Part shown: in pieces, positions 1 to 64,000 of the stretch | How positions within the stretch are numbered: position 1 is the first letter of the stretch | Layout: the number at the start of each line of letters is the position of its first letter | Origin: Bacteroidales bacterium | GTDB lineage: Bacteria > Bacteroidota > Bacteroidia > Bacteroidales > P3 | DNA: 64,000 nucleotides | Direction of reading: 5' to 3' | Assembly (NCBI GenBank): GCA_017448905.1 | Contig: JAFSKP010000060.1 | Span: 15,867-79,866 of the forward strand | Translations under genes and position numbers: made by a program | Notes under the pieces: model-generated | What the model was told of the DNA's origin: nothing | Databases searched by the model: none | What the model saw: only the letters and a program-made list of their open reading frames with translations

Positions 1-1
1 G

Positions 2-421
2 GGCTGGTATGACCTGCAGCCTCTCTGCACCGAGGGCCAGGGTACCACACTCAATCCCGGCAATGGCCCCTACACGCTGGTGCAGCTCTCCATGCCTTTC
101 GGCATCGGAGCCAAGTATCATCCTAACAAGTCGTTCACACTGAGCGTGGAGTACGGTTTCAGAAAAACATGGACCGACTATCTCGACGATGTCAGCACCG
201 TGTATGTCGACAATGACGAGCTGAAAAAAATCATGGGTGACCTCGCCGCTGCCCTCGCCGACCGCACGGGCGAGGTGGAGCCGGGCGCGGTGAACAAAGC
301 CGGTATGAAGCGTGGCGACGACTCGCTCAACGACTGGTTTGCATACTTCAATGTGAATATGACCGTCAAGCTCGACCTCATTTTCGGGTGGATGCTGAAA
401 AAGAAATGCGACATCAAATGA
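2..421 (+). CDS. C-terminal part of an outer-membrane beta-barrel protein (DUF6089-like); 5' end lies outside the window
   Basis: The frame is open from base 2 (GWYDLQPLCTEGQGTTLNPGNGPYTLVQLSMPFGIGAKY...). It has an alternating beta-strand pattern. The family name is recalled, not searched. Confidence 0.55.
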   Translation, partial: GWYDLQPLCTEGQGTTLNPGNGPYTLVQLSMPFGIGAKYHPNKSFTLSVEYGFRKTWTDYLDDVSTVYVDNDELKKIMGDLAAALADRTGEVEPGAVNKAGMKRGDDSLNDWFAYFNVNMTVKLDLIFGWMLKKKCDIK

Positions 422-512
422 AGTGAGAAAGGAGAACGGAGAAGTGAGAAACGGAGACGTGAAAACCGAGAGAAACGTCAAAAGTAAAACGTCAAACATC
501 AAACATCAAACA

Positions 513-1256
513 ATGAAAACCATACAGGATATCGACCGGAGCCGGATTCCCAGGCATGTGGCTATAATCATGGACGGCAACGGACGCTGGGCAAAGCAGC
601 AGTCGGAGAAACGTCTTTTCGGTCACCAGCATGCCATTCAGGCAGTCAACGATGCCGTCGAGGCTGCCGCCGAACTCGGTGTGGAGTATTTGACTCTCTA
701 CACCTTTTCGACCGAGAACTGGAACCGTCCCCAAGACGAAGTCGATGGCCTCATGACGCTGCTGATAGATGTGGTTAAGGAACAGACTGAGAGACTGAAA
801 AAAAACAACATCCGTCTGCGTCTCATCGGCGATACCGGACGCGTACCGCAGGCTTCACGCAACGCCATAGAGCAATGTGTCGCCGACACTGCGTCGTGTA
901 CCGGCACCACACTCATCCTCGCCCTCAGCTACAGCTCGCGCTGGGAAATCGCACAGGCTATGCAAGCCATGGCACACGACGTGATGGCGCGTGCCTTGCA
1001 GCCGAACGACGTTGACGAAGAGACCATACGACAGTATCTCACTACTCGCGACATCCCCGACCCCGACTTGTTGATACGTACCGGCGGCGAACTCCGCCTG
1101 AGCAACTTCCTGCTCTGGCAGATGGCCTATACGGAGTTCTTCTTCACAGACTTGCTCTGGCCTGATTTCCGCAAAGGCCATTTCTTCGAGGCCGTCAGCG
1201 AATTCCAGCAACGCCAGCGTCGATACGGGAAAACCGGCGAACAGGTGGCAAATTAA
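513..1256 (+). CDS. uppS: Undecaprenyl-diphosphate synthase (isoprenyl transferase)
   Basis: Carries the IIMDGNGRWA motif plus LIRTGGELRLSNFLLWQMAYTEFFF. ATG at 513 (MKTIQD) is preferred over the GTG at 423, whose 30 extra residues are low complexity. Confidence 0.9.
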   Translation: MKTIQDIDRSRIPRHVAIIMDGNGRWAKQQSEKRLFGHQHAIQAVNDAVEAAAELGVEYLTLYTFSTENWNRPQDEVDGLMTLLIDVVKEQTERLKKNNIRLRLIGDTGRVPQASRNAIEQCVADTASCTGTTLILALSYSSRWEIAQAMQAMAHDVMARALQPNDVDEETIRQYLTTRDIPDPDLLIRTGGELRLSNFLLWQMAYTEFFFTDLLWPDFRKGHFFEAVSEFQQRQRRYGKTGEQVAN

Positions 1257-1416
1257 ATTTTTTACACCCAGTACAATATTGAACATCTTTTTGAGTTATT
1301 GTTTGCTAAAAGTCATTCCTGCTCATAAAATAGTGATGAAACATATACTTCCGATTCATGACACCACTCTTCGGCCCGGAAATGGAGGCAAGCTCCCATT
1401 CTCCTCGCTCTTGAGA

Positions 1417-3951
1417 ATGGTTCGTACAGCTGCTTTACTGATCCTGCTCTCGCCGTCACTGTCAGCGGTTAGTCAGGTTGTGGTGGGAGGCAGTTATGAT
1501 GTCGACTACCTTACTCCCAAGACATACGAGATTGGAGGCATCACTATCGACAATGAGGATAACCTCGACAACAGAATGGTACTGCTTGTCGCCGGACTGC
1601 AGGTGGGCGATGTCGTCAAGATTCCCGGCGACAAGATATCCACCGCCATCGACAATCTCTGGCAGCAGGGACTCTTCGAGGATGTGCAGATCCTCCTTTC
1701 CCGTATCCAGGACGACAAGGTGTTCCTCAAGATCGTTCTCCGGGGTCGCCCGAAGCTTGCTGCGGTGAGCTTCAACGGCGTCAGTGGTAGCGATGCCGAG
1801 AAGTTAGGCAAGGATTTCGACATACATGTCGGCGACGTGGTGACCGAAAACATTCTGAAGACCACCTGCAACAAAGCCAAGTCGTACTATGCCGACAAAG
1901 GCTTCACCAACGTCGAAGTCAACACCATACTGAAAAGCGATACCTCCGGGAAAGGCAACTATGTGATACTTACCTACGACATCAAGAAGGGCAAACGCGT
2001 GAAAATCGACTCCCTGATTATTGTGGGCAATGAGAATGTGGCTACCAACAAGTTGCTTCGCAAGATGAAGAACACCCATGATGTGCATTATGCCAAGAAG
2101 CTCTTCTTCTGGACCAAGGGGTTCTGGAGCCGCTCCAAATACCGTGAGTTCGAGCTTAGCAACGACCTCGACCAGCTCATAGCATACTATAACGAGCTTG
2201 GCTACCGTGACGCCCGCATTGTGAACGACACCGTATGGAATGTCGCCCCCGAGGACCTGAAGATGTCCAAAGGCAAGAAACGCAGACAAGACCGTGTCAA
2301 GGTGAAAGTAGAAGTTTTCGAGGGCCGTCCATACTTCTTCCGCAACATCACTTTCTCGGGCAATACCATCTACTCTTCCGAACTGCTTGCACAGCACTTG
2401 CGCATCAAGAAGGGAGACCCCTACAACAAGACCACCCTCGAGACGAACCTCACCTACAACCCTAGCGGTACCGACATCACCTCGATGTATATGGACAATG
2501 GCTACCTCTTCTTCAACGCCACCCCCGTCGAGGTGGCCGTGACGGGTGACTCCATCGACATCGAAATACGCATTGTCGAGGGCAAGCAGGCTCGCATCCG
2601 CAACGTCGTCGTCGAGGGTAACACCATCACCAACGACAAGATAATCTACCGCGAGCTGCATACCAAACCCGGCGACCTTTTCAGTCGCGATGCCGTCATC
2701 CGCAGTCGTCGTGAGCTTGTGACGTTAGGCTACTTCAAGGAGGAGACTCTCGTCCCCGAGCCTCGTCCCAACGCGCAGGACGGCACTGTCGACATCATCT
2801 ACAAAGTCGAGGAGAACCAGACTAGCCAGCTCCAGCTGCAAGGCGGCTACGGCAACGGCATGGTCATTGGACAGGTGGGTATACAGCTCAACAATTTCTC
2901 TGCACGCAACATCTTCAAGAGAGGGGCTTGGCAGCCTCTCCCTGCCGGCGACGGCCAGAAACTGTCACTCAACGCCGTCAGTAACGGACGCTACTACTAT
3001 GCCCTCAACGCTGGTTTCACCGAGCCTTGGCTCGGAGGCAAGCGTCCGCAGTCGCTCGGCATCTCGGTGTCGCACAACCTCCTCAGCAACGGCTTCTGGC
3101 AGGAGAAGGGAAGCAGCAGCTACTATAGCCTCTCCATTACAGGTGGTACAGTCTCCCTTACACGCCGTCTCAAATGGCCCGACGACTACTTCATCATGTC
3201 GCAGTCGCTCTCCTATCGCCACTATAATCTCAACAACTATACCTCGCTTACAGCCTATTTCACCGACGGCCATGCCAACGACCTGGCATACAGCTTAGGG
3301 TTCAGCCGCAATTCGCTCGACTCGCCCATCTACCCGCGTAGCGGCTCGGAATTGTCTTTGCAGGGCTTCGTAACCCCTCCCTATTCGCTGCTGAACGGCA
3401 AGGACTACAGCACAATGTCGGCCTCCGACCGCTACCGTTGGCTTGAGTACTACAAGCTTAACCTGCGCGGTTCATGGATGCTCAACCTCATAGGCGACAT
3501 TGTCCTCAATGCCCGTTTCCGTTTTGGATATATGGGCTACTATAACAGCGATATCGGCCTTTCGCCCTTCGGACGCTACTATGTGGGTGGCGACGGCCTT
3601 TCCTCCTGGCTGCTCGACGGTCGTGAAGTCATCCCTCTGCGCGGATACAACAATTCCAGCCTGAGTCCCAACAACGGAGCTTCAGTCTTCGACCGCTACA
3701 CCCTCGAGCTTCGCCAACCCATCATTGAGAGTGCCAGTGCCACGATATATGTCCTCGGCTTCCTTGAGGGTGGCAACTCATGGGCCACCATGAAAGAGTT
3801 CCAGCCCTTCAAGGTCTACAACTCCGCAGGTCTCGGCGTCCGCCTATATATGCCTATGTTCGGACTGATCGGCATCGACTGGGGCTATGGATTCGATGGC
3901 CTCAATGGCGGCAGCCAGTTCCACTTCAGCATAGGACAAAGTATCGACTGA
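1417..3951 (+). CDS. bamA: Outer membrane protein assembly factor BamA
   Basis: About 850 aa with POTRA-like repeats and a C-terminal barrel ending GGSQFHFSIGQSID. The uppS-bamA-skp order is typical. The start at 1417 gives the signal peptide MVRTAALLILLSPSLSAVSQ; alternative starts are 1336 (ATG) and 1279 (TTG). Confidence 0.88.
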   Translation: MVRTAALLILLSPSLSAVSQVVVGGSYDVDYLTPKTYEIGGITIDNEDNLDNRMVLLVAGLQVGDVVKIPGDKISTAIDNLWQQGLFEDVQILLSRIQDDKVFLKIVLRGRPKLAAVSFNGVSGSDAEKLGKDFDIHVGDVVTENILKTTCNKAKSYYADKGFTNVEVNTILKSDTSGKGNYVILTYDIKKGKRVKIDSLIIVGNENVATNKLLRKMKNTHDVHYAKKLFFWTKGFWSRSKYREFELSNDLDQLIAYYNELGYRDARIVNDTVWNVAPEDLKMSKGKKRRQDRVKVKVEVFEGRPYFFRNITFSGNTIYSSELLAQHLRIKKGDPYNKTTLETNLTYNPSGTDITSMYMDNGYLFFNATPVEVAVTGDSIDIEIRIVEGKQARIRNVVVEGNTITNDKIIYRELHTKPGDLFSRDAVIRSRRELVTLGYFKEETLVPEPRPNAQDGTVDIIYKVEENQTSQLQLQGGYGNGMVIGQVGIQLNNFSARNIFKRGAWQPLPAGDGQKLSLNAVSNGRYYYALNAGFTEPWLGGKRPQSLGISVSHNLLSNGFWQEKGSSSYYSLSITGGTVSLTRRLKWPDDYFIMSQSLSYRHYNLNNYTSLTAYFTDGHANDLAYSLGFSRNSLDSPIYPRSGSELSLQGFVTPPYSLLNGKDYSTMSASDRYRWLEYYKLNLRGSWMLNLIGDIVLNARFRFGYMGYYNSDIGLSPFGRYYVGGDGLSSWLLDGREVIPLRGYNNSSLSPNNGASVFDRYTLELRQPIIESASATIYVLGFLEGGNSWATMKEFQPFKVYNSAGLGVRLYMPMFGLIGIDWGYGFDGLNGGSQFHFSIGQSID

Positions 3952-3986
3952 TAAAGAAATCCCAAACCATCGAGCCTTCTTCCCTG

Positions 3987-4604
3987 ATGAAAAAAATCCT
4001 ACTTGCCATATTGCTAGTTATCCCGCTGGTGACCCACGCACAGAAGTATGCATGTGTCAACACGGAATATATCTTGTCGAATATCCCGGACTACGCCAGT
4101 GCGCAGTCGAAACTTGACAAGCAGTCGGCAGCATGGCAGAAGGAGATAGAAGACAAGTTCCAGGAAATCGACAAGCTCTACAAGACCTTCCAGCAAGAAG
4201 CCTACCTGTTGCCTGAGAACCTGAAACATAAGCGTGAGGATGAACTGAAAGCCAAGGAAGCTGAGGCCCGTGAGCTACAAAACAAGTATTTCGGCCCCGG
4301 AGGCGACCTCGACAAGAAGCGCTCTGAACTGATGAAACCCATCCAGGACCGCGTATACAATGCCATAGAACGTCTCGCCAAGGAGAAAAGCTATGCCTTC
4401 ATCCTCGATAAGTCGGGGTCGGCAACTTTGTTGTATGTCAATGCCAAGTACGACATCAGCGACCAGGTGCTCGACTTGCTTGGCTACAAGGCCGGAACAA
4501 AGAAAACCTCCGAAGGAAACGATGGAGGCAAAGGCGACGATGCTTCATCCTCTCGCCGCAAAGAAGTAGGCAATCCGGAGATGCGCATACCCGGGAAGAA
4601 ATAA
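3987..4604 (+). CDS. OmpH/Skp family periplasmic chaperone
   Basis: Signal peptide MKKILLAILLVIPLVTHAQ, a coiled-coil K/E/Q-rich body, and a position directly after bamA. Confidence 0.8.
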   Translation: MKKILLAILLVIPLVTHAQKYACVNTEYILSNIPDYASAQSKLDKQSAAWQKEIEDKFQEIDKLYKTFQQEAYLLPENLKHKREDELKAKEAEARELQNKYFGPGGDLDKKRSELMKPIQDRVYNAIERLAKEKSYAFILDKSGSATLLYVNAKYDISDQVLDLLGYKAGTKKTSEGNDGGKGDDASSSRRKEVGNPEMRIPGKK

Positions 4605-4642
4605 CAGATAGTGATAAACCAACAAATTACTTTATTATACCA

Positions 4643-5155
4643 ATGAAAAAAAGTCTGATTTTACTGATTGCCGCCATGTTCGCTTTCGGAACGACGGCAT
4701 TTGCACAAAAGAACATCAAGCTCGGACACATCAACTCCTCCGAGCTAATGCAAATCATGCCTGGCAAGGACTCTGCCCAGGCCGCATTCCAGGCCGAGGT
4801 TACCTTGCTTGAGGGCGAGCTCACGGCTATGCAGGAAGAGCTCCAGAAGAAGTACAACGACTATCAGGAGCGTAAAGCCCAGATGACAGAACTTATCCGC
4901 AACACTAAGGAACAGGAACTCAACGACCTTAACCAGCGCATACAGACCTACCAGCAGAATGCACAGCAGAAACTCCAGGAAAAGGAGAAAGAGCTGCTCC
5001 AACCCATCATCGACCGTGCCAAGGAGGCCATCGCTGCCGTCGCCAAAGAGAACGGCTACTCCTACATCTTCGACACCAGCGCCGGCACACTCCTCTACCA
5101 GCAGGACAGCGACGACATCCTGGAACTGGTAAAAAAGAAACTGGGACTGAAATAA
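4643..5155 (+). CDS. OmpH/Skp family periplasmic chaperone (second copy)
   Basis: Signal peptide MKKSLILLIAAMFAFGTTAFAQ and a Q/E/K-rich coiled coil. It sits in tandem with the previous gene. Confidence 0.85.
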   Translation: MKKSLILLIAAMFAFGTTAFAQKNIKLGHINSSELMQIMPGKDSAQAAFQAEVTLLEGELTAMQEELQKKYNDYQERKAQMTELIRNTKEQELNDLNQRIQTYQQNAQQKLQEKEKELLQPIIDRAKEAIAAVAKENGYSYIFDTSAGTLLYQQDSDDILELVKKKLGLK

Positions 5156-5171
5156 TAATGTTCGAATGCCT

Positions 5172-5225
5172 GAATGTCTGAATGCTTGAGTATTATGCAA
5201 GGAATACTCAAGCATTCAGACATTC
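5172..5225 (+). terminator. Long perfect hairpin (23-bp stem, 8-nt loop) after the skp pair
   Basis: GAATGTCTGAATGCTTGAGTATT-atgcaagg-AATACTCAAGCATTCAGACATTC. No strong U-tract follows it. Confidence 0.45.
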
Positions 5226-5240
5226 AAGCAATCATGTTTT

Positions 5241-5693
5241 ATGATTGAGAGAAACATTATCGAAATAAAGAACAAGAAGGCTGAATATCAGTACTTCCTG
5301 ATGGAGTCATTCACCGCAGGACTTGTTCTCACGGGCACCGAAATCAAGAGTATACGCGAAGGACGTGCCAACCTTACTGACGCCTATTGCACTTTCATCG
5401 GCAACGAGCTATTCGTGAGACAGATGCATATCAGCGAGTACCGTTTCGGCAGCTGGCTTAACCATGCCGCCAAGCGTGACCGTAAGCTGCTCCTCAACAG
5501 GAAAGAGTTACGCAAACTGCAGAACAAGATAAAGGAACGCGGCTTCACCATTGTGCCTACCCTGCTCTATGTCAACCCTCAGGGCTACGCAAAACTCGAT
5601 ATCAGCCTGGCCCGTGGCAAGAAGTTCTTCGATAAGCGTGAGAGCATAAAGGCCAAGGATACTCGCCGCGATATGGAAAGGGAATTGCGATGA
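5241..5693 (+). CDS. smpB: SsrA-binding protein SmpB
   Basis: 150 aa. Motifs NKKAEYQYF, GTEIKSIREGRANL, and the basic tail KRESIKAKDTRRDMEREL. Confidence 0.9.
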   Translation: MIERNIIEIKNKKAEYQYFLMESFTAGLVLTGTEIKSIREGRANLTDAYCTFIGNELFVRQMHISEYRFGSWLNHAAKRDRKLLLNRKELRKLQNKIKERGFTIVPTLLYVNPQGYAKLDISLARGKKFFDKRESIKAKDTRRDMERELR

Positions 5694-6955
5694 GAGTCTT
5701 CAAATTCGGTGGCGCCTCCGTCAACAGTGTTGAAGCCATACGCAATGTGGCTGAAATTGTAAGGAACTACCTCGACAAACCCCTTGTCGTCGTCGTGTCG
5801 GCTATGGGCAAGACGACAAACCTCCTGGAGCGTGTGGTGCCCGGTGTGCCTAAAAGCGAGACTGAAAGGAGAGAGCTGATTGCTCAATCGTCAGACTATC
5901 ATCTCTCTATTGCGCGTCAGCTCTTCGGTAACGACAGTAATCCGACAATTGACAGACTACAGGAGTTATTTTGCCAGCTCGAAAAGCGGAGTTCCATGCT
6001 ACCAGGCGTTTACAACTACGATTATGACCAGGTTGTCTCTTATGGCGAACTGCTTTCCACGACGTTGATAGCTGGCTATCTTAACAGCTTGTCTATTGAT
6101 ACCATGTGGGTTGACGTGCGTGAGGTGATTCGCACCAACGAAAACTACCGCGAAGGCATTGTCGATTTTGAAGCATCGCGATGCCGTGCGAGGGATATCA
6201 TTGGTTCCATGATTGATACACGACAGTGCAGGGTTGTCGTCACGCAGGGTTTCATTGCCGGAACCGACAAAGGTACCACCACGACACTGGGACGCGAAGG
6301 CAGCGACTACAGTGCCTCGGTACTCTCCTATTGCCTTGACGCTGAGAGTATGACCATCTGGAAGGATGTGCCAGGATTCCTCAATGCAGATCCGAAATTC
6401 TTCAGCAATACTATTAAAATCAACAAGATACCATTCAACGAAGCTATTGAATTGGCCTACTATGGTGCCTCTGTCATCCATCCCAAGACGGTGAAACCTA
6501 TCCAGAATAAAGGGATTAAACTCAATATCAAATCTTTCGTTGCACCGATGGCAGATGGTTCGGTGATAGGTCCATTCGAGAGTATCGAGCCTCTCACCCC
6601 GCTCTATATCGTAAAAAACGACCAGACACTGATATCCATTCTTCCGAAGGACTTCTCTTTCATCGCCGAAGACAACCTGCAGACTATCTTCGCAGTCCTT
6701 GCCAGGCACAATGTACGCGTCAACATGATGCAGAATTCTGCCCTCAGTTTCTCATTCTGCATCGACAACAACGAAATTCTTCTTGACGCGATACGCAAGA
6801 GTCTGCATGAGGCATTCCTGCTGCGTTACAATACCGGATTGCAGCTGATAACAATACGCTACTACAATCAGCAGATTATCGACGAGATCGTGGCAGGACG
6901 CAACATCGTGCTCCAGCAGCGCTCACGCAATACGGCACAACTATTGGTGGTATGA
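5690..6955 (+). CDS. Aspartate kinase
   Basis: N-terminus MRVFKFGGASV, SAMGKTTN, GREGSDYSA, and C-terminal ACT-like regions. Its start overlaps the smpB stop (ATGA). Confidence 0.85.
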   Translation: MRVFKFGGASVNSVEAIRNVAEIVRNYLDKPLVVVVSAMGKTTNLLERVVPGVPKSETERRELIAQSSDYHLSIARQLFGNDSNPTIDRLQELFCQLEKRSSMLPGVYNYDYDQVVSYGELLSTTLIAGYLNSLSIDTMWVDVREVIRTNENYREGIVDFEASRCRARDIIGSMIDTRQCRVVVTQGFIAGTDKGTTTTLGREGSDYSASVLSYCLDAESMTIWKDVPGFLNADPKFFSNTIKINKIPFNEAIELAYYGASVIHPKTVKPIQNKGIKLNIKSFVAPMADGSVIGPFESIEPLTPLYIVKNDQTLISILPKDFSFIAEDNLQTIFAVLARHNVRVNMMQNSALSFSFCIDNNEILLDAIRKSLHEAFLLRYNTGLQLITIRYYNQQIIDEIVAGRNIVLQQRSRNTAQLLVV

Positions 6956-7614
6956 AGCGTTCTTACCAACTGACAAAAAGCAAGTTTATCCTTGGGCAGC
7001 AGTGCGAGAAGGCACTCTACCTCAACGTCTATTTTCCGAAACTGGCGTATTATCCTCCCGAAACATTGGCCCGATTCAAAGCAGGTCGCGACTTCGAGGC
7101 AAAGGTCAAATCGCTCTTCCCTGAGGGAATTGATGTCAGCAAAGCTCTGGGATGGAAGATGGACCAGTATCCCGTCTATACGGCACAGCTGTTGAGGCAG
7201 CCTGGGGAGATAAATATTTATGAGGCTGGCTTTCTTTATAACGGTGTGCTGGTGCTGGCCGACGTGCTGCATAGGGACGGTGACGGCAACATTTCCATCT
7301 ACGAGATCAAGAACTCACTGTCGATGAGGGATGTCTTCGTTAGCGATGTCGGAATACAGCACTATGTCATAAGCCATTGCATTGACATAGGATCCTTTTC
7401 GGTAGTTTATAACGACGGGAATGACAATCCCCTCTACGAGGATATGCTTGCCAGTGCACGCGAGGCAGAGCCTGCCATTTCCGCCCAGGTCGAGCACTTC
7501 AAAGAGGTTCTCCAGGGATTCATGCCCTTGACCGAAGAAGGCGACCACTGCCATATTCCATACGACTGTCCTTTCTTGAGGCATTGTGGACGCAATAAGA
7601 ACAGAAAACAATAA
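6952..7614 (+). CDS. PD-(D/E)XK nuclease-fold protein with Cas4-like Cys cluster (DUF2779-like)
   Basis: D..(n)..IYEIK motif (LADVLHRDGDGNISIYEIKNS), N-terminal Cys (GQQCEK) and C-terminal CHIPYDCPFLRHC. ATGA overlap with the aspartate kinase stop. Confidence 0.5.
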   Translation: MKRSYQLTKSKFILGQQCEKALYLNVYFPKLAYYPPETLARFKAGRDFEAKVKSLFPEGIDVSKALGWKMDQYPVYTAQLLRQPGEINIYEAGFLYNGVLVLADVLHRDGDGNISIYEIKNSLSMRDVFVSDVGIQHYVISHCIDIGSFSVVYNDGNDNPLYEDMLASAREAEPAISAQVEHFKEVLQGFMPLTEEGDHCHIPYDCPFLRHCGRNKNRKQ

Positions 7615-7712
7615 TCACCAGAAGTTTAGTATAGTTGAAAATAGTTTTGATAATGATTATGGTTATTTTGCTGATAATGAGTGATAAAATCTTTAAACAT
7701 TAAACTTTACTT

Positions 7713-8126
7713 ATGGAGATTCGACCTTATTATCATGAAGTGAAGTACTACGAGTGCGATGGCATGGGTATCACGCATCATTCCAACTATATACGCTTTA
7801 TGGAAGAGGCCCGTGTCGACTGGATGGACCAGCTCGGCTATGGTTTTGATCGCATGGAGTCCGAAGGTGTAGTCTCGCCTGTTGTGTCTGTCGAATGCCG
7901 TTACCGTGTGCCGACCAGGTTCAAGGATAACATCGAGATAGCCGTCAGCGTGGCACATCTCAGCGAGCTGAAGATAACCTTCTCCTACACGATGAAGGTT
8001 GGTGGTCGCATGGTCTGCACGGCCGAAAGCACTCACTGCTTTCTCGAGTCAGGCAAGCCTGTCGCTCTCTCCCTGCGGTTTCCTAGGCTCTATGCCGCTA
8101 TACGGGAAGTGATAGGCCGCGAATGA
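7713..8126 (+). CDS. Acyl-CoA thioesterase (4HBT/YbgC-like hotdog fold)
   Basis: 137 aa. VKYYECDGMGITHHSNYIRFMEEARVDWM is typical of 4HBT thioesterases. Confidence 0.8.
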   Translation: MEIRPYYHEVKYYECDGMGITHHSNYIRFMEEARVDWMDQLGYGFDRMESEGVVSPVVSVECRYRVPTRFKDNIEIAVSVAHLSELKITFSYTMKVGGRMVCTAESTHCFLESGKPVALSLRFPRLYAAIREVIGRE

Positions 8127-8133
8127 CCTGTCA

Positions 8134-9204
8134 CTACAGTTTCGAGACTTTCAGCAATGCGTCGCGTACCTCGTTCTCGCTGATAGCGACATCGATGACA
8201 GGCGTGGCGTAATCCTGTAGCAGGACACATAGAATCAGGCCATCACGGTTCTTCTTGTCGTTACGCATATATTTCAGGATTGACTCTGTGTCGGCGAGAG
8301 AGTAACAGGGCAGGTCGACGGCATTCCTGACGATGTCGCGATAGTCGGCCAGTACACCCTCGTCCAGTCCTGTCTTTTTGACCGAAAGATAGAGTTCGCA
8401 TAGCATTCCTATGCCTACAGCTATGCCATGGCTCATGGACATGCCTCTCTCTATGGCGAAGCTCTCTATGCCATGGCCGAAGGTATGTCCGAAGTTAAGA
8501 ATCTTGCGTACAGACTGTTCTGCCGGGTCTGCTTCTGCTACGTTCGACTTGAAAGTGGCACAGTGGACAACCAGCTCCTTGGCTTCGTCCAGCAGGTTGC
8601 CGTTTTTGAATTTCAGATCGAATAGCAGTCCATTGAGCAATCTGCTGTCGGAGATATATAACGTCTTGAGAACCTCGAAAAAACCATTGGCAAGTTCGTC
8701 GGAGGGCAGCGAGTCCAGGAATAATGGATTCATGCACACTGCTTCGGGCTGCCAGAAGAATCCTACCGGGTTTTTGACATTATCCAGATTTACGGCTGTC
8801 TTGCCACCAATGGCGGCATCGGCCATGGCTATCAGGGTGGTAGGTATATTGATATAACGGATACCCCGTTTGAATCCGGCGGCCACAAAACCTCCAAGGT
8901 CGCAGACGCATCCTCCCCCGAGGTTGATGATGACGCTGTTTCTGTCGGCACCCGACTGTAACAGGCTCTCCCACAGCTGTGAAGCTACCTCAATACTTTT
9001 GGCCTCTTCACCCACTGGCACCTCGAAAAACTCTGCACCCTCAAGTGCCGGAACATGGGCTATCAACGAAGGCAGGCAGTGGGAATAGGTGTTCTCGTCA
9101 ACGATAATGAATAATTTCGAATCGTGGTAGGAAACTCCTTTCAACATCCTGTTCAGCTTGGACAATGCTGAAACTTTTGAGGGGAAAAGAATTTTGGATG
9201 TCAT
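8134..9204 (-). CDS. aroB: 3-dehydroquinate synthase
   Basis: Motifs GGGCVCDLGGFVAAGFKRGIRYINIPTTL, GGKTAVN and HTFGHGIE. ATG at 9204 (MTSKILF) is preferred over the upstream extension to 9288. Confidence 0.85.
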   Translation of the reverse strand: MTSKILFPSKVSALSKLNRMLKGVSYHDSKLFIIVDENTYSHCLPSLIAHVPALEGAEFFEVPVGEEAKSIEVASQLWESLLQSGADRNSVIINLGGGCVCDLGGFVAAGFKRGIRYINIPTTLIAMADAAIGGKTAVNLDNVKNPVGFFWQPEAVCMNPLFLDSLPSDELANGFFEVLKTLYISDSRLLNGLLFDLKFKNGNLLDEAKELVVHCATFKSNVAEADPAEQSVRKILNFGHTFGHGIESFAIERGMSMSHGIAVGIGMLCELYLSVKKTGLDEGVLADYRDIVRNAVDLPCYSLADTESILKYMRNDKKNRDGLILCVLLQDYATPVIDVAISENEVRDALLKVSKL

Positions 9205-9351
9205 ATAATATCTTGGTTCTATGTATGTTAAAGGCTGAAGTTGAAAAAGTGTTATTTTACAAATATACGAACAACGGTTTATTTTCACTCCTTATTCGGC
9301 GAGTATGCTTTTTTTCGTGTATCTTTGCAAAAAGAAATCGGCATATAAAAA

Positions 9352-11199
9352 ATGAGTAAAAAACTGGAACTCTTATCGCCGGCCAAGAATCTGGAGCAGG
9401 GTATGGCAGCCATCAGCCATGGTGCCGACGCTGTCTACATCGGAGCCCCCTCGTTCGGGGCGCGACAGGCGGCAGGCAACAGTATCGAGGATATTGAGGC
9501 TTTGGTAAGATATGCACACATTTATGGCTCCAAGGTGTTTGCAACGGTTAACACACTTCTTTTTGATGACGAGTTGAAAGCTGCCGAGGAGATGATGTGG
9601 AAGCTCTACAACGCTGGTATCGATGCTGCAATAGTGCAGGACATGGGCCTTCTCGAAACTCATCTTCCTCCCGTTGAGCTGCACGCATCCACGCAGACCC
9701 ACAACATCGACCCTCGACGCATAAGGTTCTTGGAACAAGTGGGTTTCAAACGCGTTATCCTTGCCCGCGAGACATCGCTCGAACAGATGCGAAGTCTCAG
9801 GAGAGAGGTCACCGCAGATCTTGAAGCTTTTGTGCAGGGTGCTCTTTGTGTCTGCTATAGCGGTCAATGCTATCTGAGCCAATACCTTACCAGACGCAGC
9901 GGCAACCGTGGAGCATGCAGCCAGCCCTGCCGTTCCTCCTATAATCTCCGTAATGCTGAGGGAACGATGCTTAAACATGACGAGCATCTCCTTTCGCTGA
10001 AAGACTTTTCAGCAGCGCAATATCTTGAAGACATGATAGATGCAGGCATCACCTCGTTCAAGATTGAGGGGCGTCTTAAAGATCTCTCATACGTAAAGAA
10101 TGTAACGGCCTACTACCGAAGGTTACTCGACGGTATTATGGCAAACCGTGAAGACCTCATCTCTTCAGGATCTGGGGAGACCCATTTCTTTTTTGAACCC
10201 GACTTGCAACGGACTTTCAATCGCGGCTTTACTGACTATTTTCTTGTCCAACGCCACTCTATGGCCTCTCGCGCGACACAAAAGTCGTTGGGTAAAAAAG
10301 TCGGCACCGTTCTGTCATGCAACGGCAATATCTTGAAAGCAAGGCTGACAGAGCCTTTGCATGCCGGTGACGGCATTTGTTTTTTCAATGCCGACAACAA
10401 GTTGGACGGTTTCATGGTTAACCGTGCAGAGAACGACAAGATTCTGGCTAACAAGGTGATTGAATTCAACGGCGCTGCAACTCTATGGCGTAATAATGAC
10501 TTTGCATTTGAAAAACTGCTGCAAGGTAAGACGGCAGAACGAAAAATTGCTGTAGACATGACACTTATGCCCTCCGATAATGGCATCAAACTTGTATTGA
10601 GTGACGAAGATGACTGCTCGGCCTCGGCAGAACTCTCTATGTCGATGGTACCCGCCCGTGACCTGGCCAAAATGCGTGAGTCTGTCGTCTCACAACTGTC
10701 AAAACTCGGAGGGACACCATTTCGCGTCCGTGCCATTGAACTCTTGTTCGATGAAGTCCCGTTCATACCGTCATCCGTACTCAACCAGCTTCGCCGCGAT
10801 GCTGTCGAGAAACTGAATGGCGTCCGCTTGGCTTTCTTTAATCCCGTCGACCATGCTTTTTCAGTCAACGTTGTCCCGTACTTTTCAGAATCGTTAGACG
10901 CTCGTGCCAACATTGTCAACCACAAGGCCGAAGCTTTCTACCGACGCCACGGGGTGGTGGAGATGGAATGGGGAATGGACATACCTGCTTTTTTTGAAAA
11001 GGAGCGTAATCCGTCTCTTCCGCTGATGACAACAAAGTATTGTCTTCGTTATGAGTTGCGACAGTGTCTGCGTCACAAGTGCAACAATACAATAGATGCG
11101 GGCTACAATGGAGAACTGTTCCTTGAGAACAACGGCAGGCGTTTCCGGCTTTTTTTTGACTGCAATCGCTGTGAGATGCAGCTTTTTGCGACGGATTGA
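9352..11199 (+). CDS. U32 family peptidase (collagenase-like, long form)
   Basis: MSKKLELLSPAKNLEQGMAAISHGADAVYIG and a Cys-rich core EAFVQGALCVCYSGQCYLS. A TATCTTTG -7 box lies at 9320-9327. Confidence 0.85.
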   Translation: MSKKLELLSPAKNLEQGMAAISHGADAVYIGAPSFGARQAAGNSIEDIEALVRYAHIYGSKVFATVNTLLFDDELKAAEEMMWKLYNAGIDAAIVQDMGLLETHLPPVELHASTQTHNIDPRRIRFLEQVGFKRVILARETSLEQMRSLRREVTADLEAFVQGALCVCYSGQCYLSQYLTRRSGNRGACSQPCRSSYNLRNAEGTMLKHDEHLLSLKDFSAAQYLEDMIDAGITSFKIEGRLKDLSYVKNVTAYYRRLLDGIMANREDLISSGSGETHFFFEPDLQRTFNRGFTDYFLVQRHSMASRATQKSLGKKVGTVLSCNGNILKARLTEPLHAGDGICFFNADNKLDGFMVNRAENDKILANKVIEFNGAATLWRNNDFAFEKLLQGKTAERKIAVDMTLMPSDNGIKLVLSDEDDCSASAELSMSMVPARDLAKMRESVVSQLSKLGGTPFRVRAIELLFDEVPFIPSSVLNQLRRDAVEKLNGVRLAFFNPVDHAFSVNVVPYFSESLDARANIVNHKAEAFYRRHGVVEMEWGMDIPAFFEKERNPSLPLMTTKYCLRYELRQCLRHKCNNTIDAGYNGELFLENNGRRFRLFFDCNRCEMQLFATD

Positions 11200-11208
11200 A
11201 CGGTAAGT

Positions 11209-11394
11209 CTACCAACTCCAGGTCTGGCTTCCAAACGATGAGGCCCTGTCGTTCTGCTCCTCGTTGTTGTCTTCATACATAAGGAACTCGGCCTCCATAG
11301 GCGCGCCGTACTCGTTGCTTGCTGTGAATCCCTGTTCGACACGGAATGTCACTGTTTGCATGTCAGGTGCCTGATACTGTTGTCTCTTTTCCAT
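11209..11394 (-). CDS. Small acidic hypothetical protein (61 aa)
   Basis: An ORF immediately downstream of mazG on the same strand. No motif was recognised. Confidence 0.3.
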   Translation of the reverse strand: MEKRQQYQAPDMQTVTFRVEQGFTASNEYGAPMEAEFLMYEDNNEEQNDRASSFGSQTWSW

Positions 11395-11417
11395 GGGGTA
11401 TAGATAAAGGTTTGATT

Positions 11418-12275
11418 TTATGTATGTTTGTCGGTATGTTGATGACGACGCTCTTCTTTTTTTGCCTCATCCCACAATGCTGTCATCTCGTCGAGTGTCA
11501 TTTCGCCGAGGGACATGCCCTTCCTCCTTGCCATTGTTTCCACATAGTTGAAGCGGTTCTGGAATTTGAGGTTGGCCTGCATGAGGGCGTCGTCGGCGTT
11601 GAGACCTTCGAAACGTGCCCATTTGATGATGGCGAACAGCAGGTCGCCCAGCTCTTCTGTGGCATGGCGGCGTACACCTTCGCTCTGCCGACAGCCGTCG
11701 GCGGTTCCATGCATTGCCTGTAGGGCCTCGATGAATTCGGCGTATTCTTCCTCCACTTTGGAATGGGCTTCCTTGCTGTTGTTGAACTCAAAGCCTATGC
11801 CGGCAGCTTTTTCTTGTATCCTTACAGCCTTGACGAGGGGGGGCAGCGACGGCGGCACGCCCTCCAGCACCGAGTGTCGTCCTTCGCGCATTTTCACCTT
11901 CTCCCATTCGGGTTTCTCCTGCTGGCGAGCCGGCTGCATAACCCCGTCGCGGTCGGGCAACGGTATATGCGGGTGTCTTGCTATCAGTTTCCTGCAGATG
12001 CCGTCGATGACGTCGGATGTCGAAAAACGGCCTTCGTCGTCTGCAATTTTCGAGTAGAAAAGCAGGTGTAGGAAAAGGTCGCCCAGCTCCTTGCGCATCT
12101 CGTCGTAATCGCCCGCGATGATGGCTTCCGACAGTTCATAGACCTCTTCGATGGTGAGGTAGCGTAGCGACTCGATGGTCTGTTCACGGTCCCACGGACA
12201 GTCGCGTCGCAGAATGTCGAGGATGGTGCTGAGCCAGCGGAGCGACTTTTCTTCTTGTTGTACAGGATTCTGCAT
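11418..12275 (-). CDS. mazG: Nucleoside triphosphate pyrophosphohydrolase MazG (tandem MazG domains)
   Basis: CPWDREQT, EEVYELSEAI, ELGDLFLHL, and a second repeat EELGDLLFAI. The start is taken at MQNPVQQ (12275). Confidence 0.85.
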   Translation of the reverse strand: MQNPVQQEEKSLRWLSTILDILRRDCPWDREQTIESLRYLTIEEVYELSEAIIAGDYDEMRKELGDLFLHLLFYSKIADDEGRFSTSDVIDGICRKLIARHPHIPLPDRDGVMQPARQQEKPEWEKVKMREGRHSVLEGVPPSLPPLVKAVRIQEKAAGIGFEFNNSKEAHSKVEEEYAEFIEALQAMHGTADGCRQSEGVRRHATEELGDLLFAIIKWARFEGLNADDALMQANLKFQNRFNYVETMARRKGMSLGEMTLDEMTALWDEAKKEERRHQHTDKHT

Positions 12276-12337
12276 GGTGATAATCCAGAAAGCCGCCACA
12301 CAAGGGTGGCGGCTTCCGGTTGGTTGTTTCACAATTG

Positions 12338-13540
12338 TTATTGCAGTTTGGCGAGGGCATCCTTGATGCGGCGAAGGGCCTCGACGAGGAGCTCCTCGCT
12401 GGTGGCATAGCTCAGACGGATGCAGCTGTCGTCGCCGAAGGCGGAACCCATGACCGTGGCCACATTGGCCTCATTGAGCAAGTAGAAGGCCATATCGGTC
12501 GAGTTCTCAATCTTCTTGCCGTTGAACGACTTGCCATAGTATGCGCTCACGTCGGGGAAGAAATAGAAGGCACCCTGGGGAAGACGGACCTTGAGACCGG
12601 GGATGTCGCAGAGCAGCTTATAGACCAAGTCGCGGCGTTTCTGGAAGATGTTGCGCATGTCGATGATGTCCTTGCTGGTCTTCGGGTCCATCAGCATGGC
12701 ACATACGGTGGCTTTCTGTGCGATGGAGCAGGTGGCGCTGGTCACCTGACCCTGCAGCTTGTTGGCGGCCTTGGCGATGACTGTGGGGGCGGCGATGAAG
12801 CCTATACGCCAGCCTGTCATGGCGAAGCCTTTGGCGACACCGTTGACGGTGATAACGCGCTCCTTGACTTCGGGGAACTGTGCTATGCTTTCGTGTTTGC
12901 CGACGAAGTTGATGTGCTCATAGATCTCGTCGGCTATGACGAAGAGGTTCTCGTGTCTGGCGACAACCTCGGCGATACCTTTCAACTCCTCTTTGGTGTA
13001 GAGCATACCCGTAGGGTTGGAGGGGCTGCTGAACATGATGAGTTTGGTGCGTGGTGTGATGGCTGCCTCGAGTTGCTCGGGGGTCACCTTGAAGTCGTTC
13101 TCAAGCTTGGTCTTGACAAAGACGCATTTGCCCTCGGCCAGACGTACAAATTCCTTGTAGCTCACCCAGAAGGGGGTGGGGATAATCACCTCGTCGCCCG
13201 GGTTGATGAGACACTGCACAACCTGGAACAGGCTCTGTTTGGCACCTGTGGAGACCACGATTTGCTCGGGCTTGTACTCCAAGCCGTTGTCGCGTAGCAG
13301 TTTGGTGCAGATGGCCTCTTTCAGGTCGGCATAGCCGGGAACGGGCGGATAGTGGGTGAAGTTGTCGTCGATGGCCTTCTTGGCAGCCTCCTTGACAACT
13401 TCGGGGGTGTTGAAGTCGGGCTCGCCGATGCTGAGGCTGATGACGTCTTTGCCTTGAGCCTTGAGCTCACGGGCTTTGGCGGTCATGGCGAGAGTCTCGC
13501 TCTCGGCCATATTGAGTATACGCTGTGAAATAATTTCCAT
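12338..13540 (-). CDS. Pyridoxal-phosphate-dependent aminotransferase (aspartate aminotransferase class I)
   Basis: 400 aa. Motifs LSIGEPDF, SPSNPTG and VNGVAKGFAMTGWRIG (PLP lysine context). Confidence 0.9.
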   Translation of the reverse strand: MEIISQRILNMAESETLAMTAKARELKAQGKDVISLSIGEPDFNTPEVVKEAAKKAIDDNFTHYPPVPGYADLKEAICTKLLRDNGLEYKPEQIVVSTGAKQSLFQVVQCLINPGDEVIIPTPFWVSYKEFVRLAEGKCVFVKTKLENDFKVTPEQLEAAITPRTKLIMFSSPSNPTGMLYTKEELKGIAEVVARHENLFVIADEIYEHINFVGKHESIAQFPEVKERVITVNGVAKGFAMTGWRIGFIAAPTVIAKAANKLQGQVTSATCSIAQKATVCAMLMDPKTSKDIIDMRNIFQKRRDLVYKLLCDIPGLKVRLPQGAFYFFPDVSAYYGKSFNGKKIENSTDMAFYLLNEANVATVMGSAFGDDSCIRLSYATSEELLVEALRRIKDALAKLQ

Positions 13541-13668
13541 ATTGCATTGTTTTAGTTAGTTATGCTGATATAAATCCCGTTTTGTACCATGAACAAGATT
13601 TTGCAAAGATATATAAAAAAACTTTATCCTACATTTGGGAATACAGTTATGAGAAAAAAGTGCTTGTG

Positions 13669-14607
13669 CTATAATATGCTGTTCACCTCTTCAAGTGTCA
13701 TTTGGGTTATCTGTGCGATGTCCGATGCAATGAATCCCATTTTTTTCATTCTGCGTACGGTGTCGTTTTTCTCATTCTCACGTCCCTTCGCCTCGCCCTC
13801 GGCGCGTCCCTTCGCCTCGCCCTCGGCGCGTCCTTCGGCAAGGCCGCGGTTATAGCGCCCCACGAGGTATGCCTCTTCGTCGTACACCGACATCCAGAAG
13901 CGTTCATAGGCATACAGTTGCGACTCGCTCATCGACGACTTGGCAACGATGCCGAGTGCCTTGCTGGTCATCTCGTTGTCGAGCAGCTCGGCGGGTGCCT
14001 CGTCTTTGTTCCGTCCTATCTCTGTAAGGAAGCGCAGCCACAGTACAGCCATTTTCTTTTCGGCAATTGTCTTGGGCTTGAATTTGGGTAATTCCACAAA
14101 TACGAAGCGAAGACCCTCGATGCGTCGTTCGGGATGCTCGGTGTTGACTATGGCGTAGTCGTGGTAGAACTCGTCGGGACCGCTCACGAAGCCCACGTCG
14201 TTCACCAGACAGAGGCAGTAGACAGGCTGGATGAGGCTGTAGTTCTCGCCGCTGTCGAGCTGCTTCACCACTGCCTTGGAGGCGTTGAGGATCACGCGCT
14301 GCTGGAAGTAGGGGTTCCAGTAGAGTTGCATCTCGACTATGAACTGCCGCCCCTGCTGGTCGTGGCAGCGCACATCTACGACGCTGTTTTTCTTGCCGGG
14401 GTTCTCGGGCACCATCTCGGGTGTGAGGTATTCCACGCTGGTTATCTGCCCGTCGGGCTCTAGTGGCAGGAGTGCGTTGAGTAGGCTCATCACCAGGTCG
14501 GGGTGTTCGCCGAAGACCAGCTTGAAGGTCAAGTCGGCCTTGGGGTCGAGGTATTTGCCCACAAACCAGCTGTTAAAACTATTTGAGAACTGCTTATTCT
14601 TTTCCAT
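13669..14607 (-). CDS. Rpn family recombination-promoting nuclease / putative transposase (PD-(D/E)XK)
   Basis: DLTFKLVFGE, VDVRCHDQQGRQFIVEMQ, and a C-terminal EG-rich repeat LAEGRAEGEAKGRAEGEAKGRE followed by an HTH-like tail. Confidence 0.8.
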   Translation of the reverse strand: MEKNKQFSNSFNSWFVGKYLDPKADLTFKLVFGEHPDLVMSLLNALLPLEPDGQITSVEYLTPEMVPENPGKKNSVVDVRCHDQQGRQFIVEMQLYWNPYFQQRVILNASKAVVKQLDSGENYSLIQPVYCLCLVNDVGFVSGPDEFYHDYAIVNTEHPERRIEGLRFVFVELPKFKPKTIAEKKMAVLWLRFLTEIGRNKDEAPAELLDNEMTSKALGIVAKSSMSESQLYAYERFWMSVYDEEAYLVGRYNRGLAEGRAEGEAKGRAEGEAKGRENEKNDTVRRMKKMGFIASDIAQITQMTLEEVNSIL

Positions 14608-14868
14608 AATATATTGTCTTACACCTGTTTGAGGTTAGAGCATGGCTGTCTTTACCTGTGCAAAAGTACAAAAAAAAACATATATGGCGAAAAATATCAC
14701 AAAAAGCCTGATAATGACGTTTCCGCGCTTTCTTCCCAAACCATGGCACAAAATAATGTATGACGTTTTTGCCGGATACAACATATTGGTATACACGATG
14801 GAAAAATAATAACGAAATGAAAGATGTAAGTTTTTTACAAAAAATCATGATGTTTTGTGAAAACATTG

Positions 14869-14876
14869 TATCTTTG
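14869..14876 (+). promoter_or_regulatory. Bacteroidota -7 promoter box TATCTTTG
   Basis: Perfect TAnnTTTG match about 310 nt upstream of the ATG at 15189. The same arrangement occurs at 17413. Confidence 0.55.
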
Positions 14877-14879
14877 CAT

Positions 14880-15120
14880 TGGCAAACCGAAAGGTTTTGT
14901 TTGCTGAAAAAGTTGCATTTCGCCTTATTCCAAGTCCGTGAAACTTCGACACTTCACAAGAAATATCAGGAATAAGGGTCTGATGAATGTCTCACTGTAT
15001 TTGTATCTGTTTTTCACAGTACAACACGTGGGGCTAATCATACAGCCTTTATTTATATTTCAGGGAGTCGAAGCCCTCACGGACAAAATGGGGACTGTAA
15101 TGGATGGCTCCACTTTTTCT
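14880..15120 (+). ncRNA. Structured 5' leader / candidate cis-regulatory RNA, copy A (family unknown)
   Basis: Shares conserved blocks and compensatory stems with 17424-17670 (see findings). It ends in a helix followed by CCACUUUUUCU. Confidence 0.55.
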
Positions 15121-15188
15121 CGTTCTTTATTGTTTCCGGGCCGAAACAGAACATTAAGTTGCACCCGACACGAAAATAGGGGACAGTT

Positions 15189-15974
15189 ATGAAAAAAATC
15201 ATTACTTTTGTCATGACACTGACGGCAGTGTTCAGCATGGCCTCGGCGCAGATCTCGCAGGGCAACCCGCACTCGTCGAACATCCGTACAGGCAACAGGC
15301 CCCAGGCCGGCAACTGGGGCGTCTTTATCGGACCCAGCTACAGCGAGTTGAGAGACCTTATCGACTGGATTGACGATGCAGGCAACATCGACATTGTGCG
15401 TGGCCTGCCGCTCATCAATGTCAAGCATTACAATACCGACAATCTCGAGATGCGCCTGGGTCTGCAGTTCTACTCCAAGTCCTACCGCGGCAGTGGCAAG
15501 GCTTTCGGCACTGGCGACAAAGTCAATTTCAAGAACGCCGCGTCGTTCTTCCGGCTGACCCCGGGCATGGCCTACCACTTCTCGTCGAAGAACCTTCTCG
15601 ACGTCTATACCGGCTGCTATATCCCTCTTGGTTATGAAAGCTACACCAACAGCAACAAGACCGGCACTGTCACGAGGAGCCTTCAGCATGGTTCCATGGT
15701 TTTCGGTGTGGGCGCCTATATCGGACTCCAGGCTTTTGTCGCCGACCTGCCCCTCTCCATCGGCCTCGAATACGGTCTTGAGGGTCTGCTCCACCTCGGC
15801 GATGTCGACAAGATGGAAGCCGTCGATGCTGCTGGCGACAAACAGATCAGCTACGACCGTGCCGGCGATGGTACTTTTGGCGGCATCGGACCGTACAAGG
15901 ACCTCTCTGCCACTACCAACGCCATCGGCACCAGCCTCCGCGTCACCATCAGTTACTACTTCTCGAACAAATAA
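15189..15974 (+). CDS. Outer-membrane beta-barrel (porin-like) protein
   Basis: Signal peptide MKKIITFVMTLTAVFSMASAQ, alternating strand pattern, and C-terminal ...LRVTISYYF. Confidence 0.65.
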   Translation: MKKIITFVMTLTAVFSMASAQISQGNPHSSNIRTGNRPQAGNWGVFIGPSYSELRDLIDWIDDAGNIDIVRGLPLINVKHYNTDNLEMRLGLQFYSKSYRGSGKAFGTGDKVNFKNAASFFRLTPGMAYHFSSKNLLDVYTGCYIPLGYESYTNSNKTGTVTRSLQHGSMVFGVGAYIGLQAFVADLPLSIGLEYGLEGLLHLGDVDKMEAVDAAGDKQISYDRAGDGTFGGIGPYKDLSATTNAIGTSLRVTISYYFSNK

Positions 15975-15987
15975 ATAAGGACAAGCC

Positions 15988-16434
15988 ATGAGAAAAACAG
16001 GATTATTTATGACAATGCTCGCCTTGGCGTTGCTCATGACCTCGTGTCGTGGCATGTTCAGCGTGAGCCAAAGCCCTTCAGCATCGGCTGCACCCGATGT
16101 CGTCAGGCTTAACATAGACTACAGCAATGTCCAGTACCTTGGCGAGGTAAGCATGGAGGTCACCAGCACCATCTATCTGGGCGTGATACGCGACATCAAG
16201 ACTGTCAACGGCGAGAGCTACGACTTCCGCAATGTCAAACAGGCCTATTTCAAGGGCCGGAAAGAGGTCAACGTGCCGAATGTCATGAACAAGGCCACAT
16301 ACAAGGTCGTCGAGACATACCCCGATGCGGATTTCTATGTGCCCGTCAGGTGCGTAAAGGAAAAACAGCGCATGTTCCTTGGCCGCAACGAGACCGTCAC
16401 TCTGGTCGTCAGAGCATATAAATACAGCAAATGA
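15988..16434 (+). CDS. Lipoprotein, function unknown
   Basis: Lipobox LALLMTSC. Tightly packed between its neighbours. Confidence 0.6.
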   Translation: MRKTGLFMTMLALALLMTSCRGMFSVSQSPSASAAPDVVRLNIDYSNVQYLGEVSMEVTSTIYLGVIRDIKTVNGESYDFRNVKQAYFKGRKEVNVPNVMNKATYKVVETYPDADFYVPVRCVKEKQRMFLGRNETVTLVVRAYKYSK

Positions 16435-17243
16435 GAAAGTTTTTAGTCATATCTCTGCTTCTCCTGGTGACGCTCGCCTCGTGCAGTCACGACGACGAGA
16501 ACGAGGTGTTCATCATCGTCGACCAGCCCGGGTATACCGGAATCGTGCAGGCTGGCAGCAAGGTGGTGTTCGACGTCAACGCAACCTCCATCGAGGCCTC
16601 GCTCCGCAGCATCACCGTCACCGAACAGTCTGCATCGCTGGGAAGGAATATCCTGCTCGACACCTCTGTCAACGGCAAACAGGTGGAATTCTCCTTCTGT
16701 TATCATGTACCCGAGTTGCTGTCTGACGACTCGGCAAAGGTCAATCTCGTCTTCGAAGCCTGCAATGTCGACGGCGTGAAGTCGCACATGACCCTTGTGA
16801 TGACGGTCTCCTCCGGCTATCCGCTGCACGATGCGTCGGGCGTGACGCTCTACAGTTCACGTTCGGGGAACCCCAACGGGTTGATGCTTGAAACACTGCA
16901 GACAGTCTATGTGGGTGCCGACGCTTCGGTCAACGCCGACATCTATGACTATCTTGACAGTGCAGCTGCCGACACTACATCGATGTCGCTTCGCTGGAAT
17001 AGCGCCACAGACGTTTTGTTCGCGCGTTTCAACGACTTCAACTTCGCTGACGCAAGCGTCAAGACACTGGTCGATTCGTACAGGGCCTCTGTCCATTACA
17101 GCACAATCAAGGACATCAAGGCAGGCGACATCATCCTTGTGGGACGCGAGGAACAAGTCATCGGGGCGATACAGATTGTCGAGGTGTTCGACAGCCCGGG
17201 AGTGGAGAATGACCGCTATATCTTGAACATAAAGAAACTTTAA
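16431..17243 (+). CDS. Lipoprotein, function unknown
   Basis: Lipobox LVTLASC. 4-nt overlap with the upstream gene. Confidence 0.6.
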   Translation: MRKFLVISLLLLVTLASCSHDDENEVFIIVDQPGYTGIVQAGSKVVFDVNATSIEASLRSITVTEQSASLGRNILLDTSVNGKQVEFSFCYHVPELLSDDSAKVNLVFEACNVDGVKSHMTLVMTVSSGYPLHDASGVTLYSSRSGNPNGLMLETLQTVYVGADASVNADIYDYLDSAAADTTSMSLRWNSATDVLFARFNDFNFADASVKTLVDSYRASVHYSTIKDIKAGDIILVGREEQVIGAIQIVEVFDSPGVENDRYILNIKKL

Positions 17244-17412
17244 GTTTTCGTCTGTTTTCCTGGAAGGGGATGCCCGGTTTCATGCCAGGTGTCCTCTTTT
17301 TCTTTTTCCATTTGCATCTATTATTTTAGGTATAACTGCCTAAGTCACAGAATAAAATCAAAAAAAACGGCTTGAAATAAAATATTTTTTCCTCTATTCA
17401 AAGAAATCTTCT

Positions 17413-17420
17413 TATCTTTG
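17413..17420 (+). promoter_or_regulatory. Bacteroidota -7 promoter box TATCTTTG
   Basis: Perfect TAnnTTTG match about 335 nt upstream of the ATG at 17754. Confidence 0.55.
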
Positions 17421-17423
17421 CAG

Positions 17424-17670
17424 CCGCAAACCGAAAGGTAATGTTTGCCGAAAGAAAGCGCATTTTCGCCTTATTCCGATGATAGTGAATCTCGACAACT
17501 CACAAGAATAATTAGGAATAAAGAGAAGATGAATGTCCATATTGGACTGTGTCTGTAGCATCTACAGCACACCCTGTGTGGAGTGATTCATTAAAACTTT
17601 ATTTTTATTATTCAGGGAGTCGAGACCCTACTATCAGAAAATAGGGTGTTCGTGGATGGCTCCACTTTCT
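17424..17670 (+). ncRNA. Structured 5' leader / candidate cis-regulatory RNA, copy B (family unknown)
   Basis: Paralog of 14880-15120 with the same order of conserved blocks and stems. Confidence 0.55.
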
Positions 17671-17753
17671 TGACATCATTTCAGTATTGCCTGGCGGGCC
17701 TCGGGCGAAGACAAAGCCGACGAGGTGGATGGCATATAACTCACCAAAACAAA

Positions 17754-18152
17754 ATGATGAAGAGAAATATACGTCTTTTTGGTATCGTGGCCCTTCTGAT
17801 TGCAGCCATGGTGTTCGTCAGCTCCTGCAGCAAGGAGAAGAAGATCATAGGCAAATGGAAATGCACCAGCGCCACCGGCAACTTCAAAGAGTTTAAGGAC
17901 GAGACTGTCACTTTCAAAGAGGGTGGCAAATGTACATTCATTGACATAGATGGCGAATGGTCAATCTCGAAGGACAATCTCACAATCGAGATTGATGATG
18001 ATGAAGTCAAAGCCACCTGCGACTTCACTATCGATGATCTCAGCAGTAGTGAAATGTCGCTGGACGGCACCATGACTATCAAAGAATATGATTATGAATA
18101 TGGGTATGAGACGTATAAAATAAAAGGTACTATGGACCTCGAGAAGAAGTAA
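17754..18152 (+). CDS. Small lipoprotein (lipocalin-like, IGKWKC motif)
   Basis: MMKRNIRLFGIVALLIAAMVFVSSC lipobox. The portion of the ORF-track ORF upstream of 17754 lies inside the leader RNA. Confidence 0.6.
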   Translation: MMKRNIRLFGIVALLIAAMVFVSSCSKEKKIIGKWKCTSATGNFKEFKDETVTFKEGGKCTFIDIDGEWSISKDNLTIEIDDDEVKATCDFTIDDLSSSEMSLDGTMTIKEYDYEYGYETYKIKGTMDLEKK

Positions 18153-18187
18153 GCGACAGCTTTTTTACTACTGTTTTGTTTGATGAT

Positions 18188-18226
18188 CACCAGAGGGTGC
18201 ATGCTTCGACCATATCCCCTCTGGTG
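18188..18226 (+). terminator. 10-bp stem hairpin between the lipoprotein and vWA genes (terminator or attenuator)
   Basis: CACCAGAGGG-N19-CCCTCTGGTG followed by TTCTGT. The U-tract is weak. Confidence 0.35.
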
Positions 18227-18260
18227 TTCTGTAGTTCAGGATTTAATTTAAAATAGTTAT

Positions 18261-19814
18261 ATGAAGATACGACGATTACTCACACTCGCGGCTCTTCTGG
18301 CATTGCCGTTGCTCGTTTCGGCACAGAAAGACGACCAACAGCCGCTGGACCCCGAACACTCCAACTATGTCATACGGGGCGACATGAGCAGCGGCATGAA
18401 TGGCGACAAGCCTTTTTTCAAACTGAAAAATGTCACGCACAGGGGTATCACCTTCACCGAGCAGTCGGAATACAGGGGCGACGACTCCTACGACTCCGAG
18501 ACCGAGCGCGTGACCTTCTCTTTCAAGCGTGCCGATACCGACCACCCCAACAAATTCAACAACCCCCTGATCCTCTGGACATGGGATAAGGGTGCCGGAA
18601 AGTGGAAACGCGATGTCGAGAAGACCGAGAACAAGATGACTTTCCAGGAGAAGTTCATCATCAGCGTGATGATGGTGCTCGACTGTAGCGGCTCGATGGT
18701 TGAGAACGGCAGCACGAACTTCGACACCATGATACGGAGCGCATTGACATTCTTGGACACGCTGCATCAGGACGCACGCACCAGGAGAAACATCCACGTC
18801 GGTCTCATAGGCTTCAACACTACCAAATATGCCGACGCACATGCCTACAGCCCTGTACCTCTCACCAACGAGAACTACGAGAAACTGCGTAACTACATCA
18901 AGAACCTTGACCGTCCAAGAGAGGATGCAGGCACTGCCTTTTACTACAGCGTCGACAAGGCCGTCGACATGCTGAAGGAGAACTACAGCCGCATGTCTAT
19001 TGGCGACGGGCAGTTCATCGGCTCCACGATAGTGGCCTTCACCGACGGCAAGGACAACATGTCGAAGGACTATTCGAAAAAAATCACCACCCTCGACGAC
19101 TATCTCTACTACATGCAGGACCAGTTCCCGAAGCACAGGGTCGGCCAGCTGCCGATTTGGAGCCGCTGCATTGCCTTCAGGGGCGAGAATGTGGACCTTT
19201 CGGAATGGAACTCCATGGAGAGTGATGTCAAGAGTGTCTTCGGCGATAAGGGTTTCCAGACCATACGGCAGATGGACGAGCTCAGCGGTACGTTCAGCGA
19301 GATAGCGCGCAACCTCATGGGCAGCTTCATGGTGCTCAACTGCCAGGTGCCCAGCGCTATCTCCGGCCCGGTGGCATGGACTATTCCTGAATACGGAAAG
19401 GTCGCCCCCCCACCGCCTCCCGCACCCCCCAAGGAGTCGCACCTGCCTTGGATTGGCGTCAGCGCCGAGTTTGCCACACTCGAGGGCGACTATCTTGGCG
19501 GTCTCAACGTCGATATGGTCTTCTCCATCACCGATATGTTGGGTATCGGAGGCCGCTTGGGCGGTCTCTACAACATCAGCTCTGGAGGCTTCGACTTCCT
19601 TGTGGGACCCGAAGCCAAGCTCACTTTCTACGACGAAAATGCCATCATCGCCGGTTTTGGTGCCGGCATGAACCTCGACGAGGGTACGCTTATGCTCTCA
19701 CTCCGTGTAGGCTACAAGTTCAAGAATCCTCTGTTCCTGACGGCCGAGACTATCTACTGCGACGGTTGGTTCGGTACCGGAGTAGGTGTTGGCTTCTCGT
19801 TCGGAGGCAATTGA
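18261..19814 (+). CDS. Secreted vWA-domain protein with Pro-rich linker and C-terminal Gly-rich beta-barrel-like anchor
   Basis: Signal peptide ...LLVSAQ, MIDAS motif VLDCSGSM with TDGKDN, linker APPPPPAPP, and a C-terminus of G/F/Y-rich strands ending GVGFSFGGN. Confidence 0.8.
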   Translation: MKIRRLLTLAALLALPLLVSAQKDDQQPLDPEHSNYVIRGDMSSGMNGDKPFFKLKNVTHRGITFTEQSEYRGDDSYDSETERVTFSFKRADTDHPNKFNNPLILWTWDKGAGKWKRDVEKTENKMTFQEKFIISVMMVLDCSGSMVENGSTNFDTMIRSALTFLDTLHQDARTRRNIHVGLIGFNTTKYADAHAYSPVPLTNENYEKLRNYIKNLDRPREDAGTAFYYSVDKAVDMLKENYSRMSIGDGQFIGSTIVAFTDGKDNMSKDYSKKITTLDDYLYYMQDQFPKHRVGQLPIWSRCIAFRGENVDLSEWNSMESDVKSVFGDKGFQTIRQMDELSGTFSEIARNLMGSFMVLNCQVPSAISGPVAWTIPEYGKVAPPPPPAPPKESHLPWIGVSAEFATLEGDYLGGLNVDMVFSITDMLGIGGRLGGLYNISSGGFDFLVGPEAKLTFYDENAIIAGFGAGMNLDEGTLMLSLRVGYKFKNPLFLTAETIYCDGWFGTGVGVGFSFGGN

Positions 19815-19863
19815 TGCTGTGCATATTGCACGACTAAAAAACATCCGTCTGATGACTGACTGA

Positions 19864-19891
19864 AGGGGATGCCTTGCAAGGGGCATCCCCT
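19864..19891. terminator. Bidirectional intrinsic terminator between convergent genes
   Basis: AGGGGATGCC-ttgcaag-GGCATCCCCT. It sits between the stop at 19814 (+) and the stop at 19909 (-). Confidence 0.6.
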
Positions 19892-19908
19892 TCCCTGTAT
19901 CTGTACCG

Positions 19909-21984
19909 TCAGAATCGCAGCCTGAGCTGGGCTTTGAGCTCGTGGCGGCTGCTGCCCTCAGTCATGTCGTGGCCGGAGCCGACGGTCTCTTGTTCCGGAT
20001 AGTAGGTTGCCGCATACTTGAGGCTCAGCGAGAGCTCTTTCGTAAGGTCGTAGCGTACGACGATGTATCCGCGCATACCACGGTTCATCAGCATCAGCGA
20101 GCCGAGTTCATACATCATGTCGCTCTCATAGACGTAGATACGGGCATCGTAGGCCGAGATGTCGAAGATTGCGGCGCGTGCTGCGACGCTCATCGTGTTG
20201 CCGTGGAGCAGCATGGAGCGTCCAATGTCCTGCATGAGGAGGAAGCCATGTTCGGGCGAATGGTCGAGGCAGTCGAATCGGGTGGACACAACGCGCGAGA
20301 GCAGGTGCCAGCCGCCGCTGTTGTAGTCAAGGTGCAGCGAAAGCCGTCGGCGTACGGTGCTCTCCACAGCATAGGTCTGCAGGTCACTGTTGCGGTCGCA
20401 AGTCCGGTATTGGTACTGGAACACAAGCTGTGTGTTCGTTGTCAGGGGTTTGACGAGTCGCAGCCTATAGTCGGCACCGTCAGAGGGGGCATAAAGACGG
20501 TAGCGCATCCATGGGTAACGGAACATGTCGACGGATGCCGAGAGCCTGATTCCCAGAGGTAGACGTGCTTTCAGGTTGGCAACAATACCCGTCTCGTTCT
20601 GGGGCGACGTGCTTTGGCCTATGGTGTTGGCGAAGAAATTATGGTATGACGCTGAGCCGTAGCGGTAGGCCACGGAGAGAGCGTTGTCGGAATTGAAGTC
20701 GGTCTGAATGCCTGCCACTGCTGCCAGGGGCAGAGGTGAGTCGGTAGGCATATAAGATGCTTGTTCCATGGAGGTTGCCACCTCGCCGAAGAATACTGTG
20801 CGGCGACTACGCCAGCTGGCGTCTAGACCGGCATTGAAGAGTTGTTGCCCCCTGAAAGCAAAGGCGTTATAGACATAGTCCTGCGGTTGGAGCTCGTCCG
20901 ACAGGAAGGTGCCAAAGGCAGTTGCACCCACGGCCAGCGAGGAGTGGCGGAGCTGGATGTGTGCCCCGGCAAGGTGTTCGCCGAGGCGTTGTTTCTTGGC
21001 CATCTCGTTTTCTGTACGGTGGTATCCTGTATTGTATAGCGATGTGTAGGTTACAGTTCCGTCGTCCGATGTGTCGGCGGTGGCATCACGTCTGACGAAC
21101 GAGTAGAAGAGTGTGGCCTCCAAACGTTTTGGGATAAGAGATAGGGTTGCTGCGGCGCCGTGCAGGTAACCATACTCGCTGAATGCGCTGGCCGCGCGTA
21201 TGCCCTGACCATAACGCCGCAGTGGCATGTCGGAGCCGCCCCAGGGGGCATAGCCGCTCCAGAGGGTGGCTCCCTGGCCGAACCGCAGCTGGTATTTGCC
21301 GACGATGGCACTCCGAACGATGCCAAGGTCGTTAACCATCAGGTGATAGCCATAACTGTCGAAGCCGAGAGCGGCGGCATTGTCTCTCGCGGCGGCGAAA
21401 CGGAAAGGCTCGCCGGCGTCTTTGTCGCCGGAGAGTTGGAACGTCAGACGGTCTGAATAATGGAACTTGTAGCGGAAATACTCGCGGAAAGGTGACCCTT
21501 GGTATTTCCCCTCATCGTAGGCGCGCGAGCGCGGCATGAGGGTCTTGGCTCCTATCCTGAGGTTGCTTCGGCCTCTGTGGTGTATCTCCTTGAGCGACGG
21601 GAACCGGTTGTCGTTGACAGGACTTACGGTGGTGAAGAGTGCCAGCAGCCGTGTCTCAAGGGTGTCGAATCCGTTCATGAACTGTAGCTCGGCCATGGTT
21701 ACCATCTGTCCGTTCTGGGCTATATAGGCCTTGATGATGTCGCGCTGCAGGTCGGTGATGAACGGCAGCTCGCACAGACGGTTGGAGGTGGTATCGTTGA
21801 GGTTGATGGGGTTGTCGATGATGTCTTGCAGACCTTCGATGATGTCGTTAGGAACCCCTTCCGAGTCGTTCCGCTCCGCCCATTCCTCAATCAGGATACG
21901 CCACAGCGTCTCCTCTGTGTCTTGTGCTTTGCTGAAGGCAGGGAGAATGAGCAGGATGAGAAGGGTGGGGAGCAGGCGTTTCAT
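19909..21984 (-). CDS. Helix-hairpin-helix domain protein with large C-terminal beta-barrel
   Basis: Signal peptide MKRLLPTLLILLILPAFSKAQ, ComEA-like HhH INLNDTTSNRLCELPFITDLQRDIIKAYIAQNG, and a C-terminus ending AQLRLRF. Confidence 0.7.
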   Translation of the reverse strand: MKRLLPTLLILLILPAFSKAQDTEETLWRILIEEWAERNDSEGVPNDIIEGLQDIIDNPINLNDTTSNRLCELPFITDLQRDIIKAYIAQNGQMVTMAELQFMNGFDTLETRLLALFTTVSPVNDNRFPSLKEIHHRGRSNLRIGAKTLMPRSRAYDEGKYQGSPFREYFRYKFHYSDRLTFQLSGDKDAGEPFRFAAARDNAAALGFDSYGYHLMVNDLGIVRSAIVGKYQLRFGQGATLWSGYAPWGGSDMPLRRYGQGIRAASAFSEYGYLHGAAATLSLIPKRLEATLFYSFVRRDATADTSDDGTVTYTSLYNTGYHRTENEMAKKQRLGEHLAGAHIQLRHSSLAVGATAFGTFLSDELQPQDYVYNAFAFRGQQLFNAGLDASWRSRRTVFFGEVATSMEQASYMPTDSPLPLAAVAGIQTDFNSDNALSVAYRYGSASYHNFFANTIGQSTSPQNETGIVANLKARLPLGIRLSASVDMFRYPWMRYRLYAPSDGADYRLRLVKPLTTNTQLVFQYQYRTCDRNSDLQTYAVESTVRRRLSLHLDYNSGGWHLLSRVVSTRFDCLDHSPEHGFLLMQDIGRSMLLHGNTMSVAARAAIFDISAYDARIYVYESDMMYELGSLMLMNRGMRGYIVVRYDLTKELSLSLKYAATYYPEQETVGSGHDMTEGSSRHELKAQLRLRF

Positions 21985-21988
21985 CCAT

Positions 21989-22825
21989 TCAGAATGAGTA
22001 GGCAAGTGATATCAGTGGGGTCGGTCCCAACGGTGTGCTGAATTGGAAGGCCAGGTCGGCGCCGAGATGCTCCCACCTGCCGCCGAATCCGAAAGAGTAG
22101 AGCCGTGGCTTTGTGGCTATGCCCATGCGGGCAAAGTATCTTGACATGAACCGGTACTGTAGTCCGAGGCGCAGGGTGGCATCATAGAACAGGTTTTTTT
22201 CGACTTCGGCGGCGGCGAGCAGCTCTTCGTTGAGCAGGTATGAAAGTCCGAGCGAGAAAATCCCCGGGGTATGGACACCCTCCGAGCTGTCGGAGACTAC
22301 TGCGACAGGGTTGAAGGTGCGGAAAGCTATGCTCAGCTCGTCGGATGGGTTGTAGCGAACGGCCAGCGAGAAGGTGAGCCTGTGCAGGGGTGTGTAGTAG
22401 GGGTCGGATGTGGCCGAATGGAGGTAGTGGAACGCCGCACCGAAAGCTATCTCCCTGCCAAGCGGCAGGGCATACGCCAGCGCGATGTTTTGCTCGTTGT
22501 ATTCGGCATCGCCGAAGTGAATGGCAGACAGTGCCATTCCGCCGAAAGGCAATGGCGTCGCCACAGCAGCTGATGCAAGACTCAACCCGTCGGCCATGAT
22601 GTTCTGTCGCACTGACAGCGTGACGATGGTCGTCGGCAGCGCGGCGAGGTCGGCGACGGTGGCGTATGCTGTCGTCGGGTCGTTGACAGCCACTGTCATG
22701 CCGCCCAGGGCTGCCGTTCCCCCGCTCATGGTGGGGAAATCAAACTGTGCAAAAAGTGGTGTCGCACGGAGCAACACCACTGTGGCAATAAGGAGTAGGG
22801 GATGGGCTTTCGTCCGTTCCACCAT
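21989..22825 (-). CDS. Outer-membrane beta-barrel protein (PorQ/PorV-like; assignment tentative)
   Basis: Signal peptide ...LRATPLFAQ, a strand-rich body, and C-terminal SLAYSF. It is in an operon with its neighbours. Confidence 0.55.
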   Translation of the reverse strand: MVERTKAHPLLLIATVVLLRATPLFAQFDFPTMSGGTAALGGMTVAVNDPTTAYATVADLAALPTTIVTLSVRQNIMADGLSLASAAVATPLPFGGMALSAIHFGDAEYNEQNIALAYALPLGREIAFGAAFHYLHSATSDPYYTPLHRLTFSLAVRYNPSDELSIAFRTFNPVAVVSDSSEGVHTPGIFSLGLSYLLNEELLAAAEVEKNLFYDATLRLGLQYRFMSRYFARMGIATKPRLYSFGFGGRWEHLGADLAFQFSTPLGPTPLISLAYSF

Positions 22826-22834
22826 GTGAGGGTA

Positions 22835-23578
22835 TTATTCGGGAATCTGGTCTTCCCAGAGGCCGCGGCTTCTGTAGGCCTCGTTGACAATCTTGGTGAC
22901 GAGGGCAGGGTAGCGTTTGCTCTTGAATTCGCCGTTGATGGTAGCTGTCTTTGTGAAGTAGGTGGCGAGGTTGAAGTTGGGGTCGTTGAGGTGTTCCTGA
23001 ATGCCCTCGACATCAGATTCGGTGAAGTAGTAGGCGTGTACATTGTTGAGTGTGCCTCTCATGTTGTTGCCGGAACCAGGATACTCGGTGACGGTGATGG
23101 TGCCGTCGTAAGCGATGTACCATGATGTGTCGCTGATGGCGATGAGCAACACATTGAAGCCTGAGGGGTTGAAGACGATGTCGGCGATGGAGTCGAACTT
23201 GAAGTTGCGCAGACGCTGTGGGGTGAGGACTTCAGTGATTGTGTAGGTGCCGGTGGTGGAGTCGGAGAACTGGAAGCCCATGAATGGGTAGCGGAGAGTG
23301 GCTCCATTGGCGCTGAGGTCGACATTGGCGAAGAGGTCGAGCGTGCCGACGTAGGCAATGTTGTCGACTACGGTGTCGAACTCGTCCATGATGGTGGAGG
23401 CGAACTCGATGTTGGCGTTCTCGGCGTTGAAGCCGTTCTGGCCTGTTACGGTAATCTCGGCGGAGCCAAGAAGGCCTGACTCGACCATTTGGGTTACCAT
23501 TTGTGCGGACTCCTCATCGCATGAGGAGAACAGCAATGCGAGAGCTGCGGCGGCTCCCCAGAGTAAATGTTTTTTCAT
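22835..23578 (-). CDS. Lipoprotein, function unknown
   Basis: MKKHLLWGAAAALALLFSSC lipobox. Confidence 0.6.
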   Translation of the reverse strand: MKKHLLWGAAAALALLFSSCDEESAQMVTQMVESGLLGSAEITVTGQNGFNAENANIEFASTIMDEFDTVVDNIAYVGTLDLFANVDLSANGATLRYPFMGFQFSDSTTGTYTITEVLTPQRLRNFKFDSIADIVFNPSGFNVLLIAISDTSWYIAYDGTITVTEYPGSGNNMRGTLNNVHAYYFTESDVEGIQEHLNDPNFNLATYFTKTATINGEFKSKRYPALVTKIVNEAYRSRGLWEDQIPE

Positions 23579-23659
23579 GTTTTTTGTGTATATGGATTAA
23601 TAAAATAATGACTGCGAAATGAGGTATTTACACACCTTTACATTTATAGTAACGCATTT

Positions 23660-23983
23660 TTACAAATTATGTTTCATCTGAAGTAAAAAATTTTTCATCT
23701 CGGTCAGGGTGTCGATGATTTGTATCTTCTGGTCGGGGGTTTTGTCGTTCTTGAGGTGCTGGCGTGTACCTTCGAGGGTGAGGCCGCATTCTTTGGTGAG
23801 GTGATGGATGCGTCGCAGCAGCTCGATGTCGTCGTGTGTGTAGCTGCGTGTGCCCTTCTTGTTCTTGGTGGGTTTCAGCTCCTTGAACTCTGTCTCCCAA
23901 TAGCGCAGCAGCGACTGGCTGACGCCGAGCATCGATGCCACCTCGCTGATGCTGTAGTACAGTTTCCCTTCAGGTGTATTCAT
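23660..23983 (-). CDS. MerR family transcriptional regulator
   Basis: YSISEVASMLGVSQSLLRYWETEF is the MerR-type HTH signature. Confidence 0.85.
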   Translation of the reverse strand: MNTPEGKLYYSISEVASMLGVSQSLLRYWETEFKELKPTKNKKGTRSYTHDDIELLRRIHHLTKECGLTLEGTRQHLKNDKTPDQKIQIIDTLTEMKNFLLQMKHNL

Positions 23984-24048
23984 TGCTGTTATTGTTGCTT
24001 GGTTTTGTTTTTGGTATTGTTTTCCGGATATTCCGGAACTTCCTGATT

Positions 24049-26637
24049 CTAATACATGTAGTAGCCCTGGTTCGACTGGTAGTTCTCTTTCTTCTCGTAT
24101 TTCACGTCGCGTAGCGAGCCTGCTTTGATATTGATGACGAAGTTCCAGCTTTTGTAGTATCCGAAAGGCACCCAGTTGAAGCGCATCTCCCAGCAGTGGA
24201 GGTCGCGGTAGATGTCGACGCTGGTGTATGACATGCCCTTGTTGGTGAAGTCGTAGCCTGTCGAGAAGCTGAACTTCCAGTTCTCTGTGAGCGAGATGCT
24301 GCCCGACAGTGAGGCCGAGTGGGTCAGTGTGTTCTTGAGGTTGAAGCGTGCAGCATCGTAGCTGCTCACATAGCTCAACGTATAGTGCAGCGAGATGTTC
24401 CAGGGCACTGTGAAGTCGGTGTAGGTGCCCATCATGAGTGCCGGGCTGTAGTCGTAGGGTGTCTGCATGATGGGGGCCACCATCTGCCCCTGGTCCTTCG
24501 GGGCGTCTTTCTTGAAGGTGTTGTTGTTGAGGCTGAACGAGAGCTGCGCACTCCAGGTCGACTGGTTGAGCATGAAGAGCTGCTTGCGCGTGTTCCAGAG
24601 GAACTGGTTGTGTTTGTTGCCGAGAGAGTCGATCTCGTAAGGGGAGAATGAACCTGAATAGTTGAGTACGAGCGACTTGAACAGTGTTGTACGCCCCGAC
24701 ACGTTGAGGTTTGACCAGTTGAGGGAGTCGCGTGCCAGGTCGTAGTTCATCGAGAAGGTCAGGTTTTCGATGAGCATCACCTTTTTCAGTTCGTCGCTGG
24801 TGTCGCGAATAGGCTTGACTTTGGCTTCGAGGTTGTTGCCAAGCGAGAAGCCCACCTGCCCGGAGCGTCCGTCGGGAGGCCCTCCATAGAGGCTCTGCTC
24901 GAAGATTGAGTAGCGGTGGACGTAGCCTGTCTTGTCGGTGTACGACTTCCAGAAGCCCAGGCGCTCGTCGCCGAAGTCGGGGCGGAAGTTGAACGACAGC
25001 GACGGGTTGACGACGTGGCGCAGGGCCTTGAGGGGACCGTATTTGAAGTTGAACATTCCATAGATGCGTGTCGAGAGCGACGAGTTGAACGATGCGTCGC
25101 GGTTGGCACGGAATCCGCGTATGGTGTCGATGACGAGCTTCCCCGTGGAGTCAATGTCCTTGCTGATTGTCGTCCAGTGCCATCGCTCGTTATAGGAGAT
25201 GGAGTTGGTCCAATTGAAGTAGCGCAGCACCTTGAGTGTGCTCTGCAGGGGTATGCGGTGGCTGATGCCGTACTGCATGTTGTTGATGATGGTTTTCTTG
25301 AAGATGTTGGTGTCTATGGCGTTGAGGGTGTTGGCTCCCTCGAGCTGGTACGACAGCGAGATGTTCTCGTACCAGCGGTAGGCTCCTGAGGGTTTCTTTC
25401 GCCGTAGGGGGTAGAAGGTGTTGCTGCTCAATGAGAGCGAGGGCAGCTGGATGTTCATCAAGCCTGTCTGGACATTGTACGATTCGCGTGCCGACATGGC
25501 GAGGTTGAACCACGACCCGATTGTCGAGGTGTAGCTGATGCTTGATGTCGTGGTGCTGTTGAAGTAGTCGTTGGAGTTGGTGGTGTTGCGGTTGTAGTTG
25601 CGGCTGATGAGGTTGACGTTGGCCGAGAAGCGGCTGTTGGGGTTGGCTTTGGCATCCTGGTCGTGACGCCAGGTGACCTTGAAGTCGCTGTATTGGTTGT
25701 AAGTGTTGCTGTCGCCCCGTATGCCGGTCTTGGTGATTCCGTATCGTATGTCGAAGAAGCCCTTGTATTTGTAGCGTCGGTAGTAGTTGCTCTTGGCTTC
25801 GGCGGTCCAGCTTAGGTTAGTGTATATTTCACCCAGTACGGCAAGGTCGAGGAAGTCGTTGATTGCGAAATAGTAGCCTCCATCCTTGAGGTAGTAGCCT
25901 CTGCCGTTCATCCATCCGTAGGAGGGCATGAGTATGCCCGACGAGCGGTCATGGGCTAGGGGGAAGAAAGCAAAGGGGAGGGCCAGTGGTGTGGGGACAT
26001 CCTCGATGGAGACGTAGGCAGGGCCGGTGAAAATCTTTTCGTTGGCTATGAGTTTCGATTTCGAGAAATTGATGGCGAAATGGGGATGGGCATAGTTGCA
26101 GGTGGTATACTGGCCACTGCTGAGGTACATTATCGAGTCGTTGACTTTCTTTATCTTGGTGCCATGCAGGTAGCCGTCGCCCTCTTGGGTTATGACCCCG
26201 TAGATGAGTCCCTTGCCGGAGCTGTAGTTGTAGGTAAGGGTATCGGCGTTGTACTCCGAGGCGCCCTGCTTGAAGATGGGGCACCCGACGTAGTGCCCTG
26301 CTGTGTCGACAACGCCGACGGCATGGATCTGCTTGCGGTTGAAGTCGACCTCGACGGCATCGGCATTGAGCGTCATGTCCTCAAATTCTATGACCCCTTC
26401 GCGGTAGAGGAAGGCACGTTTGCTGTCGAGGTCGATGGCAACGGAATCGCTGGCTTTGTAGTTTACCGTCTGCTTGACGGCATCGGGTGATATGGGTATC
26501 AGGTAACGTGTCACGCTATCAGGTTGTTGCAGCTCAGTCCTGATGCTGTCCTGCGCCGACAATCCCCCCCCTCCCGCTGTCAGAAAAAACACCGGCAGCA
26601 GAAAAAGAAGAAAATTATATGATTTTCTGATACTCAA
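24049..26637 (-). CDS. LptD-like LPS-assembly outer membrane protein
   Basis: About 860 aa with an N-terminal OstA-like region and a huge barrel. A minus-strand -7 box at 26674-26681 lies inside the ORF-track extension, so the TTG at 26637 (SIRKSYNFLLFLLPVFF...) is the likelier start. The maximal ORF runs to 26709. Confidence 0.72.
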   Translation of the reverse strand: MSIRKSYNFLLFLLPVFFLTAGGGGLSAQDSIRTELQQPDSVTRYLIPISPDAVKQTVNYKASDSVAIDLDSKRAFLYREGVIEFEDMTLNADAVEVDFNRKQIHAVGVVDTAGHYVGCPIFKQGASEYNADTLTYNYSSGKGLIYGVITQEGDGYLHGTKIKKVNDSIMYLSSGQYTTCNYAHPHFAINFSKSKLIANEKIFTGPAYVSIEDVPTPLALPFAFFPLAHDRSSGILMPSYGWMNGRGYYLKDGGYYFAINDFLDLAVLGEIYTNLSWTAEAKSNYYRRYKYKGFFDIRYGITKTGIRGDSNTYNQYSDFKVTWRHDQDAKANPNSRFSANVNLISRNYNRNTTNSNDYFNSTTTSSISYTSTIGSWFNLAMSARESYNVQTGLMNIQLPSLSLSSNTFYPLRRKKPSGAYRWYENISLSYQLEGANTLNAIDTNIFKKTIINNMQYGISHRIPLQSTLKVLRYFNWTNSISYNERWHWTTISKDIDSTGKLVIDTIRGFRANRDASFNSSLSTRIYGMFNFKYGPLKALRHVVNPSLSFNFRPDFGDERLGFWKSYTDKTGYVHRYSIFEQSLYGGPPDGRSGQVGFSLGNNLEAKVKPIRDTSDELKKVMLIENLTFSMNYDLARDSLNWSNLNVSGRTTLFKSLVLNYSGSFSPYEIDSLGNKHNQFLWNTRKQLFMLNQSTWSAQLSFSLNNNTFKKDAPKDQGQMVAPIMQTPYDYSPALMMGTYTDFTVPWNISLHYTLSYVSSYDAARFNLKNTLTHSASLSGSISLTENWKFSFSTGYDFTNKGMSYTSVDIYRDLHCWEMRFNWVPFGYYKSWNFVINIKAGSLRDVKYEKKENYQSNQGYYMY

Positions 26638-26652
26638 TATATAAAAAATATG

Positions 26653-26660
26653 TATCTTTG
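26653..26660 (+). promoter_or_regulatory. -7 box TATCTTTG for the amidase gene
   Basis: Perfect TAnnTTTG match 67 nt upstream of the ATG at 26727. Confidence 0.5.
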
Positions 26661-26673
26661 CATTTTCAAATTG

Positions 26674-26681
26674 CAAAGATA
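26674..26681 (-). promoter_or_regulatory. -7 box TATCTTTG (minus strand) for the LptD-like gene
   Basis: The reverse complement of CAAAGATA, arranged divergently to the amidase promoter. Confidence 0.5.
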
Positions 26682-26726
26682 ATATAATTTGTAATAACCG
26701 TAAAAACAAAATATAGCTCTCTATAA

Positions 26727-28076
26727 ATGAAACGTTTAGTTCTATTATTAATCGCTTTGTTCGTTGTTGCTGCCGGTGCCTATTCTCAGAAAAGGGAACC
26801 CGGAAAAGTCAAAACATTGGTCATAGACCCCGGTCATGGGGGCGACAAACCGGGTGCGCTCGGCAAGCATTGCCAGGAGAAGGAGCTGACTCTCTCGATA
26901 GCCAAGAAGTTCGGCAAGCTGGTGGAGGACAACTATCCTGACGTGAATGTCATCTACACCCGCACTACCGATGTCGACATTACCCTGGCCGAACGTGCCA
27001 ATATCGCCAACCGCGCCAAGGCCGACCTTTTCGTCTCCATACATATCAACTCGCACCCCACTTCGGTGCCGGTAGGCATGGAGACCTACGTCATGGGCCT
27101 CTCCCGCAGCCGTGCCAACATGGAGGTGGCCAAGAAGGAGAACGCCGACATCCTGCTCGAAAAGGGCTACAAGGACAACAGTGAGTACCAGGGCTTCGAC
27201 CCCAACTCACCCGAGAGCTATGTGATGTTCGCCATGTACCAGAATGCCTATATCGACAAAAGCCTCAATTTCGCCCAATTCACTCAAGACCAGTATAAAG
27301 GCAGCATCAAGACCACCAACCGTGGTGTCAAACAGGCCGAGTTTTTCGTCCTCTACAAAACTGCCATGCCGGCGGTGCTGACCGAGGTGGGCTTCATCAG
27401 CAATCCCGCCGAGGAGGCGTACATGATGTCGGACGAGGGTCAAGCCACCATTGCGGTGTGTCTGCTCAATGCTTTTGCCAACTACAAGTCGCAGGAGGAA
27501 AGTGTCGCAAAACCCAAGAAGTTCGAGATTGACCTCCCCGGTTACGGCAAGAACAAGGGACGCAAGCCCACACCCCAAGGTGACCCGCAGGCCGACAGCA
27601 CGCTGCTGGCGCAGCAGAACCAGGATGCCGCCCTCGAAACGGCCATCCTCCAGTCGCAGGGCGAGGAGGTCCCCAAGGCTAAGGTCGAGGCTCCCAAGAA
27701 AGAGGAGCTCTACCCCGAGAAGAACGTGCCTCCATCGATAGAACCATTCCGCCAGGAGCAGGATGAGATACAGAGTGTCGTCAATCCCGACGACCAGGTG
27801 GTTGAGGGCGTCACCTACCGCGTGCAGTTCCTCACCAGCGAGAAGGAACTCAAGGAGGGCTCCAAAGAGTTCAAGGGCGTGACTGGCTACCAGCTCTATA
27901 AGCAGGGCAAGGTGTGCCGCTACACTATGGGCAACGAGACCACCATCTCGCGTGCCAAGGGCATACAGAGCGAGATGCGCAAGAAAGGCTTCAAGGATGC
28001 ATTCGTCATCGCTTTCTACAACGGCAAGCGTATCAGCCTTCAGGAAGCTCGCGAACTGCAGGCTGACAGCGAGTAG
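26727..28076 (+). CDS. N-acetylmuramoyl-L-alanine amidase with C-terminal SPOR-like domain
   Basis: VIDPGHGG, SIHINS and EVGFISN (amidase_3 motifs), a disordered Q/E/P linker, and the tail YRVQF...GFKDAFVIAFYNGKRIS. Confidence 0.85.
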   Translation: MKRLVLLLIALFVVAAGAYSQKREPGKVKTLVIDPGHGGDKPGALGKHCQEKELTLSIAKKFGKLVEDNYPDVNVIYTRTTDVDITLAERANIANRAKADLFVSIHINSHPTSVPVGMETYVMGLSRSRANMEVAKKENADILLEKGYKDNSEYQGFDPNSPESYVMFAMYQNAYIDKSLNFAQFTQDQYKGSIKTTNRGVKQAEFFVLYKTAMPAVLTEVGFISNPAEEAYMMSDEGQATIAVCLLNAFANYKSQEESVAKPKKFEIDLPGYGKNKGRKPTPQGDPQADSTLLAQQNQDAALETAILQSQGEEVPKAKVEAPKKEELYPEKNVPPSIEPFRQEQDEIQSVVNPDDQVVEGVTYRVQFLTSEKELKEGSKEFKGVTGYQLYKQGKVCRYTMGNETTISRAKGIQSEMRKKGFKDAFVIAFYNGKRISLQEARELQADSE

Positions 28077-28115
28077 TCCTTCAGTCTATAACCAATAACC
28101 AATAACCTATACAAG

Positions 28116-28820
28116 GTGCTGGAAATAAAGAATATTACAAGGAATTATGGCCAACAGAAGGCTCTGGACGATGTCAGCTTCAGCGTCAAGCCGGGCGAGA
28201 TTGTCGGACTTCTCGGCCCCAACGGTGCCGGCAAGTCGACACTCATGAAAATCGTCACCTGCTTCATTCCTCCAACAGCGGGCGATGCCACGGTGTGTGG
28301 TCACAGCATCCTTGACGATCCCCGCGAGGTCTGCCGCCACATAGGCTATCTGCCGGAACAGAACCCCCTCTATACCGACATGTTTATTCCCGAATTCCTG
28401 AAGTTCGTGGCCGATGTCCACAAGCTGGGGAACAGCCGGCAACGTGTCGATGAAATGATTGAACTTGTGGGGCTTACGCCTGAACTTGGCAAGAAGATAG
28501 GGGCCCTGTCGAAGGGCTACCGTCAGCGCGTGGGGCTGGCTCAGGCTCTGATCCACGACCCCGAAGTCCTCATCCTCGACGAGCCTACAACGGGACTTGA
28601 CCCCAACCAGCTTGAAGAGATACGTAAAGTTGTCCGCAACGCCGGAAAGAGCAAGATTGTCTTGCTTTCGACCCATATTATGCAAGAGGTCGAAGCCGTT
28701 TGCAGCCGTGCCATCATCATCAATCATGGCAGGATTGTCGCCGACGGAAGCCTCGACAGCCTTAAGAAATCCGGCGGCGACACACTCGAACATATATTCC
28801 AGAAACTGACAAAAAACTGA
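28116..28820 (+). CDS. ABC transporter ATP-binding protein
   Basis: Walker [10 protein letters not shown], signature LSKGYRQR, Walker [15 protein letters not shown] start. Confidence 0.85.
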
Positions 28821-28825
28821 AAACC

Positions 28826-29665
28826 ATGACACGCCAGGAACTCATTGCTTCTATACGGGAAAAACATTCTTTCCTCTGTGTCGGTCTGGATACCGACCCC
28901 AAGAAGATGCCTCAACATCTCCTCGACAGCGAGGATGCCATCTTCGCCTTCAACAAGGCCATCATCGATGCCACGCTCCCCTACGCTGTGGCATACAAAC
29001 CCAATATCGCCTTCTATGAGTCGGCCGGGATCAAGGGTCTTGTGCAACTCAAGAAAACCATGGACTATCTGCACAGTCTCGACGACAAGGTGTTCACTAT
29101 CGCCGACGCCAAACGCGGCGACATCGGCAACACGTCGCAGCAGTATGCCAAGGCTTTCCTCGACCCGCAGGGCGATTTCGGCTTCGATGCCATCACTGTT
29201 GCACCCTATATGGGTGAAGACTCGGTGACCCCTTTCACCGTCTACGACGGGAAATGGGTTATCCTCTTGGCTCTCACCTCCAACAAGGGCGCTTTCGACT
29301 TCCAGCTCATCGAGGACAAAGCGAGTGGCAAACGCCTCTTCGAGAAGGTGCTTGATACTTCCCGGAAGTGGGGCAATGACGGCAACATGATGTATGTTGT
29401 CGGAGCCACGAAAGCCGACATGCTGGAGTCCGTCAGGGCTATAGTGCCCGACGCCTTCCTCCTGGTTCCCGGCGTCGGTGCCCAGGGTGGCAGCCTTACG
29501 GAGGTCTGCAGATATGGTCTGAACAGGGATTGCGGCTTGCTGGTCAACTCGTCGCGTGGCATTATCTATGCCTCCAATGGTGCCGACTTCGCCTCGCGTG
29601 CCGCCGAGGAGGCCCATAAACTGCAGCTGCAAATGGCAGAAGAACTAACCAAGGTGGGATTCTGA
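28826..29665 (+). CDS. pyrF: Orotidine-5'-phosphate decarboxylase (type 2)
   Basis: 279 aa. Motifs [18 protein letters not shown] and PGVGAQGG. Confidence 0.9.
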
Positions 29666-30150
29666 TGGACGACAAGGTTTATCTGGCTCGCCGTCGCGGT
29701 CTTCGCATCGTATTGGTGCTTAGCTTTATCGGTTCTGGTCTTTCATTCTTCAGCTACCTGATGATGAGCGTGGGGCTGTCTGGCTTCCAGGCCATGTATA
29801 GTTCAGGCCAGATGGTTCTCCCCGGCGAGATGACAGTGTTTGTGGAACAGCTGATGGAGACTCCGCGTTCTTTCTTTGTCTGCTCGTCATTGCTCTACGC
29901 CATGTCGCTTGTCGGACTTGTGATGATGTGGAATGTCCGCAGGAATGGTTTTCACATGTACACGATGGCCCAGCTGCTGTTGTTGCTGGTCACCGTCCTC
30001 TTCCTTGGTCGCGAGCGTCTCGCTTTGGGCGATGTGATGATGACGTTGCTTTTTGTAGTCTATTATTTCATGGCCATGCGTCAGTTGGATTCTCTGAAAC
30101 AGCAACAGACAGCCGATGAGAAGATTGATTCGGATAATACACCGCAGTAA
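29665..30150 (+). CDS. Integral membrane protein, function unknown
   Basis: Four predicted hydrophobic helices. The start overlaps the pyrF stop. Confidence 0.5.
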   Translation: MDDKVYLARRRGLRIVLVLSFIGSGLSFFSYLMMSVGLSGFQAMYSSGQMVLPGEMTVFVEQLMETPRSFFVCSSLLYAMSLVGLVMMWNVRRNGFHMYTMAQLLLLLVTVLFLGRERLALGDVMMTLLFVVYYFMAMRQLDSLKQQQTADEKIDSDNTPQ

Positions 30151-30290
30151 ATAATTGCAAATAAGCATATTCTCTCTTTTCTTCGGGGAAATATGGGAAA
30201 ACCCGGAAAAATACTTCTTCTTTTGGGGTTTTCCCTTGTCTTTTGTTTATACTTTTGCATCGTGAAACAAAAACTCAAATTCTCATAATC

Positions 30291-31433
30291 ATGAAAACAA
30301 AGAGCGTTTTTGCAATTATTGCCTTGAGTGCCATGTTAGCCGCATCACCAGCTTTCGCACAGCGCGGTGGCGGTTCCCGCAGCAGCGGCTCTCACAGTAG
30401 CGGCTCCGTGTCGTCGGGTCGCAGTGGTGGCTCCGTGTCGTCGGGTCGCAGTGGTGGCTCTTTCTCAAGTCCCTCCTCCAGCCGTGGCAGCTCCTTCTCA
30501 AGCCCTTCAAGCCGTTCTTCCAGCCGTGGAAGTTCTTACTCAAGCCCTTCTAGCCGTTCCTCTAATCGGGGCAGCGGCTCGTATTCAACTCCATCAAGTC
30601 GCTCTACAAGTCGAGGCAGTGGCTCATATTCAACTCCCTCGAACCGCGGTGGCGTTTCCGGTCGCGATGTTTCCACCCGTGGTGATGCTTCCCATCGGGG
30701 TGGTGTCACCGGACGTGTCGAGAACTCATCGCGTGGTGGTTCTCGCACGACAGTGGGCACTCCATCGAGCCGCACTCCGAGTGGCTCTGTCGACCGTGGA
30801 AGCGGCAATATACGCTCTGGCTCTACGGGTACCGGTGTCAGACGTCCGGGCAGTGATGTCTCGCGTCAAAGCCCTTCAGGCGGTGGCTCCTCGCGTGTCG
30901 GCGGTAGCCCCAACGGATCGCCTCACGGTTCAGGCAACGGCTATGCCCGCCCGGGTCATCATGGCAACATGCCGCCCTCGAACCGAGCCATGCATCCAGC
31001 TCCCTACTTCCATCACCCGTACCATCACCACATGATACATATGCGTCCTATCGTATGGGTTCCTGTGCCCCCACGCCCGCTCTTCTGGCCTGGCTTCTGG
31101 CTCTACTGCAACTCCTACTGGTACGACTATCATGTGACCGATGTCACTGTGGTACACAAATATGTGAAAGATACATACAATGTCGAAATGGTAAGCTACG
31201 TCATCAGCGGCGACATCATGTATGCCATCGTCAACGACAGCGACGGCAACACCTACCTCCAGGTCTTCGACAAAAACGACAAACTTCTTGCCGAACAGGA
31301 GATAAGCCGCAAATACATCAAGACTGAAATTGACCGTGAGAATGGTGGCTGCTGGATATTCAAGAAGAGAGACAAGGACCCGATGCTGTTCCTCTATGCC
31401 GACGGTGAGCTGCTGATATACGAGGCCGATTAA
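30291..31433 (+). CDS. Secreted protein with ~200-aa Ser/Arg/Gly-rich disordered region, His/Pro-rich segment and globular C-terminal domain
   Basis: Signal peptide MKTKSVFAIIALSAMLAASPAFAQ. A -7 box TACTTTTG lies at 30250-30257. A 27-nt tandem duplication at about 30401-30454 encodes SVSSGRSGG twice. Confidence 0.6.
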   Translation: MKTKSVFAIIALSAMLAASPAFAQRGGGSRSSGSHSSGSVSSGRSGGSVSSGRSGGSFSSPSSSRGSSFSSPSSRSSSRGSSYSSPSSRSSNRGSGSYSTPSSRSTSRGSGSYSTPSNRGGVSGRDVSTRGDASHRGGVTGRVENSSRGGSRTTVGTPSSRTPSGSVDRGSGNIRSGSTGTGVRRPGSDVSRQSPSGGGSSRVGGSPNGSPHGSGNGYARPGHHGNMPPSNRAMHPAPYFHHPYHHHMIHMRPIVWVPVPPRPLFWPGFWLYCNSYWYDYHVTDVTVVHKYVKDTYNVEMVSYVISGDIMYAIVNDSDGNTYLQVFDKNDKLLAEQEISRKYIKTEIDRENGGCWIFKKRDKDPMLFLYADGELLIYEAD

Positions 31434-31481
31434 GACTGAAGCAAAGCTAAAACGCTATATTTTTTAATGTTGTTTGTTGAA

Positions 31482-31510
31482 AAGGGCATCCTCTACAGGA
31501 TGCCCTTTTT
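31482..31510 (+). terminator. Intrinsic terminator
   Basis: AAGGGCATCC-tctaca-GGATGCCCTT followed by TTT. Confidence 0.65.
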
Positions 31511-31687
31511 CAATATGCCTATATACGAGGAATCGTATATACAAGAGGAACAGTAACAGAGCGGCAATAAAACAAAAGATTTGTCGTTATCTTATCGCGA
31601 ATTTGCCAAAAAACATGAAAAACCAAATAGACAACAATCAGAATACTCCGAATAATCAGAATACTCCGACCGCCTAATCCTTTCATA

Positions 31688-32392
31688 ATGATCTCTCAAT
31701 TTAATGTCGAAATTTGTTGTAATTCTGTGCTTTCGGCACGCAATGCCAAGCAGGGTGGAGCTTATCGCATAGAACTCTGTCAGGCGCTGGGCGAGGGCGG
31801 CACCACGCCTTCGGTAGCTGCCATAGAGTATTGTGTCAGAGAACTCAACCTCCAGACGCGTGTGCTGATACGTCCGCGCAGCGGCAATTTCTGCTATGAC
31901 AGGGAAGATTTCAAGGTTATCCTCGATGACATCTATCATGCCTACAAGCTTGGAGCCCATGCCGTGGTGGTGGGTTTCCTGACGCGTGAGGGCGACATCG
32001 ATGTGCGCAAAACCATGGCTGCCGTCGAGGCCGCCGGCGGGATGAGCGTCACTTTCCATCGTGCCTTTGACGAATGCCGCAATCCCCGTGAGGCTCTGGA
32101 GCAGATAATAGAATGCGGATGCCACAAACTGCTGACCTCGGGTTGCAAGCCAACGGCTCTGGAGGGCACTGCAATGCTGAAAAGCCTTAATGAACAAGCA
32201 GATGGCAGGATTGACATCATCGCTGCCAGCGGCATAACACCCTCTAATGTCGTCCAATTGATTAAAGCCACTGGCCTCCGCGAGATTCATGCCTCTTGCA
32301 AATCCACAGTCGATGGCATGACTGTGACGGACGAAACACTGGTAAAAGAACTGTTTGAACTTGTTGACGATTATCCTAATCATAACCTATGA
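31688..32392 (+). CDS. cutC: Copper homeostasis protein CutC
   Basis: VEICCNSVLSARNAKQGGAYRIELC, VLIRPRSGNFCY and FHRAFD. Confidence 0.85.
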   Translation: MISQFNVEICCNSVLSARNAKQGGAYRIELCQALGEGGTTPSVAAIEYCVRELNLQTRVLIRPRSGNFCYDREDFKVILDDIYHAYKLGAHAVVVGFLTREGDIDVRKTMAAVEAAGGMSVTFHRAFDECRNPREALEQIIECGCHKLLTSGCKPTALEGTAMLKSLNEQADGRIDIIAASGITPSNVVQLIKATGLREIHASCKSTVDGMTVTDETLVKELFELVDDYPNHNL

Positions 32393-35043
32393 GAAAATAT
32401 CGTTTCCTATTCTCTTTGCTTGTTCTGGCAAGCATGTTGTTTGTCTCCTGCCATAAGGAGAAACATTTTATCAACGATGAGGAGTACCGTGCGCAGGTGC
32501 ATGATGACTTTCTGAAACGTAAGAACTTGGCTGCCGGTCGCGCAGACCAGCTTTTTGCCGGCATGGACACCCTCGATACCGAGACCCGCGAGGCGTTGGA
32601 GTTCCTCTACGCCTACATGCCATACAGCGACCTGGCCGACTACGACCTCTCTTTCTACCTCCAACAGGTGAGGGCAGCCTTCAAGGCTCGCGAAACTTTC
32701 GCTTGGGGTTCGAAGGTGCCGGAGGACATCTTCCGCCATTTTGTCCTTGTCTATCGTGTCAACAACGAGAACCTCGACACGGCACGTCTTTTGATGCAAC
32801 GCGAGCTGGCGCCGCGTCTGGAGGGGCTCTCCATGTACGAGGCCGCCCTCGAGGTGAACCACTGGTGCCACGAGCATGTCGCCTACCGTGCCAGCGACAG
32901 CCGCACGTCGGCACCTCTCGCCACCATGCGTACCTCCTTGGGCCGCTGCGGTGAGGAGTCGACATTCGCGGTCACAGCCCTGCGTAGCGTCGGCATTCCG
33001 GCACGCCAGTGCTACACGCCTCGCTGGGCGCATTGCGACGACAACCACGCCTGGGTTGAGGTGTATATTGCCGACAGCAACCGCTGGTATTTCATGGGTG
33101 CCTGCGAGCCAGACCCCGAGTTGGATATGGGCTGGTTTGCAGTGCCTTCGACACGATGCATGATGGTGCATAGCAATGCCTTCGGCCGCTACCGTGGCGA
33201 CGAGGAGGTCAACTTCCAGAATTCGCTCTATGCAAAGATAAACATGCTCTCCAACTATGCCCCTGTCAAGAAAGTCACCGTCTGCGTGAAGGATTTTCAA
33301 GGCCATATCGTCAAGGATGCCGACGTCAAGTTCAAACTATATAACTACAGTGAGTTCTACACTCTCGCTAGCGTCCGCACAGACGCTAACGGCATCGCTC
33401 GGCTCACCACCGGCTTGGGTGACCTCCGCGTGTGGGCCACCGACGGTGAGCATTATAACTACGTGAAACTGGATGTACGCCAGCAGGATAGCGTGGAGAT
33501 TTACCTTACTCGCGAGGGATATTCCCCCTCTGCCGTGCATCAGCGTTGCGACGTGTACAGCGACATGCTCGACAATGTGCCTCCCGTGGCCGGTGTCGCC
33601 AAGGTTACGCCCTCGAAGGAGAATGCCGACCGCAACGCACAACGGCTTCTCTACGAGGACTCACTACGCAACGCTTACGTGGCCACATTCCCAAAAGAGT
33701 CCGACATGAGTTGCATCGGCGAAGCTGTCGAGAACCGCTCGTTCTCCCTCGACCAGCTCTGGGAGATAATCCATAAATCGGAGGGTAACTACAAGGAAAT
33801 AACGATGTTTATCGAGAAAAACTTCTCGAAAGAACCAGGCTACGAGCATGCCTACGACTATCTGAAATCGTTCTCCGACAAGGATTTGCGCGACATCAGC
33901 TGTGCAACGTTGGAGGCGCACTTCTGCGACTATCAGTCTGGTTCGGCAGTGCCTTACGAGGTCTACCGAAAGGGTATCATGCCGGCAAGAATCAGCAACG
34001 AGATGGTGCGTCCTTGGCGTGAGTTTCTTGCCGGCGAACTGCAGCAAATATCCGTCGCTGCCGATGCTGAAGCACTGAAAGCATGGACGTTGTCCAACAT
34101 CTTTGTTGATGACACAGGCAATTACTACAACTGCCCCATCTCGCCGCGAGGGGTCTTCGAACTCGGTCATGCCGATGCCCACAGCCGCGATATCTTCTTT
34201 GTCGCCGCCTGTCGCTCGCTCTCCATTCCTGCCTATCTCGACAATGCCACCAATACCATATTCGTCTGGAACAATGGTGGCTGGAGGTCGCTCACCTTCG
34301 ATGAGGTTGAGGCCGTACAGCCCACCGCCACCCTCACCCTCACATACAAGCCTACCAAGGAACTCGCTAAGCCTACCTATTGGCAGCATTTCTCGTTGGC
34401 ACGCTTTGAGAATGGCGACTTTGTCACTTTCGACTTCGAGGAAGATGAACGCATGTCGCATTTCCCAGCTACAATAGCTTTGGAACCAGGCTATTACTGT
34501 CTCACTACGGGCAATCGCTATCCTGAGGGCGATGTGTTGGTGAAAGAAGAGTATTTTCTTGTTTTTGACGGTCAAAAACTCACTAAGGAGATAGTACTCA
34601 GGCCATTAGTGAAGCGTTCCGTTGCCGCAGTTGCATCCATCGACCCGAATCAGGAAATCGTTGCCGGCATGGCCACCCTTGCCGACTATGCCGGCAGTAC
34701 GGGCATGCTCTTCGTTTTTGTGGGCGACTACAAGGAGCCTTCGAAGCATCTTGTCAAGGAAATGCAAAGTCTTGAGAAAGAGTACAAGAAATGGGGTGGC
34801 ATGGTTTATCTCGTAGCTCCGCCCTCAGCAAAGGCTGCCTCATGGCATCTGCCCAACACCGACTGCATCATGCGCGAACCCACCGACAAAGACCCCTTCG
34901 AGCGGCAGATTCTGGAGGCCTTGAAACTGGACCTGAAGAACGACTATCCCCTTGTGGCATTGGTCAACAACAAGGGTGAAATACTCTTCTCAAGCCACGG
35001 CTACTCCATCGGCCTCGCCGAACAGATCCTGAGGAAGATATAG
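32389..35043 (+). CDS. Transglutaminase-like cysteine-protease-fold lipoprotein (884 aa)
   Basis: Lipobox MLFVSC. Catalytic core GRCGEESTFAVTALRSVGIPARQCYTPRWAHCDDNHAWVEVY (Cys-His-Asp arrangement). Confidence 0.8.
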   Translation: MRKYRFLFSLLVLASMLFVSCHKEKHFINDEEYRAQVHDDFLKRKNLAAGRADQLFAGMDTLDTETREALEFLYAYMPYSDLADYDLSFYLQQVRAAFKARETFAWGSKVPEDIFRHFVLVYRVNNENLDTARLLMQRELAPRLEGLSMYEAALEVNHWCHEHVAYRASDSRTSAPLATMRTSLGRCGEESTFAVTALRSVGIPARQCYTPRWAHCDDNHAWVEVYIADSNRWYFMGACEPDPELDMGWFAVPSTRCMMVHSNAFGRYRGDEEVNFQNSLYAKINMLSNYAPVKKVTVCVKDFQGHIVKDADVKFKLYNYSEFYTLASVRTDANGIARLTTGLGDLRVWATDGEHYNYVKLDVRQQDSVEIYLTREGYSPSAVHQRCDVYSDMLDNVPPVAGVAKVTPSKENADRNAQRLLYEDSLRNAYVATFPKESDMSCIGEAVENRSFSLDQLWEIIHKSEGNYKEITMFIEKNFSKEPGYEHAYDYLKSFSDKDLRDISCATLEAHFCDYQSGSAVPYEVYRKGIMPARISNEMVRPWREFLAGELQQISVAADAEALKAWTLSNIFVDDTGNYYNCPISPRGVFELGHADAHSRDIFFVAACRSLSIPAYLDNATNTIFVWNNGGWRSLTFDEVEAVQPTATLTLTYKPTKELAKPTYWQHFSLARFENGDFVTFDFEEDERMSHFPATIALEPGYYCLTTGNRYPEGDVLVKEEYFLVFDGQKLTKEIVLRPLVKRSVAAVASIDPNQEIVAGMATLADYAGSTGMLFVFVGDYKEPSKHLVKEMQSLEKEYKKWGGMVYLVAPPSAKAASWHLPNTDCIMREPTDKDPFERQILEALKLDLKNDYPLVALVNNKGEILFSSHGYSIGLAEQILRKI

Positions 35044-35113
35044 TTGCTGCATGCAAGCCAACCCAATGTTACGGAATTTGCGAAGAGATGCATGCCAAAA
35101 GCATGATTTCCAT

Positions 35114-35681
35114 TCACAACAGAGGGACCATGTAGTAAGGAAGGTAGCATATTGGCTCTTCGATGCTCAGGTCGCCAGAGTGTATGATATATGGGGTGGA
35201 GAGGTACGGAGAGAACTTTTTTATCAGTTTATTGAGCGATGTGGTGGTGTATCGCATACCGCTCTTTACTTCGATGGGGGAGATATTGTGTCGGCTGGTT
35301 GTCTTGTTTTTACGAATTAGGAAGTCTATCTCCATACGTTCGTTGGAGTCATTAGAGGCTTTAGAATAGAAGTAAAGCTGGTGTCCTGCGGTTTGCAGCA
35401 TCTGAGCCACGATGTTTTCTACAATCATTCCCTGATTGATTTCCAATTTGTCCATCAGCAGTTTGGTATAGATGTCGTTTTGGAGTAGACCGTTCTCATC
35501 GAAAGCAAGGCTTATGGGCACTGCCAAAATCGACAATGAGTGACGTGCGGTATTCGTTTTGTGCAAATTGCTGTACGGTATAGCTCTTCCCTACGCGTCG
35601 AGCTCCGTCAATAAGTATTGCTGTACGGCCGTTTGATGTTTGTTTCCAGTCCTTTAATTTGTCGTATATTTTTCTTTTCAT
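35114..35681 (-). pseudogene. Internally deleted COG1373/DUF4143 AAA ATPase
   Basis: A 61-aa N-terminal ORF with Walker A (GARRVGKSY) and a 150-aa C-terminal DUF4143-like ORF lie in different frames. Intact paralogs at 48280 and 51547 are 400-436 aa, so roughly 200 codons are missing. Confidence 0.6.
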
Positions 35682-35687
35682 GTCTGT

Positions 35688-35853
35688 GATAACACAAAAT
35701 CAGATTATTTATTGTACAAAAATGACACAAAATTAGATTATTTACTGTACAATAATGACACAAAATTAGATTAGCCGCTTCAAAACTGCAATAACTTGAA
35801 AAAAGTGGTCAGTCGATGTGCACCTAACTTAAAAAAGTGGTCAGTCGTTGGTA
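35688..35853 (-). repeat. Five ~33-bp phased direct-repeat units (3 + 2) upstream of the ATPase pseudogene
   Basis: Units start at 35689, 35722 and 35755 (ATGACACAAAATTAGATTA...) and at 35792 and 35825 (TAACTT(G)AAAAAAGTGGTCAGTCG). The last unit overlaps the 3' end of the methyltransferase gene. Confidence 0.7.
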
Positions 35854-38739
35854 GAGTTTGAATAGTTTGGCAACGCAAATGCTCTCGGTGGTGGTCTTGA
35901 TGTCGAAGCCATAGGCCTGCATCACGGCGCGGTCGTTGTCCTGGTGGGCGCGGCGTAGTTCTACGGGCATCGTCAACTCGTCGTAGAGGTCGGCGAGGCT
36001 GCTGTCGGGATAGAGGGCACGTGCGTCAAGAATGGCTTGCGCCGTCTGCTCAATTCTGGAGCACAGGCCGCTGGCCTGTGGCACGGGCGGCTCGCCCGTG
36101 CTCCCTGGCCACGGGAAGTTGTTATATACGATGTCGTTGGAATAGCGATATCGCATTTCAAGCCTGCCACAGACAGCGCGCATCCACGCCATGTGGACAT
36201 TGCTCATCAGCACACCGAAATGATAAAGTGTAGCATTGGGGATCAATATATTTGCATCGCCGCAGATGACATCGGTCGACATGAACCCCATTGGGATGTA
36301 GCGTCGGTTCTCGGACGAATGGCGAGGAATGATGATATAGTTTGTCTCCGGCTGCCGTATCTCCATGAAACGTGTGGGCTGGTCAGCATATTTGCGGGTG
36401 GCGGCCTTGCTGCTGGAGAGACGGAACTCGCGTGTCATCGCTACACGTTCCCTCACCAGCGGCATCTGGTTCAGCTCCTTGGGGGAGGCTCCCACGAGCC
36501 ACAGACAGTAGCGTGGCTCGTTGTGCAGGAACTCGCGCGCCCCTACAAAACGGCGTATGTATTTCTGAGCGTCAGGCTCGCGGTTAATGAATGTTTCGTA
36601 GTCTTCGGCCTCGATAATCAGGTTGCCTCCATCCACAGGACTGCTGCCTTTCATCAGCTCTGGCACGTCGCACAGCGGTTTCTTACGGCTCTCCACAAAG
36701 ACGTTGGGTGCCGGCAGTAGGTAGGGGTTGATGTTGTCCGCAGGGATGGTCTTGTCGCCATCGTAGATGATGTGCGGCTGGCGGTCGGGAGCGTTACAGT
36801 TGCTGAAGCCGACGATGACGCAATGGACATGGGCTTTCAGCGAAGCCTCGCTGTCCCAACGGAAGGTGCGGTGGGCGAAGTCGATGCTTATGCCATACTG
36901 TTCGACGAGCTTTTTCCAGATAGCCGCCACCTGCTCGCCTTGGGTGATGCTGTTGGTAGAGACCAGGGCTGCACGTGTGCTGGTACCTTCAATCAGCTGT
37001 GCTGCCTTGTAATACCATCCTGCCACATAGTCTATGTTTTTACCGCAGTCGTGGCAGACGAGGTCGAGGTCGGATTTCTGTTGTTCGTTCTGGAGTGAGT
37101 AGCCCACAAACGGTGGGTTGCCCATGATGTAGTCGTACTGGAGCACGGGCGGCTCGCCCGTGACCGGGAGCACAGGCCGCTGGCCTGTGACTTCACGGGC
37201 GAGCCGCCCGTGCTCCCACTCCATCTTCAGCGCGTTCCCCTCGCGGATATTGCTGTAGCTTTTCAGCGGCAGGAAGTCGATATCGCGGTGGATTATCTTT
37301 TCCGTCTCGCGAAGCATCTGCGCCTCGCTTATCCACAGGGCTGTGGTGGCGACGGTGACGGCGAAGTCGTTGATTTCGATGCCGTAGAACTGGTTGATGC
37401 TGACCTTGATGGGGTTGGCCTCCTCGAAGCCGAGGAACGACTGGCCGTGGTGGCGGGCGTTGATGACCTCGTTCTCCAGGCGGCGCAGCGAGAGATAGGT
37501 CTCGGTGAGGAAGTTGCCGCTGCCGCAGGCGGGGTCGAGGAAGGTGAGCTGCGAGAGTTTGTCCTGGTAGGCGTCAAGCCGTTTGCGACGTTCTTTTTCC
37601 ACCTTCACCTCCAGTATCTCGTCCAGCTCGCGGCGAAGGTCGTTGAGGAACAGTGGGTCGATGACCTTGTGGATGTTCTCTATCGAGGTGTAGTGCATGC
37701 CGCCGCTGCGTCGCGTTTCGGGGTTGAGCGTGCTCTCGAAGACGGCACTGAAGATGGTGGGCGAAATCTCGCTCCAGTCGAAATCGAGGCTGGCATTGTC
37801 GAGCAGGGTGCGCTTCAGTTCGTCGGTGAACTGCGGTATCTCAATCTCTTCTGCAAAGAGGCCTCCGTTGGTGTAGGGAAAAGCCTTGAGGTCGTCCTTA
37901 AGATATTTGCTGCGCTTGTCTTGCGGTGTGTTGAGGGTTTCGAAGAGACGGATGAGGGCCGAACGAAGGTCTTCGGCATCGTAGCGCACAAGATAGTCGT
38001 GGAACTGGTCGTGGGCGAAGACGCCTGCGTCCTCGGCATAGAGGCAGAAGACGATGCGGACACAGAGGATGTTGAGCCAGCGGAGTATCTCGGGGTCGGA
38101 GCACAGGCCGCTGGCCTGTGACTTCACGGGCGAGCCGCCCGTGCTCCCGGTCACGGGCGAGCCGCCCGTGCTCCGGTATTGCTTAAGCAAAGCCTCGTAG
38201 ATGCGGCCCACAATCTCGCCCGCCTGCATCGACACTTGCATCTCCTTGGTGATGTGCTCGCTCTTGGTGTCGACGAGGAATTGCAGACGGTAGTATTCCT
38301 TTGCAAGATTGGCGAGCTGTACCTTTTGCGGCTCGCCATTGGGTTGCTCCATGTCGTACACCCAGAACTCGCGGAAATTGCAGGTCACCACCCAACGGGG
38401 GTGGCGGCTCAGCGGCAATCCGACGATGTACTTCTTCGCCTGCTGGAAGGGGTTGAGCATCGCGCCGTCGCTCTGATGAATTGGGGCTCCGAGGTTCTTG
38501 TCGATGCTTTTCTGCTCTATCAGCACGCGTGTGGAGGGGAGGTAGACGTCCATAAAGTTGGTGCTGTCAACCATCACCTTGTCTTCGAACTCAACGAAAC
38601 TGTATGGGTCATCCACCCCATACACTTTCTGTAGCAGTTCGAGCCAGAATTTCTGGGTGTCGCCCTTCTCATATCCTTTGCCGCTCCAACGCTGTGAGAA
38701 CTCACTTGCGGCAGCAGCCTGTTGTCTGTCGGTAGTCAT
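35824..38739 (-). CDS. MmeI-like type IIL/IIG restriction-modification enzyme (N6-adenine DNA methyltransferase fused to endonuclease and target-recognition regions)
   Basis: 971 aa. N-terminus SEFSQRWSGKGYEKGDTQKFW, FLDPACGSGNFL (SAM motif I), YIMGNPPFVG (motif IV), NNFPWP in the C-terminal region. Confidence 0.85.
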   Translation of the reverse strand: MTTDRQQAAAASEFSQRWSGKGYEKGDTQKFWLELLQKVYGVDDPYSFVEFEDKVMVDSTNFMDVYLPSTRVLIEQKSIDKNLGAPIHQSDGAMLNPFQQAKKYIVGLPLSRHPRWVVTCNFREFWVYDMEQPNGEPQKVQLANLAKEYYRLQFLVDTKSEHITKEMQVSMQAGEIVGRIYEALLKQYRSTGGSPVTGSTGGSPVKSQASGLCSDPEILRWLNILCVRIVFCLYAEDAGVFAHDQFHDYLVRYDAEDLRSALIRLFETLNTPQDKRSKYLKDDLKAFPYTNGGLFAEEIEIPQFTDELKRTLLDNASLDFDWSEISPTIFSAVFESTLNPETRRSGGMHYTSIENIHKVIDPLFLNDLRRELDEILEVKVEKERRKRLDAYQDKLSQLTFLDPACGSGNFLTETYLSLRRLENEVINARHHGQSFLGFEEANPIKVSINQFYGIEINDFAVTVATTALWISEAQMLRETEKIIHRDIDFLPLKSYSNIREGNALKMEWEHGRLAREVTGQRPVLPVTGEPPVLQYDYIMGNPPFVGYSLQNEQQKSDLDLVCHDCGKNIDYVAGWYYKAAQLIEGTSTRAALVSTNSITQGEQVAAIWKKLVEQYGISIDFAHRTFRWDSEASLKAHVHCVIVGFSNCNAPDRQPHIIYDGDKTIPADNINPYLLPAPNVFVESRKKPLCDVPELMKGSSPVDGGNLIIEAEDYETFINREPDAQKYIRRFVGAREFLHNEPRYCLWLVGASPKELNQMPLVRERVAMTREFRLSSSKAATRKYADQPTRFMEIRQPETNYIIIPRHSSENRRYIPMGFMSTDVICGDANILIPNATLYHFGVLMSNVHMAWMRAVCGRLEMRYRYSNDIVYNNFPWPGSTGEPPVPQASGLCSRIEQTAQAILDARALYPDSSLADLYDELTMPVELRRAHQDNDRAVMQAYGFDIKTTTESICVAKLFKLYQRLTTFLS
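36058..36104. repeat. Cluster of 2 GC-rich palindromic units inside the methyltransferase ORF
   Basis: GGAGCACAGGCCGCTGGCCTGTG-GCACGGGCGGCTCGCCCGTGCTCC. Confidence 0.75.
37140..37216. repeat. Cluster of 3 GC-rich palindromic units inside the methyltransferase ORF
   Basis: GGAGCACGGGCGGCTCGCCCGTGAC / GGAGCACAGGCCGCTGGCCTGTGAC / TTCACGGGCGAGCCGCCCGTGCTCC. Confidence 0.75.
38098..38174. repeat. Cluster of 3 GC-rich palindromic units inside the methyltransferase ORF
   Basis: GGAGCACAGGCCGCTGGCCTGTGAC / TTCACGGGCGAGCCGCCCGTGCTCC / GTCACGGGCGAGCCGCCCGTGCTCC. Confidence 0.75.
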
Positions 38740-38761
38740 TTGTCAGTCTGATTTCGGAATG

Positions 38762-38769
38762 CAAAAATA
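38762..38769 (-). promoter_or_regulatory. -7 box TATTTTTG (minus strand) for the methyltransferase gene
   Basis: The reverse complement of CAAAAATA, about 25 nt upstream of the ATG at 38739. Confidence 0.5.
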
Positions 38770-38995
38770 CGACATTTTCGCCATATGGCAAAATGCGAGT
38801 CCATGGTGTTCTCTGCATATTACATCTTTCCCTGCTCGCTGCGCTGGGCTAAATCTTGTAAATCTTGTAGATAGTTTTAAACGCGCGAATTATTCATGTG
38901 CGTTCTACCAGATCTTGCACCATACGGTGAAAAAAGTTTTTTTTAGAATTCGCCTTAAATTATTGCTTATTGGTGCCATTTCATTTACCTCGCTG

Positions 38996-39520
38996 TTACC
39001 TTGTTCGGCAGAGGAACTGCAGCAGGGGGTGCATCACTGAGGGCGCGTAGACAATGGCTTTGCTGCCTGAGGGGTCCAGACGGCGGCAGATTGTGAACGT
39101 GGGTGCGCCGATGAAGAGCCTGAACTCTATCTCGCGGCGTGAGAGAGGAGGCATCTTGTAGAGCTTCATCTGGCACATGAGTTCGGGTCGGAGTCTGTCG
39201 TCGAAAGCTGGTGTGGACAGGAAGGCTTCTCGCAGCTTTTTTTTGCTTGCCGTGGTGGGGGTGATGGCGGCGAGCGGACTGTCGAAGAAGAGGTCGAGTC
39301 CGATGTCGAAAGCCACGCTGAGCAACGCATCGAATTGGCATTGCTCTTGCTGAGGGTTTCTCTTTCCGTTTTGGAAAAGTGGGTTTATCGCTTTGATGTA
39401 TGGCATGATGTCGTTGAGGAAGAGCTGGCTTTGGAGGCGGAATTCCTCATTGGTCTTGGCAGGAGGGGTCATAAGGTCGTAGGCACGGACAATGGCTAAG
39501 AGGTTGTTGCTAGGTTTCAT
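38996..39520 (-). CDS. Hypothetical protein; weak resemblance to phage lysozyme (GH24) core
   Basis: QFDALLSVAFDIG resembles the Q-YDAL-S-AFN-G block of T4/P22-type lysozymes. No convincing catalytic Glu context was seen. Confidence 0.35.
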   Translation of the reverse strand: MKPSNNLLAIVRAYDLMTPPAKTNEEFRLQSQLFLNDIMPYIKAINPLFQNGKRNPQQEQCQFDALLSVAFDIGLDLFFDSPLAAITPTTASKKKLREAFLSTPAFDDRLRPELMCQMKLYKMPPLSRREIEFRLFIGAPTFTICRRLDPSGSKAIVYAPSVMHPLLQFLCRTR

Positions 39521-39564
39521 GGATACGGTGGTTACTGGTTTTGTGGATGATGAAATGTTGTCAG

Positions 39565-39597
39565 CAAAAAAAACTCGCCAGAATTGCTTCTGGCGAG
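39565..39597 (-). terminator. Intrinsic terminator after the DUF6266 gene
   Basis: On the minus strand: CTCGCCAGAA-gcaa-TTCTGGCGAG followed by T8. Confidence 0.7.
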
Positions 39598-39625
39598 AGT
39601 GTTAGAGGTTGATGTGTAGTCGCCG

Positions 39626-40261
39626 TCAGAGGGTGATGGTGGCGATGTGCGAGGAGGGGCTTGTCTCGTTGTCCTTTTGGCGCTGCATGGCGATCCAGAT
39701 TTCAACGGTGTCTCCGGTCCAGGCTGTGGGGAGTGTGAAGGAGGCGTTGCGTTCGCTACGTTCTGCCAGCGTGGTGTTGTAGACCGCCTGCTGCTTGGTG
39801 CCGTTGTAGGCGAGGATCATGACCTTGTCGTCGGCGAGGGCGTTGCCCATGCCCGAGTTGTCGGCCCAGGTGAGGGAGAGTGTGGTGTTGTCGTTGGAGG
39901 CAGAAGGCGAGTAGGGTAGGTCGACGGGACCGTTGGAGACGAGCGTCTTGGAGTAGTCGAGCTGGTAGTCGGGCCAGGTGCCTGTGATGGCGTCGTCGAG
40001 GTTGGCGGCGACGGCGGCGTTAGGGGCGGTGATGCCCACGGCGCGTTTGCGGAAGCCTTCGGAGATGAAGCCGAGAGCCTTGGCGACGAATTTGTTGACG
40101 ATGGTGAACTTCAGGCGTTGCTGCTGCTGTGCGAGCGAGTTGCGGTCGTTGTAGCTGAGGGGGGCGGCCTTCATGACAGCCTTACCTTTCCAAGAGGAGC
40201 CGACGACGGGTCCGACTTTGCCGGAGAAACCTCCGAGGATGCCTTGCTTGATTTTTCCCAT
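39626..40261 (-). CDS. DUF6266 family protein
   Basis: The N-terminus MGKIKQGILGGFSGKVGPVVGSSWKGKAVMKAAP is as I recall for this Bacteroidota-specific family. It is monocistronic, between its own promoter and terminator. Confidence 0.65.
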   Translation of the reverse strand: MGKIKQGILGGFSGKVGPVVGSSWKGKAVMKAAPLSYNDRNSLAQQQQRLKFTIVNKFVAKALGFISEGFRKRAVGITAPNAAVAANLDDAITGTWPDYQLDYSKTLVSNGPVDLPYSPSASNDNTTLSLTWADNSGMGNALADDKVMILAYNGTKQQAVYNTTLAERSERNASFTLPTAWTGDTVEIWIAMQRQKDNETSPSSHIATITL

Positions 40262-40491
40262 GGTTTAAAGAATTTAGGGGTTTGTAAAAACTTGTTGACT
40301 TGTAGCTTTCGCAGGAACCGGGGCTTGGCTGTTTCCGGGGTGAGGCGGGAGCATGACTGGAGCTGTTGGGGCGGTGTCGCGAGGTCGCGCGCATCCTGTT
40401 GACTCACTGCCGGTGCTGTTTCGTTTTTCTCTCCTCGGCTGCGGCCTGACCCTTTCTGTTTCCAGGCCCCGTTTCCCTTTGAAAGACGATG

Positions 40492-40499
40492 CAAAGATA
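40492..40499 (-). promoter_or_regulatory. -7 box TATCTTTG (minus strand) about 230 nt upstream of the DUF6266 start
   Basis: The reverse complement of CAAAGATA. It implies a long GC-rich 5' UTR. Confidence 0.45.
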
Positions 40500-40681
40500 T
40501 GGTGTTTTTATTCCGAGAAAAGGAAAAACCGTTGGCAATCAAGCAAGAGCGTAATCGTGATACATTATGATACACAGATGTACAATGAAAAAAACACTCC
40601 GAATAACTTGTTTTTTGGGTGCAATCCAAGAAAATCGGGTGAAAAAATATTTTAAGACAAAAACTGGCTGCGTTTTTTTTA

Positions 40682-40698
40682 TGTGTCAAAATGACGCA
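40682..40698. promoter_or_regulatory. Near-palindrome TGTGTCAAAATGACGCA (same motif as at 55.5-55.7 kb)
   Basis: One mismatch relative to TGCGTCAAAATGACGCA. Confidence 0.35.
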
Positions 40699-40982
40699 AA
40701 TAGTTGTTTTTGTGTCAAGACGCATCATGCGGTAAAACATGTTGTACCCAAAGGATTCCGGCATGCCCGAAAAAGGCAGGTGGGATATGTCCCTGCATCC
40801 GAGAAACGGCAAAAGGACAAGACCTTTCAGCTTTTCGGATGAACTCACACTCGCGTTGTGGAACGTCTCAAGACCGAGTCTCTTGTCTGTCATTTTTAGG
40901 GCTTTCAGTGCGTTTGACATGGCTCGTATTGCGGAATCGTCACTGTTTTGGAAAAAAACATCAATTTCTGAAAAAAAGTTCG

Positions 40983-40990
40983 TATTTTTG
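40983..40990 (+). promoter_or_regulatory. -7 box TATTTTTG upstream of the redox gene string
   Basis: TAnnTTTG match about 140 nt upstream of the ATG at 41128. Confidence 0.4.
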
Positions 40991-41127
40991 CAGTGTGGCA
41001 TGGCTGTGTTTTTTTTTGTTTTTTGACACTATAAAAATACTAAAAATTAGTCGATTACACTAATTGTCATGCCATTTTTTTTATAAAATCACTTGTCAAA
41101 CTTTAGTTGAAAATAGGAGAACAGACC

Positions 41128-41373
41128 ATGACAGAGAAAGACGATAACAAGAAAGTGACTTTCAAGACTTTTGAGAACGAACATATCAAGGTGTTCTGGA
41201 ATCCCAGAGCCTGCACCCATGCGGGCATGTGCGTGCGTGGAAACGGGAAGGTGTTCGAGGTGGGTCGCCGCCCGTGGATAGACCTCTCGCAGGCTTCCGC
41301 CGAGGAGATCGCCGCCATCATCGACCGCTGCCCGTCGAAGGCTTTGCAGTATGAGTTGAAAAATGCCAATTGA
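41128..41373 (+). CDS. Divergent 4Fe-4S mono-cluster protein (YjdI-like)
   Basis: VFWNPRACTHAGMCVRGNGKVFEVGRRPWIDL...RCPSKALQYEL. Confidence 0.65.
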   Translation: MTEKDDNKKVTFKTFENEHIKVFWNPRACTHAGMCVRGNGKVFEVGRRPWIDLSQASAEEIAAIIDRCPSKALQYELKNAN

Positions 41374-41869
41374 AAACCGGATGATACAGACACATTGCCA
41401 CGACTGCGGAACACCGCTCATAGAAAAGGAGCTTGAGGGCGAGGGTATCGTCCCCTACTGCCCCAAGTGTGAGCAGTACCGCTTTCCCATGTACAACGTG
41501 GCCGTGAGCATGATAGTCATCAACGAGGAGAACGGCCAGATTCTGCTGATAGAACAGTACGGAAGACCCAACTTCATCCTCGTGGCAGGCTATGTCAACC
41601 GTGGCGAGGAACTGGAGCACGCCGTGGGACGCGAGATAAAGGAGGAGACGGGCATGACCGTCAGCCGAATCAAGTTCAACCGCACCAGCTTCTTCGAGCC
41701 GTCAAACACGCTGATGTGCAACTTCACGGCCTTCGTGACGGATGACAGCGAAATGTCGCCAAATGGGGAGATAGACTCCTATGAGTGGTTCACGCCGGAG
41801 GAGGCAAGAAAGAATATCAGACCCAACAGCCTCGCGGAGAGGTTTCTGAACGCATATCTTGATGAATAG
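41363..41869 (+). CDS. NUDIX hydrolase with N-terminal zinc ribbon (NADH pyrophosphatase-like)
   Basis: CHDCGTPL...CPKCEQ, with Nudix box GYVNRGEELEHAVGREIKEETG. Confidence 0.8.
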   Translation: MPIENRMIQTHCHDCGTPLIEKELEGEGIVPYCPKCEQYRFPMYNVAVSMIVINEENGQILLIEQYGRPNFILVAGYVNRGEELEHAVGREIKEETGMTVSRIKFNRTSFFEPSNTLMCNFTAFVTDDSEMSPNGEIDSYEWFTPEEARKNIRPNSLAERFLNAYLDE

Positions 41870-41894
41870 ATGATTATGAAGAGAATAGCACTTA

Positions 41895-42449
41895 ATGGAA
41901 AAAATCATGGAAGAAATTAGAATAGACATGCGGACACAGACTCCGCAGGAGATAGAGATGTCGGTGCGCGACGCACAGTTGTGTTTCAAACTCAACCACA
42001 CGATGCCTTACACCGATGAGTATAACGCCATACTCGGCGAACTTTTCGGAGACCGCCTCGGTGAGGGAAGCCGCGTGATGCCAGGCCTCACCGTGGTGCG
42101 CTCCAAGAACGTCACCATCGGCAAAAATGTGGTGATTATGAACAACTGCCTGATGATGTCCGCCGGCGGAATCACCATCGACGACAACGCCCTCATCGCC
42201 GCCAACGCGCAGCTCATCAGCAATAACCACGACCTTGAGGAACACATGATTATCACTTGCAAGCCCGTGCATCTGAAACGCAACTGCTGGATAGGTGCGG
42301 GAGCCACCATACTCCCTGGAGTAACCGTGGGAGAAAACTCCGTGGTTGGAGCGGGCAGCGTGGTAACAAAGGACATCCCCGACAACTGTATCGCCGTGGG
42401 TTCTCCGGCTAAAGTGGTGAAAACTATAAATAAAGAAAAAGATGAGTGA
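41895..42449 (+). CDS. Sugar O-acetyltransferase (left-handed beta-helix; maltose/galactoside acetyltransferase-like)
   Basis: Hexapeptide repeats and NCWIGAGATILPGVTVGENSVVGAGSVV. Confidence 0.85.
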   Translation: MEKIMEEIRIDMRTQTPQEIEMSVRDAQLCFKLNHTMPYTDEYNAILGELFGDRLGEGSRVMPGLTVVRSKNVTIGKNVVIMNNCLMMSAGGITIDDNALIAANAQLISNNHDLEEHMIITCKPVHLKRNCWIGAGATILPGVTVGENSVVGAGSVVTKDIPDNCIAVGSPAKVVKTINKEKDE

Positions 42450-42990
42450 TAAGCCCACAGGCAAGGATTATGTAGGAAGCGACGAGCTCTATGCCGACGT
42501 GCAGCGGTGCATGAAACTGGTGGCGGAGATGAACACGGGCTACCACACCGAGGCCGAGGTGCGCGGGTATCTGCGGCAGATTACCGGCTCGGAGATTGAC
42601 GAGACGGTGCGGGTGTTTCCGCCGTTCAACATCAACTACGGCAACAAGACCACCTTCGGCAAGGGCAGCTTCGTGAACTTCGGCTGCACCTTCCTCGCCC
42701 TCGGTGGCATCACCATCGAGGAGGGCGCCTTCATCGCGCCGCACTGCGTGCTGTCCACCGAGTACCACCCCGAAAATCCCGAAACGCGCCACTCCCTGCT
42801 GACCAAGCCCGTCATTATCGGTCGCAACGCATGGATAGGAGCCAACGCCACCATTCTGGCCGGTGTCACCGTGGGTGAGAACGCCATAGTAGCGGCGGGA
42901 GCCGTGGTGAATAGGGATGTTCCGGCAAACACCATCGTGGGCGGAGTGCCTGCAAAAGTAATCAGACAAATTAAAAAAGAAACAATATGA
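42442..42990 (+). CDS. Sugar O-acetyltransferase (paralog)
   Basis: NAWIGANATILAGVTVGENAIVAAGAVV. In tandem with the previous gene. Confidence 0.85.
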   Translation: MSDKPTGKDYVGSDELYADVQRCMKLVAEMNTGYHTEAEVRGYLRQITGSEIDETVRVFPPFNINYGNKTTFGKGSFVNFGCTFLALGGITIEEGAFIAPHCVLSTEYHPENPETRHSLLTKPVIIGRNAWIGANATILAGVTVGENAIVAAGAVVNRDVPANTIVGGVPAKVIRQIKKETI

Positions 42991-44009
42991 AGAAGTTAGC
43001 ATTATTCGCATTCGCTGCCGCCCTGATGCTGGTCGGCTGCAAGAACAACAATCAGACCGCCGAGGCGCAACCCGCCGAAGAGGAGGCCGTCGTTTATCTG
43101 ACCAAGGACATCAGTCCCGAAGGGCTTGTGGCCATCTACAAGGCGTTGGGGGTGGAAGCCGAAGGGCGTGTGGCCGTCAAGATGAGCACCGGCGAGGGCA
43201 GCAATCCCAACTACCTGAAGCCCGAACTTATCAAGCTGCTGGTGGAGAAAGTGAACGGCACCATTGTGGAGTGCAATACCGCCTACAGCAGCGGCCCTGG
43301 CAACGAGCAGGACGACCGCAACAACTCTGCCAACCACTGGAAGGTCATCGAGCGGCACGGATTCACTCCGCTGTTCAAGGTTGACATCATGGACGAGGAA
43401 GGCGAGATGCGCATCCCCGTGCAGGACACCACCCACCTCAAGTACGACATTGTGGGCAGCCACATGGCCAACTATGACTTTATGATTGCCCTCAACCACT
43501 TCAAGGGACACCCGATGGGCGGTTACGGCGGAGCGTTGAAGAACCTCAGCATCGGCTGTGGCAGCGCCAACGGGAAAGCCTACATCCATTCCTCGGGCAA
43601 GATGGAAGTGCTCGATATGGCGAAACTCTGGACTCCAGAATATATCGGCGACCAGGACGGCTTCCTCGAATCTATGGCCGCCGCCGCACAAGCCGTTACC
43701 GACTATTTCCGCGCCAAGAAGGGCATCATCTACATCAGCGTGATGAACAACATGAGCATCGACTGCGACTGCGTCGACCACCCCGCACCAGTGAAGCTTG
43801 AGGACTACGGCATCCTCGCCTCCACCGACCCCGTGGCTCTCGACCAAGCCTGCATCGACATAATCAACAACCAGCAGGTGACGGCCACCAACGACCCCAC
43901 CGACCTCCTCAGCCGCATTGACAAACAGCACGGAATCCACACCATCGAGTGGGCTGAGAAGATTGGCCTCGGAACCCGCAAATACACATTGGTAAGTATC
44001 GATAAATAA
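42987..44009 (+). CDS. DUF362 domain protein with lipoprotein signal
   Basis: Lipobox LMLVGC. VYLTKDISPEGLVAIYKAL...VAVKMSTGE and HFKGHPMGGYGGALKNLSIGCGS. Confidence 0.7.
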   Translation: MKKLALFAFAAALMLVGCKNNNQTAEAQPAEEEAVVYLTKDISPEGLVAIYKALGVEAEGRVAVKMSTGEGSNPNYLKPELIKLLVEKVNGTIVECNTAYSSGPGNEQDDRNNSANHWKVIERHGFTPLFKVDIMDEEGEMRIPVQDTTHLKYDIVGSHMANYDFMIALNHFKGHPMGGYGGALKNLSIGCGSANGKAYIHSSGKMEVLDMAKLWTPEYIGDQDGFLESMAAAAQAVTDYFRAKKGIIYISVMNNMSIDCDCVDHPAPVKLEDYGILASTDPVALDQACIDIINNQQVTATNDPTDLLSRIDKQHGIHTIEWAEKIGLGTRKYTLVSIDK

Positions 44010-44027
44010 AAAAAAAACTATATCCTT

Positions 44028-44543
44028 ATGAATATTTTGATTTTACAAGGCTCGCCGAGAGCCAACGGCAACACCGCATGGATGGCGGAAGAGTATAAGA
44101 AAGCTGCCGAGGCAGCAGGTCACAAAGTGACGCTGGTGGACGTTGCGAAGAAGAAGATTGCAGGCTGTCTGGCTTGCGAGTACTGCCATAACAAGGGAAA
44201 TGGAGCCTGCATCCAGAAGGATGACATGCAGGAACTCTATCCGCTGATGGCGGAAGCGGAGGCACTTGTATTGGCCGCCCCCATCTACTACTTCACGCTC
44301 TGCGCCCAGATACAGCTTCCCATCCAGCGCATGTACTGCGTGAACAAGCCTGCCAAGGTCAAGAAGATGGCGCTTCTGATGTCATCCCACTCGCCCAAAG
44401 TCTATGATGGAGCAGTCGCCGAAGTGTGCGACATCTGCAACTACTGGAGCGTGGAGAATATGGGCTATGTCAGCGCAAAAATCGACGAGCAGAAGACCGA
44501 TGCCACGCTGAAAAAAATCCAGGCATTGGTGGAGAAAGTGTAG
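44028..44543 (+). CDS. Flavodoxin-like fold NAD(P)H-dependent FMN reductase family protein
   Basis: MNILILQGSPRANGNT and LVLAAPIYYF. Confidence 0.8.
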   Translation: MNILILQGSPRANGNTAWMAEEYKKAAEAAGHKVTLVDVAKKKIAGCLACEYCHNKGNGACIQKDDMQELYPLMAEAEALVLAAPIYYFTLCAQIQLPIQRMYCVNKPAKVKKMALLMSSHSPKVYDGAVAEVCDICNYWSVENMGYVSAKIDEQKTDATLKKIQALVEKV

Positions 44544-44546
44544 TGC

Positions 44547-44720
44547 ATGAAACGATTCGCTTTGGTAATACCCGTTCTCTTGCTTTTGGCAGGATGCGGC
44601 GGAGATAAAAAAGGAGAAAGTATGTCGATAACAGTCAATCTGAGGTACACCGGCACCGACGGCAACGCCCTTAAATTCGCCGAGGAGATGGTTTCCAGCG
44701 GCACCGTGGATGCCATCTGA
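44547..44720 (+). pseudogene. 57-codon ORF: lipobox plus the N-terminal third of an ABM (antibiotic biosynthesis monooxygenase)-like domain, probably truncated
   Basis: My own translation is MKRFALVIPVLLLLAGCGGDKKGESMSITVNLRYTGTDGNALKFAEEMVSSGTVDAI*. It is too short for the fold. Confidence 0.3.
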
Positions 44721-44727
44721 AACAATC

Positions 44728-45060
44728 ATGGAAATAACGGTAGAAGACTTTGACAAGGTGGATGTGCGCATCGGCACGATTGTGGCGGTGGACATCAACA
44801 AGAAAGCCCGCCATCCGGCCTACAAGCTCACGGTGGATTTGGGCGAGGAACTCGGCACCAAGACCTCGTCGGCGCAAATCACCGACCTCTACACCCCCGA
44901 GCAGCTCCTTGGACGGCAGGCGGTGTTCTGCGTCAACCTCAAGCCGATGCACATCGGAAGCGTGAAGAGCGAAGTCCGCATCCTCGGCAGCGAAAGCGAA
45001 GGCGGCGTGGTGCTGCTGCAACCGACAATGCAAGTGAAAAACGGAGACAAGATATTCTGA
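44728..45060 (+). CDS. tRNA-binding domain protein (CsaA-like)
   Basis: FDKVDVRIGTIVAV...YKLTVDLGEELGTKTSSAQIT...VNLKPMHIGSVKSE. Confidence 0.8.
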   Translation: MEITVEDFDKVDVRIGTIVAVDINKKARHPAYKLTVDLGEELGTKTSSAQITDLYTPEQLLGRQAVFCVNLKPMHIGSVKSEVRILGSESEGGVVLLQPTMQVKNGDKIF

Positions 45061-45061
45061 C

Positions 45062-45253
45062 ATGCCCGAACTGACCCAAATACTGACCATCTACCTTGTC
45101 ACCATCAACGTGGCCACGTTCTTCGTGTACGGCCTCGACAAGTGGAAGGCCAAACAGTCCAGGTGGCGCGTCAGGGAGGCGGCTCTGCTTCTGCTGGCCG
45201 TCCCCGGAGGCAGCATAGGGGCATGGCTGGGAATGAAGGGGATGATCCTGTGA
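45062..45253 (+). CDS. DUF1294 membrane protein (short)
   Basis: FFVYGLDKWKAKQSRWRVREAALLLLAVPGGSIGAWLGM. Confidence 0.55.
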   Translation: MPELTQILTIYLVTINVATFFVYGLDKWKAKQSRWRVREAALLLLAVPGGSIGAWLGMKGMIL

Positions 45254-45272
45254 AACCAAAATTGGAAATAGA

Positions 45273-45890
45273 ATGAAAGTACTGCTGATAAACGGAAGTT
45301 CGCGCGCCAAAGGCAACACGCGGATTGCATTGGAAGAGGTCGCGAAGACCTTGAAGGAAAACGGAATAGATTACGAGATTGCCGGTATCGGCACCAAGGC
45401 GGTGCATGGCTGCATAGCCTGTCTCCGCTGCCGCGACCTTGGACGCTGCGTCTTCGACGACGACCAGTGCAACGCCTTCGCGGAGAAGCTGGCCGAGAGC
45501 GATGCCATAGTGGTGGGTACGCCCACATACTACGGCCAGCCCAACGGAGCCTTGCTCGCCCTGATGCAGAGGGTGTTCTACTCACGCCCCGACCTCGCGC
45601 AGAACAAGCCAGCTGCGGGCGTGGCCGTCTGCCGCCGTGGAGGAGCCACGGCTGCGCTGCAGTCGCTGAATATGATGTTCCAGCTGCTCAACATGCCGAT
45701 GGTCACGTCCCAGTACTGGAACATCGTCTACGGACTCGAGCAGGGGCAGGCGGCACTCGACACGGAGGGTATGCAGACCATGCGCACGCTTGGCAACAAC
45801 ATGGCCTTCCTGCTGAAACGCATCCACTCCGAGGAGCCGGTGCAGTACCCAGAAAGGGAGGCATGGGAGCCGATGCATTTTATCAGATAA
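45273..45890 (+). CDS. Flavodoxin-like / iron-sulfur flavoprotein family NAD(P)H oxidoreductase
   Basis: MKVLLINGSSRAKGNT, HGCIACLRC and IVVGTPTYYG. Confidence 0.8.
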   Translation: MKVLLINGSSRAKGNTRIALEEVAKTLKENGIDYEIAGIGTKAVHGCIACLRCRDLGRCVFDDDQCNAFAEKLAESDAIVVGTPTYYGQPNGALLALMQRVFYSRPDLAQNKPAAGVAVCRRGGATAALQSLNMMFQLLNMPMVTSQYWNIVYGLEQGQAALDTEGMQTMRTLGNNMAFLLKRIHSEEPVQYPEREAWEPMHFIR

Positions 45891-45902
45891 TTGAAAGAAA
45901 CC

Positions 45903-46215
45903 ATGAACAACCATTCCTGGAATATTGACACCGAGTTGACCGGCAGGCTGATGCGTCTTGTCGAAGAGGAGGATTGATTCCGATGTCACCGCCGACCTCT
46001 GCGATGGTTGCCGAGCCTGCATAGAGGCTTGTCCGTGCGGTGCGTTGTCGGAAGGGGGATATGATGCCGAGCGTTGCCGCCAGTACCGCGACAACCCCGG
46101 ACATCAGGAGCGTGCCTCCACCCACACCGTGATGAAGTGTATGCGCTGCATGACTTCCTGCGACAAGAAACGAATCAAAGAGGCAATAAAACAAATCAAA
46201 GACACAATAAAATGA
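45903..46215 (+). pseudogene. Frameshifted remnant of a 4Fe-4S ferredoxin-domain protein
   Basis: A 24-codon ORF (MNNHSWNIDTELTGRLMRLVEEED*) is followed in another frame by CDGCRACIEACPCGAL. There is no full-length domain context. Confidence 0.35.
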
Positions 46216-47423
46216 AGAAAGCACTATTCCTCGCTGTTGCGGCGCTGATGTTCGCCGCCTGCGGAACGAAAGAGAAAAAGACCGACATGAAGTACCGACC
46301 GTTGGGTAACACCGGCCTCATGGTCAGCGAAATAAGTATCGGATGCGGCGGATTCGAGAAACTCGACAGCGCGGCATCGCTGGAGCTGATGACGATGGCG
46401 CTCGACAGCGGCATGAACTATATCGACCTCTACGACTGCACGCCCGTGACGCGTTCCAATATCGGCTACGCCCTGCAGGGTCGCCGTGACGAGATGATTA
46501 TCCAAGGCCATATTGGAACCATCTACAAAGACGGCCAGCACTGCCGCACCCGTGACGTGGAGGAGTGCAAAGCCAGTTTCCAAGACCTCCTTGGTCGTCT
46601 CCATACCGACCATATCGAGGTGGGCATGATACATATCACCGACAGCCGCGAGGAATGGGAGGAGATTCAGAACTCGCCCTTCCTCGACTATGTATTCCAA
46701 CTCAAGAAAGAGGGAAAAATCAAGCATATTGGCCTCAGCAGCCACAATGCGGAAGTTGCTCTGATGGCTGCCAAGAGCGGCTGGGTGGAGGTGATAATGT
46801 TCTCCCTCAACCCCGCCTTCGACCGTCTGCGCGGAGGTGCCATCCCGTGGGAGAAGGGTGCGATGGACAACCTGCAGGCCGGCATCGACCCCGTGCGGGT
46901 GGAGTTCTACGACTACTGCGCCACACACAATATCGCTGTGACGGTGATGAAGACCTTCGGAGGCGGAGGCCGTCTGCTGGATGAGAAGACCTCGCCCCTC
47001 GGAGTGGCCTATACTCCGGAACAGTGCATCGCCTACTGCCTCGCCAAGCCGTGCATCTCCACCTGCATCCTCGGTATCGACAACCTCGATGAGCTGAAGG
47101 CCGACCTTCACTGGATGCACGCCACCGATGCGGAGAAGGACTATACCGCCGTCGGCAAGAAGGAGCAGGCCAAACAGGAGGGCGGATGCACCTATTGCAA
47201 CCATTGCTCCCCCTGCACCCAGGGCATTCCCATCGCCAAAGTCAACGAACTGCTCGACAAAGCGGAGACCGACGGCTTGACTCCCGAATTGCAGGCCAAG
47301 TATGACACGCTCCCCCACCATGCCGGTGAATGCACCCATTGCGGTGCCTGTATGAGCCGCTGCCCCTTCGGAGTGGACATCCCTGCGAAGATGGATAAGG
47401 CCAGGGAGGTGTTTGGGAAGTAA
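46212..47423 (+). CDS. Aldo/keto reductase with lipoprotein signal and C-terminal 4Fe-4S-binding segment
   Basis: Lipobox LMFAAC. YRPLGNTGLMVSEISIGCG, and C-terminal CTYCNHCSPC...CTHCGACMSRCP. Confidence 0.85.
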   Translation: MKKALFLAVAALMFAACGTKEKKTDMKYRPLGNTGLMVSEISIGCGGFEKLDSAASLELMTMALDSGMNYIDLYDCTPVTRSNIGYALQGRRDEMIIQGHIGTIYKDGQHCRTRDVEECKASFQDLLGRLHTDHIEVGMIHITDSREEWEEIQNSPFLDYVFQLKKEGKIKHIGLSSHNAEVALMAAKSGWVEVIMFSLNPAFDRLRGGAIPWEKGAMDNLQAGIDPVRVEFYDYCATHNIAVTVMKTFGGGGRLLDEKTSPLGVAYTPEQCIAYCLAKPCISTCILGIDNLDELKADLHWMHATDAEKDYTAVGKKEQAKQEGGCTYCNHCSPCTQGIPIAKVNELLDKAETDGLTPELQAKYDTLPHHAGECTHCGACMSRCPFGVDIPAKMDKAREVFGK

Positions 47424-47442
47424 AAGACAAAACAATAGAGAT

Positions 47443-47673
47443 ATGACACACGGACATGAAGTCCTTGCCATGATGCAGGGACACAGCTATACGGAGAAGA
47501 GCCTTCTTGAGGCCATCATCGCCAAGTTCGGCGCGGATGAGCGCTTCTACACCTGCAGCGCGGACAACCTCACCGCCCAGGGGCTGATAGACTTCCTCAA
47601 GGAACACGGCAAGTTCATGCCGATGGAGGACGGCTTCACGGTAGACACCACCAAAGTTTGCGACAACGAATAG
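47443..47673 (+). CDS. YecH-like (DUF2492) metal-binding protein
   Basis: MTHGHEVLAMM...FYTCSADNLTAQGLIDFL. Confidence 0.6.
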   Translation: MTHGHEVLAMMQGHSYTEKSLLEAIIAKFGADERFYTCSADNLTAQGLIDFLKEHGKFMPMEDGFTVDTTKVCDNE

Positions 47674-47726
47674 AGATTAAACTACCGATTATGATAGACT
47701 AAATCATAGAATACAACAAGCGTTTC

Positions 47727-48092
47727 GTGGCGGAGAAAGGCTACGAGCGTTACCGGACGGACAAGTACCCTGGCAAAATAATTGGTGTAAAGACAGAAAG
47801 GTTGTTTCCATTCCGTATGACACAGAAAGTGAGGGTACATCCCGTTCAGATGGATGTTCTGTGTGTAATCCAGAAGAGTTTCGGCTGCGGTTTCGCGGCA
47901 ATAGAGGTGCTTCATTGTGACAAGTGCAGCAAGAAGAAAGAGTGGAACAAATTTGACATGGTTACAGACGGAGATCTCGATTGCCCGTGTGGAGGTATGT
48001 ACACCGATGATGCTCCCATACGATGCCCCAAGTGCAAGTCATTGATAGATGAAAAGACATTGGATGAGGGAATTGTGATGATGTGGGATTAG
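47727..48092 (+). CDS. Hypothetical Cys-rich (zinc-ribbon-like) protein; start uncertain
   Basis: CDKC...CPCGG...CPKC. GTG start in the ORF track. No family was recognised. Confidence 0.3.
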   Translation: MAEKGYERYRTDKYPGKIIGVKTERLFPFRMTQKVRVHPVQMDVLCVIQKSFGCGFAAIEVLHCDKCSKKKEWNKFDMVTDGDLDCPCGGMYTDDAPIRCPKCKSLIDEKTLDEGIVMMWD

Positions 48093-48111
48093 TGTGGAAT
48101 AATACACCCTA

Positions 48112-48203
48112 ATCTCCAAAATTTGCACATTTCACCATCTTATTCTCTAAAATTTGTAATTTACTTTCGTATATTCTCTAAAATTTGTATATTTATATTT
48201 CCA
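48112..48203 (+). repeat. Three 30-31-bp direct-repeat units upstream of an ATPase gene
   Basis: ATCTCCAAAATTTGCACAT / ATTCTCTAAAATTTGTAAT / ATTCTCTAAAATTTGTATAT, starting at 48112, 48142 and 48173. Confidence 0.65.
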
Positions 48204-48279
48204 ACTATAAAAATATTATTTTTTTTGTAGTTTGAAATATAAATCGTATCTTTGCATTGTCAAACAAAATATAATAATT

Positions 48280-49485
48280 ATGGATATATCTGATATTCAG
48301 CCATTATACGATACGTTTTATCGCAAAATCGACAAAATTAGTCTTCGATTCAAGAGGTATTTGTACGACCAGATACATTGGAATGCAAGAATCATTGGCA
48401 TAAAAGGAGCTCGCGGCGTTGGCAAAACGACAATGCTGCTGCAACATATACGAGAGAATTATTCCGACATCAGCAAGACCCTGTATGCTTCCCTCGATGA
48501 CCTTTGGTTTTCCTCCCATTCTCTTATTGACCTTGTGGATTGGGCAGACCGTCACGGAATCACACGTTTGTACCTTGACGAAGTTCACCGCTATGAGAAC
48601 TGGTCTCAGACCTTGAAGAATATCTACGATAACTATCCAGACATGGGCATAATCTATACCAGCAGCTCCATATTGATTATGGATAATGCAAAGGTGGATT
48701 TATCCCGCCGACAGACCGTCTACACGCTTTATGGGCTGTCGTTCCGAGAGTACCTGGCTTTCGAGGATGTTGTGCACATCGATCCCGTTCCGTTTGATGA
48801 ACTGCTCGAGACACATGTGCAGAAAGCAATGCAGATTGTCAAGAACGTGAAGATTGCCCCTTTGTTTGAGGGCTATCTGGAGCATGGGTATTATCCTTTT
48901 TATAAAGAGATGCCAGAGGATTTCCAAAGTCGGTTGAGGGATGCTGTTTCTACCGTTATCGACAACGACCTTCCTTCCGTGGAGAATGTCTCGTTTGAAA
49001 CTATCCAAAAGGTTCGCAGACTGTTGATGATAATCAGTGAGCGTGTTCCGTTTGAACCTAACATGTCCGAGCTTTGGAAACAACTCTCTACAAACAACGA
49101 ACTTGGACTCAGGATGCTCTATGCGCTCGACAAGGCACAGATTCTGACGCTTCTCACTTCCAAGGTAAAGAACTACAAGTACCTGTACAAGCCGGACAAG
49201 ATATTCCTCAACAACCCAAACCTTATGCACGTCCTTTGCCCCAGGGTGGACAAGGGAAATGAGAGGGAAACTTTCTTTGCGAGCCAGCTGCAAGCAACCA
49301 CCGACATCAAGCATCCCAAGCAGGGCGACTTCCTTGTGGCGGACAAATACCTTTTTGAAGTTGGAGGGAAAAACAAGACATTTGATCAGATAGCCGATAT
49401 GCCGGACAGTTATCTTGCTGTGGACGATACGGAAATTGGTCATGGATGCCGTATTCCTTTGTGGTTGTTTGGACTGACCTATTAG
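48280..49485 (+). CDS. COG1373-type AAA ATPase (DUF4143)
   Basis: Walker A GARGVGKTT, Walker B LYLDEVH. A -7 box TATCTTTG lies at 48247-48254, so the ATG at 48280 is preferred over 48232. Confidence 0.8.
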   Translation: MDISDIQPLYDTFYRKIDKISLRFKRYLYDQIHWNARIIGIKGARGVGKTTMLLQHIRENYSDISKTLYASLDDLWFSSHSLIDLVDWADRHGITRLYLDEVHRYENWSQTLKNIYDNYPDMGIIYTSSSILIMDNAKVDLSRRQTVYTLYGLSFREYLAFEDVVHIDPVPFDELLETHVQKAMQIVKNVKIAPLFEGYLEHGYYPFYKEMPEDFQSRLRDAVSTVIDNDLPSVENVSFETIQKVRRLLMIISERVPFEPNMSELWKQLSTNNELGLRMLYALDKAQILTLLTSKVKNYKYLYKPDKIFLNNPNLMHVLCPRVDKGNERETFFASQLQATTDIKHPKQGDFLVADKYLFEVGGKNKTFDQIADMPDSYLAVDDTEIGHGCRIPLWLFGLTY

Positions 49486-49622
49486 CAAAAAAAGAGGTGT
49501 GGCTCTCCATCCTGCTGGCCGCTGCGGTGGCGCTCCGCCTCTATCTGACGAGTGAATGAAAGTATATTTTAATAAACTTTTTCTTTTACATTAAGAAAAA
49601 ATTGTATTTTTGTACCATAAAA

Positions 49623-49638
49623 GTTTATTATAATAAAC
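49623..49638. promoter_or_regulatory. Perfect 16-bp palindrome GTTTATTATAATAAAC between the promoter and the HTH gene (operator candidate)
   Basis: The -7 box TATTTTTG lies at 49605-49612 and the ATG at 49643. A further half-site AATAAAC lies at 49571-49577. Confidence 0.5.
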
Positions 49639-49642
49639 CTCT

Positions 49643-49843
49643 ATGGTATTGAGTGACACAATAAAAGAGCGTCGTGCGCAACTGAAAATTTCGCAGATTG
49701 ACCTTGCGGAGATGGCTGGCGTAAGCCTCGCCACGGTGAAGGATATTGAGCGCGGAAAAGGAAACCCGTGCCTCCAGACGGTGGAAAAGATCCTTGCCGT
49801 CCTGGGCATGGTGGTTGTATATCAGTTGAGGCAGACGATATAG
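49643..49843 (+). CDS. Xre-family HTH protein (HipB-like)
   Basis: IKERRAQLKISQIDLAEMAGVSLATVKDIERGKGNP. Confidence 0.8.
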   Translation: MVLSDTIKERRAQLKISQIDLAEMAGVSLATVKDIERGKGNPCLQTVEKILAVLGMVVVYQLRQTI

Positions 49844-49854
49844 GAGATTAGCGT

Positions 49855-50187
49855 ATGCGACAGTTGGAAATCTTATGGAATGGCGTGAATGCCGGCACCC
49901 TGACGGAACAGCTTCCTGGCAAGGGCTACCGCTTTGAGTATGCGCCGTCATATCTTGTAGGTGACAATCCACACATCTCGGTGACATTGCCGAAAAAGGA
50001 GGCCTCGTTTGAAAGCGACAGATTGTTCCCGTTTTTCGCCAACATGCTGCCGGAAGGAGCGTTGCGCCGTGTTGTGTGCCGACAGCACCATGTGGACGAG
50101 AACGACCTGTTTGGTATTCTCTGCGTCATGTCGGATGCCGATACCATCGGGGCGGTAAACGCAAAGGAGGTGAAAAATGAAGAATAA
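49855..50187 (+). CDS. HipA N-terminal-subdomain protein (HipS-like)
   Basis: 110 aa. NGVNAGTL...YRFEYAPSY...LFPFFANMLPEG matches the N-terminal subdomain of HipA. Confidence 0.8.
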   Translation: MRQLEILWNGVNAGTLTEQLPGKGYRFEYAPSYLVGDNPHISVTLPKKEASFESDRLFPFFANMLPEGALRRVVCRQHHVDENDLFGILCVMSDADTIGAVNAKEVKNEE

Positions 50188-51166
50188 CCCGTTGTTTGAC
50201 AAGGGTCGTGTGTCGCTGGCACTCGACTTCAACCTCGACGAGCGTCACCACACGGACGAGATGACCCATGCCATGCAGCTCATCTCGGTATCGGGAGTGC
50301 AGGAGAAGTTCCCCGCTGTGGTGGATGGCGGCAAGATACGTCTCGCCAGGGATGGGGAACGCTCCACACACATTCTGAAACCGGCTCCGTGGGATGCCAC
50401 CCTCAACGAGAACTGGCAGATTCCCGCCAACGAGCATCTGACAATGCAGATAGCCTCACTGGTGTACGGCATTGCCACAGCCGCCAACGGACTCTGCTCC
50501 ACTCCCAGCGGACATCCCGTCTATATCATCCGCCGTTTCGACATCAGCCCCGACGGAACGAAATATCCCATGGAGGATATGGCCACTTTGATTGGCAAGA
50601 GCGAGGCCGATGGCGGCACGGTGTTCAAATACCACGGCTCCTATATGGAGATTGCCGAGGCCATACGCCGCTATATCGAGGCATGGATGGTCGAGATGGA
50701 GCGTTTCTTCGAGCTGGTGGTGTTCAACTACATATACGCCAACGGCGACGCCCATCTGAAAAATTTCTCCATCATCCGCTATGCTGATGACTACCGGCTC
50801 ACACCGGCCTACGACCTGATGAATACCGCCCTCCATGTGCGTGACGAGGATTTAGCCCTCTCGGACGGTCTGTCTCCCGCCATACCGAAGAGCGATGCTT
50901 ATTCCCGAACAGGCCATCCGTGCCGTCAGGACTTTGAATGGTTCGGAAAGGAGATAGGACTTGTCGAGACCCGTGTGCGCCGCATCCTCGACAAGTACAC
51001 ATCCATTCCCGACATGACGCAGCAGCTCGTGCAGGGCAGCCAGCTGACGGAGAAACTTGGGCGCAGCTATCTGCACATCGTCGGTGAGCGCATCAGCAGG
51101 TTCAACCGTATTGACAAAGAAACGAACAACAGATCGGTCCCGTGCTGGCCGGTATCGATAAGATGA
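50177..51166 (+). CDS. HipA-family Ser/Thr kinase core (HipT-like toxin)
   Basis: ISVSGVQEKF (Gly-rich loop) and ANGDAHLKNFS (catalytic motif). It lacks the N-terminal subdomain, which is encoded by the previous gene. Confidence 0.8.
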   Translation: MKNNPLFDKGRVSLALDFNLDERHHTDEMTHAMQLISVSGVQEKFPAVVDGGKIRLARDGERSTHILKPAPWDATLNENWQIPANEHLTMQIASLVYGIATAANGLCSTPSGHPVYIIRRFDISPDGTKYPMEDMATLIGKSEADGGTVFKYHGSYMEIAEAIRRYIEAWMVEMERFFELVVFNYIYANGDAHLKNFSIIRYADDYRLTPAYDLMNTALHVRDEDLALSDGLSPAIPKSDAYSRTGHPCRQDFEWFGKEIGLVETRVRRILDKYTSIPDMTQQLVQGSQLTEKLGRSYLHIVGERISRFNRIDKETNNRSVPCWPVSIR

Positions 51167-51381
51167 AAACCTTCCGCATCCACGTCACGCGGCGGTCGGT
51201 GAATCTTATCAACGAGCTGCGGAACTACACGTGGGAGAGGGACAAGGACGGCAACTTCGTCAATGCTCCTATCGATGCCTTCAACCACGCTATCGACGCG
51301 GTGGGGTATTATGTGCTCGTGAAGCTGCTCGGTCGCATCCTCAAGACCGTTAGGATTACTGCAGACGACATTCTTTACTAA
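51142..51381 (+). pseudogene. C-terminal fragment of a phage terminase large subunit
   Basis: LINELRNYTWERDKDGNFVNAPIDAFNHAIDAVGYYV resembles the terminase nuclease-domain C-terminus. It is only about 75 codons and overlaps the end of the HipT-like ORF. Confidence 0.45.
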
Positions 51382-51383
51382 TC

Positions 51384-51546
51384 CGGAAAAAGTGTCATTT
51401 TTTCTCAAAAAAGCTCGGAAAAAGTGTCATTTCTTCACCGCTAACTGGATTGTATGGTAGAAAAAATGTAAAAAACATTTTTGTATATCGTAGAAAAAAT
51501 GTAATTTTGCAGTCGTCATTCGTACAGAAAAATGTAAATATTCTAT
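51384..51546 (+). repeat. Five ~33-bp phased direct-repeat units (2 + 3) abutting an ATPase start codon
   Basis: CGGAAAAAGTGTCATTT at 51384 and 51417. GTAGAAAAAATGTAA at 51457 and 51490, and GTACAGAAAAATGTAA at 51522. The ATG is at 51547. Confidence 0.7.
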
Positions 51547-52857
51547 ATGAAACGATTGTTATATAAAGAGTTACTGCTTTGGAAAGAAAGTAAGGACAGA
51601 AAGCCGCTTATCTTGAATGGAGCGAGACAGGTGGGGAAAACGTGGCTTCTGCAATCCTTCGGTGAGTCGGAATACAAAAAAATGGCGTACATCAGCTGCG
51701 AGAAACTCTCCGGCCTTGAATCTGTGTTCGCGGACTTCGATACCAGGCGTATCGTCAGGGCGTTGTCGGCAATCTCCCATGTGGACATCACGCCATCGGA
51801 CACGTTGGTCATCATCGACGAGGTTCAGGAGTATCCGCGTGCTTTGACCGCTCTGAAATACTTCTGTGAGGATGCTCCCGAATACCACATTGCCGTTGCC
51901 GGTTCCCTGCTGGGTGTAACATTGCACAGAGGTGTTTCTTTCCCCGTCGGCAAGGTTGACATCCTCCAGCTTTACCCCATGACATTCTCGGAGTTCGTCG
52001 AGGCTGTGGACGGTGAACAGTCCGCCGAGGTTCTTCGGAGCGGTGACTGGCCTCTCATAGGTTCGCTGCACTCCCATTATGTTGAACTGCTCCGGCAATA
52101 TTATTTCGTCGGCGGAATGCCTGGAGCCGTTTCTTCCTACTGCGAAGGGGCAGGGCCTGCCGCCGTAAGCAAGATACTTCAGCGTATCTTGCAGGGATAT
52201 GCGGATGATTTCTCCAAACATGCCGACAACAAGGAAGTTCCGCGCATCAAAATGATATGGGAAGGCATACCGCGCAGCCTTGCCAAAGAGAACAAGAAGT
52301 TCCGGTACAAGGACATCCAGACAGGAGGCAGGGCCTCGCAGTTTGAGATTGCACTCCAGTGGCTGATGGACACCGGCCTCGCCTACAAGGTGAACAGAAT
52401 CACCGAACCGAGGATGCCGCTGAAATTCTACGAGGAGTCATCCATATTCAAACTGTTTATGCTGGATGTGGGATTGCTCGGCCAGCAGATGCTTGTTCCT
52501 GCGGAGAATGTGCTTGTCGGTGACAATATTTTCTCCGAGTATAAGGGTGCGTTCACCGAACAGTATGTGTTCTCACAAATGGCCACAACGGAGATACCCA
52601 TTCATTATTTCAGCAGCAACGATTCGAGGGTGGAGGTGGATTTTGTAGTCCAGATTGGGAGCGACATCATCCCGATTGAGGCAAAGTCCGAGGAGAACGC
52701 GAGGTCTAAATCTTTGAAGACGTATGTCGACAAGTACCCTGGCTTGAAAGGTGTCAGGTTCTCCATGAAGCCTTACATCGACCAAGGCTGGATGGAAAAC
52801 ATCCCGCTGTATGCAGTGGAAACATTCGTGAACAAGAAAAAGGGCATGAGAATATGA
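51547..52857 (+). CDS. COG1373-type AAA ATPase (DUF4143)
   Basis: Walker A GARQVGKTW, Walker B VIIDEVQ, and the C-terminal DUF4143 block EVDFVV...IPIEAKS. Confidence 0.85.
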   Translation: MKRLLYKELLLWKESKDRKPLILNGARQVGKTWLLQSFGESEYKKMAYISCEKLSGLESVFADFDTRRIVRALSAISHVDITPSDTLVIIDEVQEYPRALTALKYFCEDAPEYHIAVAGSLLGVTLHRGVSFPVGKVDILQLYPMTFSEFVEAVDGEQSAEVLRSGDWPLIGSLHSHYVELLRQYYFVGGMPGAVSSYCEGAGPAAVSKILQRILQGYADDFSKHADNKEVPRIKMIWEGIPRSLAKENKKFRYKDIQTGGRASQFEIALQWLMDTGLAYKVNRITEPRMPLKFYEESSIFKLFMLDVGLLGQQMLVPAENVLVGDNIFSEYKGAFTEQYVFSQMATTEIPIHYFSSNDSRVEVDFVVQIGSDIIPIEAKSEENARSKSLKTYVDKYPGLKGVRFSMKPYIDQGWMENIPLYAVETFVNKKKGMRI

Positions 52858-53387
52858 CCGTCAAGTTTGAAGAATCAATACATAAAGACCTGCTCCAGTA
52901 CCTTGTAGGTATAGGTAAAGTCGATGAGCGGCTTCCCGAATGCCCCGATGTGACGGACAAATGGGAGTCCATAGGCAGCTCCTATATCCCCGACGGCGCG
53001 CGTGAGTACCGCGACTATCCCGTGGCCAGTCTCGGCTGGATGATGTACATCGGAATGGCCGTGGCCAAGTTGTGGGATGACGAATGGGAGATATACTCCC
53101 AAATAGAAGACCTCTATCTTTATATGCGTGACAAACGCGGCTATGATTCCCTGGACGAGTACATCTGCGAGGACGTGCTGATGGTGCGCGGGGAGGAATA
53201 TGAGGAGTTGGCACAGGTGGTCAGCGAGTGCGCCACCCGTGTGAACTTCGACCTCATACGCGAACAGATAGAGCCAGGCACCAAGGAGGCTTTCGACGGC
53301 TATGTGACGTGCCTGCGGCAGCTCTACCTCTTCGGAATGGCCATGCAGCTCAAACGGATGGGGTATCACATGGGAAGGGTTCGTTAG
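52854..53387 (+). CDS. Hypothetical protein (177 aa)
   Basis: 4-nt overlap with the upstream ATPase gene. Composition is coding-like and no motif was recognised. Confidence 0.5.
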   Translation: MTVKFEESIHKDLLQYLVGIGKVDERLPECPDVTDKWESIGSSYIPDGAREYRDYPVASLGWMMYIGMAVAKLWDDEWEIYSQIEDLYLYMRDKRGYDSLDEYICEDVLMVRGEEYEELAQVVSECATRVNFDLIREQIEPGTKEAFDGYVTCLRQLYLFGMAMQLKRMGYHMGRVR

Positions 53388-53390
53388 GGG

Positions 53391-54092
53391 ATGAAGACTA
53401 CGGAAACCATAGGAGGACGCGGCTGCACCATCTACACAACGGACGGTGCGGAGATCCTTTTGTTACAGCCCGTGGATGACCACGACCAAAGCCTTCTGGA
53501 CAGCGAGGTGGAACTGATACAGAGCCTCACGGAGAGACCGTTCATCCTCGTGGCCTTAGGTATCAAGGACTGGTCGTCGGAACTCACCCCGTGGCCAGCA
53601 CCGCCGACCTTCGGCAAACAGCCCTTCGGCGAGGGCGCGGAAGACACGCTCGGATATTTCAAAGACACGCTGTTACCCTCCTTGACGGAACGCTGGGGCG
53701 ATATGAAGGTTATCCTCGGCGGCTATTCATTGGCCGGTCTGTTCCCCCTATGGGCAGGATATAACTCTGAACTGTGTGACGGCATCGCTGCAGCTTCCCC
53801 GTCGGTGTGGTATCCGAGATGGACGGAATACATAGAAGGAAAGGCGATGCACAGCAAGGCCGTCTATCTGAGTCTGGGAGACCGAGAGTTCCGCACCAAG
53901 AACCCCGTTAGAGGGGAACGCGACCGAAGTGGAGCGAACCCATCTAACATGGACGATGCCATACGCTTGCAGCACGAACTCATTTCCGCCCAGGCCATTG
54001 CCACAACGCTTGAGTGGAACCCTGGCGGCCACTTCGTCGACTCGGAGAAGCGGATGGCGAAAGCCTTCGGGTGGGTGGTGGAAAATATGTAG
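53391..54092 (+). CDS. Alpha/beta hydrolase (esterase family)
   Basis: Nucleophile elbow GGYSLAG, and the terminal GGHF histidine context. Confidence 0.7.
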   Translation: MKTTETIGGRGCTIYTTDGAEILLLQPVDDHDQSLLDSEVELIQSLTERPFILVALGIKDWSSELTPWPAPPTFGKQPFGEGAEDTLGYFKDTLLPSLTERWGDMKVILGGYSLAGLFPLWAGYNSELCDGIAAASPSVWYPRWTEYIEGKAMHSKAVYLSLGDREFRTKNPVRGERDRSGANPSNMDDAIRLQHELISAQAIATTLEWNPGGHFVDSEKRMAKAFGWVVENM

Positions 54093-54533
54093 TTCATATT
54101 ATGTTGTTGTATATCAGCAGGTAAAATCTTTTTACCATATTGAAGGCATCTTCCGAGGTCAAAATTGCGAAAAAAAGGCTCTTGGATCCCGTTTTTTAAT
54201 CGTGGATTTTCCGGATTGAAGTAGGCTGAAAAATTTTTTCAAGGTATTTTCATCTAAAAATACATCATTTCCAAGCCACGTTTTTGACCTGTCCGAAGAG
54301 CAAAAAAATGCTTTTTGTACTGCGTTTGTTCGGATTTGGATTGTATAATGCTGCATTTTAATCATTTGCAGAGGTTGTAAATCGAGTTGAATCCATTTCG
54401 GATTTTGTTAATCTGATTTCTCGATTTAGAATCGATTTAATCTCGATTTAGAATTGTAAATGATTGAAAATAAATTTGTACGTATCAAAACTTTACTTAT
54501 CTTTGCCGGCGAGATACCAAAAAATGAACAATT

Positions 54534-55013
54534 ATGGAAATATACAAAGCACTTAGCCGATGGGACTCATTCGCCGCTCTCCTTTCATTAAGGAAAGGAC
54601 GTTTCCCGATGCCAAAGAACGGAGGCAGTTATGTGGTAGAGAAGTCTGATGATGTGAAGAGCATGGAGAAACTGGAGGATTTCCTTAACAGTAATATGCA
54701 CCTTGACCGGCTCATAAAGGTGAAGCACTCCTGGGTTAGCCCGTTGGACAAGGGAGGTGATGGCAAGCGTTTTTATGAGATAGAGGGGATAAAGGGCAAA
54801 GTATACGAGTGGAGAGATTTCAGCGAGACATTGGAACTGCCCAATATCAAACGCAGACAAAAACCGGATAGGTCTGGTGCAAATGGCAAGGAGGTCGCTG
54901 CCGCGAAGAAAAGACAGAATCTTGTTCTCCGGTTCAGAAAACAATACCCTCATGTGCGGGAGAACATTATTAGGCAGATGGTTGACAGGGAGATGACAAG
55001 GCTGGCAGTATAG
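54534..55013 (+). CDS. Hypothetical basic protein (159 aa)
   Basis: A -7 box TATCTTTG lies at 54498-54505, just upstream. No motif was recognised. Confidence 0.45.
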   Translation: MEIYKALSRWDSFAALLSLRKGRFPMPKNGGSYVVEKSDDVKSMEKLEDFLNSNMHLDRLIKVKHSWVSPLDKGGDGKRFYEIEGIKGKVYEWRDFSETLELPNIKRRQKPDRSGANGKEVAAAKKRQNLVLRFRKQYPHVRENIIRQMVDREMTRLAV

Positions 55014-55527
55014 GGAGAGACCATAGTTTGAGAATATAGACAGATGCACCGCTGTGAAGTAGGGCATCAGCCTGGTCGGGAAGAGATTCCTTCCCAGGCA
55101 CAATGCACGATAGTGTGCAGAAACAACAAAACGTAATGTTATGTTTATAACAATTGCCCTCGTATTGGCCTTCCTCGCGGAGGGTTTCAAGGACATGACC
55201 GGTGACGGCTTCTTTAAGATGAAGTAAATAGTAGACCGTCTGTCGGTCGTTGTAAGTTAAGGTGATGGAAAGTACCCAAAGGTGTATGCATTCTGGGTGC
55301 TTTTTTTTAGCAATTAGTTGCAAAGTACAGCAAATTGTAACGGCGAGTCTTCATCTTTGTTAGCAGCCCATCATGCGTGTGCGTGGTGGGCATTTTTTGT
55401 GTGTGCCTTAGCAGAGGTGTGTGTGGTATACTTTCGGCTACAATATGGTATACTTTTCGATTATTATGGCGGTTTTAACGCCTTAAATCAGTGGTTTACA
55501 TACCAATGCCTGTTTGCAATACAATAC

Positions 55528-55544
55528 TGCGTCAAAATGACGCA
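55528..55544. promoter_or_regulatory. 17-bp palindrome TGCGTCAAAATGACGCA (operator candidate, site 1)
   Basis: Perfect inverted repeat. Confidence 0.45.
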
Positions 55545-55652
55545 AAATTTATGTTTTGAATAGCCATGAGAGGCTATTTTTGTGTCGTAACCTAACCGAT
55601 AATGAAAAATATTTCAGTACACTTAACTTTGTGTTTCAATTTGTTGCAAATT

Positions 55653-55675
55653 TTTTGCGTCAAAATGACGCAAAA
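55653..55675. promoter_or_regulatory. 23-bp perfect palindrome TTTTGCGTCAAAATGACGCAAAA (operator candidate, site 2)
   Basis: Perfect inverted repeat 53 nt upstream of the NrtR-like start codon. Confidence 0.5.
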
Positions 55676-55701
55676 TATTTTGTCAGTTTGAAAATAAGTT
55701 G

Positions 55702-55724
55702 TATTTTTGCGTCAAAATGACACA
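55702..55724 (+). promoter_or_regulatory. -7 box TATTTTTG overlapping palindrome site 3 (TGCGTCAAAATGACACA)
   Basis: The box is at 55702-55709 and the site at 55708-55724 (one mismatch). The ATG is at 55728. Confidence 0.5.
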
Positions 55725-55727
55725 AGA

Positions 55728-56684
55728 ATGAACTCTGAAAAACATACTGACGGCTACACTTACAAATATCCCCATCCGGCGGTGACTACCGACTGCGTGG
55801 TGTTCGGTTTCGACGGCAAAGAACTCAAGGTTCTCCTCATCGAGCGCGGTCTTGATCCCTACAAAGGCATGTGGGCGTTCCCTGGCGGATTCCTTCGTAT
55901 GGACGAGACGGCAGAAGAGTGTGCCAGACGCGAACTCAGGGAGGAGACCGGCTTGGAACTTGACAAGGTGAGAGAACTCGGAAGCTTCTCCGGCGTCGAC
56001 CGTGACCCGCGCGAGCGCGTTATATCCATTGCATATTACTCTTTGGCTTGTCATTCCGATGTGAAGGGCGGCGACGACGCGGCCAAGGCCAAGTGGTGGG
56101 CTATCGACGATATTCCGCAGCTGGCTTTCGACCACGACTATATCCTCCGCAAGGCCATGAAGCGCATCCGTCAGGACATCCACTTCGAGCCGGTGGGATT
56201 CGACCTGCTGGACAAGGAGTTCACCATCTCGGAGCTGCAGCGTCTCTATGAGAGTATCCTCGGCGTGCATTTCGACCGCCGCAACTTCCTCCGCAAGATG
56301 ATACAGACCGGCGTACTTCTGGAAGTCGAGGAGGACGATATGCCCAGACCATCCTATTATGGCAAGCGGAAGGAGATGAAACGAATGGACATCGACGACC
56401 TCTTTGATGGTTCTGTTGCAGAGGCTTCCATGCCATACGTTGTTCCCAACCAGGTATGTCAACAGTTTTGTATGGAAGAATCGGATGAGGCTCCGGCCAG
56501 CGCTTCCGACCGTATTCACCGTATCCATGACCTTCTGAAAAACAATACAATAGCGGAGGAGACGTGTGAGGCTGTTGTATGTGAGTCGGAACGTCCGGCG
56601 GCACGCAAGAAGAAGCTCTACCGCTTCAATCAGGAAAAATATGACCGAATGAAGGAGGACGGCAATTTCCGTCTGGAGTTCTGA
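55728..56684 (+). CDS. NrtR-like regulator: Nudix (ADP-ribose pyrophosphatase-like) domain fused to winged-helix DNA-binding domain, with acidic C-terminal extension
   Basis: Nudix box GGFLRMDETAEECARRELREETG. The wHTH block is LLDKEFTISELQRLYESILGVHFDRRNFLRKMIQTGVL. Confidence 0.8.
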   Translation: MNSEKHTDGYTYKYPHPAVTTDCVVFGFDGKELKVLLIERGLDPYKGMWAFPGGFLRMDETAEECARRELREETGLELDKVRELGSFSGVDRDPRERVISIAYYSLACHSDVKGGDDAAKAKWWAIDDIPQLAFDHDYILRKAMKRIRQDIHFEPVGFDLLDKEFTISELQRLYESILGVHFDRRNFLRKMIQTGVLLEVEEDDMPRPSYYGKRKEMKRMDIDDLFDGSVAEASMPYVVPNQVCQQFCMEESDEAPASASDRIHRIHDLLKNNTIAEETCEAVVCESERPAARKKKLYRFNQEKYDRMKEDGNFRLEF

Positions 56685-56804
56685 AGAAACATAGATAAGT
56701 ATAAGTAACCAAAAATTAGAAATATAATTAAATTATTCGATAGGGCGCGACTTGTCGTGTCAGCGTAAAGAACACCCTTTTTATTAACCCAAAATTTCAC
56801 AGAT

Positions 56805-57902
56805 ATGGAAACTATCATCAGAACCAAGGTATTCAATCTCATTATTCTCGACAAGAGCGGCTCTATGTCCTCCATTGCCAAAGCAGCCATTGCCGGTTTC
56901 AACGAGACCGTCGGAGGCATCCGCTCTGCACAGAAGCAGTTCGCCGACACACAGGAGCATTATGTCAGCCTGCTTCCCTTCTGCGCCTGCTCTATGGAGT
57001 ATGTCTATGACTGTGTTCCCGTGGAGAAGGTCAAGAATCTCACATCCAAGGACTACCAGCCCTGCTGCGGAACACCGCTCTACGATGCCATGGGCAAGGG
57101 TATTAACGACCTCTACAAGAAGACCAAGGATATGGAGAACGCCACCGTTGTCGTGACCATCATCACCGACGGTATGGAGAATGCCTCCCATGAGTACAGC
57201 GGCAAGGCCATCAAAGCCCTCGTAGACAAGATGCGTGATGACCACGGTTGGAACTTCGCCTACATTGGCACCAACCAGGACGTGGAGTCCGTGGCCATCA
57301 ACCTGTCTATCACCAACTCTTTCTTCTTCGAGGACACCGAGGAGGGTATGACGAAGGCTTGGGAGCGCGAGCGCAAATCCAAACAGCGCATGTACAGCCG
57401 CCTTGACGAGGCCGCTTGCTACTGCTGTGATTCGGCGGAACCAATGTCAGCAGAGGAGCGTAAAAGACACATACATGACGTGCTTCGTAAGAATAAGAAC
57501 TATCAGGAGTCCAGCGAGTTCGCGCACCGCGTTACCCCCAACCACATCAAGGCATTGAAGCCTGGTCAGGTGTTCGTCTTTGGAAGCAACGGAATGGGTG
57601 CACATGGCGGAGGAGCCGCACTTGCCGCTGTGAAGCACTTCGGGGCTGTCATGGGACAGGCCGAGGGAATGCAGGGCAACAGCTACGCCATCAACTCGAT
57701 GGACGGTTTGAAGGTGCTGCAGGAGCAGGCCGAGCGCTTCATCCACTATGCCAAGGAGCATCCGGAGCGCACTTTCCTCGTCACCGCCATCGGATGCGGC
57801 ATCGCAGGTTACACGCCGGAACAGGTGGCTCCGCTGTTTGTCAAGGCTGTTGATGTTGAGAACATTTGGCTCCCGAAGTCGTTCTGGGATGAATTGTTCT
57901 AA
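56805..57902 (+). CDS. Fusion protein: N-terminal vWA domain plus C-terminal Gly-rich Rossmann-like domain (A1S_2505-type phage-associated family, from memory)
   Basis: MIDAS motifs LDKSGSM, GTPLYDA and TDGMEN. The C-terminal part is GQVFVFGSNGMGAHGGGAALAAVKHFGAVMGQAEGMQGNSYAI. Confidence 0.7.
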   Translation: METIIRTKVFNLIILDKSGSMSSIAKAAIAGFNETVGGIRSAQKQFADTQEHYVSLLPFCACSMEYVYDCVPVEKVKNLTSKDYQPCCGTPLYDAMGKGINDLYKKTKDMENATVVVTIITDGMENASHEYSGKAIKALVDKMRDDHGWNFAYIGTNQDVESVAINLSITNSFFFEDTEEGMTKAWERERKSKQRMYSRLDEAACYCCDSAEPMSAEERKRHIHDVLRKNKNYQESSEFAHRVTPNHIKALKPGQVFVFGSNGMGAHGGGAALAAVKHFGAVMGQAEGMQGNSYAINSMDGLKVLQEQAERFIHYAKEHPERTFLVTAIGCGIAGYTPEQVAPLFVKAVDVENIWLPKSFWDELF

Positions 57903-57920
57903 CTTTAATACATTATTGCT

Positions 57921-58247
57921 ATGAATCCAGACAGAGACAAGCCAGGACATTGGAACCTCCGCAAAGGCCACGTGGATGAAATCAGCGAGCAGCGTCTGAC
58001 GGAGACGATGGAGATGCTGCAACGGGTGGCCGACAATACCAACACCGACCTTGAAGACGTGATAAGCGTCTATAATGCAGCCTCCCGAAACCGTCTCACG
58101 GAAGTATTACTGGACAGCGGCGATGCCTTCGACTGGGCCGTGGATGACATCAAGGAGTGGAAGAAAGAACACGAATACACCAAAGTTATGCTCGCCGGTG
58201 ACTATAATGCCGACGAAGTCAGAGTAAAGATGATAAATGACGATTAA
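57921..58247 (+). CDS. Hypothetical acidic protein (108 aa)
   Basis: An ORF packed between neighbours on the same strand. No motif was recognised. Confidence 0.45.
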   Translation: MNPDRDKPGHWNLRKGHVDEISEQRLTETMEMLQRVADNTNTDLEDVISVYNAASRNRLTEVLLDSGDAFDWAVDDIKEWKKEHEYTKVMLAGDYNADEVRVKMINDD

Positions 58248-58259
58248 AACCAGACAATT

Positions 58260-59018
58260 ATGATAGGAGCAATTATAGGCGACATAGTAGGGTCGCGATT
58301 TGAATTTCACAACCACCGCTCGACAGAGTTCGAGTTCTTCCACCCCGACTGCACCTTCACCGATGACACGGTGATGACGGTGGCCGTGGCGGATGCCATT
58401 ATGAATGGCCGTCCTTTCGGGGAGGTGATGCACGAGTATGGCCGCAAGTACCCCAACCGTGGTTATGGCGGACGGTTCTTCAACTGGCTGCTTTCCAAAA
58501 CACCGAAGCCCTACAATTCCTTCGGCAACGGTTCGGCCATGCGTGTTTCCCCGTGTGCTTATCTTGCCAAAGGCAACCGCGAGTGGGCTCTAACGTGGGC
58601 AACAGCCTCCGCAGTCTGTACCCACAACCACCCAGAGGGTGTAAAAGGAGCGATGGCTATTACCGACTGCATCTTGTTGGCACAGCAACACGTATCAAAG
58701 GATGAGATACGAAAAATCGCCGAGGAACTATATGATTACGACATGGACTTCACTATCGACCAGATACGTCCGAGGTTCGGGTTCAACGAGACGTGCCAAA
58801 AGACTGTTCCGCAGGCCATTGAATGCTTCCTGGAGAGCCATGACTTTGAGAGTGCTATCCGCATTGCCATCTCGCTCGGAGGCGACAGCGATACAATTGC
58901 CAACATTACGGGCGGTATGGCGGAGGCTTATTACGGAGTGCCGGAGGATATGGTTGTCAAAGCCATGTCTATGTTGCCAGAAGAGATGCGGAGTGTTGTG
59001 AAGGCGATGTATGAATAA
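58260..59018 (+). CDS. ADP-ribosylglycohydrolase family protein
   Basis: GAIIGDIVGSRFEF, FTDDTVMT, GNGSAMRVSP and SLGGDSDTIA (binuclear metal-site motifs). Confidence 0.85.
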   Translation: MIGAIIGDIVGSRFEFHNHRSTEFEFFHPDCTFTDDTVMTVAVADAIMNGRPFGEVMHEYGRKYPNRGYGGRFFNWLLSKTPKPYNSFGNGSAMRVSPCAYLAKGNREWALTWATASAVCTHNHPEGVKGAMAITDCILLAQQHVSKDEIRKIAEELYDYDMDFTIDQIRPRFGFNETCQKTVPQAIECFLESHDFESAIRIAISLGGDSDTIANITGGMAEAYYGVPEDMVVKAMSMLPEEMRSVVKAMYE

Positions 59019-59081
59019 GTTGCCCGTTTGGGCAATAAAAATCGCTTTCCTGCGTTATTTCAGAGTATTAGACAATAGATT

Positions 59082-59687
59082 ATGACCACAAAAGACAAGA
59101 TACTGGAACTTCTCGACAAGACCGACCGCCAGGGTATCGATGAGGTGATGGACTGGCTGAAAGGCAGCGGCTTCTTCATGGCTCCTGCTTCCACCAACTT
59201 CCACGGCAACTACGAAGGTGGTCTGGCCGACCATTCCCTCAACGTGTACACCGCAGCCATGCGTTTGCGTTCAACGGCATTGAGTCTCAATCCAACGTTG
59301 GAGAGCGAGCTGCCGGAGGATAGTGTTACCATCGCCACCCTGCTGCACGACATCTGCAAGGCTGATGTGTACAAGGAAATCACCAAGAAGCGCCAGAACA
59401 GTTTCGGACGCTGGGAGGAATACCAGGGCTATACGGTGGATTACAGCAACTTTCCCCTTGGCCATGGCGAGAAGAGCGTCATCATTCTGCTCCGTTTGGG
59501 TTTGGACTTGACCGATGCCGAGATAGCTGCCATCCGCTGGCACATGACGGCTTGGGATTTGCCCTTCCAGAGCCGTGAGGCGTTGGGCAACATCAACGCA
59601 GCCAAAGACAAATACCCGTTGTGCGCCTTGGTTCAGTTGGCCGATGGCTTTGCCTCGTCGCTGATGGAAGACACTGTAAAAAACTAA
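59082..59687 (+). CDS. HD-domain phosphohydrolase
   Basis: GGLADHSLNV, LLHDICK, GHGEKS and IRWHM. Confidence 0.75.
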   Translation: MTTKDKILELLDKTDRQGIDEVMDWLKGSGFFMAPASTNFHGNYEGGLADHSLNVYTAAMRLRSTALSLNPTLESELPEDSVTIATLLHDICKADVYKEITKKRQNSFGRWEEYQGYTVDYSNFPLGHGEKSVIILLRLGLDLTDAEIAAIRWHMTAWDLPFQSREALGNINAAKDKYPLCALVQLADGFASSLMEDTVKN

Positions 59688-60355
59688 CAACGTAAACCAG
59701 CACAGAACCGATTTCGTGTCTGGGTGTTAGCTGGTGAGTCTTTATAGTATCTCATCAAGGCGAGTGGGTGGGTGAATGAGTTAGCGTCAAACTCCTTGTC
59801 AAGATAGTCGGCAGCATGATTCACGACAGCCTCGCTAAAAAAGGCTTCTGCCTTATCCCTAAAATCGGATGACTTCGCCAGTTTACCGAAACCGAGGTAT
59901 ATGGGGGCTTTGATACTGACTATATCGTGCTTGAAAATGGTGTCGTTAATCTCTCCGAGCATCGCAAGTTCCTTGTTCGTCTTCAAGGCTTTGCCCAAGT
60001 CCTGCTCTTTCAGATAGAACAGATTGAATATCTGGATTACTCCGTTCAGTTGCATCTTGTCCGGCACATTGTAGTACAAGGCAAACAACTCGGCCACGCA
60101 ATACATTGTCTGGTCGCCCTTGAACTCAAACCACTCCTTTCCTTCATCGCCAGGATATTCAAATGCAGCCAAATTAGCAAGCAAAGAAGAGTCTGTAATG
60201 CTGATGTCTTTCCCGTTTTTGAAGTTTGCGCTTCCTGGGTTCTTCATCACGACGGAGCCGATGATGTCCCATGAGTTTCCAAACTGGAGCAATGTGCGCC
60301 AGCGATAACCGTTCCCGCAATCGTCAATGGCCTGATAATGTGTGTAGACTTTCAT
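59684..60355 (-). CDS. DUF1643 domain protein
   Basis: IIGSVVMKNPGSA, as in DUF1643 (recalled). It is convergent with the HD gene. Confidence 0.65.
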   Translation of the reverse strand: MKVYTHYQAIDDCGNGYRWRTLLQFGNSWDIIGSVVMKNPGSANFKNGKDISITDSSLLANLAAFEYPGDEGKEWFEFKGDQTMYCVAELFALYYNVPDKMQLNGVIQIFNLFYLKEQDLGKALKTNKELAMLGEINDTIFKHDIVSIKAPIYLGFGKLAKSSDFRDKAEAFFSEAVVNHAADYLDKEFDANSFTHPLALMRYYKDSPANTQTRNRFCAGLRC

Positions 60356-60369
60356 GCCTTTTGACCGCT

Positions 60370-61398
60370 TTATCTTGAATTTCTTAATATTCCGTCGGCT
60401 GCATCACGATGTCGTTTGCGTATCGAGTTGGCGAGGAATACCGGTTCAACCACACGGATGCCTGGCCCAAACCCAAGGAACGCACGTATCAATTCCGGAT
60501 TTATGATGACGTTGATTTCAAACAACATCTCTCCATTGTCGGTTTGCTCTAAAAGGGTTTGGGAACAATGGATGGGTTTGGTAAGGAAATAAGGCGCGTC
60601 CTCTGTGGATGCCCAGAACTTTACGGTCGTTGTCTTGCTTGACAGGTCGCGAGACACGCCCACCATCTCGGAGAAATATTTCTCGGCATCGAAATTCTTT
60701 GGCACGTTGTTCGGCTCGTCAGAAAGTGTTTCAATGCTGCCTATACGGTCAAGAGCGAGAGTGAGGAGCTTTTTCGGATTGTCTTTCCGTCTTCCTACAA
60801 CGAACCATCTGTTGTTGAACTCTTTCAGCACATAGGGATAGAATACGAATGAAGAGGGCTTTATGGCTCGGAATGACTGGTATTCGTACTTTTGTGCATG
60901 GCCTCGGCGCAGGGCATCATATATCACTGGGACAAAGTTCAACCCCTTCAATCGCTCGTTGCTCTCCATCATTATCAAAGCCTTGCTGTTCGCTGTGGCA
61001 AGGTTCACCTGGTCTTCAAGTCTGCTCACCAGGTCTGCGATGCCGGCCATTGCGGGGAAGCCTACCAGTTGCTTCAACACCCCCACGGCTCCCGACAACT
61101 CGTCCAGGTCATGTTCCGTAAGCGGACTGTGCATGATACTGTAGTCAGGATCTTCGTATGTGTAGTATTTGTTATCCACCACGATGATAGGAGCGTTGTA
61201 GCCGAGACGGTCGCTGCGCATAGTCTGGATGTCGAGCTGGATGGTGCGTCGGCTGATACCCTTGCGGATGCCCTCGTATTCATACAGCGCATCGGAGCAG
61301 GCTTCGATAAGGTCGTCAAGCGTCCATTGCCGGTAGCGGTTGCAGAGGCAATGGTCTATGGTCTTGTAGCGCAGCAGCGCATTGCGGTTGACAGGCAT
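60370..61398 (-). CDS. WYL-domain transcriptional regulator (HTH-WYL-WCX architecture)
   Basis: N-terminus MPVNRNALLRYKTIDHCL...RTIQLDIQTMR, central FVFYPYVLKEFNNRWFVVG (WYL-like). A minus-strand -7 box at 61420-61427 supports the start at 61398. Confidence 0.8.
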   Translation of the reverse strand: MPVNRNALLRYKTIDHCLCNRYRQWTLDDLIEACSDALYEYEGIRKGISRRTIQLDIQTMRSDRLGYNAPIIVVDNKYYTYEDPDYSIMHSPLTEHDLDELSGAVGVLKQLVGFPAMAGIADLVSRLEDQVNLATANSKALIMMESNERLKGLNFVPVIYDALRRGHAQKYEYQSFRAIKPSSFVFYPYVLKEFNNRWFVVGRRKDNPKKLLTLALDRIGSIETLSDEPNNVPKNFDAEKYFSEMVGVSRDLSSKTTTVKFWASTEDAPYFLTKPIHCSQTLLEQTDNGEMLFEINVIINPELIRAFLGFGPGIRVVEPVFLANSIRKRHRDAADGILRNSR

Positions 61399-61419
61399 AG
61401 TGTTGTGTTTTTCGTGGTG

Positions 61420-61427
61420 CAAAGATA
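61420..61427 (-). promoter_or_regulatory. -7 box TATCTTTG (minus strand) for the WYL regulator
   Basis: The reverse complement of CAAAGATA. Confidence 0.5.
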
Positions 61428-61589
61428 CGCAATTATTCTGGAACTGGTATGATGGGTAGCCGTCAGATTGCTGCCTTTTGAAGCATTATAATGAAAAATT
61501 TTGCATTTTATCATATTGATATTCAATAGTATAAAAAATTTTTCAAAAATATTTTCAAAGTACGCAAAAAGATTGCGCACCGACTATAG

Positions 61590-61597
61590 TATCTTTG
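61590..61597 (+). promoter_or_regulatory. -7 box TATCTTTG for the Y-RNA-like array / rsr-rtcB operon
   Basis: Perfect TAnnTTTG match about 50 nt upstream of the first RNA unit. Confidence 0.55.
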
Positions 61598-61646
61598 CAC
61601 CGAGAAAACGAAAACAGAAGTTCTTTGATAGATTGACCACATGAAA

Positions 61647-61757
61647 GGTGACGGTTGCCGTAGCGGGGAGTTACTTCGTTTGCTAAACCGGCAAGGTCTG
61701 AAACCACCGTTGGATTATTCCAAAAGTCTCCCTGCGTCTGTTTCACCGTTGCCTTGT
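61647..61757 (+). ncRNA. Y-RNA-like element, unit 1
   Basis: UUGCCGUA plus hairpin GCGGGG-AGUUA-CUUCGU. UUGCCGUAGC pairs with GCUA..CGGCAA. It ends at CACCGUUGCCUUG. Boundaries are approximate. Confidence 0.45.
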
Positions 61758-61764
61758 TATAAGG

Positions 61765-62033
61765 TGGAGTTGCCGTAGTGGAGGATTACTTCGTCCCAGA
61801 GCCCGTGAGTCGAATGACTCGGATGGGCAGTTAGAAGCCTCCATGAATGTCGCACTTCACCTTTATGAATTAGGCAAGTGCTGTAGGTAAGACTTCCATC
61901 GGTCTGTAAAACCTCTTGTGTCGCGGGTTGTCGGCAGAGCCGACGCCATAGCACGATTCCCGTCGAGGCTTGTCCTCGTAGCTCAGCTGGTAGAGCAAAG
62001 TTTATTGTCTTTCCGTCCGTTGCCTTGCTTTTA
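61765..62033 (+). ncRNA. Y-RNA-like element, unit 2, with tRNA-like segment (YrlA-like)
   Basis: UUGCCGUA plus GUGGAG-GAUUA-CUUCGU, several nested hairpins, the tRNA D-arm sequence GUAGCUCAGCUGGUAGAGCA at 61978-61997, and an end at CCGUUGCCUUGCUUUU. Confidence 0.5.
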
Positions 62034-62042
62034 CAACAAACA

Positions 62043-62165
62043 GAATGCCGTAGGATACGGATACTTCGCGCCTCTTTAGGGGATGTTTTTGGCGATTCCC
62101 CGACCGTTATCTGCCTGTCGCTTCTGCTTTTCTTCAAGGTCGCCGCATACCGCAGCACCTTGGAT
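62043..62165 (+). ncRNA. Y-RNA-like element, unit 3 (most diverged)
   Basis: AUGCCGUAGGAUACGGAUACUUCG shares the motif frame. Boundaries are approximate. Confidence 0.3.
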
Positions 62166-62274
62166 AGAAACGGTTGCCGTAGTGAAGAGTTACTTCATTT
62201 GGAATCAGCAAAGTCCGTCCGACTGAAACTCGGACATCATAAGCCTCTCCACGCCCGTTGCACCGTTTTCTTTG
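62166..62274 (+). ncRNA. Y-RNA-like element, unit 4
   Basis: Closing stem AGAAACGG / CCGUUUUCU, UUGCCGUA plus GUGAAG-AGUUA-CUUCAU, and internal hairpin GUCCGA-CUGAAAC-UCGGAC. Confidence 0.45.
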
Positions 62275-62281
62275 AAAACCT

Positions 62282-63829
62282 ATGTTTAACAATATATACG
62301 TTACGAAGATGAATTACAATTCGATGCTGAAAGAAGAGAATGTCGTCCAGAACCATGAGGGAGCCAGGGCTTACGCCATGTCCCCCGAGCTGGAGCTTTA
62401 CACCGCCGTTGTGACTGCCTCGTTGAGTGACACATTCTATGAGAAGCAGGATGAGCGGGTGAACCGTATCTCGGAACTCGTGGGCAAAGTCGCCCCAGAG
62501 TTCGTGGCTCGTCTTGCCGTGTACACACGCACAGAGATGCACCTTCGTAGCATCCCTCTGTTGCTGCTGGTGGAGCTGGCCAAAGTTCATAACGGCGATG
62601 ACCTTGTCGCGCGCGCCGTGGAGAAGACCGTCCTCCGTGCCGACGAGATTATGGAACTGCTGATGTGCTACCAGTGGCGCAACCCCTCCGATGGTATCAA
62701 GAAGCTCGGCAAGCTCTCCCGTCAGATTCAGAACGGCCTACAGCGTGCGTTCAATAACTTCGACGAGTACCAGTTCGCCAAGTATGACCGCGACAACCTC
62801 GAAGTGAAACTCCGCGATGCCCTGTTCCTCGTCCATCCGAAGGCGAAGGATGAGCAGCAGCAGATGCTGTTCGACAAGATTGTGACAGGTGAGCTTGAGT
62901 CTCCCTACACCTGGGAGACACAGCTCTCTGCGCTCGGCCAGCAGCAGTTTGAATCGGAGGAGGCGAAGCAGAAGGCCATACGTGAGAAGTGGGAGGAACT
63001 TATCGACAGCGGCAAGCTGGGCTATATGGCCCTGATGCGCAACCTCCGCAACATGCTCCAGGCCGGTGTCTCATTGTCGCAGATGCTTAACGTGGCGGCT
63101 CGTCTCTCAAATCCGATGCAGGTCGAGTCATCCAAGCAGCTGCCGTTCCGTTACCTTTCTGCATACCGAGAGATAGAGAATGTGACCTCCGTGCATACCT
63201 CGATGCTGATGAGCGCGTTGGAGTCCGCTGTCAAGTGTTCCGCCGCCAATATCGACGGATTCGACGAGAACACCCGCGTGCTGATTGCATCCGACGTGAG
63301 CGGCTCGATGCACCACTCCGTGAGCCAGAGGAGTTCCGTGCAGTTCTATGACATCGGCCTTTTGCTGTCGATGCTCTTCAAGAGCCGCTGCAAACAGGTG
63401 GTGTCGGGTATCTTCGGCGATGTCTGGAAGGTGGTAAATGTCCCTGCCGACAATATACTGATGGCCACCCGTCAGATGGATAGGCTTTGCAACTCCGTCG
63501 GATATGGCACCAATGCCTTCGAGGTATTCGACTGGTTGATAGTAAATAATGTGGTTGTTGACAAAGTGATGATGTTCACCGACATGCAGATGTGGAACAA
63601 CACCGGCGACAACCGAAATATTGAAAAAATGTGGGGGAAATACAAGAAGAAGTCTCCAGGAGCAAAACTGTACTTGTTCGACCTTGCGGGCTACGGCCAG
63701 GCTCCCTTGCGGCTGGTTAAGCCGGACATCTATCTGGTTGCGGGATGGAGCGACCGCATCTTTGAGATACTCTCTGCTGTTGACAGGGGCGAGGACGCTC
63801 TGGATGTTATTAACAAGATTGAAGTTTAG
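62282..63829 (+). CDS. rsr: Ro60 ortholog Rsr (TROVE domain plus C-terminal vWA)
   Basis: NHEGARAY and TROVE HEAT-like repeats, with C-terminal MIDAS ASDVSGSM. The alternative start at 62309 (MNYNSML) fits homolog N-termini better. Confidence 0.88.
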   Translation: MFNNIYVTKMNYNSMLKEENVVQNHEGARAYAMSPELELYTAVVTASLSDTFYEKQDERVNRISELVGKVAPEFVARLAVYTRTEMHLRSIPLLLLVELAKVHNGDDLVARAVEKTVLRADEIMELLMCYQWRNPSDGIKKLGKLSRQIQNGLQRAFNNFDEYQFAKYDRDNLEVKLRDALFLVHPKAKDEQQQMLFDKIVTGELESPYTWETQLSALGQQQFESEEAKQKAIREKWEELIDSGKLGYMALMRNLRNMLQAGVSLSQMLNVAARLSNPMQVESSKQLPFRYLSAYREIENVTSVHTSMLMSALESAVKCSAANIDGFDENTRVLIASDVSGSMHHSVSQRSSVQFYDIGLLLSMLFKSRCKQVVSGIFGDVWKVVNVPADNILMATRQMDRLCNSVGYGTNAFEVFDWLIVNNVVVDKVMMFTDMQMWNNTGDNRNIEKMWGKYKKKSPGAKLYLFDLAGYGQAPLRLVKPDIYLVAGWSDRIFEILSAVDRGEDALDVINKIEV

Positions 63830-63835
63830 CAGATT

Positions 63836-64000
63836 ATGGAAAAAGTAATAAGAATAGGCGATTCGGTGGTCAAGATGTGGCTCACCGAAGTCGAGGAATC
63901 GGCACGCGAGCAGGTGGAGAACCTTGCCTCGCTGCCTTTCGTATATCATCATATTGCGCTCATGCCCGACTGTCATGCCGGAATGGGAATGCCTATCGGC
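63836..64000 (+). CDS. rtcB: RNA ligase RtcB (N-terminal 55 codons; continues beyond the window)
   Basis: My own translation is MEKVIRIGDSVVKMWLTEVEESAREQVENLASLPFVYHHIALMPDCHAGMGMPIG. It contains the hallmark MPDxHxGxG metal-binding motif. Confidence 0.88.
   Translation, partial: MEKVIRIGDSVVKMWLTEVEESAREQVENLASLPFVYHHIALMPDCHAGMGMPIG

Follow-up and report, generated by a model that had tools for sequence, protein, structure and literature searches.

Two operons for cell-envelope proteins in a 64,000-nucleotide stretch of DNA from a Bacteroidales bacterium (the window) are each preceded by a similar repeat, and the question raised by this locus is what these repeats are and what they do for the genes behind them. 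Bacteroidales dominate gut and rumen communities, and few cis-regulatory RNAs are known from them. A first-pass annotation had seen in the repeats two paralogous structured leader RNAs of about 240 nt, each with its own promoter.

Both repeats are copies of an undescribed module consisting of a promoter and a folded 5' leader RNA of ~320 nt, which runs from a TAnnTTTG -7 box to the start codon (copy A, 14869-15188; copy B, 17413-17753). In the leader a core of ~215 nt is preceded by hairpin P1 at the 5' terminus and followed by the small hairpins H3 and H4 on the 3' side (Table 1). The perfect -7 box reported in the first-pass annotation does open both copies, and the shared blocks do follow in unchanged order; 78% of the 388 aligned columns are identical. 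The element had been taken to end at 15120/17670, but conservation extends ~70-85 nt further and takes in a hairpin whose loop is CGRGCC (H3) and a second hairpin block (H4) before the start codon is reached. Within the 64-kb window GGATGGCTCCACTTT, GCAAACCGAAAGG and TTCAGGGAGTCGA occur as exact copies at these two sites only, and a profile search found exactly two full copies; a high-copy repeat or MITE is excluded by this number, and by the single copy per 8-20-kb locus elsewhere. The minimum free energy (MFE) is -82.2 kcal/mol for copy A (z = -6.0) and -82.5 kcal/mol for copy B (z = -5.6), and in neither case was any of 200 shuffles as stable. Rfam 15 gave zero matches to the window at the gathering threshold, and a permissive search of 14700-17900 gave only chance-level matches (E ≥ 1.8); the gut and rumen homologues were likewise without a match in Rfam 15, and general literature searches by keyword yielded nothing of use. 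The earlier description of a promoter-proximal structured RNA outside known families therefore stands.

Table 1. Parts of the two copies and the operons behind them, in window coordinates
Feature	Position	Strand	Basis or remark
Copy A, -7 box TATCTTTG	14869-14876	+	spacing to CAGGGAGTCGA in homologues
Copy A, P1, 5'-terminal hairpin GGCAAAC...GUUUGCU	14881-14905	+	folding, homologues
Copy A, S1 (GAAAAAG), c (UUGCAUUUCG), X (CCUUAUUCC)	14906-14931	+	pairing support; S1 pairs with U-rich t3', X with X' (two-hairpin state) or X''' (rod)
Copy A, V1 (AAGUCC), f (GUGAAA), g (CUUCGAC), h (ACUUCAC)	14932-14957	+	covariation
Copy A, V2, X' (AGGAAUAAGGG), k (UCUGAUGAAUGUCUC)	14958-14993	+	duplex energies, pair counts
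Copy A, variable apical hairpin	14994-15027	+	folding, family stability
Copy A, m (GUGGGGCUAAUCA), X'' (CCUUUAUUU), V2'	15028-15061	+	m pairs with k3 (rod) or t (two-hairpin state), compensatory changes for both
Copy A, p (AGGG-A-GUCGAAG-CCCU-CAC), V1' (GGACAA), X''' (AAAUGGGG)	15062-15094	+	covariation
Copy A, t (AUGGAUGGCUCCAC), U-rich t3' (UUUUUCU)	15100-15120	+	m:t pairing; GGCUC complements H3 loop
Copy A, H3 hairpin GUUUC-CGGGCC-GAAAC	15132-15147	+	variable stem, conserved GRGCC loop
Copy A, H4 block AAGUUGCACCCGACACGAAAAUAGGGG, reaching start codon (ATG 15189)	15157-15188	+	second hairpin block 15157-15183; GUUGCGCCCGACACG kept in a subset of homologues
Operon behind copy A: 261-aa signal-peptide protein, then 148-aa and 270-aa lipoprotein-like ORFs	15189-17243	+	no Pfam match for its proteins
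Copy B, -7 box TATCTTTG	17413-17420	+	identical to copy A box
Copy B, P1 hairpin	17426-17448	+	folding
Copy B, 5' half: S1, c, X, V1, f, g, h, V2, X', k	17450-17538	+	alignment, folding, covariation
Copy B, 17-nt inverted repeat, c+X : X'+k	17461-17477 / 17515-17531		82% complementary
Copy B, X	17469-17477	+	
Copy B, g	17490-17496	+	
Copy B, X'	17514-17524	+	
Copy B, apical hairpin	17539-17577	+	folding
Copy B, 3' half: m, X'', V2', p, V1', X''', t, t3'	17578-17672	+	alignment, folding, covariation
Copy B, m	17578-17590	+	
Copy B, p	17614-17631	+	
Copy B, t	17653-17665	+	
Copy B, H3 GCCUG-GCGGGCC-UCGGGC	17689-17706	+	block ends at ATG 17754
Copy B, H4 GGUG-GAUGGCAUAUAACU-CACC	17725-17746	+	H3-H4 block 17689-17753
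Operon behind copy B: 132-aa lipocalin-like lipoprotein, 517-aa VWA-domain protein	17754-19814	+	

Two collection scans and a profile search brought together 92 homologous elements, with 65 distinct cores, from rumen, horse and human-gut Bacteroidales. The leader is thus both large and widespread, in rumen metagenome-assembled genomes as well as in Phocaeicola-type human-gut islands, and every element is in sense orientation, with a TAnnTTTG box on its 5' side and the first ORF on its 3' side. Among the first 18 homologues the box stands 185-207 nt 5' of CAGGGAGTCGA in 16, with 232/205 nt in L013, 250 nt in L020 and no box in L007 as exceptions; another TTTG is found 19-20 nt 5' of the -7 box in 23 of 63. 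Homology ends directly past H3/H4 and the cargo differs from there on, so any output must be encoded within the leader. The module precedes many unrelated, mostly surface-protein, operons: 57 downstream proteins were assigned to 38 Pfam families, which include BspA LRR proteins (adhesin-like), zinc ribbons, OMP barrels, proteases and radical SAM enzymes, alongside small cytoplasmic proteins and other accessory genes. The statement that all downstream genes encode exported envelope proteins is correct for the window, but the zinc-ribbon, radical-SAM and small cytoplasmic proteins show that it does not hold across the family. A search of viral contigs for a phage link gave one chance match only, and the variable loops had no significant DNA match elsewhere in the locus, which speaks against a guide-RNA role.

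The pattern of base changes across the family indicates that the core can take two mutually exclusive folds, each kept by compensatory evolution. Fold R is one extended rod of ~100 bp, in which domain I is paired with domain II through V1:V1', g:g', V2:V2', X':X'' and k3:m. Fold C consists of two long hairpins, domain I being closed by c:k, X:X' and f:h, and domain II by m:t and AGGG:CCCU; the terminal loops of these hairpins, CUUCGAC and GUCGAAG, are complementary. In an alignment anchored on the proposed registers, fold C together with g:g' and V1:V1' is 91.0% paired against 84.6% in shuffles, none of 500 shuffles being as high and slid controls reaching 40-49%, and 28 of its pairs are changed on both sides; the rod set is also 91.0% paired, against 82.6%, with a covariation score of 0.281 against 0.128 (0/500). 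RNAalifold, given an independent alignment of natural sequences, recovered S1:t3', X:X', m:t and AGGG:CCCU; of 27 pairs, 13 show compensation.

The strongest covariation is carried by the rod (V1:V1' and V2:V2'). Each of the five V1:V1' pairs has 20-29 double changes, and cognate duplexes are computed at -11.0 kcal/mol for V1:V1' and -10.7 kcal/mol for V2:V2', versus -5.6 and -6.4 kcal/mol for non-cognate ones. Two pairs of g:g' have 10-11 double changes, f:h is supported at two pairs and X:X' has six pairs changed on both sides. In the 7-bp helix m:t, six pairs are 100% paired and three show compensatory double changes, while compensation at AGGG:CCCU is seen in L029 and L049; the compensation events behind m:t, f:h, AGGG:CCCU and c:k are few (few lineages, 1-5 compensated sequences per pair) because those lineages are related. 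The H3 loop, scored on curated hairpins, co-varies with t in three lineages (GGCCU with AGGCC, AGGGCU with AGCCCU). P1 segments are more stable than their own shuffles in 64 of 64 cases (58 distinct sequences), as are apical hairpins in 58 of 59 (52 distinct sequences). Pairs of the G·U type number 343 against 70 A·C, an excess which points to a sense-strand RNA; this wobble asymmetry, and the position of the promoter outside and upstream of the rod, also lead to the rejection of an Frpo-type ssDNA promoter, in which a template-strand hairpin would carry the promoter in its stem.

These counts, and the many homologues, agree with the first-pass annotation in treating the repeats as a functional RNA rather than a recent duplication, and they uphold three of its helices, namely P1, the CGCCUUAUUCC/GGAAUAAGG stem (X:X') and the small enclosed hairpin GUGAA/UUCAC. 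Its last block has to be redrawn. For the proposed GGAGUC:GGCUCC a single compensated cell stands against four A·C breaks, and equally good scores are reached by 92 of 500 shuffles; the partner of GUCGAAG is instead CUUCGAC, and GCUCCAC is paired both with GUGGAGC and with the loop of the downstream hairpin. Canonical pairing at CCCU/GGGG or CCCUA/UAGGG is likewise limited to 34-61 of 65 sequences, and CCCU has the upstream AGGG as its partner. Where local hairpins had been drawn, the predicted MFE structure is one long rod, which had been overlooked along with the 3' 70-85 nt.

The segments that are invariant (X, X', k, m, t, g) are those with two partners, and those that vary freely (P1, V1, V2, the apical hairpin and the H3 stem) have one, so the conservation pattern fits two states. 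A single fold containing all the helices, as a four-way junction or double-crossover, was dismissed for geometric reasons, by inference. The rod is the MFE structure in every sequence tested and thus the thermodynamic ground state, fold C lying 4-19 kcal/mol above it with the 7-bp kiss left uncounted. In the computed folding order domain I is the MFE structure up to about nt 180 of the transcript and the rod thereafter, so refolding would be built in. However, k3:m, a local helix, is already formed by the time t is transcribed, which, with the rod as ground state, speaks against a switch to m:t.

The leader appears built to flip between two shapes, and it is tempting to suggest, tentatively and with a probability of roughly 40%, that the module, a self-contained Bacteroidetes-type promoter followed by a leader of ~320 nt, acts as an attenuator-type conformational switch. 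The arrangement would be that of an attenuator in which 1:2 and 3:4 compete with 2:3. In fold C the G+C-rich helix GUGGAGC:GCUCCAC, placed directly before the U-rich UUUCUUCGUUGU, would serve as an intrinsic terminator; against this, the candidate helix encloses a loop of ~95 nt, and the U-tract is interrupted and itself paired with S1 in both folds. The rod, nucleated by the loop-loop kiss, would lock GUGGAGC onto k3 and so act as antiterminator, giving read-through, whereupon the H3 loop (GRGCC) might capture the freed GGCUC. The choice between the folds might be biased by a protein, a small molecule, an RNA or folding kinetics. A leader-peptide attenuator, for which a conserved short ORF over segment 1 would be expected, does not fit, the leader-AUG ORFs ranging from 5 to >47 codons with no conserved stop. 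The downstream genes have no function in common, which is unusual for a switch that responds to a signal.

It is possible, if rather doubtful, that the leader is instead a constitutive structural part of a portable promoter-and-leader cassette, with the rod, P1 and H3 as its sole functional end state. Such a leader would shield the 5' end of the mRNA, serve as a substrate for RNase III or make expression independent of the cargo, and the C-type helices would be co-transcriptional intermediates that guide assembly without any regulatory decision. The status of the rod as MFE structure with the strongest covariation speaks for this, as does the start of P1 1-6 nt past the -7 box, as in 5'-end stabilisers. 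So do the heterogeneous cargo, with non-exported proteins among it, the location of copies in low-GC islands and accessory regions beside recombinases and toxin-antitoxin genes, and the existence of decayed and half copies in the family. However, ~215 nt is more than a pure stabiliser needs; nor would such a role call for invariant blocks, or for helices that are compensated yet exclude the end state (X:X', m:t, AGGG:CCCU), and the co-varying contact between t and the H3 loop is left unexplained.

Less probable still is a docking platform for a trans-acting factor that sets elongation, processing or stability of the operons bearing the module, such as a specialised NusG-like or antiterminator protein, a dsRNA-binding protein, or an sRNA pairing with the CUUCGAC or GUCGAAG loops. 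The invariant blocks are longer than pairing needs, and two perfectly conserved loops of 7-8 nt are exposed; in Bacteroides, recruitment of NusG paralogs is already known to be encoded in leaders (PMC11685472). Like the opsX/UpxY leaders of Bacteroides capsular polysaccharide (CPS) operons (PMC11685472), the module fronts surface-structure operons, elongation control being here only proposed, but it is about eight times the length of the ~40-bp opsX and has no upxY or upxZ downstream. An UpxY-type leader would have the opsX motif YGCGNAGCR in a non-template hairpin behind a pause hairpin, and upxY as its first gene; the motif was found in 0 of 65 leaders and the first genes are unrelated ones, so an UpxY-type opsX leader can be discarded. 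No conserved neighbouring regulator gene was found near the loci, and the invariance on which a docking site would rest is already explained by multi-partner pairing. FopS sRNAs, which are trans-acting regulators of polysaccharide utilization, were also set aside.

That the inverted repeats act as DNA, as the substrate of an adjacent tyrosine or serine recombinase, is unlikely, whether as an invertible leader switch of the Clostridioides difficile cwpV/flgB type or as an integron- or rAID-like site of cargo exchange. About one third of loci do have a gene for a small tyrosine recombinase or an Mpi-like serine recombinase ~90 nt 5' (on the same strand and at 55-110 nt in ~18 loci), and the two types are interchangeable in the same backbone (L049). 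The cargo changes immediately past the conserved backbone, the islands are low in GC, and three half-elements share one break point, inside GTGGAGCAAT/TCA. Against this, the 89 full-length matches among the 92 elements are collinear and in a single orientation, and the promoter is not flanked by inverted repeats, which speaks against an inverton; the window and most rumen loci have no nearby recombinase, and repeated sites between cargo genes are absent. X/X' and m/t do provide inverted repeats, but because G·U far exceeds A·C these are poor at the DNA level, most so in the gut group that carries the tyrosine recombinase (m GTGGGGTTGTCTG versus t GGTGGCCTCAC).

The adjacent recombinase could link the module to rAID-like mobile islands. 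An rAID-1 array is recognised by three features: at its 5' end, a XerD-like tyrosine recombinase with ≥44% identity to BF9343_RS08045; behind it, at least two genes in the same orientation whose GC is ≤41%; and repetitive sequences in the spaces between the array genes (Ross et al., bioRxiv 10.1101/471110); a conserved sequence motif 3' of the recombinase is reported, and RNA structure is not described (bioRxiv 10.1101/471110; PMC12247911). The gut group resembles rAID-1 in its 5' tyrosine recombinase, its low-GC co-oriented genes (29-38% GC in L092, L105, L109 and L064) and the conserved sequence that follows the recombinase immediately on its 3' side; its islands have 35-38% GC versus 51-53% in the flanks, and its recombinase, of 196-199 aa, aligns to the XerC/XerD/XerA models over their catalytic domain alone. 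The window, at 50-56% GC, lies above the rAID-1 limit, and no repeats separate the cargo genes, which abut or overlap behind one element per locus. Unlike rAID, the cargo consists of operons for lipoproteins, zinc ribbons and the like rather than obvious immunity genes. An rAID-1 assignment is thus a partial fit in the gut subgroup and no fit for the window. It would be more speculative again, and improbable, to regard the module as the expression-and-capture platform of an integron-like Bacteroidales system, possibly the very 'conserved sequence 3' of recombinase' of rAIDs. The small tyrosine (or interchangeable serine) recombinase would then swap cargo at a crossover inside GTGGAGCRAT/TCA, and the transcribed site would fold into the bistable leader that sets expression of the captured cargo, so that one element would be both a DNA recombination site and an RNA switch.

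If the attenuator-type switch is correct, it would represent a new class of riboregulator, based on isomerisation in cis from kissing hairpins to a rod, and would indicate a signal controlling surface remodelling; if the module belongs to rAID-like islands, their biogenesis and regulation become directly testable. In practical terms, it offers a ready-made portable expression module for the genetically poorly tractable Bacteroidales.

Among known systems, the invertible leader switches of C. difficile cwpV and flgB also have a long inverted-repeat element between promoter and first gene, surface-protein operons, a recombinase encoded nearby and an output that acts after transcription initiation; they belong to another phylum, and here an inverted copy was seen in 0 of 92 elements and the repeats are kept as RNA pairs with G·U. 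The processive-antitermination RNAs HK022 put and EAR, and 'mobile promoters', likewise place a cis-acting structured RNA or a reused promoter before unrelated genes, often in mobile DNA, but the Rfam searches revealed no similarity to put or EAR in sequence or structure, and antitermination is putative here. Terminator/antiterminator attenuators and riboswitch expression platforms, of the trp, pyr and T-box type, share with the module a promoter-proximal, cis-acting position, four segments pairing as 1:2 and 3:4 versus 2:3, and a G+C-rich helix abutting a U-rich tract. As in riboswitches, a conserved structured domain, with a putative sensor role, occupies the 5' leader. The module has two covariation-supported folds that exclude each other, the m:t helix and U-tract being the candidate terminator of a putative expression platform. 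Unlike these systems, the leader has no conserved leader peptide, recognisable aptamer or known effector, no conserved unpaired nucleotides resembling a ligand pocket are evident, and the downstream genes share no ligand-linked pathway; its proposed antiterminator is a rod of ~100 bp, and its alternative hairpins carry complementary loops. In this last respect it recalls the isomerisation from kissing hairpins to extended duplex in the HIV-1 DIS and in the antisense pairs CopA/CopT and RNAI/RNAII. As in HIV-1 DIS and CopA/CopT, fully complementary hairpins with complementary loops of 7-8 nt are convertible to a long duplex, but here both partners lie in cis within one bacterial mRNA leader, with no second molecule.

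Comparative sequence analysis points firmly to a new leader-RNA family, promoter-linked and highly structured, whose members have two conformations maintained by evolution. The -7 box TATCTTTG opens both copies, and the blocks listed for them in the first-pass annotation are present in A and B in unchanged order; within the 64-kb window, exact matches to three of these blocks are confined to the two copies. Both copies fold far more stably than shuffled sequence (z = -6.0 for copy A and -5.6 for copy B). That annotation could place the RNA in no known family, and a search of Rfam 15 gave no match at gathering thresholds, with only chance-level matches at E values up to 10; an Rfam match was likewise absent for homologs of the elements. 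A profile search over all fetched sequences recovered 92 elements with 65 distinct cores, among them a low-GC set from metagenomes of the human gut that is more divergent (the gut group). Scanning a genome collection with a 3′ pattern located the element in at least 16 Bacteroidales metagenome-assembled genomes (rumen, deer, horse), together with 9 chance matches in other phyla; metagenomes scanned with a 5′ pattern, independent of the first, gave at least 79 loci, and the one match in viral contigs was judged to be due to chance.

In 16 of the first 18 homologs a TAnnTTTG box lies 185-207 nt 5′ of CAGGGAGTCGA (232/205 nt in locus L013, 250 nt in locus L020), and L007 alone among these 18 lacks the box; a second TTTG is found 19-20 nt farther 5′ of the -7 box in 23 of 63. 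Elsewhere in the window, GTATCTTTGCATTGTCAAAC has 95% identity to the copy A promoter and first P1 bases; an ORF lies directly 3′ of it and the leader element is absent. A 28-nt palindrome (79% complementary, no spacer) overlaps the copy A -7 box, facing the divergent Rpn/PDDEXK_2 gene. Allowing up to two mismatches, the window has 8 matches to the motif TTCAGGGAGTCGA where 1.6 would be expected, and none of 100 shuffles had as many as 8. Positions are collected in the table.

Positions of features in the window, at homologous loci (L numbers) and in the element model
Feature	Location	Position	Strand
Rpn/PDDEXK_2 gene, divergent from copy A	window	13669-14607	minus
28-nt palindrome	window	14820-14875	
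Copy A	window	14869-15188	
-7 box, copy A	window	14869-14876	
k-block AUGs, copy A	window	14984-14989	
H4, copy A	window	15157-15183	
Copy B	window	17413-17753	
-7 box, copy B	window	17413-17420	
k-block AUGs, copy B	window	17530-17535	
H4, copy B	window	17725-17746	
GTATCTTTGCATTGTCAAAC site	window	48246-48265 (ATG at 48281)	
TTCAGGGAGTCGA sites	window	637, 23703, 24719, 56317	
TTCAGGGAGTCGA site, one mismatch only	window	2006-2018	minus
TTCAGGGAGTCGA site	window	5162	minus
Decayed 5′ remnant	L002	1868-1955	
Half-elements	L033/L098	model positions 1-174	
Half-element	L007	model positions 174-335	
Tyrosine recombinase gene	L092	5252-5851	
Tyrosine recombinase gene	L064	7772-8368	
Tyrosine recombinase gene	L105-L110	10001-10591	
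Serine recombinase gene	L085	3777-4424	
Serine recombinase gene	L069	1273-1914	
Serine recombinase gene	L049	2459-3103	
5S rRNA gene	L092	9595-9707	minus

From 5′ to 3′ the element consists of segments P1, S1, c, X, V1, f, g, h, V2, X′, k (k5, k3), an apical hairpin, m, X″, V2′, p (AGGG-g′-CCCU-YAC), V1′, X‴, t, t3′, H3 and H4, a prime marking a partner segment. The 3′ boundary first proposed is too short: conservation runs on through H3, a CGRGCC-loop hairpin, and the H4 block almost to the start codon. The H4 hairpin just 5′ of that codon comes in two flavours among the copies and their homologs, the copy A type being GUUGCGCCCGACACG...GGG, with a loop that repeats CGACAC of block g/h, and the copy B type GCCGAUGCUAUAUAACCGGC.

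Folded singly, the sequences have as their minimum free energy (MFE) structure a rod about 100 bp long, formed by pairing between the 5′ and 3′ halves. The alternative, fold C, is a two-hairpin state with X:X′ in domain I and m:t in domain II. The two sets of helices cannot be nested together, since V1:V1′ and V2:V2′ are crossed by X:X′ and m:t; a single four-way-junction or double-crossover fold holding all helices was set aside, by inference only, as sterically unlikely. Segments with two partners are invariant, while those with one partner are free to vary with their hairpins retained (P1 is more stable than shuffles in 64 of 64 cases, the apical hairpin in 58 of 59), a pattern that we attribute to the two alternative folds. 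V1/V1′ and V2/V2′ are hypervariable and are complementary inside each sequence but not across sequences, cognate duplexes reaching -11.0 kcal/mol for V1:V1′ (non-cognate, -5.6) and -10.7 kcal/mol for V2:V2′ (non-cognate, -6.4).

Both folds are marked by covariation. In an alignment of 47 sequences (A3, gaps as N), whose anchoring is our own and partly determines the counts, and whose members are related so that independent events are fewer than cell counts, rod helices are compensated at V1:V1′ (5 pairs, 20-29 double changes each), g:g′ (in the rod or as a loop-loop kiss; 2 pairs, 10-11 double changes) and k3:m (4 compensated pairs), and those of fold C at X:X′ (6 pairs changed on both sides), m:t with m2:t2 (4 pairs), and AGGG:CCCU, f:h and c:k5 (2 pairs each). 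Fold C with g:g′ and V1:V1′ is 91.0% paired, against 84.6% in shuffles, none of 500 of which equalled it, and 40-49% in slid controls. RNAalifold, given the natural unanchored sequences, independently recovered S1:t3′, X:X′, m:t and AGGG:CCCU, and 13 of its 27 pairs show compensation. G·U pairs exceed A·C pairs by 343 to 70, which assigns the fold to the sense strand. Of the pairings proposed initially, P1, X:X′ and the small GUGAA/UUCAC hairpin are borne out; GGAGUC:GGCUCC does no better than conservation (1 compensated cell, 4 A·C breaks, equalled in 92 of 500 shuffles), and CCCUA:UAGGG is frequently broken among homologs. GGCUC of t has its complement in the H3 loop, and three lineages show joint change of both (GGCCU with AGGCC in L071 and the gut group; AGGGCU with AGCCCU in L101 and L059).

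With the 7-bp loop-loop kiss left out of account, a nested energy model puts fold C 4-19 kcal/mol above the rod. When growing transcripts are folded, domain I is the MFE structure to about nt 180 and the rod thereafter, which makes refolding intrinsic to synthesis.

The first ORFs 3′ of the elements are extremely diverse, the majority encoding a signal peptide or lipobox. Pfam families among 57 downstream proteins include BspA-type LRR (5), zinc ribbons (4), DUF6383 (4), OMP beta-barrels, Fib_succ_major, radical SAM/SPASM enzymes, and trypsin-like, C10 and S8 peptidases. Upstream neighbours are diverse too, toxin-antitoxin and housekeeping genes included. The GC content of the copy A cargo equals that of its flanks.

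Attenuation is our preferred reading of how the leader acts, held tentatively at a probability of roughly 0.4. The m:t helix, adjoining a U-rich tract, would be the candidate terminator, and the rod, nucleated by the g:g′ kiss and keeping m on k3, the candidate antiterminator; H3 may capture t once read-through has happened. Because homology stops right after H3/H4 and the cargo varies, the leader must carry its output within the conserved part, which makes sequestration of the ribosome-binding site a less favoured mode of action than termination, processing or stability. Two AUGs in the conserved k block GAUGAAUG open ORFs of 5 to >47 codons; no conserved length or stop was found for these, and they are probably not translated as leader peptides.

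In at least 13 gut loci a tyrosine recombinase made up of just the catalytic domain (196-199 aa) is encoded on the element's strand, 55-103 nt 5′ of it, and is itself preceded by WYL_2 and ~105-aa genes. An Mpi-like serine recombinase takes the identical position in L039/L068, L069, L085 and L049; genes of both types share the element's strand and end 55-110 nt 5′ of it, and they swap behind one WYL_2 and ~105-aa gene pair (L049 versus other loci). Relatives of the tyrosine recombinase number thousands, one named from Phocaeicola barnesiae; no recombinase homolog was found in the 64-kb window. Tyrosine-recombinase loci form low-GC islands, each about 12 kb long, with a single element between recombinase and variable cargo operon. 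Those at L105 and L109 have 34-38% GC in chromosomes of 51-53%, with a large integrase (Arm-DNA-bind_5/Phage_int_SAM_5) or a large serine recombinase at their boundaries. L092 has a 5S rRNA gene some 3.3 kb 3′ of its gut-group element.

Three half-elements share a breakpoint within m, at the GTGGAGCAAT/TCA block, which could mark a recombination crossover. L002 carries, 1.1 kb 5′ of its intact element, the decayed 5′ remnant of a second, with a mutated -7 box and homology that stops directly after CTTCGACAC. A less likely possibility, that the neighbouring recombinases invert DNA or exchange cassettes at the element, is supported neither by element orientation nor by the wobble (G·U versus A·C) asymmetry. 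If it holds, it could connect the gut subgroup to rAID systems, Bacteroidales islands with a 5′ tyrosine recombinase and co-oriented low-GC genes, in which a conserved motif on the 3′ side of the recombinase has been reported and left uncharacterised (Ross et al., bioRxiv 10.1101/471110; PMC12247911).

Follow-up and report, generated by a model that had tools for sequence, protein, structure and literature searches.

The 64-kb stretch of DNA analysed here (the window), from a gut or rumen Bacteroidales bacterium, contains an intact gene of 971 codons on the minus strand (35824–38739), which encodes a Type IIG/IIL restriction-modification enzyme of the MmeI family. All five Pfam domains, MmeI_N, MmeI_hel, MmeI_Mtase, MmeI_TRD and MmeI_C, score far over their cut-offs in the 971-aa protein, which PADLOC assigns to REase_MTase_IIG (1127 bits) and which matches MmeI in the PDB (5HR4; E 1e-182, 612 bits). 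It thereby has the family's architecture of an N-terminal nuclease, a helical spacer, a gamma-class N6A methyltransferase, a target recognition domain and a C-terminal domain. The catalytic motifs fall in invariant alignment columns: D64/E75/K77 of the D-ExK nuclease motif, DPACGSGNFL at 402–411 and NPPF at 541–544. The allele L076, which has all three of the repeat clusters described below, differs from the window gene by 45 synonymous and 8 non-synonymous codons (dN/dS 0.05). With the five domains and catalytic motifs intact and such a low ratio, the gene looks functional and under purifying selection, as far as can be judged from its sequence. In an AlphaFold2 model built with 24 close homologues, the repeat-encoded segments appear as low-confidence coil, as does much else of the protein; because low confidence is so widespread (mean pLDDT 57.8), the model carries no weight as evidence.

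The gene contains, in frame, eight short GC-rich palindromic units arranged in three clusters. Cluster 1 (36058–36104, 47 nt) consists of two hairpins in the order GGAGCAC-[AGGCC GCT GGCCT]-GTGGCAC-[GGGCG GCT CGCCC]-GTGCTCC and corresponds to protein site 3 (aa ~878–894). Cluster 2 (37140–37216; site 2, aa 508–533) is composed of a B unit (37140–37164), an A unit (37167–37191) and an inverted B unit (37192–37216), and cluster 3 (38098–38174; site 1, aa 188–214) of an A unit (38098–38122) followed by two inverted B units (38123–38147 and 38150–38174). Each cluster is a mosaic of two or three units bounded by GGAGCAC and GTGCTCC, and the unit periods are 20, 25 and 27 nt. The stems occur in two versions, AGGCC/GGCCT and GGGCG/CGCCC, and the loops as GCT and AGC, that is, in both orientations. 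No unit contains a stop codon in any of its six frames. Clusters 2 and 3 share a perfect 51-nt direct repeat (37167–37217 and 38098–38148, family D1) and in addition form 87-nt inverted repeats of 85% identity; the 24-nt arm at 37140–37163 is perfectly complementary to 37193–37216 and to 38124–38147 (I3 and I4). A direct scan for perfect hairpins of the form CAC-N5-N3-N5'-GTG, with complementary N5 arms and an 8-bp stem and 3-nt loop spanning 19 nt, finds exactly eight in the 64 kb, all of them in this gene. The pattern GGAGCAC-N5-GCT-N5-GTGAC, allowing up to two mismatches, gives seven matches, all within 36058–38174, where shuffled sequence would give 0.23, and CACRGGCSRSYSGCCYGTG, with up to three mismatches, gives eight (expected 0.54), which are identical to the hairpin set. 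The eighth unit (36080–36104) is preceded by GTGG where the other seven have GGAG; GGAG, the conserved tag in the window, is not the canonical one, which is GTAG or GTGG. The pattern and hairpin scans reproduce the original prediction in its unit pattern, coordinates, 2+3+3 counts, stem versions and loop orientations, and translation and domain comparison confirm the open reading frame, the unit peptides and the insert positions that it had proposed. Its claim that the units are confined to one gene also stands: all eight lie within this 2.9-kb gene and none in the remaining 61 kb of the window. The k-mer depth over the units is 5–7x, most of which is due to the gene itself having three to five copies of each unit type, and one further unit context in the window's genome is found at matching depth in three runs.

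Among the 120 close MmeI homologues compared, 118 are free of the units, which are thus derived; equivalent peptide linkers, which had been named in advance as grounds for giving up the insertion reading, were not found in distant homologues. All three sites are positions where extra peptide might be accommodated. Site 1 is a linker that joins the nuclease domain to the helical spacer, site 2 a loop just before YDYIMGNPPF, which contains the methyltransferase motif IV NPPF, and site 3 follows NNFPWP, between the target recognition domain (TRD) and the C-terminal domain. Relative to the unit-free homologue L075, cluster 3 has brought a gain of 78 nt and a loss of 9 nt. Cluster 1 provides about 48 nt in place of a native linker of about 24 nt, and cluster 2 takes the place of a loop for which some homologues have about 58 aa and the 918-aa forms, like MmeI itself, about 8. 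The net length change is a multiple of three at each of the three sites. The units are both present in frame in an ORF and absent from orthologues, the features that characterise Rickettsia palindromic elements (RPEs). The description of the units as insertions holds as to frame and absence from homologues; they are not clean insertions, since native DNA was partly replaced at all three sites, a replacement that a simple HUH 'paste' does not predict. A MITE was also considered and rejected: inverted ends, (CT)GGGAGCAC and GTGCTCCC(AG), are present, but there is no target duplication, and native sequence has been lost instead.

The original prediction had also offered RNA structures that modulate translation, and the hairpins might indeed act in the mRNA by pausing ribosomes, protecting the transcript or damping the expression of a potentially toxic nuclease. 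The predicted RNA folds of the clusters are strongly stable (−32.9, −74.4 and −60.2 kcal/mol, with z scores of −2.6, −9.8 and −5.8; the most stable is that of cluster 2), and in other bacteria REPs influence the stability of mRNAs and their translation (see PMC3733652 and PMC6006769 for review). This fold stability follows from the palindromy of the units, so that selection at the RNA level is not needed to explain it. An Rfam search of the palindromes returned no family over threshold, only sub-threshold chance matches, and the 118 close homologues that lack the hairpins work without them. A role in the mRNA was not borne out and appears very unlikely.

The nature of the units emerges from their association with a transposase. 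A phmmer search with a 30-aa unit peptide against 1.84 billion representative proteins gave a single match, P0121, which scores 37.8 bits for the Pfam family Y1_Tnp (cut-off 23); in NCBIfam it comes closest to REP_Tyr_transpos, at 73.4 bits, under the cut-off of 80, and its homologues carry the name RayT in the source records. A word-index protein search with a 44-aa concatenated unit peptide found no match. P0121 contains NHVH and YITNNP, motifs of TnpAREP subclass 2.4, to which it is assigned by these motifs alone. On three gut Bacteroidales contigs (L207, L208 and L209) its gene has a two-hairpin element on both flanks, in the arrangement GGGAGCAC-GGGCGGCTCGCCC-...-AGGCCAGCGGCCT-GTGCTCCCAGG, and this flanking element aligns with cluster 1 of the window and with the copies inside other restriction genes (alignment A2). 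RAYT homologues likewise adjoin the same hairpin at three Verrucomicrobia loci (L017, L043 and L045). There is no RAYT gene within the 64-kb window. An identical hairpin occurs in soil metagenomes, often as inverted doublets, with the tag GTGG in 68 of 129 cases, GGGG in 17 and GTAG in 4; these soil REPs dominated the metagenome scan made with the B hairpin, which yielded no further Bacteroidales gene contexts. Among viral contigs, the B hairpin was found at nine loci, at none of which GGAG lies immediately 5', and the A' unit at none. The short GC-rich palindrome, the RAYT gene flanked by the same repeat on related contigs and the clusters of alternating orientation are all hallmarks of REPs; the extragenic location is not seen in the window, where 8 of 8 copies are inside an ORF. 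On sequence grounds, the eight units are REP-type elements whose family is linked to a RAYT transposase found in gut and rumen Bacteroidales; this enzyme would have mobilised them. The earlier comparison to Rickettsia palindromic elements inserted in frame holds in kind, given the RAYT link, the absence from homologues and the copies in other genes.

The same REP-type element is found in frame in four other restriction-type genes of a goat-rumen Bacteroidales genome. The related genome RGIG3667 has 10 strict matches at eight loci on six contigs; five loci are coding and two intergenic, all coding copies lie in restriction-type genes, and at least two MmeI paralogues carry a site-1 cluster. Random insertion with tolerance alone explains neither this confinement nor that of the window units to one gene. 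On other contigs the same element is also present in unrelated genes and in intergenic DNA. Matches to the unit come from MAGs of Bacteroidales, Verrucomicrobiota, Acidobacteriota and a few others, Rickettsia not being among them, and the clusters themselves are found again in two independent assemblies, L076 and L077, as well as in Logan contigs from several runs. The idea that the units go back to an ancient duplication of a linker peptide within the gene family, or to faulty assembly, is contradicted by the RAYT link, by the copies in unrelated genes and intergenic DNA, by this recurrence in independent assemblies and by the absence of the units from homologues.

Comparison of alleles places sequence breakpoints at the clusters. 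The window gene and L076 have 53 differences in gene nt 24–570 and only three in the remaining 2346 nt, a divergence of 9% before nt 570 and of about 0.1% after it. Against L077, identity is ~99% up to gene nt 741 and ~92% beyond. The window gene is therefore L077-like in its left part and L076-like in its right part, with a crossover interval at 37999–38169 (gene nt 571–741) that begins inside cluster 3. Homology between the window and L077 stops at 37214, two nucleotides inside cluster 2. The variable cassette, formed by the C-terminal part of the methyltransferase and the TRD, is flanked precisely by clusters 2 and 1. The junctions of the site-1 cluster recur unchanged in the RGIG3667 alleles L012 and L062; alleles with N-terminal modules of only 79% identity have these junctions in common, yet an allele of 85% identity lacks the cluster. 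Since breakpoints of alleles and of synteny coincide with the clusters, these are probably crossover points, and they may be the cause rather than the consequence of the crossovers; the recombination hotspot listed among the earlier alternatives gains support from this coincidence.

A bolder proposal is that the clusters are maintained as portable in-frame recombination joints, identical stop-free tracts through which nuclease, methylase-core, TRD and C-terminal modules would be exchanged among MmeI paralogues or alleles, possibly also among different defence genes, so as to diversify specificity. The crossover at or inside cluster 3, the end of L077 homology in cluster 2, the bracketed cassette, the site-1 junctions shared by diverged alleles and the paralogues of RGIG3667 are all in keeping with it. 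So is the fact that two-hairpin copies all have one orientation relative to the gene and that 6 of 9 coding copies use the frame STGGSPV..QASGLCS, but this bias fails to reach significance (about 0.1 after correction), and the events cannot be counted as independent. The comparison spans three haplotypes only, and a boundary between TRD and conserved domain mimics a breakpoint even without recent exchange; breakpoints at domain boundaries are expected anyway, since chimeras joined elsewhere would not function. A similar TRD occurs in the homologue P0002, which has no units, and exchange was not observed between one gene family and another. Maintenance for this purpose is accordingly rated as unlikely. 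Its wider form, in which REP clusters would serve as stop-free in-frame joints throughout the defence genes of gut and rumen Bacteroidales (MmeI-type, Type III, GmrSD-type and other) and allow modules to be exchanged across diverged alleles, paralogues and chromosomal contexts, seems a little less likely still. If true, it would represent a bacterial analogue of exon shuffling and would account for the confinement of coding copies to restriction genes.

Restriction genes are frequently phase-variable, and the earlier suggestion that the repeats toggle enzyme activity, by inversion or deletion between clusters or by slippage of units, has some features in its favour: the 87-nt inverted and 51-nt direct repeats shared by clusters 2 and 3, unit periods that could either shift or keep the frame, and, in runs X3 and X5, a variant with an extra GCT after 38149. 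However, all variants seen keep the frame, unit numbers at a given cluster agree across the three independent assemblies in which it occurs (the window, L076 and, for site 1, L077) and no recombinase gene adjoins the MmeI-family gene. No strand-changing joint is among those listed from assembled Logan contigs, from which rare variants would escape. An apparent 1154-nt deletion joint seen in runs X1 and X2 (36059 to 37214), by which the TRD cassette and both clusters would be excised, was rejected; since its other side continues with L077-type sequence, it reflects a co-occurring P0006-like allele. Within-sample switching was not seen in the assembled contigs, and a phase-variation switch is highly improbable.

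The account that we favour, and consider likely, is that in-frame REPs of a RAYT-linked family have been tolerated at linker and loop positions of an MmeI-family gene and act, as a side effect, as recombination points. A RAYT/TnpAREP protein, an HUH-Y1 enzyme that works on single-stranded DNA and is cognate to the unit family, would have mobilised copies, which came to lie at three positions coding for linkers or loops either by direct insertion or by copying from one to another. Because the units are free of stops, change the length by multiples of three and lie at domain boundaries or in a dispensable loop, the insertions would be tolerated, and they may be translated as flexible linkers rich in Gly, Ser, Thr and Pro while the enzyme stays under purifying selection. 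The clusters would then constitute tracts of perfect identity among otherwise diverged alleles, so that homologous recombination could resolve in or beside them, leaving the gene a mosaic with module boundaries at the clusters. In-frame REPs are a rare route by which selfish DNA can add new peptide segments to proteins, and the present case adds a well-defined Bacteroidales example with a specific RAYT family link. If the confinement to restriction genes and the coincidence with breakpoints hold genome-wide, they would help to explain the rapid reshuffling of MmeI-type and other defence genes in gut communities. There are also practical consequences: stop-free REP arrays make gene callers fuse neighbouring ORFs, as seen in many RAYT homologues, and REP arrays break or mis-join short-read assemblies within defence genes.

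The phenomenon is a known kind of selfish-DNA decoration, as in the RPEs of Rickettsia, in Opitutus and in tnpAREP genes, with restriction and defence genes as a new host class. RPEs are likewise selfish palindromic DNA carried in frame in ORFs, at spots that tolerate extra peptide. They belong to unrelated sequence families, mostly ~100–150 nt long and specific to Rickettsia, and we know of no link between them and a RAYT; the window units, by contrast, are ~25 nt long in clusters of 47 or 77 nt, so that the likeness is one of behaviour only and the two are set apart by description. Type I hsdS shufflons and TRD exchange resemble the present case in that repeats border the specificity module and mosaic alleles break at repeats, but the window has no invertase or silent cassettes nearby, and its repeats are mobile REP units rather than conserved gene segments. 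With REP, BIME and REPIN systems and their RAYTs the units share short GC-rich hairpins, a conserved 5' tetranucleotide, alternating orientation and a Y1-HUH gene flanked by units; they differ in that the window tag is mostly GGAG instead of GT[AG]G and that all window copies are intragenic. For TnpAREP subclass 2.4, found in Bacteroidetes and Cyanobacteria, REPs are reported to insert without breaking the frame, including inside tnpAREP genes (Quentin et al. 2018, PMC6006769), whereas the confinement of coding copies to restriction-type genes seen in RGIG3667 is reported neither there nor in PMC3733652. In-frame intragenic REPs have been described before as a documented minority, one example being uvrA of Opitutus terrae (Di Nocera et al. 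2013, PMC3733652). As in the present gene, they form in-frame dimers or groups that encode ~20–30 aa, sometimes at two sites, in large DNA-processing hosts. Those hosts, however, have roles in repair and replication, and that paper (PMC3733652) nowhere uses the word 'restriction', whereas the window case has three sites in a single restriction-modification gene, located at module boundaries and recombination breakpoints.

The clusters lie in an MmeI-family restriction-modification ORF of 971 codons (35824–38739, minus strand), which contains all five MmeI domains, scores 1127 bits against the PADLOC Type IIG enzyme-methyltransferase model and matches the solved MmeI structure 5HR4 with an E-value of 1e-182. 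Its nuclease D...ExK, motif I and motif IV fall in invariant columns of the homologue alignment. Relative to L076, an allele that has all three clusters in common with it, 45 codons differ synonymously and eight non-synonymously (dN/dS ~0.05), and variants from other runs keep the frame (one GCT insertion and one +1/−1 pair). The gene carrying the units is therefore probably functional, as judged from its sequence. It is followed by a degraded AAA_14/DUF4143 ATPase gene (35114–35693, minus strand), probably a pseudogene, split into a 58-aa N-terminal fragment (35520–35693) and a 150-aa C-terminal fragment (35114–35566); in L076, too, the MmeI gene is followed by a DUF4143 gene. The broken ATPase gene is separated from the MmeI 3′ end by an AT-rich spacer with a tandem repeat of 33 nt (35692–35773; 2.5 copies, 93% match), and a 19-nt direct repeat (95%, 35800–35818 and 35832–35850), which doubles the last MmeI codons just past the stop codon, may be a trace left when the 3′ end was replaced at an earlier time.

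The pattern of the original prediction, as GGAGCAC-N5-GCT-N5-GTGAC, has seven matches in the window with up to two mismatches, versus 0.23 expected. A search for CAC-N5-N3-N5′-GTG with perfect complementarity found eight hairpins across the 64 kb and no more, every one of them inside the MmeI-family gene, and a degenerate pattern with up to three mismatches (0.54 expected in the 64-kb window) added no further units to these eight. The described restriction of the units to three clusters of one gene is thus borne out. On the sequence, so are the two stem versions with paired changes (A, AGGCC/GGCCT; B, GGGCG/CGCCC), the occurrence of loops in either orientation, the use of several reading frames and the placing of the inserts in the protein. 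Cluster 1 (36058–36104) spans 47 nt and reads GGAGCAC-hairpin A-GTGGCAC-hairpin B-GTGCTCC. Clusters 2 (37140–37216) and 3 (38098–38174) arrange these pieces differently; common to both are a 51-nt tract, 100% identical, and a 25-nt unit whose orientation is reversed between them.

Among 120 homologues of 68–99% identity, only P0001 (99%) carries all three clusters; P0006 carries the site-1 cluster, and the remainder have none. This comparison indicates that the units are derived, partly in place of native sequence. With L075, a unit-free homologue of 83% amino acid identity, as the DNA-level reference, site 1 (cluster 3), the linker from the nuclease to the helical spacer, has gained 78 nt and lost 9 nt. 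At site 2, the loop ahead of motif IV, the 77-nt cluster stands where L075 has a loop of ~174 nt, which is only ~8 aa long in 918-aa homologues and in MmeI itself. Site 3 (cluster 1), at the junction of the TRD and the C-terminal domain, has ~48 nt where L075 has ~24 nt. The net length change is a multiple of three at all three sites. The site-1 cluster has the same junctions in an allele with only 79% identity in its N-terminal module, yet an 85%-identical allele lacks the cluster.

The gene is also a mosaic. Of the differences between the window and L076, 53 fall in gene nt 24–570 and three in the other 2346 nt; gene nt 566–642 are cluster 3. L077, an allele with the site-1 cluster, matches the window at 98.5% identity for 7.5 kb, running from the upstream flank as far as position 37214, where homology ends 2 nt inside cluster 2. 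Synteny switches inside the MmeI gene in comparisons with two independent contigs (window 44740–37214 versus L077, 38779–34948 versus L076): DUF6266 and its neighbours, on the left flank, are common to the window and L077, and L076 has the downstream flank (DUF4143) in common with the window and not the upstream one. The downstream genes of L077 are found nowhere in the window. The left part of the window thus resembles L077 and the right part L076, and the distribution of differences places a crossover within gene nt 571–741, an interval beginning inside cluster 3. With ~9% divergence between the parents, the 72-nt identical tract would be an obvious spot for it to resolve. Short-read assemblers could mis-join at repeats such as these clusters; however, the depths of the contigs of the three modules agree within metagenome runs X1 and X2, and L076 and L077 were assembled independently.

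A P0006-like allele, with a different TRD and without the site-2 cluster, is found in the same gut metagenomes as the window-type allele (runs X1–X3, window 37214–37340) and is somewhat deeper (13.2 versus ~8.9 in X1). A single deletion-like joint, considered as an excision, corresponds to this co-occurring allele instead. We found no evidence that the clusters act as a switch of the gene: the joints listed from assembled contigs, which could miss rare variants, include no strand-changing one, unit numbers are the same across independent assemblies, and no recombinase gene adjoins the MmeI-family gene. Nor is there evidence for a function as RNA structures; the predicted RNA folds of the clusters are very stable, but this follows from the units being palindromic, and no Rfam family matches the clusters.

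The unit pattern was found at several places in RGIG3667, a goat-rumen Bacteroidales genome with seven loci, of which the five coding ones all belong to restriction-type genes: a ResIII helicase (L011, PADLOC Type III REase match), a GmrSD_N+HNH enzyme (L022, PADLOC REase_II match), two MmeI paralogues with the insertion at site 1 (L012 and L062) and a 934-aa protein with two insertion sites (L040), which has no PADLOC match and a sub-threshold N6_Mtase score (17 bits, cut-off 20.4). Between the two REP sites of the latter, a short run of AGTCAGA/AATCAGA-type repeats (L040 4420–4470) encodes SQNSQSSQKNQSNQNN. The remaining two loci in RGIG3667 and the single locus in RGIG10142 appear to be intergenic. 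In the window's own metagenomes, one further copy abuts sequence encoding NHILIEGDN, which we take to be a methyltransferase-like motif, on a contig whose depth follows that of the window's genome in three runs. Simple random insertion and tolerance does not explain the recombination pattern, nor the confinement to restriction genes, seen in a small sample seeded from a restriction gene; this confinement and the match with recombination and synteny breakpoints are worth following up.

The nature of the units emerges from their occurrence elsewhere. In Chthoniobacterales and other Verrucomicrobia the pattern is present many times per genome, as inverted pairs ~100 nt apart. The identical B hairpin also occurs in metagenomes from soil and elsewhere: of 129 cases, 68 have GTGG ahead of it, 17 GGGG and 4 GTAG, and an inverted copy often follows 15–25 nt further on; these 5′ tags and inverted copies are the classical REP/REPIN signature. 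Searched against 1.84 billion representative proteins, the 30-aa peptide of cluster 3 matched only P0121, a Y1-HUH transposase above the cut-off for Pfam Y1_Tnp, whose best NCBIfam match is the REP-associated tyrosine transposase (RAYT; 73.4 bits, just below the 80-bit cut-off) and whose homologues carry the name RayT in source records. Unit arrays lie at both ends of P0121 and are read through by its called ORF. On contigs L207–L209 the gene has elements both 5′ and 3′ (GGGAGCAC-GGGCGGCTCGCCC-...-AGGCCAGCGGCCT-GTGCTCCCAGG), which match cluster 1 and the copies in other genes column by column (alignment A2). RAYT homologues of 35–38% identity adjoin units in three Verrucomicrobia loci, which accounts for nearly the same hairpin being found in different phyla. 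REPIN-like elements of ~125 nt occur in Chthoniobacterales genomes (L071 1045–1168 and 2244–2365, L017, L043 and L045), each arm consisting of an A hairpin that matches the window's exactly and a B-like hairpin, and some copies adjoin RAYT homologues. Many RAYT homologues (P0171, P0172, P0175, P0184, P0203–P0206 and P0222) are called as fusions to NUDIX, HAD, MarR or SpoU-methylase domains, likely products of gene callers reading through stop-free REP arrays into the neighbouring gene.

The units are therefore palindromic elements of REP type, associated with RAYT, and an intact MmeI-family gene carries them in frame; the original prediction of mobile palindromic elements inserted in frame was right in kind. 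The NHVH and YITNNP motifs of P0121 are those of TnpAREP subclass 2.4, to which it would belong; this subclass is reported from Cyanobacteria and Bacteroidetes, where REPs of its type insert within tnpAREP genes and leave the frame unbroken (PMC6006769). In-frame carriage of REPs is already a known phenomenon, and the intragenic cases catalogued by Di Nocera et al. are mostly dimers or groups, encode 20–30 aa and are enriched in DNA repair genes (PMC3733652).

Follow-up and report, generated by a model that had tools for sequence, protein, structure and literature searches.

The window analysed here (a 64,000-nucleotide stretch of a rumen/gut Bacteroidales genome) carries, towards its end, two stress/defence operons that abut one another, each under its own regulation. 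Module A (55528–59687, forward strand) comprises genes for an NrtR-like Nudix-wHTH regulator, a vWA-macro fusion protein, an acidic 108-aa protein, an ADP-ribosylglycohydrolase (ARH) and an HD-domain protein. Module B extends from position 59684 to the end of the window and beyond, and comprises a WYL regulator gene and a gene for a 223-aa protein, divergent from five Y-RNA-like genes, rsr, rtcB and rlaP. The two modules have separate regulators and separate promoters, and HipBA, AAA_14/DUF4143 ATPase and PLD genes are found in the flanks of the region. Open reading frames were found at the coordinates that an earlier note on this DNA had given, and most of its gene labels held; those that did not were the ‘Rossmann-like’ half of the fusion protein and a DUF1643 assignment, while the 108-aa protein has no assignable family.

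The NrtR-like regulator (55728–56684, forward strand) is 318 residues long when translated from the ATG at 55728 (an alternative TTG start is located at 55707). It contains a Nudix domain (PF00293, 5e-24) and an NrtR-type winged helix (PF21906, 1.7e-16), and its Nudix box, GFLRMDETAEECARRELREETGL, is intact, in agreement with the earlier description. Its score against the NCBIfam NtrR equivalog (120.6 bits) is far under the cut-off of 400. Three copies of a 17-bp palindrome, TGCGTCAAAATGACGCA, are present on the forward strand at 55528–55544, 55656–55672 and 55708–55724, the last of which overlaps a TAnnTTTG-like −7 box directly 5′ of the ATG. The palindrome occurs seven times in the whole window (0.18 matches expected), and a scan of the window found no copy in the WYL/rsr control region. 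The closest relatives (loci L016, L017, L019 and L021) keep the sequence (T/C)GTCAAAATGAC(A/G) 5′ of their NrtR genes. Judged from their sequence, the palindromes are candidate operators of the NrtR-like repressor. A fourth copy lies 5′ of a cluster that includes a stand-alone Nudix hydrolase.

The second gene of module A (56805–57902, forward strand) encodes a 365-aa protein in which NCBIfam, Foldseek and a predicted structure place a vWA domain joined to a compact A1S_2505-family macro domain. The N-terminal half has a vWA fold, with a DxSxS MIDAS motif (DKSGS) and PDB Foldseek matches to TRAP, TEM8, the Ku80 vWA domain and Rpn10. The C-terminal domain matches NCBIfam A1S_2505 (1.6e-39) and does not match Pfam Macro; the top 50 PDB matches to its model (pLDDT 93.7) are macro domains exclusively, the best being 3q6z (E 4.5e-3, TM 0.66; the Foldseek E-values are modest). 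We therefore conclude that the C-terminal domain, as modelled, is a compact macro domain. The earlier note had called this protein a fusion of vWA and Gly-rich Rossmann-like domains; its vWA half stands on the MIDAS motif and Foldseek matches, and a generic Gly-rich Rossmann domain is ruled out for the C-terminal half by the A1S_2505 match and the macro-only top 50 matches. The ADP-ribose theme of the locus is thus stronger than that note had it, because the C-terminal domain of the fusion is a macro domain. The protein is predicted to be a reader or hydrolase of ADP-ribosylated targets. It has more than 5600 full-length relatives, and in some proteins (P0264, P0347) the A1S_2505 macro domain is joined to ARH. 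The pairing of NrtR and vWA-macro is very widespread in rumen Bacteroidales, with 558 confirmed matches in species-representative genomes.

The acidic protein (57921–58247, forward strand; 108 aa and pI 4.58, as previously described) is an occasional companion encoded between vWA-macro and ARH, and domain and family searches gave no significant match for it. The ARH/ARG (DraG-like) gene (58260–59018, forward strand; PF03747 5e-36, phrog_6572 5e-65) encodes the metal motifs TDDT and GGDSDT, so its earlier label is upheld. Its best NCBIfam match is DraG-like, and it also matches the Tri1 ADP-ribosylarginine hydrolase model (1.8e-8), both far under their cut-offs. The last gene of the module (59082–59687, forward strand; PF01966 1.3e-7, phrog_28876 1.6e-39) encodes an HD-domain phosphohydrolase, as had been proposed. 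No ART or sirtuin was present among the Pfam-annotated neighbours.

Module B begins with two genes on the reverse strand. The WYL-WCX transcription regulator (60370–61422; PF13280, PF25583, PADLOC WYL 2.3e-22) is divergent from the Y-RNA/rsr operon, and the second gene of its operon (59684–60355) encodes the 223-aa protein and is convergent with the HD gene, the two ends overlapping by 4 bp. This protein displays a remote DUF1643-like motif pattern (MxNPG, IQIFNLFY, YLGFG, HP) and has no Pfam match even at E≤10; 5 of 25 relatives touch DUF1643, all below threshold (best E 0.0012), such that the earlier DUF1643 label reduces to a sub-threshold resemblance. Its homologues occupy varied contexts, one of them adjoining a WYL gene (L096), and the gene was found in none of the 160 comparison loci described below. 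The claim that every gene of the region relates to nucleotide, ADP-ribose or RNA-end chemistry is not borne out, because the 223-aa and 108-aa proteins have no assigned function and lend it no support.

The divergent control region (61401–61616) is bounded by a 28-nt inverted repeat (61401–61428 and 61589–61616) that bears GTATCTTTGCAC, a Bacteroidota-type TAnnTTTG −7 box, on both strands. This 12-mer is a common promoter-like word (6 matches in the window, 0.33 expected), and the region would, from its sequence features, provide both promoters and operators.

Five Y-RNA-like units follow on the forward strand. Unit 1 (61645–61756) combines a terminal 5′/3′ stem with the motif GCCGUAG-N7-UUACUUC (MFE −42.1 kcal/mol, z −3.38); folding of 61760–62030 gives unit 2 (61761–61863) a long terminal stem; unit 3 (61872–62027) is of the YrlA type, with a tRNA-like module (GUAGCUCAGCUGGUAGAGC) and an Rfam YrlA match (RF02553) at 61896–62026 that reaches 33.5 bits (E 3.2e-5), under the gathering score of 69; for unit 4 (62041–62127) the orthologous motif, GCCGTAGGAnGACGGATACTTC, is seen in many Rsr loci; and in unit 5 (62167–62269), proximal to rsr, the stem is conserved and includes an internal loop and a bulged U. 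The GCCGUAG-N7-UUACUUC motif is present in four copies in the array and forms same-strand arrays beside rsr in nearly all of 80 other Rsr loci (79 by a loose pattern). Across 31 sequences the unit 5 stem shows compensatory changes at 10 of 14 pairs, with almost none broken. The Y-RNA array is thus real, its stem being backed by covariation. It is followed by the gene for Rsr, the bacterial Ro60 (62282–63829, forward strand), with a TROVE ring and a vWA domain (PF05731 6.7e-28; PF25045; phrog_850 2e-58) and 4612 relatives, and then by the 5′ end of rtcB, encoding an RNA 3′-phosphate ligase (63841–64000, forward strand; start ∼63841, translation MEKVIRIGD...HAGMGMPIG). Identical contigs (L001–L010) confirm rtcB (PF01139), and past the window end the operon runs on through RlaP (PF10127), a 66-aa ORF, Kinase-PolyVal (PF18762) and PLDc_2 (PF13091). 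Domains, covarying stem and gene order all agree with the arrangement described before (a WYL gene divergent from a Y-RNA-like array, then rsr and rtcB), and the RNA-repair reading of this half was correct: module B is an RNA-repair operon of a known type.

The earlier note had proposed that all of these genes form one functionally coupled island that reverses ADP-ribosylation and repairs RNA. The neighbourhoods of around 80 vWA-macro homologue loci from other species (flanks of at least 5 kb downstream in 56 and upstream in 58) and of around 80 Rsr homologue loci bear on that proposal. The vWA-macro gene adjoins NrtR in 66/80 species and ARH in 37/80; the HD gene is present in 4/80 loci (88–91% identity in L019 and L022), as is the 108-aa gene (4/80; 59% identity in L013), and WYL in 1/80. 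In Bacteroidales, NrtR and vWA-macro constitute a conserved core, with ARH, HD and the 108-aa protein as optional extras. Within the available flanks, rsr, rtcB and rlaP were near the vWA-macro gene in none of the 80 other species. The two closest loci, L019 and L022, have the same five-gene operon without an RNA-repair cluster (L022 with 8 kb of downstream sequence), and in L011, L014 and L015 module A lies amid ordinary housekeeping genes. A single obligate island is therefore not supported, although both of its themes, ADP-ribose on the left and RNA repair on the right, hold.

The absence of rsr-rtcB beside the left half in 80/80 species is an incomplete refutation, given one distant Rsr locus (L145) in which NrtR, vWA-macro, ARH and DUF1810 stand directly beside WYL, then RtcB..Rsr; its proteins are 45–61% identical to those described here, in a different gene order. 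Rsr loci adjoin WYL in 33/80 cases and include RtcB in 35/80 and ARH in 7/80. Related arrangements comprise HD and HAD-ARH beside 266 aa-WYL, then RtcB-Rsr (L128), ARH within a WYL operon opposite RtcB (L166), RtcB then ARH (L160, L152), and a PARG-HD fusion and a 117-aa ORF, then rsr (L143). Pure coincidence of the modules is uncomfortable in light of L145 and these five loci. Among genes beyond WYL, ADP_ribosyl_GH is the commonest Pfam family (4/58 ORFs, ∼20 distinct Rsr loci), and SIR2, NAPRTase, a Prs-like protein, Nudix and DUF1810 are also found there. ARH density is ∼6-fold higher in Rsr loci than in control flanks (7 per 851 kb versus 1 per 698 kb), an enrichment that is non-significant (one-sided p about 0.06) among loci that are not fully independent. 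The pairing is rare but recurrent, and ADP-ribose removal may be facultatively linked to RNA repair.

We believe that the locus probably represents two autonomous, separately regulated conflict/stress modules placed back to back, one for ADP-ribose removal (A) and one for WYL-controlled RNA repair (B). Module A would undo ADP-ribosylation imposed by foreign enzymes. Its NrtR-like repressor would bind the palindromes overlapping its own promoter until ADP-ribose or a close derivative releases it; the vWA-macro protein would bind ADP-ribosylated targets, its vWA/MIDAS domain contacting peptide and its macro domain reading or hydrolysing ADP-ribose; ARH would remove ADP-ribose from side chains; and the released product could be degraded by the HD phosphohydrolase, possibly also at the intact Nudix site of the regulator. 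In module B the WYL regulator may, by analogy with other WYL and CARF regulators, sense damaged nucleic acid and then permit transcription of the five Y-RNA-like RNAs, Rsr, RtcB and RlaP, whereupon Rsr/Y-RNA particles would handle damaged structured RNA and RtcB would reseal 3′-P/2′,3′-cyclic-P and 5′-OH ends. The two most likely adjoin because related conflict modules accreted here, and a facultative functional link may exist between them.

The strongest competitor, which is essentially the earlier proposal in optional form and which we regard as rather unlikely, makes that link the point of the arrangement: ARH, macro/PARG and HD or HAD phosphatases would be accessory end-cleaning enzymes for WYL-regulated RtcB-Rsr-Y RNA repair, stripping off ADP-ribose that toxin or phage ADP-ribosyltransferases have placed on RNA or translation factors, to let RtcB and Rsr finish the repair. 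In other systems it is established that RNA can be ADP-ribosylated and that macro and ARH enzymes reverse the modification, which is in keeping with this scheme, as are the architecturally diverse recurrence of the adjacency, the rank of ADP_ribosyl_GH beyond WYL and the raised ARH density. WYL and Nudix regulators, moreover, have been described as interchangeable sensors in ARG systems (Iyer et al., PMC9503650). Nevertheless, that enrichment is non-significant, rsr/rtcB are missing from all 80 vWA-macro loci and ARH from ∼90% of Rsr loci (available flanks), the modules have separate regulators and share no operator, and conflict genes form islands whatever their function, as the HipBA, AAA_14/DUF4143 ATPase and PLD genes in the flanks illustrate.

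It is improbable that module A serves housekeeping NAD/ADP-ribose metabolism, in which NrtR-type control would govern enzymes clearing O-acetyl-ADP-ribose, ADP-ribose-1''-phosphate and spontaneous glycation by free ADP-ribose, and the RNA-repair neighbour would be meaningless. The wide distribution of the NrtR and vWA-macro pair, often amid metabolic genes (GH97, Na/H exchangers, GH3, PIF1), fits such a role, as do the Nudix box, whose intact sequence suggests retained ADP-ribose pyrophosphatase activity, and the palindrome 5′ of the stand-alone Nudix hydrolase cluster. However, a protein-binding vWA/MIDAS domain on a macro domain points to substrates that are macromolecular, not soluble, the operon has no NAD biosynthesis genes, and its accessory genes vary as is typical of conflict systems (ARH and HD as above, a second VWA in L011, two ARHs in L013). 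Very improbable, in our estimation, is acquired interbacterial rather than anti-phage defence, with a Tri1-like ARH undoing the action of Tre1-type toxins delivered by type VI secretion. Type VI secretion systems and orphan immunity genes abound in Bacteroidales, no cognate transferase lies in the neighbourhood, and the ARH weakly matches the Tri1 model; yet that match, like the better DraG-like one, is far under its cut-off, the flanks have no type VI or immunity-island hallmarks, and the idea differs from the two-module reading solely in where the modifying enzyme comes from.

The earlier note knew of no described system of this full composition; for either half by itself, the view that none exists is wrong (PMC9503650 for the left; PMC4201824 and PMC12776372 for the right). 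Iyer et al. (2022) predicted ‘ARG-centric’ systems that reverse foreign ADP-ribosylation (PMC9503650), and module A matches that class in combining ARG, a Nudix-HTH regulator, an HD phosphatase, a vWA chaperone and Macro with no coupled transferase (section 3.8 of that work). Operons of Rsr, Y RNA, RtcB and RlaP are likewise already known (PMC4201824, PMC12776372): the Y-RNA-like genes of module B are on the rsr strand and less than 1 kb from rsr, as for YrlA (PMC4201824), and RlaP lies downstream, as in known RNA-repair operons (PMC12776372).

At the right-hand end of the window the open reading frames were located where the earlier note had put them, and domain searches upheld most of its labels; two labels were amended, and the observation as a whole was largely correct. 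We describe the region here as module A (55528-59687, + strand) and module B (59684 to past the end of the window). The first gene of the module A operon (55728-56684, +) encodes an NrtR-like regulator comprising a Nudix domain (PF00293, 5e-24) with an intact Nudix box (GFLRMDETAEECARRELREETGL) and a winged-helix domain (PF21906, 1.7e-16); it scores far below the cut-off of the NCBIfam NrtR equivalog model NF050029 (120.6 bits versus 400). An alternative, longer ORF with a TTG start begins at 55707; the ATG was chosen by gene callers on identical metagenome contigs. The regulator gene is followed by a vWA-macro fusion of 365 residues without a Pfam hit (56805-57902, +), an acidic 108-residue protein (pI 4.58) without a family match (57921-58247, +), an ADP-ribosylglycohydrolase (‘ARH’ or ‘ARG’; PF03747, 5.3e-36) with the metal motifs TDDT and GGDSDT (58260-59018, +), and an HD phosphohydrolase (59082-59687, +). 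No ADP-ribosyltransferase or SIR2 protein was found among the Pfam-annotated genes within 10 kb on either side in the identical contigs, where the 108-residue protein and a 223-residue protein of module B fall outside any family. PADLOC did not recognize module A as any known defence system; its matches were limited to a weak one to the PDC-S07 Nudix model and others to generic WYL models. A related cassette (L013:11101-13032), whose vWA-macro protein is 79% identical to that of the window, contains a homolog of the 108-residue protein (59% identity) between two ARH genes that differ from each other, and adjoins DnaB, amidoligase, SprT-like and Fic genes in a context that resembles a mobile element.

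The N-terminal half of the 365-residue protein carries a DxSxS MIDAS motif, and its Foldseek matches are the vWA domains of TRAP, TEM8, Ku80 and Rpn10. Its C-terminal 110 residues match the NCBIfam family A1S_2505 (‘phage non-structural protein’; 1.6e-39), for which our literature search found no published function. The protein has no match to Pfam Macro, the only NCBIfam models to match the domain are A1S_2505 and, weakly, the PARG-like TIGR02452, and a search of PDB sequences with a profile of the fusion returned nothing meaningful. A structural model of the whole fusion was mediocre (pLDDT 68.8) and gave only vWA hits in Foldseek, so we modeled the C-terminal domain by itself, using an alignment of 24 diverse family members. 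The resulting model was confident (pLDDT 93.7, pTM 0.89), and its best 50 PDB matches were macro domains throughout (probabilities mostly 0.8-1.0, TM about 0.6-0.67, best E 4.5e-3), including PARP14 macro 1 with ADP-ribose, Af1521, MacroD1/2, TARG1, YmdB and DarG. The predicted structure thus identifies the C-terminal domain as a macro domain. It shares its predicted fold with MacroD, Af1521, TARG1, PARP14 macro 1 and DarG, but at about 110 residues, and with no match to the Pfam model, it is shorter and more compact than typical members. In our own reading of the sequence, the glycine-rich segments N..G.HGGGAA and IGCGIAG would lie at the positions of the ADP-ribose-binding loops of macro domains. 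This assignment strengthens the ADP-ribose theme of module A. It also gives the A1S_2505 family, which is common in phages, a fold and, with it, a likely ligand.

Members of the A1S_2505 family are mostly stand-alone proteins of about 130 residues. A few (P0264 and P0347) carry an ARH domain in the same polypeptide, and these fusions provide independent support for a functional link between macro and ARH domains. The vWA-macro fusion itself has more than 5600 full-length relatives. Viral contigs contain the macro or vWA parts only separately, never the fusion, which argues that the fusion is cellular; ARH was near none of the 80 viral loci carrying those parts. We therefore rejected the possibility that module A is phage-borne.

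A palindrome (TGCGTCAAAATGACGCA) is present in three perfect or near-perfect copies, at 55528, 55656 and 55708, that are candidate NrtR operators; the copy at 55708 overlaps a TAnnTTTG-like −7 box immediately before the regulator ATG. The form GTCA-N3-TGAC upstream of the NrtR gene is kept in the four closest relatives only and not in more distant ones, indicating that operator sequences diverge quickly. A fourth copy with one mismatch (TGTGTCAAAATGACGCA) lies at 40682-40698, 15 kb upstream of the module A region, where it precedes unassigned ORFs and, about 680 bp on, a stand-alone Nudix hydrolase gene (41363-41869). The cluster behind this copy may be a further member of the NrtR regulon.

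Module B comprises a gene for the 223-residue protein (59684-60355, −) and one for a WYL-WCX regulator (60370-61422, −), both divergent from a series of Y-RNA-like units, from rsr (62282-63829, +) and from rtcB, which starts at about 63841 (+). The Rsr protein contains a TROVE domain (PF05731, 6.7e-28) followed by a Ro60 vWA domain (PF25045, 5.9e-6), and falls short of the NCBIfam Rsr equivalog cut-off (35.8 versus 900). Identical contigs continue past the window end with the remainder of RtcB, then RlaP, a 66-residue ORF, a Kinase-PolyVal domain protein and a PLD-like protein. Module B therefore combines RtcB and RlaP with a scaffold RNP and a divergent WYL ligand-sensing regulator, as expected of an RNA-repair operon.

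Even at E<=10, Pfam has nothing that matches the 223-residue protein. The earlier note had labeled its gene DUF1643, and the resemblance to that family is at the level of motifs only: the gathering score of PF07799 is not reached, and five of 25 relatives match it below threshold (best E 0.0012). A PDB sequence search with its profile returned nothing meaningful. Since its homologs also adjoin WYL and HIRAN genes, we considered whether it is the ARPP domain described by Iyer et al., and rejected that identity as unsupported, since it has no Cys or Gln that is invariant. The homologs (P0144, P0193 and P0235) occur in a short form of about 220 residues and a long form of about 355 residues with an extra C-terminal domain. 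They neighbor a WYL regulator in one locus (L096:8001-9974) and radical-SAM and HIRAN genes in another (L099:8001-11053), partners that are also reported for the ARPP domain, which looks unrelated.

The WYL gene and rsr are 860 nt apart, and the gap contains five Y-RNA-like units (61645-61756, 61761-61863, about 61872-62027, 62041-62127 and the rsr-proximal 62167-62269), all on the + strand and 13-640 nt upstream of rsr. Four of the five share the 5′ motif GCCGUAG-N7-UUACUUC, and the predicted folds pair the 5′ end of a unit with its 3′ end. The third unit has a degenerate motif and a tRNA-like module matched by the Rfam family YrlA. That match (RF02553; 33.5 bits, E 3.2e-5, against a gathering score of 69) came from a permissive search and concerns the third unit only; at gathering thresholds Rfam had no hit in the whole window, and a tRNA scan found no tRNA. 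Among 80 metagenome loci centered on Rsr (56-78% identity), a loose form of the motif pattern was matched in 79, in arrays of one to eight copies that are always on the rsr strand and directly up- or downstream of that gene, while control loci showed scattered degenerate matches only. When the rsr-proximal unit was aligned across 31 loci, its structure comprised two helices, the terminal one bearing a bulged U, and an internal loop, with compensatory changes in 10 of 14 stem pairs and almost no broken pairs. The recurrence of the array at Rsr loci and its covarying stem support the earlier description: the array of Y-RNA-like units is real. Some rumen Bacteroidales (L101, L108, L112, L113 and L117) have 7-8 tandem units upstream of rsr, and in other clades (L129, L138, L141 and L164-L171) the arrays lie downstream of it. 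These arrays are much longer than the sets of one to four Y RNAs reported for studied bacteria.

The control region between the WYL gene and the array contains a 28-nt inverted repeat (61401-61428 and 61589-61616) with arms that are 82% complementary. Each arm carries a TAnnTTTG-type −7 box (GTATCTTTGCAC), a 12-mer that is a generic, promoter-like word of the genome, and the repeat looks like a pair of divergent promoters. The similarity between the arms extends past the promoter word, and the repeat could be a candidate WYL operator. We rejected an operator shared by the two modules: the NrtR palindrome has no copy between the WYL gene and rsr, and the 12-mer is a generic promoter word. No sequence evidence of co-regulation was found.

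The earlier note had read all of 55.7-64 kb as one coupled island, with its left half tied to rsr and rtcB. To assess this we compared the neighborhoods of the vWA-macro gene at 80 loci, drawn from different species at 42-80% identity (56 with at least 5 kb of downstream sequence and 58 with at least 5 kb upstream). The gene for the NrtR-like regulator adjoins the vWA-macro gene in 66 of the 80 and ARH is a neighbor in 37, with the HD and 108-residue proteins in four each, WYL in one, and Rsr, RtcB, RlaP or the 223-residue protein in none; synteny of module A with rsr-rtcB is accordingly not found in this set. The nearest loci to share this five-gene operon, L019 and L022, have no RNA-repair genes next to it. 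Around Rsr, the neighbors are RtcB (35/80), WYL (33/80), ARH (7/80), RlaP (4/80), vWA-macro and HD (2/80 each) and NrtR (1/80), with the 223-residue protein absent from all 80. We conclude from the counts in both sets that modules A and B are separable, each with its own regulator, an outcome that the earlier note had named in advance as counting against its island. The coupling proposed earlier is thus retained only in part, in that contact between the two kinds of module recurs elsewhere.

That contact takes several forms. One locus (L145) contains, contiguously, NrtR (−), vWA-macro, a 157-residue ORF, ARH, DUF1810, WYL (−), RtcB, Y-like motifs and Rsr; its proteins are 45-61% identical to those of the window, and its gene order differs. 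Another (L128) has HD, a HAD-ARH fusion, a 266-residue ORF, WYL (−), RtcB and Rsr, and a third (L166:127-4167) has a Prs-like (ribose-phosphate-pyrophosphokinase-like) gene, ARH, a 94-residue ORF and WYL on one strand with RtcB opposite. An RtcB paralog is followed directly by ARH at L160:18626-21170 and L152:19236-21515. At L143:8192-10016, a 496-residue fusion of a microbial-type PARG (macro) domain to HD precedes a 117-residue ORF and then rsr (10031) on the same strand, so that an ADP-ribose hydrolase apparently lies within the rsr operon. Beyond the WYL gene, ADP_ribosyl_GH is the commonest Pfam family (four of 58 ORFs, from roughly 20 distinct loci), and SIR2, NAPRTase, Nudix, DUF1810 and UDG proteins each occur once among the same ORFs. 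The density of ARH genes is 7 per 851 kb at Rsr loci and 1 per 698 kb in control flanks (sequence of the other locus set lying over 3.5 kb away from its anchor), with a one-sided p of about 0.06 by a conditional binomial test; because the loci are not fully independent, this enrichment is suggestive rather than established. Our literature search, which left out Burroughs & Aravind 2016, found no papers tying RtcB or Rsr to ARH. Separately, a vWA-macro homolog without an NrtR neighbor (L094:10001-12750; 42% identity) has a WYL regulator, 43% identical to that of the window, 0.8 kb downstream on the opposite strand, an arrangement that fits the Nudix/WYL regulator swap of Iyer et al.

The domains of module A, together with the published prediction cited below, suggest how it might work: the NrtR-like repressor would keep its own promoter shut off until there is a build-up of ADP-ribose or one of its derivatives, the vWA-macro protein would capture ADP-ribosylated targets, ARH would take the modification off, and the HD enzyme and possibly the Nudix site of the regulator would degrade the product. 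By analogy, the WYL protein of module B may sense damaged nucleic acid, with Y RNAs assembling with Rsr, RtcB resealing broken RNAs and RlaP modifying RNA ends. Were the two to act as a combined locus, ADP-ribosylation by a toxin or phage would be met by de-ADP-ribosylation first, then end healing, then ligation.

We consider it probable that the two modules are independent and merely juxtaposed, as their separate neighborhoods suggest. The recurring contact between them could point instead to a facultative functional link, in which removal of ADP-ribose is an accessory step in repair of RNA or the translation apparatus; this we regard as possible but rather unlikely. Slightly less likely still is the broader proposal that WYL-regulated RtcB-Rsr-Y RNA loci repeatedly take on ARH, A1S_2505- or PARG-type macro domains and HD or HAD phosphatases as accessory modules, the combined locus then repairing ADP-ribosylated RNA or translation machinery. 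What probability remains is shared by two other readings of module A, as part of housekeeping NAD/ADP-ribose metabolism or of interbacterial immunity. Elsewhere the cassette sits amid ordinary genes. Here both modules lie within conflict-type genes, in what looks like a defence island. The upstream flank (about 46.8-54.1 kb; L001:1428-7288 on an identical contig) contains HipB-HipA, two AAA_14/DUF4143 ATPases and a C-terminal fragment of a terminase large subunit, and the downstream flank beyond the window (L001:18187-21098) contains RlaP, the Kinase-PolyVal domain protein and the PLD-like nuclease. The closest genomes are those of uncultured rumen and gut Bacteroidales.

If independent juxtaposition is correct and the contact is not functional, the region amounts to no more than a pair of ordinary conflict modules that share an island. 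A functional WYL-RtcB-Rsr contact would join RNA repair to toxin ADP-ribosylation of nucleic acids, and a bacterial pathway of RNA de-ADP-ribosylation and repair was not found described in the literature searched (Burroughs & Aravind 2016 not included). Host systems that undo foreign ADP-ribosylation are so far predicted only, and the present locus offers a compact Bacteroidales version with all catalytic motifs intact, comprising the regulator, candidate operators, vWA-macro protein, ARH and HD. In our view, the results of most use are the assignment of A1S_2505 to the macro domains, this de-ADP-ribosylation variant with its candidate operators, and a lead on the association with WYL-RtcB-Rsr loci.

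Module A corresponds most closely to the widespread ARG-centric host systems that are predicted to reverse viral ADP-ribosylation (PMC9503650; Iyer, Burroughs, Anantharaman, Aravind 2022, Viruses 14:1977, section 3.8). In those systems an ARG with no transferase coupled to it is joined by a repressor of the Nudix-HTH or WYL-HTH type, a phosphatase that may be of the rhodanese-phosphatase, calcineurin-like, HD or HAD kind, a peptide-binding chaperone (vWA among them) and an optional Macro or NADAR domain, and they were named from actinobacteria, planctomycetes and proteobacteria. Module A likewise couples its ARG to neither a transferase nor a sirtuin; its repressor is of the one-component Nudix-HTH (NrtR-like) kind, its phosphatase is an HD protein, vWA is its chaperone and Macro its accessory domain, and its accessory genes vary between related genomes. 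As every part is present, we place it in that predicted class, as a member or a variant. It differs in its core, which is NrtR plus vWA-macro with ARG at fewer than half of the loci, in a macro domain that is of the compact A1S_2505 family and fused to vWA, and in its Bacteroidales lineage; no rhodanese-phosphatase, ARPP or REase/nuclease effector was seen in module A. As outlined by Rodionov et al. 2008 and Huang et al. 2009, NrtR is an ADP-ribose-responsive Nudix-wHTH repressor of NAD metabolism. The window regulator resembles it in its Nudix and NrtR-type winged-helix domains and in the palindromic candidate operators over its own promoter, but has a C-terminal extension of roughly 110 residues, and its predicted targets are ADP-ribose-removal genes rather than NAD synthesis genes.

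Module B resembles the Salmonella rsr-yrlBA-rtcBA operon in its TROVE-vWA Rsr and in having rtcB directly downstream (PMC4201824, Chen et al. 2014; PMC7790460, Hughes et al. 2020), and RlaP after rtcB has a counterpart in PMC12776372. It differs from the Salmonella operon in having a divergent WYL-WCX regulator rather than the sigma54 activator RtcR, and RtcA was not seen. Bacterial Y RNAs have been defined as lying on the rsr strand within 4 kb of rsr, with the motif GNCGAAN0-1G and a tRNA-like domain in one of the units (PMC4201824). The window units fit this description in position, with a YrlA score below the Rfam gathering threshold: as in known operons, they are on the rsr strand less than 1 kb away and one has a tRNA-like module. 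Their motif differs, GCCGUAG being a one-base variant of the published Ro-binding motif. Unlike known operons, the array is unusually long, with five tandem Y-like units here and up to 7-8 in related loci. Each half of the region is thus of a described or predicted kind, and their composite is rare but recurrent.
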